DNA of 49,509 nt, counting the filler, from Circinaria calcarea (Eukaryota): assembly GCA_051942165.1 (NCBI GenBank). It is 2 parts of 2 records of this genome, joined end to end, with 100 filler letters (N's around TTAATTAATTAA, not from the genome) between each part and the next. Parts side by side here need not be neighbours in the genome. Positions count along the whole stretch, not along the records: positions 24,863 to 49,509 come from JAVECS010000103.1; 1 more part is not named here. One strand, 5' to 3'. Below the pieces are notes generated by a model. The model searched no databases. It saw only the letters and a program-made list of their open reading frames with translations, and was not told where the DNA came from. Shown here one piece after another: positions 1 to 49,509 of this stretch; within the stretch, counting starts at the first letter, position 1, and each line of letters starts with the position of its first letter. The translations under genes and the position numbers were made by a program.

Positions 1-11
1 GGTTTAGGGAC

Positions 12-92
12 GGGAGTGGGAGTGGGAGTGGGAGCGGGAGCGGGAGCAGGAGGAAGCAGGAGGAAGCAGGAGGAAGCAGGAGAAGAAGAGCG
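12..92. repeat. Purine-rich simple repeats: (GGGAGT)n/(GGGAGC)n followed by a 10-nt AGGAAGCAGG unit about 3 times
   Basis: Directly visible tandem units; the 10-nt period argues against a coding role. Confidence 0.8.
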
Positions 93-1452
93 GAGACGGA
101 AAAGTGGTCACGGCGGGAGGATGGGATTCAAGATCGACAGACACCACCCGATCCGTTGTTATCGCTGCGCTCCTTTTCAAACCACGGTTGCACTCCTGCG
201 CATATATGTACCCTCAAAACCCCCCTTTCCATCCACCTCTCCCAACCTCCCAACCTCCCATCCTCCCATCCTCCTCCCATCCCACCATAGTTCCCCTCAC
301 TCCAACTCCAGAGGAACCAGCCTCCCCCAACCCATCACACCCATGTTCTCCTGCGTACCATGCGTGAGCGAAATCAGCGAAATCCAAAAAGACGGGAGAT
401 AAAACCCAAAGTTTATGTAACCCTTTTAGCTCCATAGATTCAGGAAAAAGGAGAGCGGGGGGTTTCGTTTCCCTTTGGGATTTGTGGCTTTTTGGTTTCT
501 TGTTATTCGCGGCGCCCATGCTTTTCTGCTCCTCTTACATCTCGCTCTGCCTTTTCCCTTTCCTTTCCTCTTCCTCTTCCTTTTCGCGCTCCTATCCGCC
601 CCTTCGCCCATCCTCTATCCCTCATCCCTCCCCGAGCCCCTAGCGAACACCGAATCCCCGAACCGAGAAGAAAACATCACCTCCAGGGCCGTCAAGCTCG
701 AAGAAGAGCAGGATCTTCCGAAGCAAGAGAAGGACTACAGCCGTAGAGCCGGAGACGAGGAGGCAAGACATTGAGAAAGACAATGACCCAGTCCACCAAG
801 GACCTCTAGAGTGTTTAGGGGAAGAAACGTCCCCGCTTTCACTACTCTCCAAAGGATATACGGGGGAATGGAGCATACACCGAGATGAGCAAATCAACCA
901 GTGATAGGTCGATTGATTGTGTGGTTAGGATATACCTAGGGAAGGAGGAAGAAGACGAGGTTACTAAATTAAGGGTACCTCGTGTAATGAAGGATCTAGC
1001 GAAATGAGTGGTCCGCATGGATGGTACATTTAAAGAGCCTGGTCTCTGTCAACCATATCTAGCTGATGGGGAATTATTGGATCTTCCTAATGCAGATTTG
1101 GAGTAGGCTGGCAGTTAACAGCTAGCGAGTCACACGAAAACAACACAAAGCTCACGTCACAAACTGTAAAGAACAGTAATCCTGTAGTGAGAGGATGCAG
1201 AAATTTCACTATCTTGTTCTCATCAGAGCGTTACCGCTAATGTTTGTTTAAAAGGAAAGCCAAAGCTTAGATCGTATACGGTAGGAGAGCTGTTAAAGCA
1301 TAAGATATCTGACTAGAGCCAATTACCCTGAAGCCAGTCTTGGCTGTAGCTGTAGATGTGCTCGCTATTCATCCTTGTTGATTCGTCAATGTACTTTAGA
1401 TAAGGAGGATCCGTCCTCTAGACCATATGAATGTGAAGGGTTAGGAAGTCAC

Positions 1453-2340
1453 TTAAGGCTTCTTGGGGTGTATAGCTTTAAGCTCAACCTCGCTAGAGAA
1501 TAGTCAGCTATATTGTACGACCCAATTGACTTATGATAACGCATCGACCGAAGTAGAAAGAAATTGGAAAGAGAACATGTGACGCGACATGCCAGATGGA
1601 TCGAGGGGTATATGCTTGATGAGCTGATGTCACTAATATATTTGAGAGATTCGGCCGCATTTGACAAGATAACGGTGAGATAGAACACTTACAAGACCAG
1701 AGTAGAGTTGGGTGGGATGAGGCCAGGGAAGCCGCTATCAAGATCCCAGTTTAGCGACATATATACATAACGACAACAGATGGCTCATCGGCGATCTAGA
1801 TTGATGGGGTTACACAGACGCCAGCGTGGGGGTGGCTCACCGTTCGGCGTATGCATAGTCCCTAGCAAAATCTTAGGTTAGCTGGGTGGCTCGGACGGTG
1901 AAAGGATTGGCCATAGAGCTGGCCGTCAGACAACATGTGGATTTTGACGTACCCTGTAATGGTCAAAATGCTCTTCTCGCCCAAGCTCATCTCCATCACA
2001 CCTTCGTCCCAACCTTGAGCAGAATTAGCAGGCTTCGGTTTGCCCACCACCACAATGCCCGTCAGGATTCTTGTATACCTCTGATAACCTTTCCTACGCC
2101 GATAGCCGTCTGGAAATCTCCCCGGGATTTGGACGAGTCGAATCTGGCACACCACGGTCAGTATCTCAAGCTACCGCCAACGGAGGATAAGCACACCACG
2201 TACTCCTTGCCTCTGTAATAATTGTTGGGGCCCTCTGACTCATCATAGAGATTGCCGGTGTATTCAATGACGACTTGATCCCCTTGTTTAGGCTTGTCGG
2301 TGCCATTCCCCGGCTTCACCACCGTCCTGGTGACACCCAT
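1453..2340 (-). CDS. FPR1: FKBP12-type peptidyl-prolyl cis-trans isomerase (multi-exon; possible N-terminal extension from ATG 2575)
   Basis: Spliced reading MGVTRTVVKPGNGTDKPKQGDQVVIEYTGNL...FDSSKSRGDFQTAIGVGKVIRG|WDEGVMEMSLGEKSILTITG|DYAYAER|GFPGLIPPNSTLVF|EVELKAIHPKKP*, with GT-AG introns; stop TAA at 1453-1455. Confidence 0.92.
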
Positions 2341-4464
2341 TGTGGTTGGAGAGTGGGATGGAGGAGGTAGCGAAGATGGCTTCTGTCGCTGATAGAGATC
2401 CTTGGCTGAGCGATTCGTTGACCAAAAGGCACGGCGGGTGAGGGTCCGGCGCGTGGTGAAATCTCTAAATTCTCGAGGTGATGGAGGTGAATGTACATCG
2501 AGGACAACGACCGTCTTACCTCCTTAAAGCTTGCAAGAAACGGAAGGGGTCTCTTAGTGTGGTGACTCCGAGCATTCTCCCTTTCCTCCATCAGGTAAGA
2601 GGAGAAGGGATCGGGAGAGGGCATATACTTCCGTCGTGCATGGCTAAGTTTTTGAGTAGCGAATGCCTGATCTGGACCGATCTCTTACCTCCTTGCTGAC
2701 AGTCTGGTCCAGATACGACGAAAGAAGCACGACGCTTGCGCCATTAACCATGCCCGCCGGAGGCTTGACATTCCAGTTGCGGCTGCACCGATGCTTTACA
2801 GCGATGCTGGCCCGACCACCACGATCACATCCGATGTGCAATCTAGTGGTAAAAGCCTATAGCCGAGACAGAGAGGGGAGAGAGGGCAGAGAGGGCAGAG
2901 CGAACCCAGGGTGACGAGGGCCAGGCCATTATTGCTGGCCGGAGGAGCTCGTCGACTTGGGTCTAGTCGGTGGACGCGGCAGTGGGATTGGGCTGGGGGG
3001 TTTAGTGGGATTGCTCTTGACACTTAGTTCTCACGTCCACAATCAATCACTTCCACTACTACTCTCCTTTCTCCGTATCTACTTAGTAATAGAAACGTCG
3101 AAGGGAAAGCCCTGGTAGTGTGGTAACGGCAACGCAGCTAAGGCATGCGAATCACAACGGGAGGGTTATACTTTAATCAACATCCCACATTTCTCTCACC
3201 GACTAAAAAGTTGGATGATGCGAATGGCCTCTCATAGGGCGTTCCCCACTCTCGGGACCCTAATTGACAGCCATTACGAATTTTGAAATATCAATGCGTT
3301 TCATGTGCCAGAGATCTTTGAGGTCGGTGCTCTTTCGGCATGCATGAGAGATTTGGGCGTTCGGGAGGCGAGGGAAGAGGAATCGGGCGTAAGGCGGTAT
3401 CATTGGATTTGGTTGGCGAAGGATTCGCCCTGATCCCAACTGTCGGCCTTGCCCTGCGTTCGTCAAGTCTACATGCAATCGGCAGCAAGATTTCCAATGT
3501 CTCCTCCCAAGCCTCAGGGGGCATTAATAATGCTCGCTGAATTCCACTCAGCAAAGGCGTCGAGCATGGTTGTCCAGACGCTTGTCAAACTGAGGTGGAA
3601 GGGGGCGGGCAGAACACCGGCTACATAGCTAATTCTGTGCCAGTGTCTGTTCGTACAAGACTTTTTAATCCTGTTAAGCCATCACACCAACGATCTTATT
3701 GCGTATCGAGTCATAATTGAAAAAGAAAATAAGGCACCGACAGGGATTTCTGCATCCACCGCCTTCCCGCCCCCGTCCCATGAACCCAGAACCTGGGAAT
3801 CGGCTGACTTCGTGTCCATCCAGTGGCAGAGATCATACCCACTCGGCTCCAGCAGACCTTATCATCTAAACGCCCGTAAGTAATGGCCTGCGAATTAAAT
3901 AAAGTCAAGTAAGCTGTGGGGGGCCTGAGACGTATGCGTCGGTACTATAGCGAATGCACCGAGAGGGCAGCCTGACGCCATCCATTGGTCGACTGTTTTG
4001 TTCGTGTAGTAGGTGGGGCCAAGCGATACACCCCATGTGCCATGAGCTGCTTCGGCACTTTCTCTCAGACCTCCGCAATTGGTTACGGGAAAATGTCAAA
4101 TCCTTCAGGAAGTAGCCCATGGGGCTAAGGCGCGGAAGATGAACAATATCCGGACGCCATGCCAGTAACCAGGGACTCGATCCGGAAAAGCGGGGGAAGA
4201 GGCCTAAGCACAAGTGAAACGTCGTTTCGAATTACGAAAGGTCAATATCGCAGACAGCGGTAGTTGATCGTCAACGGACCGATTCAAAGGGCTGAAGAGG
4301 CGCTTATCGATCGTGGGCTGGCATACATGATAAAAGCCTGCGGCCCCCATATTTTCAACCTCCGCATGCATCCACACCAATAGGCGTATCCACCCACATT
4401 GCCTCTGCAATATAAAGGTTGAGACGTCGTATGAGGAAAGTTACACAAAGATGTTGGCTTGCAA

Positions 4465-5535
4465 TCAGATAGCAGAAGCAGGCTCCTTTCTCTTTCCTTT
4501 TGGGGCGATTCGATCCTGCGTTGCGATCAGGTCCCGAACCTGGACGACTCTGGAAGCGACGCCAGGAAAGCGAGCATCTTGAGTGGTAGATCCCCGCACG
4601 AGAACCAGCAATGTATCGATGCCCACCTCTTCGGCGAATATCAGGACCCTATCGAAGCCATACCCAACCTGGTCGATCCCATGACTGTCGTCCGACAGTG
4701 TGAAGGTACCTCCTCTTTGTAGGAATGCCTAGACGTGGTTAAATGTATTGACCCTAGATGCTTCTGCCAGACGAACCTTGCAGATCTCCGACTTCGGATA
4801 GGGTTCGCTCATGCCTTTCCTCAGAGCTGCCGAATTCAGCTCCAGAATGCCTCCATAGCCAGCTATGTACTCGAGATTCCGTATGATCTTATGCCAGACA
4901 CTCTCCCATCTCTGAAAGCTTCCATCGGGATGGTCGCTCTTGAGGCGAATCAGGTCGAAGTGGCCTACCACCGGTGGCTTCAAGCTCTGCAACATGTCCA
5001 ATTGCGCGTCAAAGTAAGCCTGGAAGATATCCTCGTCCGTCCCCCCGCAAAGTGCTCGAGCTTTTTCATACAGTATACGGTCATAATCAATGGGGACTGC
5101 ATGCACATGATGTACGGAGCCGATGAATAAATCAAATTGGTGTTCAGCTAACAGCCTCTCTATGAACTGCTTCGATGAGGGACGGATCCAATCAATTTCC
5201 AGCCCTACAAAGATATGTAACGATTGTTCATAAGCTCTCTGCAATCTCCTAGCTTCGATATGGTAGGCATCAAAAGTGCTGAACAGCGATTGTGTGGTTT
5301 GACCAGCGTCAATCTGTCAAGAAGAGATACGGAGTAAGGATTCGTTCATCCAAGATGCAACTGCAACATGACGAACCTCTTCGGGATAAAAGTCACGCTC
5401 TTCTCTTGGTATATGCTCTGTAAAGGCCAAAGTGTGTAGGTTTTGTCGAATGGCGGTCTGTACTACTTCCTCCAGCGTATTCCTTGCATGACCTTTGCAG
5501 AATTGCCCGGAATGGCTGTGATGAGAAAAAGGCAT
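4465..5535 (-). CDS. HIS2: Histidinol-phosphatase, PHP family (3 exons)
   Basis: Motifs MPFSHHSHSGQFC, TEH, GLEIDW, GSVHHV, VVGHFDLIRL, ELNSAALRKG and LSDDSH; introns after ...FYPEE and ...EICK; stop TGA at 4465-4467. Confidence 0.93.
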
Positions 5536-7967
5536 GACTGTGCTGGCGTCATTGAACTTCGTCGATGGTCAATATAAGCAACGAGCAGTCGAAAGTAATA
5601 CAAGAATGAAGATGTCTCCGTAGTACCCTGACACTCATGATCGCCCGCCGTTGTTCCTTGGCTCCGGTGGAATGTATACCCAAGGCCGAGCAAATCCTTG
5701 CTTGAGTGTTTCATATCAACTTTCCCGATGTAACAAAGAAACCGCGCCTGGTCTGACGGATATGGTGCCGCAACATATCACTCCAATGCAATCTTCCCGA
5801 TCAATTCGAATAAGGGCATAACAATTGCCTCCGGAGCAATGAAAAGCTATTAAATTGAGATTAGTTGAGACGAATCAACAAGTGTGATCTCTAGTCCAAT
5901 GTCGCAACCTATTACAATTCACTACTTTTTATTACGTTTATATGCTAAGCGTTCGACTACTTCGCTCCCTTTTCCTGCACCCTAACGATGTTTGTAATGC
6001 TCCGGAACCAACATGCTTGCGAACTGTCAAGGTGTTACATGTTGGCATCCCTTCTATCGCTGTTTCTTCTCCATCTAATATCTGACTCTGGCGATCGAGA
6101 CCATATATAGTTTGTTCATCTTCCCCCATTTAGTCGTCTTTGTGATTTACAATATCAGCCTCTTTGTACATCACAACTGAGGAATCGGCTAATCAAACCG
6201 TATCTTTGATCATTGGCTCGCCATATTCTGTCCTGTATTATTGATATCTGTGTGCATTACTACCAAGGTCCAAGTAGTACACCGCCTTTCTCGTCTTCCG
6301 ATTAACGCAGGTCAGACCGTATCCGGCCGGGCACACTAATCGCCGAACTCTCAGGTGCTAACTAACTGGAATGACCTTGCTGACGTTGCTTGATAAGCTC
6401 ATGACTTGGCATTCTGGCTAAATTCCGATGTGTGAGACCCAAGGGTGCAGCGGCCAGAAAGGAGATGTTGAATGTAACGCGTCCGGGCAGTCGCGCCAGC
6501 ATACTTACAAGGTGACAAATGCAAGCAAGACACCAGAGGATGACACTCAGCTTTCCCGTATTGGTCAGAAGGGGAGGATGCCTTGACCTCTCATCATAAC
6601 GGTAAAGAGTCTGGGTTACACGTTACCGCCGAAGACGCAGCCGGGCACCGGATGTTTTGAGAAAGCCTTTCCTCTATCTGACAGAAGCGCTATTAGTTAA
6701 ACCAGAGCATACTACTTGTATCCGTTTCCGTCGGGTGGCTCGAAAATCATAAGTATTCCCTCGATTCGATGCGGCCAATTTATTGCCAAATGTACATGTA
6801 AGAACCTCCACCAAAACTACGAGTTACACTTCGGGCGTTTCGTTTGGTCTCTTATAAAAAGGGTAAGCAGATACTTCGCTATCCGTTAATCGATTGAGAA
6901 ACGAGGGAAGAGCGGAGTAGGCTGAAAGCCACAGCAAATCGATACAGCCGTAAATGGAAATTGCAACGTCCTGGACTCCAAAGACGACGGTCTTTTGCTT
7001 GCCCTCTTTCTGGATGCTGCACCACCGACTTATTGGCCTTCTCTAGTCCGTTCCCAGTAAAGAGGGGAGGGATGTTGGTCGCGTACTTTGTAATCGTCGG
7101 TGAGGGTAACCCTTGTCCTACCATGGTCCTAGGGGAATTAGGGGACGATTATAGACTTGAAATTTGCATATAAAGATCAAAGGCAGTCAAGTCAGTAAAG
7201 TACCTGAGGTCTGCCTCCACTCTCGATATCCTCCTAAGCTGAAATCTTTCCGAGGTATCACGAATCCGACAGAGATAGGGATCTAACTAGACGAGTAGTA
7301 GCGCCGATCCTGGATCGCGTCCCATGTCTTACCATACTCTAGTGCCGGGACGTTTTTGTCGCTTGTTACCATAGGCGAACCAGCAACGGAGATAGCGGAG
7401 AGTCAGATTGACCTCCTGCCATTGCAGGACCTCGGTACCTGATCGTCCTTACTTGCCCCTTCAGACTTAGTAGCAACGGCCAGTGCTTTCCTGATAAGGA
7501 GGAAGCTGCGGCCGTCGCCTTTCGATGGCTACTCTGATGGGCCGGCCATGGTAATGTCGTGAGCCAAAGCTGACCATTTTCTTGCTTCCAAAGGGGAATT
7601 CCGACTCTATCAGAGTCGTGAGGTTAGTATCTGTGAGCTAAGAGCAGACTTATGCATACAGCCTACAGTGCAAACGATGCAAGGGACTTTTCTAGCAGAC
7701 TTATGACAACAACACCATCACCATTGCGGAAGGTACACCACAGACATCCTGCAATCTACATGGAGGATTGCAGCTACAATCCTGCGGCCTCGGCCATACA
7801 GATCCTTATATGATCAGTCCACTTTGTTTCCATGCGTCATTCACGGAAGTGGAGCATGATAACCATGAGCGACGCAGACTACATAACGGAGGGCTCTCCC
7901 TTTGGAAGATTTTGCGTTACCACCTCGAAGTTTATAAAAGTTCAAGGTCCGCGGGGGTAGAATAAAG

Positions 7968-10116
7968 ATGCCGTCCTTCAACTCAGTACTCTGCAGCTTG
8001 GTTGTGGTTGGTTCTTTTGTGCAAGCCGTCACAGCAGGCAATGTTTTCGAGAAATTGCATGGGGGTGTTCCACAGGGCTGGACGTTTGTCAAAACCGCAG
8101 GACCAGGTCAGTGTTGTGCTTCTTTCCGAGGATCTCGTTCTCGCACTCAAAGTGCCTTTGTTATGTCTTGCTTTCGCGACAATTTCGCAACCAATTGTAT
8201 CCTCCACAATTATTGATTATGCATTGCTCTAACGCTTTACACCCTCATCCCTCTCGTTTCGTTTCTCTCCATTACTGATAGATGCGAAGAGGAGCCGATC
8301 AAGCTCCGAGTAGCTCTCCAGCAACAAAACGTTGCTCTCTTCGAACAGACGGTTTATGACGTCTCAACACCAGATCATGCTAAATATGGCCAGCACCTGG
8401 AAGGCCATGAGGTTAAAGCTATGCTACAACCTACCGAGGCGGCGACCAATGCCGTCATTAGCTGGTTGCAAGATTTTAATATAACCGCCATCGAAGACGA
8501 TGGGGATTGGGTCAACTTCAAGACAGACGTAGCTACGGCTGATAAGATGCTAGACACGAGGTTTCAGTGGTTCCGCAGTGACTACAAAGGCCTAGAGCGA
8601 CTTCGAACGCTCCAGTATTCCGTGCCGGATGAGGTTGCCCAGCACATAAATCTTGTTCAGCCCACCACCCGATTCGGTAGTATGAAGGCAATGCGATCGT
8701 TGATCTTGAAAGAGGAGGTTGAGGAAGCAGCTGACGGTCAGAACAAAATGTGGACTGAATCCGCGGCTACCCCGGCTGCTGTCAATATCAGCTGTAACGC
8801 CACTATCACACCTCAGTGTCTCCTTGAACTATACAACATTCACTACAAGGCCGACCCGAACAATGGCAATAAGGTTGGCTTTGCCTCGTTCCTCGAAGAG
8901 TATGCTAGATACTCCGATTTGGCGACATTCGAGGCTCAATTCGCTCCGTATGCTATCGGTCAAAACTTTTCTGTTGTTGAATTTAATGGTGGCCTGAATG
9001 ATCAGGCAAGTGCAGAAGATAGCGGAGAAGCCAATCTTGACCTTGATTATATTGTCGGGCTCAGCTCTCCCGTACCAGTGACGGAATTCAGCACAGGTGG
9101 TAGGGGGTAAGCTTTTATCATTCTGTCGACTAAAAGATAAGTACTGACAACTCCTCAGGCCGCTAGTGCCCGACTTGGACCAGCCCACTCAAGCCGATAA
9201 TGAAAACGAGCCATACCTTGACTACCTTACGGCTATCCTCAAGCTACCAAACTCCGAGCTTCCTCAGACCATTTCACATTCTTACGGCGAGAATGAGCAG
9301 GTATGCTTCTGGCCCCTCGGGAAAATTTGCATGATGAGCTTACTCGTTGACTCCTTTCTTCTCCAGTCTGTCCCTGCTTCATTTGCCAAGCAGGTTTGCA
9401 ACATGTTTGCCCAACTTGGCGCCCGTGGTGTGTCTGTTCTCTTCTCCTCAGGTGACAGCGGTGTTGGCGCTGCATGTCTCTCAAATGATGGATTAAACAC
9501 GACCCAGTTCCAACCCGCATTCCCCGCCGCGTGCCCCTTCCTTACATCCGTAGGTGGTACCAGGTACATCAAACCAGAAGTCGCCATTTACTTTTCCGGA
9601 GGTGGTTTCTCTCGTCTCTTTCCCCGCCCATTCTACCAGGAACTTGCGATAAGGGAATATCTAGCTCAGCTCGGAACCAAGAACGCAGGCTTCTTCAACC
9701 GAAACGGACGTGGCTACCCCGACGTGGCCGCGCAGGCCTACCGTTTCTCCGTTGTTGACAAAGGCCTCGTGAAGCGGTACCAAGGAACTTCTTGCTCGTC
9801 GCCCACCTTTGCCGCTGTCGTCGCGCTTCTCAATTCCGCCCGTCTGTCATCTAAACTCCCTCCTCTAGGCTTCCTCAACCCATGGATCTACACTGTCGGT
9901 CGATTTGGTCTCAACGACATTACCTCCGGTGGGAACACTGGCTGCACAGGGAATTCCTCCTTTGGTCGTTCTCCTAACGGTAGTCCAGTCATTCCTAATG
10001 CAGGGTTCCCTGCGCTCAAGGGGTGGGATGCAGTTACAGGGTACGGGACGCCGGACTTTGGAAAGCTGTTGAAGTTGAGCACACCTTGGGTGAAGAATAA
10101 AGGGGGGCCGGTATGA
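7968..10116 (+). CDS. Secreted sedolisin-family (S53) tripeptidyl peptidase with signal peptide and prodomain (4 exons)
   Basis: Hydrophobic signal peptide, prodomain (VPQGW, YGQHL, RLRTLQYSVP), catalytic motifs EANLD, SSGDSG and GTSCSSP, C-terminal GWDAVTGYGTP; introns at about 8107-8288, 9107-9158 and 9301-9366. Confidence 0.92.
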
Positions 10117-10812
10117 GTGAGCAGATAGTGAAGATGGGATGTACGTTGATAGCCTGTCCTCGGTTGGATAGAGTAATAAAATTTGTGTATTCCGTAAAAG
10201 TTCTTGGGTCGCAACCGCACACGCTGCGAAGATCCAACGCACTCCTTTGCTGTTCTTCATTTGAGACTCCAGCCGTCTCATTAGGGCAACGCACGTCGAG
10301 ACGCAAATCGCAAACCGCAAACCCCCCCCCCCACAAGTCAGTGACTTAGTGGACTCAAGTAAATTGCGATGGGACTACTTGCCAGATCCGTTTTGTACCT
10401 ACAACCTAAAGGCACAGAGAGCCACGGGGATGTGATAATGACAATTGAGAGCTTATTTGAGGTTGGAGTTATTCGAGTTTACATATTTGTTGGGATTCCA
10501 TGTGCCTCGCTCGTGCTGTAGTTTTTTTGCTGTTTCGCGCCTTGCAAGATCGCCCAAGATGGACTGGTGGCTGCTGCAGCTTGGTGGCTTACTTATGTAG
10601 AGACCCTTGGGCTCGCAACTCCTCGAGTGATTGGGGTGCGACATTCTCTCTCGGAGAAGTAGAAGTAGAGGTGGGTGCTGGTCCATGCATTAACAGTCTA
10701 ATAGTCTCCAAGCTGCACTTGAGATGTAGGGTATACAAGCCTTGTTTCTTCTAGCGCTGATACTTAATTTAGGATGTATACAATGGCATAAGTCGTGCCC
10801 AAGTCCTACACG

Positions 10813-13677
10813 ATGTCCTTTGGCTTTGCTATTGGGGACTTTGTAGCATTAGGGAATTTAGCCTGGAACGTCTACAAAGAATGCAAGTCTGCATCAGCTG
10901 AATTTCAGGAGGCGCGTAACGAAGTTCTTTCTCTACACACAGCCATCCGTGAGCTACAAGATGAGGTGGACAACAAAGATTCTATACTCAATCGCGCCGG
11001 GGTTGGGCGGAAACAAGAACTTGATGGCCTCATGCGGAACTGTTCCGACGTCCTCGGACAGCTGGAGCAACTGCTCACTCGATACCGGAGCCTGGGTACA
11101 AAGCAGAAGCGTACTTGGGACCGTGTCAAGTTCGGGTCAGAAGGGCTTCAAGAGATCCGGAGCAAGTTAATGTTTCACACGTCCGCCTTAACGCTCTTCT
11201 TGACGAGTTTGGGTACTGGTTCCCTTGGCCGCATTGAGAAGAAGCTTGATGATTTAGCCGCAGAGATTCGTGCTGGTCAGCATGAACCTTCTCTGATATC
11301 TCTATGCAATGAGGAGGACAAGCCCGAGCAAGACAGCGCGTGGCGAGTACTCATCGATGAATTATCGGAGGAGTTTACCAGAGTTGAGATTGAAGCACAC
11401 AAAGATGAAATCAAAAGATACATCCGTGATCTCCTACTACGAGGGGATCTTGATGAACGTTGTCCATCCCCCGAGTTGACGGAAGTATATCGTACGATAG
11501 CACCGTCTTTGGCCTCCGACCCCGAAGAGGACCCCTTTACTGGTGCCGTACCGCACCGAACCAGGTGGCCACCTCAACCCAGCTTTGAGAGTGGTAGCGA
11601 ATCGAGCGATTCGGTTTTGACAGAACGTCTCGCTCATGATCCGACTCCTTCAGAAAGCGATGATAGCAAGCTTAACTCCGGGAATTCCGATAGCAGAGGA
11701 AAGGATATCAGGACTGCCGATGAATGCTGCGAGCCTGAATTAACTTTACCACAAAAACCATCTGTCTACACCATTGAGGATCTCTTTCCATCCTGTAGTC
11801 CTACTAAGTCCACTCCTGGGAGATTAGCTTACGTAGGAATTGACATCAACTTTGACTACTGCCGTGTGGCTGCGTACGACACGGAGGCATTGACTTCTGT
11901 TGTTCTCTCAAACGAGCATGGGAACCGCTGCACTCCTACATACGTTGCATTTACTCCGGACGACATACTAATAGGAGAAGACGCAAAAAACCAAGCTTCT
12001 AGGAATGTCGAAAATACTTTCTTCGGCTTTACCAGCCTGCTTGGAAGTCTTTTCGATGACAAGATTGCGTGGACCGTCAAGGCCAATTCTACTTTCCAGC
12101 TCGATAACCGGAACGGGAGACCAGCTTTCTTCGCTCCCTGCCGTGGAAAGCACTATTCGCCTGAAGAACTTACTGCGTTCCTCATCAAAAAGCTAGTACA
12201 TGTTGCCGAGGTGATATTGGGACGAGCAGTCTCTCAAATTTATATCGCTGCTCATGGCCCTCTGGATTTCTTCAGAAGGCAGGCTTACTATGAAGCAGCG
12301 GCTCTGGCCAAGGTTGAGCTTCTCCAACGGCTGCGCACCAGAACAACGGCTGCCGCTTTCAAGTACTTTGTTGACCAACCTCCAGAGGATATTACAGATT
12401 TGGGAGCTGTTATCGTGGTTGATGTCCGCATTGATGGCTGTGACTGTTCAATTCTTGAGTTCTCGGAGGACGTTATTGAGGTTAGTAGGACATTTGGTCA
12501 TTTCAACAGTCAGCTTTCCCTAGATGTTTGTCTTAGCAGGTTGCTCTGTTCGAACTTTTATGCAAACCATCCGGACATCATTTTGCCAGTTACTCCTCGC
12601 GGAATGTTACGGCTTACAAAGGCAGTCGAGGAGGCAAGGCGACAGTTGTTTTCGGCAAAAAAGGCCGAACTACTTATCGACTCGTTCGTTGGAGGAGTAG
12701 ATCTCAACGCTCAGATTGATCAGACACAGATTGAAGATATGGTGAAAAGATATCTTGCCCCAAGTTTAGTTGAATCTTATGAACGTATTCTTAACTATAC
12801 AAGCACTAGGGCTGTCAAAGTAACACAACTACTTGTGATTGGGGAGATGGCTAAACTTCTTCACGTTCGAAATCTTATCAGACGACTAAGTTCGGACAAG
12901 TTTGCGGCCCCTGCGCCTGTCAGCCAAATAGATCCACTGGAGTGTACTGTCTTCGGGATAACGGCTGACCATGCAAATGTATTGGGGGAAGGGAAATCTT
13001 TTAAACCTATTCTTGAGAGTATAAGCTCGAACCTGTCCATAGCGACCTACTCTACAGATGACGAGGCAGAAAGTTTGACTTCCATCTACAAGCTAGGGAC
13101 TCATATACCTAATTACCACAGAAGAGATCTGTTCACCATGGAAGACTTTCAAAATGGAGCTCTGCTACGAATCCTTGCCACGAAAGAGTTTGAGATCGAA
13201 GAACATCGTTCATGCCTTGAGGTTGCCTTCTTGTTCTCTCATGACATACAACAGCTGCGAGCCCCTTACAAACTGGAACTTCGTTTGGACATTGGTTGGT
13301 TTGGGGATTTCAAGATCCTCGTTCATGGCACCAAATTTCATGGTAGTAAGGACCATGATGGAATTAGGGAAACTTTACTCGAGATGTATCGCTCAAGTGC
13401 AGGTCTACTGACAGTCAAACGCGGAACTTGTGTCCCGATCACTCCGCATATCCGGCAAAACTGGCGTCTGACAGCAGATGAGACCAGGTACAGAATAGAG
13501 GGCCCGACGGCAGAAGAGAGCCGGGAGGCTGCGTATAGGCCGGAAACAGGACACCGTCGTAAGGATAAAGCAGGGGGTTTCACCCAGGAGACGGCGAGAG
13601 AGAGAAACCAGGACAAGAAGCAAAAGGGTAAGTATAAAAAAGAAAGGACCCCTCTTCGGAGTTCAGATCTAAGATAA
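10813..13677 (+). CDS. Intronless fusion of a fungal HeLo-like/SesA-type N-terminal domain to a divergent Hsp70-like NBD and SBD-beta region
   Basis: N-terminus MSFGFAIGDFVALGNLAWNVYKECKSASAEFQEARNEVLSL; from about 11830 Hsp70-like YVGIDINFDYCRVA, NEHGNRCTPTYVAFT, IGEDAKNQASRNVENT, YSPEELTAFLIKKL, RLTKAVEEARRQL and FTMEDFQNGALLRI. Confidence 0.85.
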   Translation: MSFGFAIGDFVALGNLAWNVYKECKSASAEFQEARNEVLSLHTAIRELQDEVDNKDSILNRAGVGRKQELDGLMRNCSDVLGQLEQLLTRYRSLGTKQKRTWDRVKFGSEGLQEIRSKLMFHTSALTLFLTSLGTGSLGRIEKKLDDLAAEIRAGQHEPSLISLCNEEDKPEQDSAWRVLIDELSEEFTRVEIEAHKDEIKRYIRDLLLRGDLDERCPSPELTEVYRTIAPSLASDPEEDPFTGAVPHRTRWPPQPSFESGSESSDSVLTERLAHDPTPSESDDSKLNSGNSDSRGKDIRTADECCEPELTLPQKPSVYTIEDLFPSCSPTKSTPGRLAYVGIDINFDYCRVAAYDTEALTSVVLSNEHGNRCTPTYVAFTPDDILIGEDAKNQASRNVENTFFGFTSLLGSLFDDKIAWTVKANSTFQLDNRNGRPAFFAPCRGKHYSPEELTAFLIKKLVHVAEVILGRAVSQIYIAAHGPLDFFRRQAYYEAAALAKVELLQRLRTRTTAAAFKYFVDQPPEDITDLGAVIVVDVRIDGCDCSILEFSEDVIEVSRTFGHFNSQLSLDVCLSRLLCSNFYANHPDIILPVTPRGMLRLTKAVEEARRQLFSAKKAELLIDSFVGGVDLNAQIDQTQIEDMVKRYLAPSLVESYERILNYTSTRAVKVTQLLVIGEMAKLLHVRNLIRRLSSDKFAAPAPVSQIDPLECTVFGITADHANVLGEGKSFKPILESISSNLSIATYSTDDEAESLTSIYKLGTHIPNYHRRDLFTMEDFQNGALLRILATKEFEIEEHRSCLEVAFLFSHDIQQLRAPYKLELRLDIGWFGDFKILVHGTKFHGSKDHDGIRETLLEMYRSSAGLLTVKRGTCVPITPHIRQNWRLTADETRYRIEGPTAEESREAAYRPETGHRRKDKAGGFTQETARERNQDKKQKGKYKKERTPLRSSDLR

Positions 13678-14809
13678 TTATACGGCGACACTTCATCAGA
13701 CGGGAGTACTATCTCAAAAAAAGGTATAGAGGAGAGCATTACAGCGGGTGGCCCATTGTCTATCCGACTGACATCTTCATTGAATCTATGCACACGAGAA
13801 GCAATCGCATAGAGTGGAATTCATTAAATCACGAAGAGATAAGTTTACTTCATATTAATCATGACTATAGTATTTCATAAATTAAAGACCTTTCTCTACT
13901 GGAGCTATAGAACATACCATATGACCACACTGCAATCTAGTACATTCCACTGATTGCCTGCAGGATGATGACTGCATTTCCCCCTCCTACTCAACATAAA
14001 AAGTACAGCATCGCTATCACAACGTTTTCAAATATTCAAGTCAAGATGCCCCAGACAGACAGACAGCGACTCTGCTTTGATAGGCGTCCTTTCCCAATCT
14101 CTTCCTTATCTCACCCGCGTGAAAAGTTCCTCCTCGAGCTCTCCATATTCCTCGCCATGCATTTCAGCTTCCAGAACACCTTTCTTACCCACGTCTCCTT
14201 GGATTAAAGTTTTGTGGAATCCTCTATTGCACTGGGCTATATTTTAGGGTCTTGGGTAGGGGAAAAATGGGGAAAGGGAAGAAAAGCAGTGATGGGCATG
14301 GGTTGGAAACGGTGATGACTGAGATGAGATAAAGGGGCTCAGGCATGGGATAGGGGTGTTAGATGTGAGCAAGGGAATCAAGTAGAACTTGAGCTTATGT
14401 ACTCGTTTAATGATATGACTGGTTGTTTTGATCGTAGAATCTTTCATCTCACTAACCTTTTGATGCATCTGCACATCCCCAATTCCATCCCCTTTCCCAT
14501 CAATAGATACTTCAGCTTGCTATGGAAGTATGCAACCGGAAGATAACATCGGGCTACTAATCTTCTGGTATACGGATGCAAGACGCCACGGAGGGATTCC
14601 TCATACAATGGTGATCCCATCCGGGATGCCCGGATCTTTGGTTTTGGGATTACCATCACCTTCCTCCATTGTCTCGGTGAACACAGCAAGATTGAAAGTG
14701 AGGACGGTTAGGAAAACAAGAACGTTATCCCTAGACCTTTTTCGGAAAAGTCGACTTGTCCATCAACTCCATTTATCCCAAAGTCATGTTTTGAGAGCTG
14801 TAATCGACC

Positions 14810-16018
14810 ATGACATCACCGCAACACATGAAACCCCCCAAACCCTCCCCTCCGCTCAATGTCCCCGAGTCCTCCAATACCGTGAAGGTCTCAATCATTG
14901 GTACTACATCCCATGTCCATATTCCTACCACTCCTTTCTTCGAACCTGCTATAAAGGGCTTTGACTTCCTCGACTGTCCTGCATTCTCCTTCTTGATCCA
15001 GTCATCCTCCGGCCGGAGCCTTCTCTTCGATCTCGGGATTCGTAAAGACTGGCAGAACCTTGCGCCGTCGGTAACAGACTGGATCAAGGAATGGGGGGTG
15101 GTTATTACGGTCGAGAAGGATGTGGCAGAAATCCTAGAAGACAACGGCGTGAAGCGGGAGAGCATTGAGGGGATCATATGGAGGTGAGGCACGCCGTCTA
15201 GTATCATCTCTACCGAACGGAATCAAGTTTCGACCTTCGTTCAATGATCAACCATGTCACTAATCATCGGTCTCATTCAGCCACTACCATTGGGACCACG
15301 CCGGGAATCCTTCCTCCTTTCCCCCTACTACCGCCCTCCATTGTCGGCCCCGGCTTCACCTCTTCCTTCACTCCCGGCTTCCCTTCCAACCCCAACGCCC
15401 CCGATTCTTGTCTCCGACTACCAAAACCGCAACCATTCGTGAGATATCTTTCGACGATGCCGCTCTTACCGTTGGACGCTTTCGCGCTGTCGACTATTTT
15501 AACGACGGTTCCTTATACCTCCTAGACCCCCCCCGGTCACGCAATCGGGCATATGTGCGCGCCTCGCTCGAACATCTACTTCTCCGGATACGTTCATCCT
15601 TATGGGCGGAGACGTAAGCCATCACGGCGGCCAATTCAGACCGACCGAGTACGTGCCGTTACCGCAGGAGCTAAAGCCCAATCCACTGGATAGGCACTCG
15701 TCACATCCATGCCCGGGTTCGGTGTTCGAAGCCGTGCATTGGAAGAATAAAGTGGACGAGCCAATCTTCGAAGCTGCGAATCTTGAGGACGGGAAGGGGG
15801 CATCAGAGGATTTCCAAGGAGCAATGGAAAGTATCGGGGAATTGGTAGAAGTTGACGGCCAGGACCACGTCTTCACGGTGGTTGCGTATGACAAGAGTCT
15901 GCTAGGCATTGTAGAGTTCTTTCCTGCCAAGGCCAATCAGTGGAAAGAGAAGGGCTGGATGAAAGGGCGATGGGCCTTTTTGGGGGATTTCAAGGAAGCT
16001 GTCGAAGCAGCGGACTGA
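14810..16018 (+). pseudogene. Metallo-beta-lactamase-fold hydrolase (lactonase/lactamase-like) with five +1 frameshifts; pseudogene or sequencing error
   Basis: LLFDLGIRKDW; spliced (intron 15184-15280) WSHYHWDH = HxHxDH; PGHAIGH; MGGDVSHH. The frame is broken by single-base insertions between about 15338 and 15562. Confidence 0.8.
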
Positions 16019-16793
16019 TGACGCGATCCTCAAGCATGAAAATCACCATCACTTTGGACTCTTAATTGCGATGGGTGAGCCAGGAAGACGTCTGCTTCGG
16101 GTCTTGTATCACCTTTGGGATTATTTGCTATACATCCATTGCCGAGCCTGAAGTAAATTGAAACCAGCAAACCACAAAGGATTGCGATGATGACGAATCC
16201 CGAGTTTACCGGTAGGTTCTCAGCGGCGCGCCACGTGGGAAAGCGAGTTGTTTGAGAAGGTTATCTCACTCGCGCAAACCCCTGAGGGGAAATTAAAAGA
16301 ATGATCGGCGAAAAATGCCCAACGGTGGGTTTCTGGCGGCTATAAACGTGACACGAGGGACTAGCCGCCAAGCCGCTAAGCCGCGAGGAACCGGAACCGG
16401 AGGGACTGGGGTCGGCTACCGTAGGGCTATTCGAGTCGAAGAAGGGCAGGAGAAGTGAAAGCGCAAAGGCGCGCCACAAAGGGCCAAGAGAAGGTACCCT
16501 ATTGATGCGGGCAGGGGTCAGCGGGTCGCGTCCAGCATTTTCGGAGTAAATGATACGGCTGCGGTATTTAGGCTACCTACATCGAGCTAACAGCTGGATG
16601 ACTCTCGGTTCAGGGGTCATGGAGCGAAGCCTTTGGGCTGACCATCCCCTGGGGACTGCTGATGTCTATCTTACTCTGACTGTACTCCCATGTTCTTGCT
16701 TAGAGGAGGCTGAGTCGTTGGTGGTCAAGGGCGTCTACATGATCTGTCGTAGAGAACAGATGGGCAAAACCCTTTTTTCTCCTTTTTAATTTT

Positions 16794-16846
16794 AGCATAA
16801 CCCACGCGGAATCCCGGCTGCGCCGGGATTCCGCGTAGGTTATGCT
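16794..16846. repeat. Near-perfect inverted repeat: 25-bp stem, 3-nt loop, one mismatch
   Basis: AGCATAACCCACGCGGAATCCCGGC-TGC-GCCGGGATTCCGCGTAGGTTATGCT. Confidence 0.95.
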
Positions 16847-18421
16847 CCTGATGTTGGCAGAGAAGATGGCAACACTCCAAATTCAATCAAAGCCACTCAG
16901 GTACAGATGCCTCAGGCCATATTGTTACCTGTCGCTGTTCGAGGGGGAGTTTATCGCATTAAGTGTCAATTTTCGTATCGGAATCACGGCAGATCTGATG
17001 CCGTTGAACGTGGGGTAGAAGCAAACCAGCGGGAGGTGTCGCTGCGAGTCCATTAGTGACGATTCCAGAGCGTCCGCCATGTCCTGATGGAGTTGGGATG
17101 ACCATCTACCTCCACGTATGCCCCACAAAGCTAGTGATGATGCATCAGATGATAGCTGGAAGGCGTTCAGGCTGGCGGTGTGATCACGAAGGTACTTTGG
17201 TATTTTGCCTAGAGGACTCCGGGTGAGGACACCCTACCTGACCTTGACATGCACTCAAGGAGGACGAGATATTGGGAGTTTTCTGAGTGGAGTATTTGGG
17301 ACTCCAGCGTTGCCCACTTCCTCCCCGACCATTGTATCACCTGAGGCGGCCGATGGTTATTCTTACTCCGGATTCCGTACAGTAATGATTTAGAAGCGCC
17401 CATGATTTCGCTCCCATCGGCTATTGGGGCTGTCACCGTAGTTGATTCCAAAGACTAGCCTCGGAACGGGCTTAGATCGCTGTCTTGGTCAGTCGATTTG
17501 GCTAAATACGATGCACCGGGCGCCGCCCTTGCGCGAACCAACAGAGAATAATCTCGACCAATTTGGCACTTTCCACCCGGCGTCTCTGATTCGTTTAAGC
17601 CAGATGGCCCCCGGATCGAATGCACCGTGTCTGCGGTTGAGCTTACTTGGTCTGCAGAGAAAATGGTTGTTAGCGCGATTTTTCTTGCAATAGATATAAC
17701 AGCACCAAACCATCCCCTTAATTCGTGGAGAAATCTAGTAGGATCTTCGAGAGAGACGGTTGGAAGGATGGTCGATCGGATTCCTTTTTTCCCCTCGAAT
17801 TTTACATAATCTTCATGGGATAAACAGGGGTGTACCGAAAAACCACGCTAACAACCATTATCCCTGCAGACTATGTAGAGCTGCGGTTGCTTGTACTTTT
17901 CATACCGTACCTTGAACTCACAGCCGTAATTATCGGGGCCTGGCTTCCTTTTGGCTTTGGCTGTGTCGCTTTCATTATTTCGCAATCTCCCTCTCCTCCC
18001 CCTCACACTTCAGCGCCGAACCTCCACGACACCACCCTCCTGCGCTACTCTCTGTCGTCGCCGTTTACTCTCCAACTGATAGACGGTCAAGTGCAAACCC
18101 TCTCCGCGCCGACAGATCTACTCGCGGTCGTAAAGGAGGAGAAGGAGAAGGGGAAAGACCCAACAACCAAGCAGTCGATCATCTATTCTTTTCACTCACA
18201 ACGCGCTCACTCCCTCGCACGAGGCTTTAGGCCAATTACGCTCGTTACCGATTTCTTTAGATCATCAGCGATTATAGAATTGGAGGATTTGGTATCGAGA
18301 TTTTACGGTCGCTCTTCGGACGAGAGCCTCGTGTCGAGAGCTGAGGATTTCTGCATCACGGATCATCGACCGGCCCTACGATATCAAAGACACTCATCGT
18401 ACTGTACCTGAACGTCCGTTT

Positions 18422-18448
18422 ATGTTCGAGATATTGAAGAGCCTTTGA
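18422..18448 (+). promoter_or_regulatory. Putative uORF (MFEILKSL*) in the long MSB2 5' leader
   Basis: Only + strand ATG I found between about 17876 and 18830. Confidence 0.45.
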
Positions 18449-18830
18449 CGACCCACAACCGATCTGGAGGCCATTGCGGAAGTTCTTGTCAATATATCCC
18501 CCGGACCACGTGTGCGTGTCGGGTATTTTACATCAGACCAACCCAGAAGGTAGCAAATAATAGCGTCGGCCCGAATAGTCTACAAAGGACCTCGGTCTTC
18601 AAGAACAGATTGTCGCGGATTTTACGTTCAGGTGATTGTTACATTGGGGCCGTTTCTCGGCGATCTTCGCACACCTTGCGAGGAATACTTCCAGGCTGAA
18701 AACAATACCAAAGGAAGCTTGACATAGTGCTAAGGCTATTGGTATTGCGACAACATACTTGCTTCCGCTTCTGGACCTTGCTGTCCTTTACACTCCTTTG
18801 AAGGCGTTGGTTTCTGGACTCTGAAAAGCG

Positions 18831-19047
18831 GTAAGTCATCGACATATCCACCCTGTATACCTACCGATATCCAGAAAACGCACCAAGCACCCACGTTCAT
18901 CTGTAACTCTTGAGGATCTGTAGCTGACTTTCTCATAGCTGCATTCTTTCCTATATCTTGACGTGTCAAGTTCACTCGTTTATATCCGACCCTGACAGTA
19001 TGTCCCACTCTCTATTACACTCTCGAGAATGGCCCTAACTTTACTAG
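18831..19047 (+). other. Putative 5'UTR intron of the MSB2-like gene
   Basis: GTAAGT donor at 18831, CCCTAAC branch site and TACTAG acceptor at 19047, 80 nt upstream of the ATG. Confidence 0.7.
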
Positions 19048-19126
19048 CAAACTCTGTCCTACGCTTCTTCAGACACAATATATCTATTCTGTTCTAGTAA
19101 TAACTTTGCGAGTATAGTCAGCAAAT

Positions 19127-22100
19127 ATGGTTCGAAATTCATCAATTGCCCTAGCGGCTTCGGTGGCTATAATATCAAGTCTTGCTCCTGTGTTTTGTTT
19201 CGTGGAGGCGGCTCCAGCGCCACGGGCAACACCGTTGAATCCCAAATATTACTTTCCCCGGCATATAAAGCGTCAAATATTATCTACCGGTGCTTCCCCG
19301 GCCTCTTCACCGACTACCCAGGCGGCTGCCTCTACAACGCCAGATGCGTCGACGAGCTCACAGTTTGTTTCGCAGTCAGTATCTTCAAGGATTGGGGATC
19401 CTTCAACTCCAAGCACTGTACCAACCACGCAAAGTACGCCAGAGCAGCAATCCACGGTGTTGACTACTCGGGACTTGCAATCGTCGTCTCTAGAATCTCT
19501 ATTCTCCAGTTTAATGTCTAGCATTATTACTAGTCCATCGGATTCCACTTCATCAACTGTAGCCGGAATCTCTACAACAGAGGACTCTAGAACGACGAGT
19601 GCGGATACTTCAGCTGCCGAATTGAGTGCTTCTTCGGTGTCAAGCAGCTCTTCAAGTGCTGTGTCTTCGAGCTCTGCAATTGTTATTTCAGATTCAACTC
19701 TCTCAGTTTCGACCACAGAGCAAGGTCTGCAACCCACCACTACACAATCGCTATCCGAGTCATCAAAAACCATAGTGGTATCGACACAGCCCACGACTAC
19801 TGCAGTTGTTGAATCCACTACATCCGTGGCTTCATCACAGTCTCAATCAGCAACAAGTGAGCAGATCATATCCACGAGCGTATCAACCTCAGCCAGCTTG
19901 TCTACCAGCATACCTGACACAGTAATCACCCTTAGTACCGGATCAGCATCGAGCGTAGAAAGTTCTACGGTTCCAAGTGTATCTTTAATATTACCTGTGC
20001 CAGTCAGTACTACTGATGTGACTACAAGTACCAATGTAGCTACGTCGCCATCCGTGAATTCGGGGACGTCGACAGAACCGCTGACATCGGATATCTCTAC
20101 GTCTGCTTCAGTATCAGATACCTCGACAATCGTCGACGTCCCGGGTTCGACTACGGCTCCGTCTATATCCGCTTCGACATCCGATGCCTCGACAATTGTC
20201 TCGATTTCATCTTTGAGTAGCGGTGTGTCAACAGCTGCTACGACATCGGAAACGTCAAACATTGCGTCGATTTCAACTCTGACAAATACGCCCGTATCCC
20301 TCTCCGTTGAACCTTCGCTGTCTCTTTCGACCCTTGTGCCGCAAAGCTCCACAGCCGCCAGTGTAATTTCGTCAAGCACGACGGAGATTGCTTCGCCAGT
20401 TTCTCTATCTATTCCGGGGGACCCCAGCTCCACGAGTGCACCAATTAGCAGTGATGTGCCAAGTCCGACGGTGACTGATTCATCGAGTTTAGCCGCGACA
20501 AGCCAGACTACTTCAACAGCGACAAACACAGAGGTCCAATCATCTTCACAATCTTCAGTTGAATCTGCTTCGATATCTGTACCGAGTCCTACCCAGACGG
20601 CCCTATCTTCGTCTAGCCTGTCCTTGGGCATCGTTTCTCTATCCCTACCAGGGTCTATAGTGTCTAGCGCCACTACACTGGCTGAGCAGCCTTCGCTAAG
20701 TGTATCTGTCGCTCCTTCAGTGGCATCGACTGGAGGGCTACCGTCGACAATCTTACCCGCGACTACGCAGTTATCGGAGTCCACGCAGACACTGGAGTCT
20801 TCAGTTGGTCCAACCGTTGGACTTCCTTCTTCCATCATTCCTGCAAGTAGTTCGCAAGTACCAGAGCCTTCGATTGGATCAACTGCTGGAGTTCCCGCGT
20901 CTATCATTCCAGCAAGCAGTTCGCAAGTACCAGAGCCTTCGATTGGATCAACTGCTGGAGTTCCCACGTCTATCATTCCTGCAACTACTTTACAAGCACC
21001 GGAGCCTCCGATTGGATCAACTGCTGGACTTCCCTCTTCGATCATTCCTGCGAGTATTTCAACATCGGGATCGACATTGAATCCCCCTGAGACAACTGAT
21101 AGTGCTTCGGTCGTCACCTTGTCAACTCAGGTCTCTACAGATTCTTCGGCGCCGATAATATTTGGACCAACTGGGGTTATTTCATCGACTACGGCTGCTC
21201 CTCAATCTAGTACAGATCAGGCCACTGATGTCCCTAATACATCTGAACCTACCAGCATCGTAACAACTATAACATTTGGGTCCACTGGGACTATACCGCT
21301 GACCACAGTAGTTACACTTCCCGTGTCTGCGAGCTCGATACCCAATGTTCCAAACCCTTCTATACCAATAGATACTGCAACTACCATCACATCCGGATCC
21401 ACCGGTGGCATAATCACCAGCACAGTCATCAATTCCCCTATCATCTCGGATACCAACACTACGCCAGTTATTACTGCCCCCATTGTAACTGAAAGCGTAA
21501 TCCCTACCCAAGGACCTTCATTTACTCCTACAATCACAGCACTATCACCGGGTTCCACTGGCGGCACTGATACAGCATCGCTAGTTCTGACTACAGTGGG
21601 ACAGACGGTAACCACCGCTCCTCCGCAACCAACATCCGATGGCTCGAGCGATACTTCAGCGTCCGGCATTGTCATCCCTCCTGTTCCTATCTCTTTGACG
21701 ACACCTTCCGCCTTACAACCTATCTCCACAACAGCGGCTGATCAACCAGTGTCAACGCCTGGCGCACCCCAGTCGGTTTCAACCAAGGGGACTGATCAAC
21801 CGGTTACTCCTTCTGATGTACCTCAACCAGTCCCGTCTACGGATGCAAATCAGCCTGAGACTACGACAGGCGCCCCTCAACCAATATCCAACTCAGGACC
21901 AGGAGAGCCAGTTAGCACACCCGGTATTCCTCAGCCAGTATCAATTACAGTATCTGGTGAGCCTGTAACTATACTGAGTGTGCCTCTCCCAGTATCAACC
22001 TCGGAAGCTGGAGGGCCTGTTACCACGCTCGGTGTGCCCCTTCCTGCGACATCGACGGGAACTGGAGAGCCAATTAGTTTACCAGGTGTTTCTCTTCCCG

Positions 22101-24762
22101 TCACATCCACAGTGACTGATGTGCAAGCCAGTGTACCGGTGATATCAGTTCCTGTGCCGTCTACTGCTACAGATGGGTCAGTTATCACCCTGCCGGTAAT
22201 ATCGGTCCCTGTCCCTTCTACCGCTATTGAGGTGTCAGTCAGTGTACCAGTGGTCCCGGTGTCCATAACGACTTCTGCTTCAGATGGTTCAGTAGTGACC
22301 CTACCGGTGATATCAGTCCCTGTAACTTCTACTGCTGTCGACGTGTCCGTCACCCTTCCGATAGACCCGGTTCCTGTTACAACTACTGGTCCAGATGGTT
22401 CAATCATCACATTACCTGTGGTGCCAGTGCCTGCTACTTCTACCGTTGTTGTGTCAACCATCCTGTCAGTGGTTCCGGTGCCCGTCACAAATACAGCTTC
22501 AGAAGGCTCGATTGTCACCCCGTCAGTAGTACCTGTGCCCGTTACAACTTCTGCTTCAGATGGCTCAGTTGCCACATTACCATCGTTACCGGTGCCAATC
22601 ACTATCACAGCTACTGACGGATCAATCGTCCCACCAGTGATATCAGTGCCTGTTACTTCTACAGCTACTGGCGGATCAGTTGCTACACCAATAGAGCCAG
22701 TGCCCATCCCTATCACAACTACCGATGGATCAATAATTCCACCAGTTATATCAGTACCTATCACTCTCACAGCTACGGACGGATCTGTGGTCTCACCAAC
22801 TATACCAGTGCCTGTTACCCCTATAACTACTGATGAATCAGTGGGGATACCAATTGCGCCAGTGCCTGTTACTTCTATCACTACTGGTGAATCAGTTGTG
22901 ATACCGATTGCGCCAGTCCCTGTTACTCCTACCACTACGGATGGACCTATTATCACTTCAGTCGTACCTGCGCCTATTACTTCTATAGCTACGGACGGAT
23001 CAGATTTGACACCCATCATATCGGAGCCTATCACTACCACAGCCAATGATGGCCAAGTCACAACAATTGCTGCATCTTCACCAGTTATTTCGACTACAAT
23101 AGAAGGACCAACTGTGATACCCGTCGTACCGGAGACTACTACTACCACCACAGCGGCCGATGGCCAAGTCACAACGATTGCTACACCTCCATCTGTTATC
23201 TCTACAGGTGCAAATGAACCCATCAGTACATCTGAAATCACTCCTGCAGGAGTCTCACCGACTAATTCGCCTATTTCTGGTACTTATGTATCAACTCCAG
23301 TGGCATTAAGCACGGCAACCATGCCATTAGAGACGTTGCCTATCAGTTCCGGATCTGTTATTCCGATTTCACCTACAGCAACAGTTGGCCCTTCTGGTAC
23401 CGAAACCTTAATCTTGACATCTCCTGCAGATTCTGGGTCGGTTAGTGGCATTTCGGCCACAGGAACATCAGGGCCGTCTGGAACTGAAGTTACATTATCC
23501 CCTTCTGTTACTAGAGTCAGTAGTGCAGCCAGTGGGTCATTGAGTGCAAGTGTATCAGGTGGTTCTGTAATCGCAGCAACGTCAACAGGATTTCCAGATA
23601 CTGCAACAGATACTGGTACCTCTGCCACTGGATTAAGTGGTTCGACTACAATATCATCTCCAATTGCTGATTCTGTTACATCTACACCTTCCGGATCATT
23701 GATCGGAACATTGATCCCTGCAAGTAATACCGCAGCATCACCTCTCGGATCAACTCCACCGCCCACTCGTACTGGTACAGAAACACCATCAATCACTCCT
23801 ACCGCTGGCACTACTGCTGCTTCTCTCGCCGAAAACTCCTTTCCTCTATCAGGCCCGCAGACCATTATGCCGACCGGTACGGATAGCTTTACCTCGCAGT
23901 TCATACCGTCAAGCATTATCGAAGAGCCAACCGCTTCCAGCCCAATCCCATTAGCAAGCAACGCACCAACTGGTATTCCATCAGGATTGCCTCGGGTTGT
24001 GAAACCTCCTGGTGGGATTCCAGAGCAGCCGAGAAACACTACCCTTATCCAGATCGCCTTTAACTATCAACTGCATTATCAGTTTGTGGTTCAGCATCAG
24101 TTGGCGGTTGCTCAGATCTTCTATTACCTTCCTGATGGTATTGCACATGGTCTTGATATCGACCCATCTAATGTCATAATGCAAACTCTCCGACCCTACG
24201 ACACGAGTAATCTAGGCTATATCACCACGCTAGCATTCGCCTATATACCTACAGACATGGTTAATAGGTTGAGCCTTGACATCCATACACCACCTTCTCG
24301 TTTCTACAATAACCCAAATGCTAGTGTCAAAACTCTCGTCTCACTGATCAATCCTGCCTTTTCCATCCTGGCAGGTAGCACTCTTAGCGGCACGGATTCT
24401 GGCACAGGAGCAGGTAATCCAGCCTCTACCGCGTCTGCCATCGTCAATGAAGGCGCACCGCTCGGTGGTGGCATGGACAATTCTTCATCTGTTCGAAGTT
24501 CAGCCGTCATCATTGGTGTGGGTGTAGTTGCTGGTGCGGCTTTATACGGAGCAGCAATGTTTCTTGTAGCACAACGCTATAGGAAGCGACGACAACTTCA
24601 TCGCCGATCCCCTAGCATCATCGATACTGCATCCATGGCTCAAAGCCACGGTGAGCTCGTTACGGGAGCAGGCGCGGCGCTTATGTCTGGAGGAAGAGGT
24701 GACAACGTTCGGAGTGCAAGCCCTGGGTACGGCGGTGCTTACGGCGGATACAGCGGGAGAAA
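19127..24762 (+). CDS. MSB2: Msb2/Hkr1-type signalling mucin, more than 1870 aa, 3' end lost in the gap
   Basis: Signal peptide, Kex2-like KR site, huge Ser/Thr/Pro/Val-rich region, Hkr1-Msb2 homology segment (TTLIQIAFNYQLHYQFVV...AQIFYYLP...GYITTLAFAYIP...FYNNP), single TM (VIIGVGVVAGAALYGAAMFLVA), then RYRKRR and a cytoplasmic tail. Confidence 0.9.
20801..21056 (+). repeat. Intragenic 69-bp (23-aa) tandem repeat, about 4 copies (SIGSTAGVPASIIPASSSQVPEP)
   Basis: TCGATTGGATCAACTGCTGGA recurs at 20870 and 20939, and with one change at about 21008. Confidence 0.9.
22130..23185 (+). repeat. Intragenic degenerate 16-20 aa repeats (PVISVPV...T[DE]GS[VI]), many copies, ending in two DGQVTTIA units
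   Basis: Repeated PVISVPV/PVPVT..TDGS motifs in the translation. Confidence 0.8.
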
Positions 24763-24862
24763 NNNNNNNNNNNNNNNNNNNNNNNNNNNNNNNNNNNNNN
24801 NNNNNNTTAATTAATTAANNNNNNNNNNNNNNNNNNNNNNNNNNNNNNNNNNNNNNNNNNNN
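24763..24862. other. Assembly gap: 100-nt N pad containing an artificial TTAATTAATTAA six-frame stop linker (24807-24818)
   Basis: N runs flanking a self-complementary all-frame-stop 12-mer. Confidence 0.95.
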
Positions 24863-26416
24863 CCCATAATCCCCGGCAACCTGTCCCTTCCCACTCACAA
24901 AATACTTGTAAATCATCAACCCCTGCAACCCCACCGGTCCCCTCGCGTGGATCTTATTCGTGCTGATGCCAACCTCGGTGCCGAAGCCAAAGCGCATCCC
25001 GTCGGCCATTCGGGTGCTCGTGTTCCAGAAGACGCAGGCGCTGTCGACGCCGGTTTGGAAGCGGCGCGCGAGGGTGGGGGAGGCGGTGAGGATGGCGTCG
25101 GTGTGGTGGGAGGAGTGTGCGTTTATATGGGCGATGGCGAGGTCGACAGAGGTGGTGGTGGCGGTGGCGGGGATAGTTTTGATGGCGAGGGTGAGGTCGA
25201 GGAATTCGGTGGTGAAGTCGGCATCTGTGGCAGACTGAAGAAGAGCTGCTTGTTCTTTAGGAAGAGATTTGGTGAGAGCAGTTTCCGAAAGTTCGTCGCA
25301 GCGGAGGTAGACGCCTTTTTCGAGGAGGGAGGAAGCGACGGCGGGGAGGATGGTTGTGAGGGCCGCTTCGTCAATTAAGAGAGTTTCGACGGCGTTACAT
25401 GCGGCTGGGTAACCGAGTTTGGCGTCGAGGAGGACCTTGACAGCCATGTCTTCATCGGCATCAGCGTGGATGTAGATGCTGCAAAGGCCATCGGCGTGGC
25501 CGAGGACGGGGATGCGGGTGTTATTTTTGATGTAGCGGACTAGTTCATTGGAACCTCGAGGGATAACTAAGTCGATGTATCGGTCCAGTTCCAGGAGAGA
25601 TGGGATCACGTCCCGGGTTGTGAGGAGCTGGATGGAGGCATTGGGAACGGCTGTATTGCCTAGAGCTTCAGAGATCACGGTGGATATGGCCTTGAAGGAC
25701 TCGGTGGATTCTTTGCCTCCTGCGACGGGGTGTTAGAACTGTAAGCCTGGATGTAGGTGAACAAAAAGCTACCTTTCAGGATGGCAGCATTGCCGGATTT
25801 TATGGCTAGTGAAGCAATGTTGGCTATGACCTCGGGACGTGCTTCGAAGATAATCAGAAGAACCCCGATTGGGCAGGTCACTCTCTCGAGGTCCAGGTCG
25901 TCATCCAGACGAGTTCTCAGCGTGATTTTGCCAACTAAACCGTACCGGGTCCACGGAAGGCCTGCACCACAGAAATGCGAAGTGGAGATGATCACCCGGA
26001 CCTCAGCAACTGGTTACATGGTTTAGGTGGTGACTGTGGTGCAGACCTTCCGCTGGACCTATTGTACGGACTATTTAGCTTTTGCCATCTGTTGGAGTAC
26101 GTTAAATCTGCTCACCCGGATCCTCGAGATCTCGAACATCCAGGATTCCTTGGAGCATGTCTTCCCACTTCCCCTTCCGACTCAGGTCCAATCTCTTCAG
26201 CACACTCTGACTGAGTTGCCCATCATCTGCAGCCTTGGTGGCGAGCTCCACGTCTATAGCATTCGCCTGTAATATGGCATCTTTGGAATCGGTGAGGGCG
26301 GCATGGATTGCTGTAAGTGCATGATTGCGGTCTTGTGCTGGCAAAACTGCCAAGCTGCGCGCAGACATCGAGGCAGCCTTCGCGACTTCGAGCGGTTCAG
26401 AATTCGTGACGGACAT
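24863..26416 (-). CDS. PRO2: Gamma-glutamyl phosphate reductase (3 exons; last codons lost in the gap)
   Basis: [109 protein letters not shown]. Introns at 26115-25935 and about 25771-25721. Confidence 0.95.
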
Positions 26417-26853
26417 GCTGTAAGACGAAAACTGAACAGAGGTAGAGAGGGAGCAGATGGTTACCGTAACGATAATGATGGCCTTTATTGCTATGACCTG
26501 CAATAAGAACCTTAACTCCGCCAAGCCCAAGCCTAAGCCTTACCATAAGTAGGGCTAAAGTTTGAGGGATTGAGTTTGTCCCTACAGGGCTATGGTTGGA
26601 CTATGTATTCACATCATTTTATTTATTTCCTTATAAACAATTGTTTAGTCATGTATTACGCAGTTTTCTCCTAGGTATATCATGAATCATAATGTGTTCC
26701 GTCGAAAAATCTATTTTATGGTATCGGTGGTTACAATATGAAATCCGGAGATATCAGCGAGTTTTCGTCGAATCAGATGTATTTCCGCCCGCTCCTCCAT
26801 ACTTGCACATACCCCTTTTCTACGCTTGAGCTTGCTTCTAGGAAGCAGCTCAG

Positions 26854-27633
26854 CTATGGCATCTCCGTGGGGTTCCCCGTCTCCTTCCAGATCTCATCCT
26901 CCTTCGCTCGGTGATATTCGCGAATGTTCAGGGCATCGCGGCTGATCTTCCAATTTCTCCTGGATTTCAGCCGGTCAAAGTAACGGTCCTGTAGCTCGGT
27001 GTGCGCTTTCCGGATCGCCTCTTCCAATGATTTCTGCGTCTTGCTCCTCTTGTCTTGGTATGTCATGCCGTGGAACAAGATCCCAATCGTGACGGCATCG
27101 TCGATCAGAAATTTGTCAACAAGATCAAACCAACCTCCTCGCTCCACCAAGAGCTCGACCGTGCTCAAAGATTGTTCATGACAACTGTAGGACATGATTC
27201 GCCGTCTGACAGCCCACTCGTCAAGTCCGAGGATTTCTGCTGGACGTGTGATGCTTGTGGCGAATTCAGCATCGGGTTGCATGTTGATTGCAAGCTCCAA
27301 GTCTCTCTGCTTCACGACGAGCCGGCGATGTTTGTGCGCCCAGTGCGAATGGTGGGGCAGGCTCTTCCACGAGCTATATTTGAGCCCCCAACCTGCCAGA
27401 CTTGTTGTGTATGGGTCCGAGGTTGGAATCAGATAGTCTTGGGCAAGACAGAGTTGGAGAAAACATCGAAGGCGTTCAACAGCTTCCTCTTCTTCCTCGG
27501 AAATACTAGGCATGGCAGAATACGCAGGAGGAGGTAGGCTCTGTTCGGAGTTGTTTGAGGCCTGTGCTGCCTTCGGGCGACGGGGGCGGGTTGCCGGTTT
27601 GAGATACGACAGAAAGATACGTAGCCACTTCAT
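26854..27633 (-). CDS. Hypothetical protein, intronless, about 259 aa from ATG 27633
   Basis: Long ORF with normal composition and a helical-looking C-terminal half; no family recognised. Confidence 0.6.
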   Translation of the reverse strand: MKWLRIFLSYLKPATRPRRPKAAQASNNSEQSLPPPAYSAMPSISEEEEEAVERLRCFLQLCLAQDYLIPTSDPYTTSLAGWGLKYSSWKSLPHHSHWAHKHRRLVVKQRDLELAINMQPDAEFATSITRPAEILGLDEWAVRRRIMSYSCHEQSLSTVELLVERGGWFDLVDKFLIDDAVTIGILFHGMTYQDKRSKTQKSLEEAIRKAHTELQDRYFDRLKSRRNWKISRDALNIREYHRAKEDEIWKETGNPTEMP

Positions 27634-28525
27634 TGGATAGATGGCACAAAGGTCTAGATAGGATGAAGTGTTCAGTCTGCCATCAACACACGAGCAAGGT
27701 CTCAATATATAAGAGGAATTGGTCTACCTAGAGGCACTCCGTACCAGGGGTCTCCTCTTACTAGCTTCACCCTATTGACACTTCGTACTTAAGATGTCCC
27801 ATGGATTTGAATGTTCATAGCATCCTTGATAAGCTTCTCTATTAGTGTATGCCTTCGGTACTGGCGCAGAAAGAGGCTTCAGTCATGTCGTATCAATTTT
27901 CCTGTACATGGGGCTTGCATGCCGAAGCTGTACTGTACTGCGGTAACGCTACAAAATGCGACAAGACTATGCTCCAAAGTATAAATTTTAAAGATGCTGA
28001 CGCAAAGATGGGGAGATCTCTGTAACTGAACCTATTCTATTTGTTGGAGACATCGAAAAGGGTATAAGGAAAAATGGCGCACGGTATACCGAAGAGTCCC
28101 TACATACTGTATCAAAGCTCGGAAATTCATGTATGAAGTATGATTGATCCCATACACGAACAATATAAGTTTTGCTGTATTGTCTCCACAGATCATACGG
28201 TCTCTCCGTGTAGTAGATGAAATGAATCCTAGTAGCCGAGAACTTAAATTAACGGGTAATGCAATGTTGTTGCACTCTCTTGTCGTGGAAGATAGGCAAT
28301 TTTCAGGAGAGACCATCACGAATGCGAAAAGCGTGAATTGGTGATCAGCAGACTTAGATAGGTGCTATCCGTAGTATACCATGCTAACCGCCTGGTACCT
28401 ATACGAAACTTACATGTAAGTACTGGATATCAGTAAAAAAGATTATACAACGCCACCAGGTGCACCCAAGATAAATTCGCCCGCCAATCAGACCTGAGTC
28501 ATGTTTGATATCCCGAGAAAAAGTT

Positions 28526-29299
28526 TTATGCCACGGCATGCTGCTGAGCTGGCGTATCCATGGCCGCATTCATATCGACCTCCACCTTCGGCATCCTCGA
28601 ACCGGTTCCTGATAAATCCGTCTTCTTGGCGTTCGGGTTCTTGCTGTAGTAGTTTGAGATGGCGGACTTGATCGCGTCTTCTGCCAACATTGAGCAATGC
28701 ACTATATACAATGATTAGCCTCCGACTGTTTATTGTCGCCTTCGGTCCTTTCGGCATAACATACACTTCACAGGCGGCAAGCACAACTCTTGCGCAATCT
28801 CCGTATTCCGGATCCTCGCGGCGTCTTCCAGTGTCATTCCCCTCACCAGCTCGGTCAAGTAGCTACTGCTTGCAATAGCGCTGCCACATCCGAAAGTCTT
28901 GAATTTGACGTCGCTGATTGTGTTCGAATTCGGATCCACCCGGATCTGGAGTTTCATCACATCTCCACACGCTGGCGCTCCCACAAGACCAGTACCGACG
29001 TCTGCGTCTGTCTTTGACATCGAACCAACGTTGCGGGGTTTGCTGTAGTGGTCGAGCAGTAAGAGGAATGTTAGCTACGGGTTCTAGGCATCGTCGTAAT
29101 AGATGATGAGAGCCAAAGGCGAGCACTTATTAGAATGAATGTAAGGGGAAGATGACTTATCTTTCTCATGATAGCTTCTTCGTGCACCGACCACTGAGGT
29201 CGCCACTACTTGAGATCGTGGAAGAATGCTTGGTCGGACAGGAGCGGCGACGACTTTGCTGGCTGCACGGGGTACTCTGGTAAGGACTCTCTTCATCAT
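28526..29299 (-). CDS. ISU1: Mitochondrial Fe-S cluster scaffold IscU/Isu1 (3 exons; first intron AT-AC)
   Basis: Arg-rich presequence, YHEK|VLDHYSKPRNVGS, GLVGAPACGDVMKLQI, FKTFGCGSAIASSS, LCLPPVK|LHCSMLAEDAIKSAI. Confidence 0.96.
29059..29160 (-). other. Non-canonical AT-AC intron (102 nt) in ISU1
   Basis: Minus strand AAA G|ATAAGT...GCTAAC-ATTCCTCTTAC|TG CTC GAC CAC TAC; removal restores K-V-L-D-H-Y exactly. Confidence 0.85.
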
Positions 29300-29742
29300 G
29301 ACTGCGGTATAGTATCTGTATAGTGTTAAAGGCTCTGTTCGATGTATGAAGGTCTTGTGGTTGACGATCAATTGCTGAAGTGGATGGTCGTAGTCAAGTC
29401 TACTAGGGTATAGACGGATAATCGAAATGACGTTGTTAAATGCTTGTTCTACAGAGACTTCTCCGCATTTCCATAGCGCCACTTTATAGCGACCATCCTT
29501 AGTCCGTACAGCCACGTGATTAGAGTGGGACTTTCAGTCAAGATCAAAGGTGGCCAAGTCATAGCCATTTAGGAGTATCTCAAGCTATCGTACAAGAAAT
29601 ATCTCACTACAGAGTAATCGCTACTCGTTTGCAAGATGCATATAACGCTACCGTCCACAAAGCCCTTGCTTTTGGGAGAATGGCACACGCCCGCTTCGTC
29701 AATCGTAATCGGCACTGTAAAACATGGGGTTCTGCTGGCCCA

Positions 29743-31474
29743 TCACATGTCCGCAAGCATATCCTCGTCAACGCCAAAGCTATCGTTCATCGTATGCAGC
29801 TCTCCACCCGAGTTTTGCCTATTCTCCCTGGCCTCCTCGCTCTTCCTCGCCTTTCGTGCCCACTCCAAATATGAAGTACTCAGCTCAAGCTTTCGATCTG
29901 CTTCCTTAATGTGACTTATCAGTTTTGTCGTGTCGGCCGTCTGCTTCTTCAGGTCGCTATACTGCTGCGCTTCCGAGCGAGCGAGCGGGCCTGAATGGGT
30001 CGAGGACGCAAACCGAAGGACGGGCGGCTTGGCAGGATCTGAGGATTGGGTAATGGTAGCGTTCAAGTGACCATCCCGAATCATTGATGATAGATAGTGC
30101 TCCGTTTCGGCATAGTCGTCAGGACGAGGAGACGTGCGTCGCGCAACTTCGGGGATAGAGAGAGCTGCGAAGGTTTTCCCGAGCCTCAGGATGGCAAAGC
30201 GTCGTAAAGCATCTAGCACTTGAAGGACTAATCCAGTGTTACAGTCCTAAATTCGGTGCTCTGTTAGTACTCTACCGGCCTAATCAACAATCCGATAGTA
30301 GCGTACATGTTGCCATAGCTCATGACCTGCCCGAGCTTCATCGTGTAGTCTATGGGCAATTCCTGCCCTGAAGACTTCAGCAAGCGCCTCGTATGCCTTC
30401 GCAGTAGCTCGATATATTTTAGCCGCTTGGTGGTTGGTGTGAGGCGGCATAGGCAAAGACTAATTGATTCTCCATTAGTATCTTGCCTTTTTGTCAGCCA
30501 GGCATGTAAACTCACCTTGCCTTCAAGCAGTAACCCAACCAAGACGTATTTCTTGTATGCCTCCACTTGTACCATGCTAACGGTGTTGTTTGTTGGTGTC
30601 GCGATGACAATCTCCAAGAAAAGTAATGCTCGCTCCCAATTCTTAACCCCTAAGTACAGCATTGCACCATAGAGAAAGTATTTCAGGTAATCTTTGTACA
30701 CCAGCTTATCTGATAGCCCAGACCCGGTGGTAATGAACGTTGAACTGGTATCATGATCTGAACAGGGTAAAGGGAGGCTCAAACTTTTGTCCGAGGGTGA
30801 GGGAAAGTGGAAGATGTCTTTGTCGAGGATTGGGAGAGCGGAGCTGAAAGCTCTAGCTGAGAGACAGAGGTGGGCAAAGAGAACGTGTGACGATGTGAAG
30901 CATGATGAAGAGGGATCAAGGCGTAGTATAGCGTTTCTGATCGGCTGAATTGCTATCTCAGGCTGCACTATATTAGAGACGAAACTTAAATTGCAATTGG
31001 AGGACTTACTGTGGAAGCTGTATATGCCACTCGAGCCGCAGCGTCTATGAGCCGTCTGAATTCGTGCCCTACGTATCTGACCTGGATTGGATCGAAGTGT
31101 TCCATAAACTTGAGCATCTTGCGCCATAGCTCACTGGAAGGAGAAAAGGCTTTGAGGTTAGCAGCGACAGATTGTTTGCTGTTCTGTGCATTTTCGATAT
31201 GAGCCAAGAGAGTATGGAGGTATGGAAGAGTATTAATCGATGGATTAAGTACCTATATACCTATTAGCTCTATGTTTGGGACTTCAGGCTAGAGCGTACA
31301 GACATCCAGGAGGTCATCTCCACTGGACATTCCACTCGTAAGCTTACTGGCGCTTGTGTGATTCAAAAGCTGAACCAAAGCGCGTATCTGCTTATCATAT
31401 TCGATGTCAGGCAGCGGTTGTGGTGGTGGGGGGTGCGGAGGGAATGTTAGTAGGTGAGCTAGGAGTTCATCCAT
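29743..31474 (-). CDS. CSN3: COP9 signalosome subunit 3 (PCI domain), multi-exon
   Basis: FDPIQVRYVGHEFRRLI, AILRLDPSSSCFTSSH, YFLYGAMLY, VSMVQVEAYKKYVLVGLL, and a PCI-type C-terminus LGKTFAALSIPEVA...MIRDGHLNATI. Confidence 0.85.
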
Positions 31475-31761
31475 AGTCGTTGGAGTAATGATTCGTAGGG
31501 GTTACTCTGCTGCTACTCCACCTAATGCCTCGTCTTATTTTTTTGCATCAGTTTTCTAACCATAGTGAGCATAGGTGGGCGACATCTGCCTGTTGCACTT
31601 ACAAAAAACTGTAGAGCGATATGCCCTATAAGGCGTCAGTGAGCAAAAATATTAAAATAAGCTCGTGATCCGTGCTCACATCGAGATAAGCGATGTTAGC
31701 GTAGCATACGGATAATACTGCCCCGCCCATACCCTGCCTAATTTGGTTACAAGATATAGTC

Positions 31762-32301
31762 TTAATTAAATTTTGATTCCTCCTCTTCTCTGTTCATGGA
31801 GGCCATCTCCATGCTATCTTCACTCACGTGGGATAGGGGGCGGCCAGTCTGCGATACAATCCGGTTGCGCACGTGGACATCATCTGGAGGAATATGGCCG
31901 GCCGGAGGCAGCTCGGAGCCGGACGGCCCGGGTGCGGAATCTAAAAGTCCGGGGCCGGGGGCAGAAGGGCCAGGGGCGGAGAGCTCCGCCTCCTCGTCAT
32001 CGGGGAGCGGCTTAAGCCGCAAACAAAGCCAATCGTGACATTCCTACGGGAGGTCACCATCAGCACATTTCACGAAATTCACTTCAAAACGAAAAATCTA
32101 TTGTGAATAATAAAAATTTCTTACCGCGCGGTTGGCGGGGATGATGGGGTAAATCCGCGTACGCGGCAGCCGATTATCTTTCGGCCGGCGTGCGCAGATG
32201 CACCTCTTCGTGGGGTGCCAATACGCCATTATCAAGCCGAAAATAACGCACGCGAAAATTCCGACCCAGACGCCATGGTCACCGAGCCAGGATGGAGCCA
32301 T
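31762..32301 (-). CDS. Small hypothetical single-pass membrane protein (2 exons, about 152 aa)
   Basis: ATG 32301, TM segment VWVGIFACVIFGLIMAYW followed by basic residues; intron 32124-32044 (GTAAGA...GCTGAT...CGTAG) joins in frame to the acidic/Pro-rich ORF 31762-32022. Confidence 0.55.
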
Positions 32302-33135
32302 AAGGCCGAGGGCGTTGGGCTGAGAAGCTTGTGTGCCGGGATGGTAGGGCTGAACCGCGAGGTGAACGGCGAGGAGAACCACCAGTGAATGGCACAGAAA
32401 AGCAATGTGAAAATGGCTTGGAGGAGGGAACCAGTATTACATCTCGAGGATCAGTTATATATCATCCATTCCCACTATTGTAGCTATGGCAACTACCTCC
32501 ACTACTGTAACTGTGGTGACTGTTTTCTTACAAAGAGCAGGTGAGATAGAAGGCGCCCATGTGTGGTGAGGGAAGGAGGAAGTACCGCGGGTGTATTGGG
32601 AAAGGGAACGGAGTGTACGTGACAAGGAAGGCGATGTTGGCGGATGTATAAAGGGGGAGGGAACGCTGGGTGTATGTCAGGGAAGTAATGTATTCTTTGC
32701 ATAACGAAATAGCAGTATCACATTATTGACCAGGGAGGAAATATGAGGAGGAAGGAAACACCGCGCAAGGACCGAGGAAGCCACGTAGTATGTGCAACGA
32801 GGAAAGAAATATCGCGAATACCGAGGAAGCCAGCGCCGTGTGTAGATTGGGAGAAGGACTCTCTCAGGTACGTACAACATCAGAACCAAGAAGAATTGGA
32901 ACTGAAGTAAAGAAAAGGGTAGCAGGCGACCTTCGAGCGGATAATCTTCAGTATGTCTACTTGTGGTTCTAACCACACAGAAGCCCATAGAGGGTCTACT
33001 AACTATCAGTGTATGCTATGTCATGCCATCGTCTCATCTCCCGTAAAGACTTTTCCTCAAGAGTCCGCCAAATGCAAGTGCAAATGCAAATGCAAGCAAG
33101 TATACTCTATGCGGTCTATCTCTATCTCATAACAC

Positions 33136-35824
33136 TTAAACCCTCTCGAAAAAGTAAACGTAGGCAAACTTTTTCATCTCCTCCACATCAACCGCTTTTA
33201 CCACTTTCTCATCGTTGAACAGCACCCAGGCTTCTTGTCCTTCGTCGGGGATCTCCTTACGGATGAAGGCGACGTAGTGACTACACAGTGTTAGCAAAGT
33301 AGGAACACAGATAATGCCAAGTTTTGAAGTAGAAAGAACAAACCCAGCATGAATACTGGCCCCCTTGTGGCAGACAATGCTGTTAAGTCGAAACCGAGCC
33401 GGTAAGCTCGCACTCCCTGCCATCTCCTTCTCCGCATTCTCTGCTGCTTCCCCTGCCTGTCCACTGCTGGCCTCCCCATCAGCATTGAAGTCTCCCTGAT
33501 CATCTGGATGGCTGAAGACCCAATCCAAGGCCCTATTGACATCGCCTTCAGTCTCCTTGAGGGCTTTCCTTGCTTGCGGAACACTGATCCCCATGGCACC
33601 AAGAGCGTCGATACTTTGTTGACTCACGCCTGCCGCGGAACCTGCACCACTGCTACCACCGCCAAGATCAAGCGGCTCGTCGATATCCGGATCTTCCATA
33701 TGGGCAAAAAGCCAGTTCATTGCTGTGTCAGCGTCTGTGTTGCCAGTAGCGTGGAGGGCTTTCCCGCATCTTACACGAGGGAAACCCATTCCCTCAAGTT
33801 GACTTACTGCCATTTCGTTAGGGGTGAAACTCGCTTTGGTAGTATTGGTTTCTGCGACTTCGGGAAGGAGCTCTTCGTCCTCTTGAAGACCTGCGGACTT
33901 GTATGAATCAAGATCAAACGGTTCATCGTTTACGACGACAGGGACGTCGAGCTTTGTAGGAACCCAGTTGACGAGCTCAAAACGACGAGCATTGACTGCT
34001 AAATTCGTTGGAAAGGTCTTGAAGAGGGAGCGCTTGATGAAGCCACCTTTGCTATTGCACGAGGGACATGTGAGTTCGACAACCTCAGGACCAGTGAAAA
34101 CGTCAAGACATTCCTTCAAAGTGACGGGTTCGAAGTCGTCTTTAAATTTCTCCGTTCCTACCTCACCGTTGCCCTTTTTGGGAATCCGCCTTACTGGAAC
34201 AGGAACAGAAATGTTATCTTGTTCGTCGGTACGATAGCGGACCTTTTTGCAAGACAAACACTGGAGGCGCTGCTCCATGACAAAGCGAAATGACTTTACA
34301 GGATCTTGTAGTGGAACTGTGTGCGTGGAACGAGTGATGAGCTTAAGTAAGTGGAGGAGGAGTTCGAAGGAATCTTGTTGTCTCATAGTCGAGAATTCTT
34401 CATGACCGCGACCGATTAGATGCTTCAACATTGCTGGAGCTAGACCTTTCTGGTGCGGTATTTCTGAAGAATATTCAGATGCAATAACATCCGTGTCAGG
34501 GTATGAATAGCGACCAGACAGGAGACCATCAGCAAGCTTCCGTAACTGTGTTTCAAGGTCTTCTGCCGGGTGTCGAGTGGAGACTGGAGGATCTTGGGGA
34601 TGGAAGTATCGGTCTTGGAACACTGGTAGGGAGAAGAGACACTGTAAGATGCTTGCTAGGTAGCAGCTATTACCAAGGTTCTTTAAGCCAGTAAATCCCT
34701 GACCGAATATCGGCTTAAGCTCTTTTCCATCTTCTGTCGTCATCGAAAATTCCCATCGTAGGTTCTGCTCTATCTGCATCTCCGTAAGACTCTTCTCTGT
34801 CTTCTCTCGCTCGGCAATGTTGATTCCCCAATGCGCGAGGTGCGAGGCAAGCTCGGTGTCCACACGTTCCTCGTTACAATGATAGCAATACACGTCGGCA
34901 GTACCTTCAGGAGTAATAGAGCCTAATTTCACAGCTACTGCGTGTGATGAGTCGTCTGCGTGCTTCAAACCATGACCGTTTCCTCCTACACCACCGAATT
35001 GAGCTCGACCACAGCCCAAGTTACCGCATTGTAAGCAAAGCCATAGATTCTGTTTGAGATCGCAGATTGAGCAGTGGCCGAGGTCTAAATAATATAAGCG
35101 TCACAGAATACCAGATCCATGTTGATATGTACACACCTTGTGATTCGATGTGCCTTCCTGGCTCTTGCTGCAGACATAGAGTATGCTCGCATGGAGTCAT
35201 CTCCTGTTCCCATGCTTTCACTTCGGCCTGTCTGGCAAAAGTGCTTGCCTTTAGGACGCCTTCGATCACACCGGGGAGTTTGCCCTTCTCTCTATTCACA
35301 TCTTCAACCTCACATTCGAAACACTTGACCTGTATCTTGGTGTCGTAGCGGTCTTCCTCAGTCTCAGCAGCGATGGCCAATTTCGACATCTTATGTGGTG
35401 GTTCATCTCGCTACATAAAAACCCACTCTTAGCTTTATGGTTCCTCCACGTCAGGTCCCCAAGCTCCTTCTGAGCCAGCTCATCGTACCTTAATCCTCTT
35501 CCTGCTCCTCCGTATGTTCAAAACCAAAGGATGTTTCAAGGACTGGCTATGTAGTCGTGCATGGTTTCGCTCTCCAGTACAACCTCCATTAAAGCAGTAT
35601 AGGCAAACATCGAGACCTGTAGGATCATCCTAGATGTTCAGTCAGAGACCTTTAGCTAGGTGAGGATTTAACATACAATCGAATTGAAGCACTGAGTGCA
35701 GTCATCTCGGTACACAGCCTGCGTAGGTCCTGGCGGGCGAAGCTCTATAAAGGCAATAAATACAACATCGGAAAATGTTGGAGTATCAAAACTTACCAGC
35801 GGCATCTACGTGTTTGCACGCCAT
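33136..35824 (-). CDS. UBP14: Ubiquitin C-terminal hydrolase 14 (isopeptidase T/USP5-like), multi-exon
   Basis: ZnF-UBP regions, Cys box GLKNLGNSCYLASILQ, QQDSFE, two UBA-like segments (MGFP, MGIS), His box HKGASIHAG|HYVAFI, FNDEKV; start MACKHVDA at 35824. Confidence 0.95.
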
Positions 35825-36214
35825 GTTATGATGAATTTTCTAACAACTTTTGGAAAGTGTAGGATGGTGGTGAAAAGATGTGTAGGTCATAGCTTCATGA
35901 GATTGTGAATATGGATGCCTGCGGAATTGTAAGCAATGACTCCGATCCGCGAATATCTGTCAATTATTCAGTTGGTTCGCACGCGAGGCACAGCCATCCA
36001 AAGTACGTGAGGATTTCTATTGTAACTACGACATATTACCTAGATGCGATCCGGGAGAATGACCATTCCTCACATGATATGAGCAGCCCTAAAGCGAAAA
36101 CAGCTAAAAGCTCGGTAAACTAAATAGGTACCCGTTTCAAGTATTGAAGTCTATACTCAGCAAGCAAAACAATTGGTATCATCTAGGTAAACGGAAGGAG
36201 AAAACAGCGCAGCC

Positions 36215-37825
36215 CTAGTGCTCCTTCAGCCATGTAACCATCTGACCAAACGCCGACTTCTGCGCCTCCTGTATCTTTGGATCTTGGTACTCGCCTACGA
36301 CAGCGAAGCCTGTGGTAATAACGTCAGTATCCTCGAGTAGTTCTCATGCAGGGCCTGTAGTTTACCACTGACCGTGAGGTACGCCCGGATAGACTTTGAT
36401 CTCATGTTTGATCTGCTTCTCTTCGAGGTTCTTCTGCGCTGCTTCGCGAATGTCATCTGGAAATAAGGGATCGTTCTCTATTTTCTGATAGTCAGTGGAT
36501 TTCTGATACTTGAGAAGAATGAGTTGAGTGTGAGAGCGTGGATTATTCGGCTAGCTGTCCTAGATCTTAAAGTAACATGTATGAAATCACCGAGAGAGCC
36601 AAAGTAAGGAATGATAATAGAGACTTGTAACCGCGATTAACACGGAACCTAAGATATACTACGAGCAATCTACTGCAGCATATTTTTATACTGCAGCAGC
36701 GGCAGTGAGGAAGGATAGCAGTGAAAAAGCACATACCCACACAAGCCATTGAAATTGGCGACTTGACAGCTTCTATATCATGTTTCGTCACCATGGTAGC
36801 TACCTAGCATTAGCTGACTTGTATGACGTGGCTGCCTGACAAAGTACCATGCGCCAAAGCACCAGCTCTGATCAAGGGTTTCGCTTTAACTACTCCTTGC
36901 TCCTCATCTTTCTGTGCTTGCCCCTTAGCAACAGCGTCGGGAAGTTCAGACCCCAATAAGAGGACGTATTTCCCTCCAAAGCAGTAACCCACTGCATAGA
37001 TGCCGCCTCCGTTCGCAACGGCATCGGCGAACTCTTCTTTCGCCCCTTCGACTACCTTTTGAAGGATTGGCATGACTTTTTCAGGTGTCTGCCTTGCAAG
37101 CCACATGTCAAGCATAAATGACTGGACAGTCTCTGTAGCCACCAGCTTGACTTGTTCTATGACTGAAGGGTGAGCTTCTTGAACGGCGTTGGGATTGCCA
37201 CTGTTAGGCGCCGGGTCTCCTCCGAATCTACATTTATTTACTCAGCGTTCGCCGACCATCACCCAGTCCCAGAGGTATCTCACTGATCGGGCATGACAAC
37301 AAGGAACCCCTCACTGGCATATTGATCTGCTTGCAGTTGGTTGTTAATCGAATGTATGCCCGTGCCGCTACTTAGGAATAGTAGTAATTTGGATGGGGAA
37401 TGAGGGTAATCGCTAGGTTTTGTAATGTAAACCTAAACAGAACTTGGTTTAGTTGGACACTTTTGCACTCAGATCGTCTAAGCTTACGTCGACGTCTGCA
37501 ATTTTGGAAATTTCCTATACAACGCATCTCAGTCTCTGAATAATAGAGCCCATATTTTGTGTCGACCCACGCCGGTTGGAGCAGCACCGCTAGCTGTCTG
37601 TAATTCAGCTTCAGGTAGGTAACATGGAGCTCGACTACCCACGAGAAGGACGGTCGGTCGTGCAGTGTTCCTAACGGATTCTGTAAGTACTACTCCTGGC
37701 CTTTGGAAGACAAGAATGTATACCCCCATACTTGGGCCTGTTTGCGCTGGTGTATCATTTGGAAAGATACTGCCCTCTGCAGCATCAGTCTCTGGAGCTT
37801 TAGTGGCTGGCTGTGGGTCTGTCAT
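36215..37825 (-). CDS. Dienelactone hydrolase family (alpha/beta hydrolase, AIM2-like), multi-exon
   Basis: NNQLQADQYASEGFLVVMPD, nucleophile elbow GYCFGG, E-N-D-PLFP, YPGVPH|GFAV; stop TAG at 36215-36217. Confidence 0.85.
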
Positions 37826-37960
37826 GGTCGTATAGTATTGTTGTAGATATGAAGGCAACGAAAAGTGGTGTTTACCGTTGATCTGGTCAAATCCCCGCGA
37901 AGCTGATGCCTGCACTTCCAGCCCCGCGATTTCTCAGCCCTACCGACGTGAAACCACTTT

Positions 37961-37966
37961 ACGCGT
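37961..37966. promoter_or_regulatory. MCB element (ACGCGT) in the 245-bp divergent promoter upstream of RFA1
   Basis: Exact ACGCGT 110 nt upstream of the RFA1 ATG; additional CGCG cores nearby. Confidence 0.6.
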
Positions 37967-38070
37967 TGGAGGGGTTTGCAAAATCAATAATAGGTGCCTG
38001 ATATTCATTCCGTACACATCACACCTTGCCTTCTGCTCAATACGGTAAAGGAACCTATACTTCTGAAAAT

Positions 38071-40229
38071 ATGGCTACGAACGCGGCCTCACACGTCGAC
38101 CAAGGATCTTTGAGGTTCGTATCAATGTCTTCTTTCCCAAAACGATGAATATGCTGAGCCCCTCGACAGTGCTATCCTTGAGTCTAATGATCCGAGTAAT
38201 ACAACCACTCAGCCGGTTCTACAATGTGTACAGATCAAACCACTTGCAGCTCAGCAAGGTACCCCCGAGCGCTACCGCGTGGTGTTCAGTGATATCTCGA
38301 ATTTCGTTCAAAGCATGTTGGCTACGCGTATGTTCGCCAGATAGTGAACCAATTATTGCAAGCTAATTGGAGGGATAGAGGCCAATCACGTTGTTCATGA
38401 AGGAAAGCTAAAGAAAGGCTGTTTTGTCCGCTTGAAGTCTTTCCAGCAGAACCTGGTTAAGGGCAAACGGTATACCCCATCCAACCTTGAAATGGCACGG
38501 CAAATGCTGATCGAGTAGTATCTTAATTGTTCTCGATCTGGACGTCCTCGAGGATTTGGGCGTATGCGAGAAGCTAGGGGAACCTAAGGCTCTTGAAGTC
38601 AAACCAGAAGAGGAAGACGCAAAGCCGCAGCCAACCACCATCTCGAGTAACGGATTTTATGGTAACAAACCGCAACAACAACAGCCACAACCGCAGAAAC
38701 AAGTACTTCCTTCGAGGTCGAATGCAGCCAACTCCACATCTCATGCCAATATCTACCCTATCGAGGCTCTTTCACCGTATGCCCATAAGTGGACGATCAA
38801 AGTGCGGTGTACTAATAAATCGGAGATCAAAACTTGGCACAATCGAAACGGCGAAGGAAAACTGTTCAGTGTCAATCTGCTAGATGATAGTGGAGAGATA
38901 AAAGCCACAGGCTTTAATGATCAGTGTGATGCCTTCTATGATCTTTTCCAGGAAGGCAGTGTATACTACATCTCCAGTCCATGCAGGGTACAACTAGCGA
39001 AGAAGCAATTTTCAAACCTCACCAATGATTACGAGCTTTCCTTTGAGCGTGACACCATAGTTGAAAAGGTAAGCCAGCTGATTATATACTTCGTTGAGCA
39101 GACCACTAAGCCGTTTTATGTAGGCAGAAGAGCAGGATGGCGTTCCGCAAGTCCGATTCAATTTTACAAACATTGGTGATCTGCAGTCTGTTGACAAGGA
39201 CTCAATTATCGATACAATTGGCATTTTGAAAGAAGTAGGGGAAACCTCACAGATCACGTCGAAGACGACGAGCAAGCCATACGACAAGCGGGACCTGACC
39301 CTTGTCGACAACACCAATTACTCCGTGAAGGTACTTAGCCCCGCCATTGGTGCCGGATCCGCAAATAATAACAAAGGCTGACTTATCGCAGCTTACAATC
39401 TGGGGCAATACGGCGGCTTCCTTCGATGTGGTACCAGAGTCTGTCATAGCGTTCAAGGGGCTGAAAGTTTCCGATTTCGGCGGTAGGAGTTTAAGTCTTC
39501 TCAGCTCTGGCTCGATGACGGTCGATCCTGATATCGATGAAGCACATAAGCTGAAAGGTTGGTATGATGCGCAGGGGCGCACCGATACCTTTGCATCACA
39601 TTCTGCTATGGGCGGTTCTCTGGGTAGCGCCGGTGGGCGGAATGATCAGTCAAAGACTATTCTCCAAGTCAAGGAAGAGAACCTTGGGATGTCCGAGAAC
39701 CCCGACTACTTTAGCACGAAAGCAACCATCATATACGTCAAACAGGACAACGTCTCCTACCCGGCGTGTCTTTCCGAAGGATGCAACAAGAAAGTCGTCG
39801 AGGTAGACCCTGGGCAATGGCGTTGCGAACGCTGCGACAAGACGCACCCAAAGCCAGAGCATCGATATATCATGTCACTCAATGTCAGTGATCATACCGG
39901 CCAGATCTGGCTGAGCTGCTTTGACGATGTGGGAAGGCGGATCATGGGCATGAGTGCGGACCAGCTGATGGAACTGAAGGAGAATGACGAGAAGGCCGCC
40001 GGGGATGCCTTCCAGGAAGCGAATTGCCAGACCTGGATGTTCCACTGTCGAGCCAAGATGGACAACTTCCAGGACCAGCAGAGGTACGGCGTCGAGACTC
40101 TTTAACTATGTACCGAATAGGGCTAACACTCATAGGGTTCGATATCAAGTTACCGGGGTCACCGCAGTGAACTATCCGAGCGAATGTACAAAGCTGGCGA
40201 GGCTGATCAAGCTGTATAATATCGAGTAA
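38071..40229 (+). CDS. RFA1: Replication protein A large subunit (RPA70), multi-exon
   Basis: YPIEALSPYAHKWTIKVR, GEGKLFSVNLLDDSGEIKATGF, KVSDFGGRSLS, LKGWYD, Zn finger YPAC...CNKKV...WRCERC, SDHTGQIWLSCF. Confidence 0.97.
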
Positions 40230-40917
40230 CGGGGGTATGCGTGATATGACGATGGTTTTCGAGTTATGAGAATGTACGGATAGTACATGGGCGTGTTCAT
40301 CTGTCGTAGCTTCAAAGATACCTTCATTTGTTGATGACGCAAACAGAGAATTGTCGAGTTGTCCCGGAAGCAGAGAAGCCCGGAGGAAATGGGCCAATAT
40401 TTCCCCGTAGACTAGTGCAGTGTGGGAATGAGGGCGCTAATCTTATCATCCGCTCAGCCAGGGACAGCTCAGGCGATTAGGAGGATGATTATTGATGATG
40501 ACGATGATAACGATGATTAACCACGTATAGTCATGCAGTAAGTGAATGGTATCAAATCTAACAGACAGGTGGACTCTTCCCCTATATAATTGCCCGGGCG
40601 CAGACATGGTGTCTAGATTTCCTTCCATCGGCAGCACTTCGCTGTGGTTTCAAGACCCTGCGTCAATGCCTTTGACCGGCCTGGCCATCTCCCCAGACTC
40701 CTTCCTAGCTCCCTTTGAAAAGACGGCTACCTGATCATCAGACGACGACAGCCCGTTAAGTAGGCCTTTCAGCAAACTCATAATTCAAGAGAGCCTTGTA
40801 TGCTACGGTACTCTTTGCTAGGAGGTGTGGAAATAATATATGCTGGTTGGGCGACGAACTACAACGGCAACGACTTTCCTTTCATTTGCTATTCCCCCGT
40901 CTCCCCGATAACCCATC

Positions 40918-42633
40918 ATGGCTTTCCACTCGGCCTTTGCACCTCTGCCTCAGCGGCGCAATATCGCTTACAGTCCATCTGATCGAATCATCTCAGCAAC
41001 GATAGAGCATGACAGGATCGATGATTCCAAGGAATGGGTCCTGTTCTCCCCAACCCGGACCACGGCTAGGACTCAGACTACCTCTACAGACCAGACAACG
41101 CGCACCGCCGGACGGTCAAGGCTTAGCGATTTCGGCTCTTTGAACACTACTGCCAAGTCCGGTCAGGACAATGATGGCGGATCCGTTGCCGTTGACGATG
41201 ACGAAGAGCTGGACAGTCTCGACGATGACCTGCATGCTTTTCAAGAACCTTCGATCTATCCCGGCGGACACCCAGATCAAACCGAAGGCTCCGTGCTACC
41301 AGTCCATGACGGTCTGGGTACCTTCGCCCCCTCCAATTCACAAGTGCAGCAACAACTCTGGAACTTTGAGCTTTACAATCCGCATCGACGTTTGTCCGCA
41401 CGGCAAAGAAGAGCATCCAGCGTTCAGAAGAAGTTGGAAGCTATAGACGATGAGGATGGACCGCAAATGGAGAGTGTCCGGATGGAAAGAATTGAGCAGT
41501 GGAGGATGGAACAGTCCGAGGTCTTGCTAGAGGAGATTGAGAAAGAAACAAGGAGAAGGCGGCTAAGCCGATCTAGCGAGAAGTCCGACTATAAGATCGA
41601 AGCGGTCAAAGGGGCTTCTAGTAAGGGCCAGGATGCCGCTTCTGCTATCGGAGCTGCATTGACAGCAGAGAATACCGAAGAGCACGATTCGTTTTTACAA
41701 CGCCTAACACGGCAGGTCATCCATGATCTGATCGGCATTGACGATGCTCTTCTCTCGGCCATATTCGGCGAGTCACTTATTGCAGATGCTGATCCGTCCT
41801 TACGGCCTTCTCCTATGACTGCGGGATTAGCAGTCGATTCATCACTGCTCGGTAGTACTAAAGAGCCAGGACTACCTACTGGATGGGAAGACCGGTTACT
41901 AAAGCGTGTGGCACGCGAGTTAGGTATACTCGTTCACCAGCTATCCGAGCGCCCAGACGCGTTCAGCTCCTACTTGAATTTCGAAGAAAGGATGGATTAT
42001 GCAGGCATACCCGTTACTCCGTCAACCTCCCCTTTTCCAAGAAACCCTTCCTTCTCGGCTGACACACAAGCTTCTCCATCAATCCCTCACTTTGCCCCCA
42101 CACTCGGACATCATCTAGCCTCACCATCCGAATCCGAGCATGCTGCACGTTGGGGTATAGAAGATTCATCGCTAGGCGATGCATCCCCAACCGCATCTAC
42201 CGATGTGGAATACTGGGAACGTACTCCGGACCTCAGAACCGTCTTCACATACCTGCAACAGCGCTTCGCAGGTCCTTCCACAACCTCCAAACCCAATATC
42301 AACGTCGCTACTTCCTCCACTCCCCATTCGCTCCACCGGGCTGCAATTATCCGACAGCATCACCCTCTCATCTCCCGCTCTTCTGCATACGGTCGACAGA
42401 AACGCGGTCGGCGCCTGAGTCAGAGCCACAGCCACTTGCGTCAGTATAATAGCAGCGGCTCGTTACTAACCCCAAGCTTAGGGATGAAAAGGGTGGGAGA
42501 GAGTTGCGCAAGTGCGAGTACGAAGAGGTCGAGGAGGGAGGCGAGTAGAGAGTCGAAGAACTTTTGGGATCTCGATTTTGGAGGCAGCATGGGGAGTAAG
42601 GATCTGGGAGTTGGCGCTTGGGGGGAAGTATGA
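40918..42633 (+). CDS. Hypothetical protein, intronless, 571 aa, largely low-complexity
   Basis: Long ORF with short conserved-looking blocks (EWVLFSP, LPVHDGLGTF, RIEQWRMEQS, VIHDLIGIDDALLSAIFGE, YWERTPDL). Confidence 0.8.
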   Translation: MAFHSAFAPLPQRRNIAYSPSDRIISATIEHDRIDDSKEWVLFSPTRTTARTQTTSTDQTTRTAGRSRLSDFGSLNTTAKSGQDNDGGSVAVDDDEELDSLDDDLHAFQEPSIYPGGHPDQTEGSVLPVHDGLGTFAPSNSQVQQQLWNFELYNPHRRLSARQRRASSVQKKLEAIDDEDGPQMESVRMERIEQWRMEQSEVLLEEIEKETRRRRLSRSSEKSDYKIEAVKGASSKGQDAASAIGAALTAENTEEHDSFLQRLTRQVIHDLIGIDDALLSAIFGESLIADADPSLRPSPMTAGLAVDSSLLGSTKEPGLPTGWEDRLLKRVARELGILVHQLSERPDAFSSYLNFEERMDYAGIPVTPSTSPFPRNPSFSADTQASPSIPHFAPTLGHHLASPSESEHAARWGIEDSSLGDASPTASTDVEYWERTPDLRTVFTYLQQRFAGPSTTSKPNINVATSSTPHSLHRAAIIRQHHPLISRSSAYGRQKRGRRLSQSHSHLRQYNSSGSLLTPSLGMKRVGESCASASTKRSRREASRESKNFWDLDFGGSMGSKDLGVGAWGEV

Positions 42634-43459
42634 GTGCACGTGTTACGATTCGAACTGGGGGAGCATGGCTTTACATTTGCCTGGATTTGGCGTTGGCTAG
42701 TGGCTATGGGATATCGGTGCCCACCCATGGTGTAGGGAATCTCCTACTAATTTGACTACGGGGGACTGGCATCATGAAATATATGCTGATGAGGTACACT
42801 GGAGGTTCAGGCATGGATGGATGGATATATGGATGCAGGAGTTGCGGCCAGTGCACGTGAACACGGATCCAGTGAGATCTTTAGATAATTCTTCTCTTCA
42901 TTCAGAATGCGTGGAACTGTTCAATCTTCTCTAAACCTTGAGCATATGGCAGATTTCCATCGATGGTCTAGTTGGGTAACCGTAGCGTTCAGCTGACCGT
43001 ACGGAGTAGGAATTTGATGGTATGCACGGTAGCTGCTTCGTGACGTAGTTTACCCCTTACTTGCTTAAGCGACTACTCCATAAAACTCAGCCTCACCCAC
43101 CCACCCAGCGCCTCGAATTTCCTCGTTGCCACTTGAGAGTCAAGCCTCAACTTCTTAGGTACGATTGCTGTGTCATGGTCGGTCGATGAGGAGAGACTTT
43201 ATTACAGTAGCTACTCCGTACTTACTTCGATCCACTGCATGAATTTGATGGGGGCGCTATGTATTGGCCGTGCCCGAATCCTTCTGCTTATTGCGCCTCA
43301 TTCGGTCTTATCATGCAAGTCCTTGAATATGACTGTTTCGGCATTAGAATGTTTCTTTTGTATTTCGTTTTGGGGGCGAGTGGGAGTTTGCTCTGGGGGT
43401 TGGTGGAGGCTGGGTTCGAAAACCGGCGTGCTTCCTTCCAGGCTACCCGTTGTATTTAA

Positions 43460-43718
43460 TGGTCCGCAGGGGTAATAATCGTTAAGTGCCACGCTAAAAT
43501 CTTGCACTGATTATCGTTATTTCTGCAGATATTTACCCGATTATTACTCTTTTTTTAATTGTATATTGCATGCTATCAGGTAGTCATTAATGCCAACAGG
43601 CTGTAAATAAACTGTTAAATATTAATAAATAGCTTTTTAACAATAAGTTAGAAAGCTTTAACCATATAAAGTAGTCATTTACTAGTGTGGCACTAACGAC
43701 TATCAGCCCTGCGGACCA
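43460..43718. mobile_element. MITE-like non-autonomous element (about 260 bp) with ~36-bp imperfect terminal inverted repeats and AT-rich interior
   Basis: Left end TGGTCCGCAGGGGTAATAATCGTTAAGTGCCACGCTA versus reverse complement of right end TGGTCCGCAGGGCTGATAGTCGTTAGTGCCACACTA; no clear target-site duplication. Confidence 0.75.
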
Positions 43719-44050
43719 GGTTATGTGCTGAGCCTCATGCAGAGGATTTACGCCCCTGTTTCAAGCAGCTTCTATCTTAAGGTACCCATCCAATCAATCT
43801 CCTGCTACAGAGTACTCTTATCAATGAGACCGGGATCTCCCTCCTCCGATCATCTTTTGCAAATAGTACATAGTCCCCGTCTTTGGCCCCGAGACATCTT
43901 ATGTATCCTATTCTACGCTGTGGATAGCGTTATAGAAAACCTTCCGCTTAGTCTCGAACCACTGATGTATATATCCTCTTTAACTCGTCAGGCGTTAGCT
44001 ATATATATATTCCCTGAACGATCCTTGGATTAAAAGTATATTTACGCGCC

Positions 44051-45906
44051 ATGGCCGAACACGATGATGAGGTTCCCCTTGTTGCTCCCCACCATGAAAG
44101 GGCCTCCGCGGTTCAATCCCAAGGGAATGTGATACGAAAACCACTACATCCCGGCATGCTATTCAAATATGAAGAGCTGCGAGGTTCTCCAGCCACAGAT
44201 GTACATTCCGGCTTCGAAAAGAGCACAGGGATGAAAGATGGTGAACGACTGGCGCCCAAGCTATTCGAACAGGACCCAAGCTGGCATAAATGGTATTTGC
44301 GGTGTTTGGTGCCCAAGCTACGCAAGCTGCGATCAACGAGCTACCGATGGTACAAGAAAGGAGTCTTCCCCACCGTTGACAAGCTTGGACCAAGATGGAA
44401 TGAATGCCATAGGAAACATTTAGCTCCTACATTGTATACGTTGGAGCCCGTGTGGTTTGGATGTCAGGTAAAATATGTGGCTCCTACATTACGGAAGCTA
44501 GAGCTATGGTGGAATGAAGGCTATACTAAATACCTGGCTCCCAAGTCGCAGGAGAAGGAGATGGTCGTGCTTAAGTGGTAAGAGATATCCCCTGTGCGTC
44601 CTTAGGAATGCACACCACTAATAGTATCAGGCATCGTTTCCTCAAGCATTGCGGGGTCTTCTTGATTCTTGCTACTGTTGTGGGCCTTAGTATGTACTGG
44701 CTTAGTTCCGTCTATCAAATAGCGACACAACCCCCTGGACGTTTTATTCGCATTGCTGGACTGTGGTTCAATATCCCCACATGTTTAACTGGTAAGCCTG
44801 GTGAGATGGGGAGTCATTTCGTCGGTATCGATATTCCAATTGGTAGATTATCGTTTGCTCAAGCAAAAACGGTTGATTTAGCATGGAATTGGATTGCGGG
44901 GCGGGGAATTCAGTCAATACTTGTGTTGTTATGCTACAGGGTTTTTGCCGATGTCTTGATGAGGATCACAGAGGTACATCACATTCGTTACGACACTTTC
45001 ACCTCCTTGGCGATCTACTCGACTAAACTCGATACTGTGATGCAATTCGGAAAGACTCTTTTCAGGACACCGGGATGGCGAGTAAAGTTTACAATGGCTT
45101 GGCTGCTCATCTCGACGGCCTACCTTGCGACGTTTCCGAGTCTAGTGGACGTCATGTCGGGTTACGAAGCTTCATATCTACCGCAGCTTAATTTACCAAG
45201 CGGCACGAGCAAAGTCATGAATGACACCATTTTTTCCGAGTTTGATAATAGATATCGATACTCCGATAAAAACCTACCAATGACTAGCTTCTTCAATACT
45301 ACGTTTATGGGCAACATGACGCTGGCTGAATACCGGTCCGAACACCGGTCCGATTACCCATTCGTATATCACTGGTATGATCCTGATCTCGATAAGGAGT
45401 GGTCCGATTCAGTCAATATAAGCGCTTCATATTCTGGTCGTTGGTACGCATCTAGAGTCAGAGACTTATTATACATCGAACAATCGAAACATTACTCATG
45501 CGTCATTGATCCAAACATCTACCATTGGGGTTTCTCCGCTGGGTGGATTATAGCTGTCGCGTCCGTCAACAGTGCCTGGCTCATTGGCCTCTGGATCATC
45601 TGGGTTGATGCGGATCACAACAGCCAACTCTGTCGGAAAGGCCGGCGCATGGGTGTTTACAGGGGCATGGTGGACATTGCCGAAGCGATCAAGGAAAATC
45701 TGGGAACCGACCTCTGTGCATATTCCGAAGCAGAGCTGGCGGCGGCTGTGAAAAGACAGGGTCCGATCAAGTATTACGTGTCAGATGTTGAGGATGGTCA
45801 GCCTGGGCATATTGGGCTCTCGTCACGCCAATCCGCCAAGGTGAAATTGAGCTGGGAGCAGAAGTATGGAAGCCAACTGAGGATACGAAAATCTGTTTGC
45901 GAGTGA
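44051..45906 (+). CDS. Hypothetical multi-pass membrane protein (2 exons) with an N-terminal 19-aa repeat region
   Basis: Intron 44578-44630 (GTAAGA...ACTAAT...TCAG) joins the two ORFs in frame (KW|HRF); several hydrophobic segments; motif GRLSFAQAKTVDLAWNWIAGRGIQ. Confidence 0.75.
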
Positions 45907-47552
45907 AGCTCAGGGAGTTCTTTTACAAGCAATACGTCATATGATCTTCGTGATACCGCTGTTGGCATTACTTCTATGCCCTTGAGACCTATGATTTTCA
46001 ATCACGGAGTGTGGTGGTCTAGGGGAAGGTACTGTGCTCGGTTCTATATGTGAGAGGATAGCCATTGCTACTTTGACTACGAGGTATCTTTGTAGCACTG
46101 CTATCGCTAGTAGTAGCAGCTGGAGGGAAAACGAGGAAGCGGAGAAGAAGAAGTGAACGGAAGGGGCATTACCGTAATGTACAGACGGAGCATTTTCGAT
46201 GAAATAGAAGATGGGGGATTCGCGAAGCAGGAGAAGAGGAACCTCGGCTGGCAGAAGAGGCAGGTCATGTCATTCACACCGCGGGTCATACGTTCAGCCA
46301 CCTACCCCCAGCTCTACAACCCCTTCACCAGCATGGACCCTAACCAGCTACCGAATATAACATTCGCAGCCCCGGAGCCGAAAATCATGGATCTGGGCCA
46401 AAGATTTCAGTAGCTGTTACGGGTTTTGCTCGATTTTCAGGGGGTGGGGAAGAAATTCGTGCGTCAAGTTCGGCTTAACTCTTCAAGCTAGTTTCCAACA
46501 TAACTGTAATTCAATAGAACTCATCCAGTATCCATCGTAGACTGGCTTCCTCGAGATCTCTAGCATATGCACCAAACCTAGAGCAATACCCGCTGGACGG
46601 AGTACGGAAGAAATCCGGTGTGAGGTACAGGACTCACAGCACCTGACAAAAAAGAAAGTTGGCAACCCCGAATTACTGTAACCCCCAACCGTAGTTACTG
46701 ACCCTACCCTTTTCAGCCTAGGATTGGGGGAATAGGGACCACCAATGCTGGGAGGGGTTCTCACAAATTTTAGAGGGGGAATATTTTAGTTGGCGGGTAA
46801 TCACGGTCCGGGGGGTTGCCAGTTTTTAAGTCAAGTGCGGTTATTGGGATTAGCGTGCCTGAGTAATGCAGAAGATCCTGGGCCGCTAGTTTTTGTGCAA
46901 TGACAAAGCTGTGCCTGCATCCTGTTCCAGGCCCTTGTACAAAAGTCGCCTTCGATGGAAGAACATTAGTGTTTGAGGGGTGCTCCGTTCCTACCACCTA
47001 TAAATCGAGTTCTAAAACGTATTGCATGATTCGATGAGCTGTTATTCCGGTGTGAGGGTCCTCCAGTACCATGTTGCCCTCTCAGCAACAACTTCTGCTC
47101 ACCTGCCTCGTTTGGCACAGAGGCAGTGAGAGGCAGCAGCAGCGGCAACATAGACCTCGATGATTGCTGGTATGGGGTTCGGTATTCTGACGTCATGGCT
47201 GGGAAGTAAGTTAACAACAGCAATGTCTAGGAATGAATCTACAGCTTCCTCTGTCAGGGTGTTGCTTTAATTTCATGTGCCCTACGAAAGATCTCCGTCT
47301 TCGGTAACATGGCGGGAGACAGGTGAGAGTCTTGCATCTGAAAAGGTGGATGGTGTGGAAATATGTTTTCATTGCTCATCGTGTTTCGTACTTTACCTGC
47401 GTCATGAATCTATATAAGTGAAAGAGTGTGATGGGCCAACGAAAGGCCAGCGCAATGGCCCTGAGAACTGTTTGGATGGAAATGACTCCTTTAAAACAAC
47501 CGAGTAAGAACAGAACATTTCTTCCGAAACAACAATACTTCTACGACTTTCA

Positions 47553-47978
47553 TCATCCCTGTCTGCGAGACTCGCCGTCGGCTTGCCTATAGCACGTGCA
47601 TGCACGCGACGTTGTCAACCTTCCTGTATCGGCCCGGACATGAAGCGAAGATTGCTCAGATGGACCTTCGGCGAGGAAGCGATCCATTGGGCTCAGGTGA
47701 TGTCCTTGCTGGCCATGTGTAGGACTCATCTCCATGGTTGGGCCATGGTATGCGCAGGTGGGATGATGATATCCATTCGTTCTTTGGTACGAAGATGTAG
47801 CAGAGGGACCTGGCCCTGTATTGGAGGCTGATGTTTGATGAAGATGGGCACCAATACCCACGAGGTTGGATTGCTGGAAAGACGAGCCGCCGGATACGGA
47901 ACGGATCCCGTTAGAGGTTGCTTGTGAGCTTCCAGCAAGGTGGGTGCTTTGGTGTCTATGTTTCAAAGAAGTCAGCAT
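47553..47978 (-). CDS. Possible small Ser/His-rich hypothetical protein
   Basis: ATG-initiated 141-aa ORF downstream of a pyrimidine-rich leader; no family recognised. Confidence 0.3.
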   Translation of the reverse strand: MLTSLKHRHQSTHLAGSSQATSNGIRSVSGGSSFQQSNLVGIGAHLHQTSASNTGPGPSATSSYQRTNGYHHPTCAYHGPTMEMSPTHGQQGHHLSPMDRFLAEGPSEQSSLHVRADTGRLTTSRACTCYRQADGESRRQG

Positions 47979-49088
47979 GTGGATACGGGTACAGGAGGAA
48001 GAAATGTTAAGAAAGATAAGGTGGACGCGTGGTATGACCTTTGAGACAAGACTGCATTATGTTCTTGGGAAGCCATAAGGTTTTGTTGTGTATGGACACC
48101 GGGGAAGAGATTGAGCCCAAGGATGAGTACGTATGGAGTGAAGAGGGAACGGAAGCTGAAAGTAAAGAGTCTGGTTAACTGGGGTTTATTTTGGCGGATG
48201 GGTTTGGTCTTATATATCCTCATTGCTTGGCCTGACAGGAGAGGAGGCAGAGGTCTTGCAAAAGAAGGGGGCACGGGTCTGACAGAAGAGGGGGAGACTG
48301 GTTTGACAGAAGATAGGGTAATGCAGAAAGAATAAGGCATCTACTTACTGATCTCCCAGAGTACAGGTCAATGCAGATACCTAGTTTGCCGTCTCTGATC
48401 CAGCCATAACTCTTTGCCTTGCTCCTGCGCGTACGGGGAGAGGCTACCGCCAATTTCCATCCACCTAGGAGTTCTCCAATGTAGTGTCGGTGATGTTACC
48501 GTACGAGCTTTGATACTTAGGATTTACGCTAAGACATTGGCGGCGGAGGTTTACTGGCTGGCTAGGTCGGGTCGATCCTGCCATTGGCTGGTACACTTTT
48601 GTATGGCTTGGCAATATATAATAATCGGCTGTACAATACAACGATACCCCATGTCCTTGCTAATGTAGCTGGAGTTTTGGAAGAGTCGTGGGAGCGTCAT
48701 GGTCCCGGGCAACGCCATTCCGGGAAGTCTAGACATAATTCGGCACAAAACGTCTCCTGTGTGGACAGTACTCTTTTGTTGACCTTGGCAAATGCTTACT
48801 TCTCATGCAGGATGTGGCGGTTGCATCGCCGGCTGCAGCACGTGCGCCTTCCAATGCACCCTGCAGGTGCCGCGATGTCCGGTCGGCCGTTGATTGGCTT
48901 CTCTCCTTTTGTTTGGCTTGGCAAGGCAATTTAAGGCATCGAGGCTCCAAGGCAGCAACAAAGTAGCCGCGCATAGTCGCATAAGGCTCAAGTTCCAACT
49001 TCCCAAAGCCACCCTTCAGTCTCGATTTCGTTTCTATCCAAGACAAGATTTGGACTTCCCATATCATCCCCAGCGTCCCACTCTTAGA

Positions 49089-49509
49089 ATGGAGCCGTTG
49101 ACGCATCTAAACGATGACAACCGGGTCCGAATACAGCTTACCGCTGATATTCCATTCGATAAAAAGTGGGATATTCTGGGGCCTGTAATCAAGCGACTAT
49201 ACATTGATGAGAATAAAAAGCTCACCAAAGTCATGGAGATCGTGGGAGTGGAATATGGTTTCGTTGCTACGTGAGGACCTTCTAACTGTCTTAGCCTAGA
49301 ATTTGCTGAACAGCCGTTTTCTTGGCAGGGAAACCCAGTACAAGTATCATGTCAAGAAGTGGAAATTGAGGAAGAACATCTCCACTCCCAAGAAGGAGGC
49401 AATGTGTAAGATCCGCCAGACAAGAGCCGAGGCAGGCAAGTCGTCTGCCTTTCGAGATGAGCGGCAAGGTAAAACTATCGACGACAAGAAGTTACGACGG
49501 CACCTCAAG
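49089..49509 (+). CDS. Clr5-domain protein, 5' part only (truncated by window end)
   Basis: KWDILGPVIKRLYIDENKKLTKVMEIVGVEYGFVAT, intron 49271-49328, then ETQYKYHVKKWKLRKNI, matching the Clr5 pattern W...I..LY..E...L..V...M...YGF.A...QY......W...KN. Confidence 0.8.

Follow-up and report, generated by a model that had tools for sequence, protein, structure and literature searches.

The ISU1 locus of Circinaria calcarea

The stretch of DNA analysed here (49,509 nt, hereafter the window) carries, on its minus strand at 29299..28526, a gene of three exons for the iron-sulfur (Fe-S) cluster scaffold protein ISU1/IscU, the spliced product of which is 202 amino acids long (Table 1). Exon 2 alone matches the Pfam profile NifU_N (PF01592) at E 1e-38, covering positions 7-102 of the 127 in the profile, and it also matches the solved chains of yeast Isu1 (5t0v, E 3.8e-44) and human ISCU (E ~1e-40). 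Because the profile match starts only at position 7, about six upstream residues are needed, and these are supplied by exon 1. The segments GAPACGD, FGCGSAIASSS and LHCSMLAEDAI, which we take to be the conserved cluster-ligand motifs, are all present (3/3) in the spliced product, and the first two align with solved ISCU.

A CSN3-like gene (COP9 signalosome subunit 3; PF22788, PF01399) adjoins ISU1 upstream, at 29746-31474 on the minus strand. It has four short GT-AG introns, and its stop codon lies ~440 nt from the ISU1 ATG. The product of its last exon is 100% identical to an NCBI-listed Circinaria calcarea MAG protein, which places the window in the Lecanoromycetes.

Intron 1 of ISU1 begins with AT and ends with AC. 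On the gene strand, the intron and its flanks read AGC TAT CAT GAG AAA G/ATAAGTCATC...GTAGCTAACATTCCTCTTAC/TG CTC GAC CAC TAC, with a short pyrimidine stretch 3' of the GCTAAC motif. Excision yields a product that reads ...RRSYHEK-V-LDHYSKPRNVGS..., in which the segment ...SYHEK-V-LDHYSKPRNVG... runs across the junction. A first-pass annotation of the sequence had proposed just such an AT-AC intron, with YHEK-V-LDHY restored by its removal and an in-frame TAG encountered upon its retention; the coordinates and the sequence agree with ours, and translation of the frame gives the same stop codon.

Table 1. Features of the ISU1 gene, in positions of the window.
Feature	Position	Strand	Description
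ISU1 exon 1	29161..29299	-	ATG at 29299; presequence; last codons SYHEK, followed by the G that opens the split Val codon
ISU1 exon 1, RNA cover	up to 29320/29373		reached by contigs of a relative
ISU1 intron 1	29059..29160	-	102 nt, phase 1, AT...AC; exactly skipped in the relative's RNA contigs
Intron 1 5' splice site	29155..29160	-	ATAAGT, the U2-type consensus with G1 changed to A
Intron 1 branch motif GCTAAC	29070..29075	-	presumed branch A at 29071; 12 nt between this A and the 3' end
Intron 1 3' terminal dinucleotide AC	29059..29060	-	from the sequence and the RNA junction; AC also in L001, L005 and L006
In-frame TAG upon intron 1 retention	29084-29086	-	frame translation
ISU1 exon 2	28765..29058	-	TG completes the Val codon; LDHYSKPRNVG...LPPVK; NifU_N core
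ISU1 intron 2	28702..28764	-	63 nt, ordinary GTATGT...CTAAT...TATAG; skipped in RNA contigs X1-X4
ISU1 exon 3	28526..28701	-	begins LHCSMLAEDAIK; stop codon TAA at 28526-28528

Intron 1 in RNA and among competing splice models

RNA across the 29161/29058 junction had been named in the first-pass annotation as a check, and the exact join was found. In three of three metatranscriptome runs, all from one study of biocrust, contigs of 800, 674 and 991 nt join 29058/29161. The 102 nt between these positions are skipped with no positional ambiguity; the ends are GT..AT on the plus strand, equivalent to AT..AC on that of the gene, and the shorter flank of the join measures 124-213 letters. The same contigs also join 28701/28765, the boundaries of intron 2, whereas the cover from a further run (X1) is limited to the junction of intron 2 and portions of the two exons that flank it. 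The contigs come from a close relative with ~94% exon identity, 15-18 of the 294 letters of exon 2 being different, so that the join is one seen in the relative's RNA; no run contains this strain itself (best share of sampled words 0.07). The intron 1 junction is thus used in the mRNA of a close relative. The nearest protein match, P0010 (Logan contig, 991 nt), has the sequence ...RRNYHEKVLDHYSKPRNVG.

The contigs with spliced intron 1 have depths of 90.8, 11.3 and 19.2 in the three runs. They leave 29084-29155 uncovered, which is no sign that retained transcripts are absent; contigs are no measure of retention and drop rare variants. Two other joints, 28463>28528, which spans 66 letters, and 28924>29161, which spans 134 and has one side of only 21 letters, were rejected as splicing events; in both, a divergent stretch is replaced in contigs of other organisms.

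Could the transcript of this strain use a GT-AG junction elsewhere, or could the AT and AC be two base errors of the assembly? DNA reads of the strain are absent from the runs, and canonical models with an open frame can be drawn on paper. We enumerated all single-intron models with GT-AG, GC-AG, AT-AC, AT-AG or GT-AC ends and an open frame from the ATG. This gave 420 in-frame, stop-free models (70 GT-AG, 70 GC-AG, 90 AT-AC, 84 AT-AG and 106 GT-AC). They were scored with a profile built from the first 135 residues of seven of the nine non-fungal-type (bacterial-type IscU) protein matches, the long fused models P0002 and P0003 being excluded; fungal gene models thus have no influence on this profile. 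The highest score, 159.3 bits, went to the AT-AC model 29160-29059, followed by a second model at 152.5 bits, and the best canonical model reached 149.9 bits. The AT-AC model 29160-29059 is also the only one among the 420 to restore YHEKVLDHY. None of the 140 canonical models (70 GT-AG and 70 GC-AG) contains both YHEK and VLDHY, and all of them score at or below 149.9 bits. The earlier statement that no GT-AG pair restores YHEK-V-LDHY thus stands, in this sense only; open-frame GT-AG models do exist (for example, with an acceptor at 29075), albeit with conserved residues deleted or replaced.

Conservation of the AT-AC ends and their fate in annotation

A metagenome scan with exon 2 kept 80 loci, of which seven were read; the other 73 show 63-74% identity. 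Three of the seven are fungal genomic copies with the intron (L001, L005 and L006), three are intron-less and transcript-like, and one (L007) is bacterial, with iscU beside iscS. The comparison of intron 1 across Pezizomycotina that had been suggested at the outset rests on three further genomic contigs, and all three have AT...AC at the same place: they read CATGAGAAAG/AT...CTAAC...AC/ at the identical phase-1 position. L001 (93% amino acid identity) has an intron of 105 nt with the donor ATAAGT, GAGAAAG/ATAAGTAACC...AAGCTAACATTCCCCTCAC/TGCTCGAC. L005 (88% amino acid identity) has one of 128 nt with the same donor, GAGAAAG/ATAAGTTGCC...CAACTAACTCCCACAAAC/TCCTAGAC, and L006 has one of 90 nt with the donor ATACGT, GAGAAAG/ATACGTAGTA...TAGCTAACATGTTTCCCTCCAGCTGCAC/TTCTCGAT. 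The downstream exon of L006 is 99% identical to the ISU protein of Terfezia boudieri (Pezizomycetes). All four genomic copies (the window, L001, L005 and L006) contain (A/G)CTAAC, and in all four retention leads to a premature stop codon or a frameshift. Outside the donor, the CTAAC motif and the terminal AC, the interiors of the four introns do not align and have no element in common.

The Terfezia-like copy has peculiarities of its own. Its intron (L006:1409-1498) contains an AG that is in frame and precedes the terminal AC by 6 nt (...CCTCCAGCTGCAC/TT). P0124, which is Terfezia-like and stems from a short Logan contig, reads YHEKVLDHY, which suggests that an AG of the L006 type is bypassed for the AC; if true, the choice of the 3' splice site would here be dictated, in a natural setting, by the first base of the intron. 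L006 also carries, at ~1590-1665, one more GT-AG intron of the ordinary kind (GTAAGG...CTAAT...TGCAG), which interrupts the cluster-ligand motif GAPAC/GDVM and which the window, L001 and L005 do not have. The desert truffles Tirmania nivea and Kalaharituber pfeilii are listed with two distinct ISU proteins each (P0125/P0129 and P0126/P0128), and the scaffold gene appears to be duplicated in part of the Pezizaceae.

Annotated proteins carry a further trace of the AT donor. Among the best 120 protein matches to exon 2, 74 read YHE[KR]VLDHY, 25 read YHEK-D...LLDHY, 12 lead from another N-terminus into ...LLDHY, and nine are of the non-fungal type. The read-through form YHEK-D means that the split codon is GAY (Asp) and not GTN (Val), which implies an A at position 1 of the intron. 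The residue after the D is K in 18 of these 25 proteins, N in four, and M, R or E in one each, which fits ATAAG, ATAAY and similar donors; many of them also contain QLT, corresponding to CAGCTAAC in frame. At the other end, 37/37 mis-joined proteins have in front of LLDHY a residue (A, S, P, L, T or V) for which a codon with A as the third base exists, a pattern consistent with ...AC/T, although Leu cannot tell C from T.

By hand count, 47 fungal matches bear an organism name. The junction is joined correctly in 18 of them, 22 read into the intron, and seven have replaced or truncated N-termini, so that 29/47 mishandle intron 1; the expectation of the first-pass annotation that gene predictors would mis-annotate it is borne out. 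A second search added models of Terfezia boudieri and T. claveryi that start with MRKI, which is cATGAGAAAGATA in another frame, as well as read-through forms from Coniosporium apollinis, Byssothecium circinans and Cirrosporium novae-zelandiae (Xylobotryomycetes). Models from the lichens and earth-tongues Lignoscripta, Lambiella, Loxospora, Candelaria, Geoglossum and Trichoglossum start only at an internal Met.

The AT donor is documented in Lecanoromycetes, Dothideomycetes, Xylobotryomycetes and Pezizomycetes. Its presence in these four classes suggests that it arose near the base of Pezizomycotina, where, judging from the sequences, the AT-AC arrangement was probably already present. The protein sample is biased in that it makes an AT donor visible only where annotation failed, and the 74 correctly joined proteins (from, for example, Xylariales, Exophiala, Rasamsonia and Lachnellula) are compatible with AT-AC, GT-AG or intron-less genes alike. 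For Sordariomycetes, Eurotiomycetes and Leotiomycetes, where the data covered proteins only, those listed are correctly joined.

These results leave hardly any probability for assembly errors or for a GT-AG junction elsewhere. The same AT and AC recur in three independent genomic contigs, an A at position 1 is implied by 25 independently annotated proteins, the relative's RNA contigs join the exact positions, and no canonical model keeps YHEKVLDHY. An artefact is effectively refuted.

Splicing and persistence of the AT-AC intron

Most AT-AC introns of animals and plants are removed by the minor (U12-dependent) spliceosome. Could this also be the case for intron 1 of ISU1? Its termini and a branch motif only 12 nt from the 3' end would fit. 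The U12 branch site is TCCTTAAC, located about 10-15 nt from the 3' end of the intron. However, the best U12-type branch match in intron 1 is an imperfect one (three mismatches) at a distance of 82 nt from the 3' end, and nothing like TCCTTAAC is found near that end. The donor ATAAGTCA departs from the U12 consensus /ATATCCTT at five of eight positions, so that the U12-type donor /(A or G)TATCCTT is lacking as well, whereas the donor of intron 1 shows 0/6 mismatches to /ATAAGT, the donor consensus given for type II AT-AC introns in the accessible text of PMC5029451. With AT and AC ends, this donor and the junction found in the relative's mRNA, intron 1 has the attributes of a U2-type (type II) AT-AC intron. 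GT-AG introns nearby have an equally short distance from branch to 3' end: read by eye, intron 2 and the four CSN3-like introns are built alike, with CTAAC or CTAAT shortly before YAG, and the latter four have the donors GTAAGT, GTGAGT or GTACGC.

The lineage of the host argues in the same direction. Ascomycota and Basidiomycota are reported to have no convincing minor introns and to have lost most minor snRNAs (PMC10639083, with PMC2846911 in agreement, as far as the accessible text of both goes). An Rfam scan of the 49,509-nt window gave no family at the gathering score, which has no bearing on snRNAs elsewhere in the genome. Removal of intron 1 by the minor spliceosome is accordingly scarcely conceivable. 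The first-pass annotation had read the donor and branch site as U2-type and not U12-type, and had taken the host to belong to a lineage without a minor spliceosome. The former is upheld by the mismatch counts and the position of the branch motif, and the latter by the phylum-level literature just cited together with the placement of the host in the Lecanoromycetes.

Intron 1 of ISU1 is, therefore, very probably a genuine AT-AC intron of the U2 type (type II), removed constitutively by the major spliceosome. Judging from its motifs and from experiments published for other species, it would be an ordinary fungal intron save for its first and last bases. The donor ATAAGT should still be able to pair with U1 and U6 at positions +2 to +6. 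At exon ligation, the usual non-Watson-Crick contact between the first G and the last G would be replaced by a compatible pair of a first A and a last C. Such ends could also persist in the absence of any function. Reversion to GT-AG takes two changes, and the GT-AC or AT-AG intermediates would be poorly ligated; since both changes would be needed, with defective single intermediates in an essential gene, the pair of ends may be locked in.

The type II class of AT-AC introns is already known, and intron 1 of ISU1 is a genuine, ancient and rare instance of it. Animal examples include SCN4A and SCN5A in human and TAF2 in both human and Drosophila (Sheth et al. 2006, PMC1557818, accessible text). 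The same text counts 24 type II introns among about 610,000 surveyed, kept in orthologues over long times, and lists U2-dependent AT-AC II introns as functional in human (15), mouse (6) and fly (3), with none in worm or Arabidopsis. It mentions fungal examples as hypothesised only for xylanase genes. Like the animal introns, intron 1 combines AT...AC ends with an otherwise U2-type /ATAAGT donor; unlike them, it resides in a lineage reported to lack the minor spliceosome and in the gene of an Fe-S scaffold, and its dependence on the major spliceosome is what we infer. With the U12-type AT-AC introns it shares the terminal dinucleotides, but neither the /ATATCCTT donor nor the TCCTTAAC branch site.

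Two further systems are close to the ISU1 intron. In double mutants of yeast and mammalian introns, reportedly engineered by Parker and Siliciano in 1993, Chanfreau et al. in 1994 and Scadden and Smith in 1995, the first base is A and the last base is C. The ISU1 intron resembles these, from which the mechanism proposed above is drawn, in having G1 changed to A and the last G changed to C, two changes that rescue each other at the second step. In contrast to such laboratory constructs, it is natural and has been kept in at least four ascomycete classes. The other system is the nested AT-AC intron of S. cerevisiae RPL30, a by-product of 1-2% whose 5' site does not resemble /ATAAGT (Gould et al. 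2016, PMC5029451, accessible text). Here, too, AT-AC ends are spliced in an ascomycete that has no minor spliceosome; the ISU1 intron, on the other hand, has the consensus type II donor, and its removal is the only route to a functional protein.

Could the unusual ends serve as a regulatory throttle? The AT-AC ends might slow ligation or make it conditional, in which case retained transcripts would meet a stop codon and be degraded, and the supply of the Fe-S scaffold would be tuned, for example, to iron status. The first-pass annotation had put this idea forward, calling the intron probably inefficient and one that could act as a post-transcriptional throttle on Fe-S biogenesis. It is true that an essential gene has retained these unusual termini in no fewer than four classes, that retention disrupts the frame or introduces a stop in 4/4 genomic copies, and that, according to the accessible text of PMC1557818, a G1>A change in yeast and human pre-mRNAs is rescued when the last G is changed to C, "although less efficiently" than splicing with G at both ends. 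However, premature stops upon retention are normal for fungal introns, and the two-step lock-in accounts for the conservation without a function. The splice signals alone are conserved among the four genomic introns, the interiors having no shared element, and the assembled form of the RNA is spliced in all three runs at depths of 11-91, with the proviso that contigs drop rare variants. Within the literature searched, which excludes subscription journals, nothing links ISU1 or IscU to AT-AC introns or to regulated retention in fungi: AT-AC is not mentioned together with Isu1, and together with IscU it is mentioned only for human pseudoexons. A search on AT-AC and Pezizomycotina returned no such intron, as judged by the listing. 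We found no support for inefficient splicing or for a throttle and consider a regulatory role quite improbable.

Another question is where the AT-AC ends come from. They may be a fossil from the time when Dikarya lost the minor spliceosome and the major one would have taken over an ancestral AT-AC intron of the U12 type, located at this old phase-1 site ahead of the IscU core. The internal signals of the intron would then have shifted to the U2 type, while the termini, changeable only as a pair, would have stayed frozen. We regard such a descent as unlikely. If it were true, an intron with the /ATATCCTT donor would be expected at the same position of ISU1 in those Mucoromycota, Zoopagomycota and chytrids that have a minor spliceosome. 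In the one supplementary file of PMC10639083 that was available, the terms ISCU, NifU and 'iron-sulfur cluster assembly' do not occur.

Whatever the origin of its ends, the intron has a practical consequence, as an essential Fe-S scaffold is mis-modelled in most of the organism-named annotations sampled (29/47). The faulty models contain an inserted, intron-derived peptide or have a lost or replaced N-terminus, the conserved YHEKV segment included, and allowing one AT-AC junction can correct them. Furthermore, the ISU1 intron, which is probably several hundred million years old, may offer a clean system for studying the contact between the first and last bases of an intron in exon ligation. 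It would also provide a test of whether paired non-canonical ends are kept by epistatic lock-in or by function.
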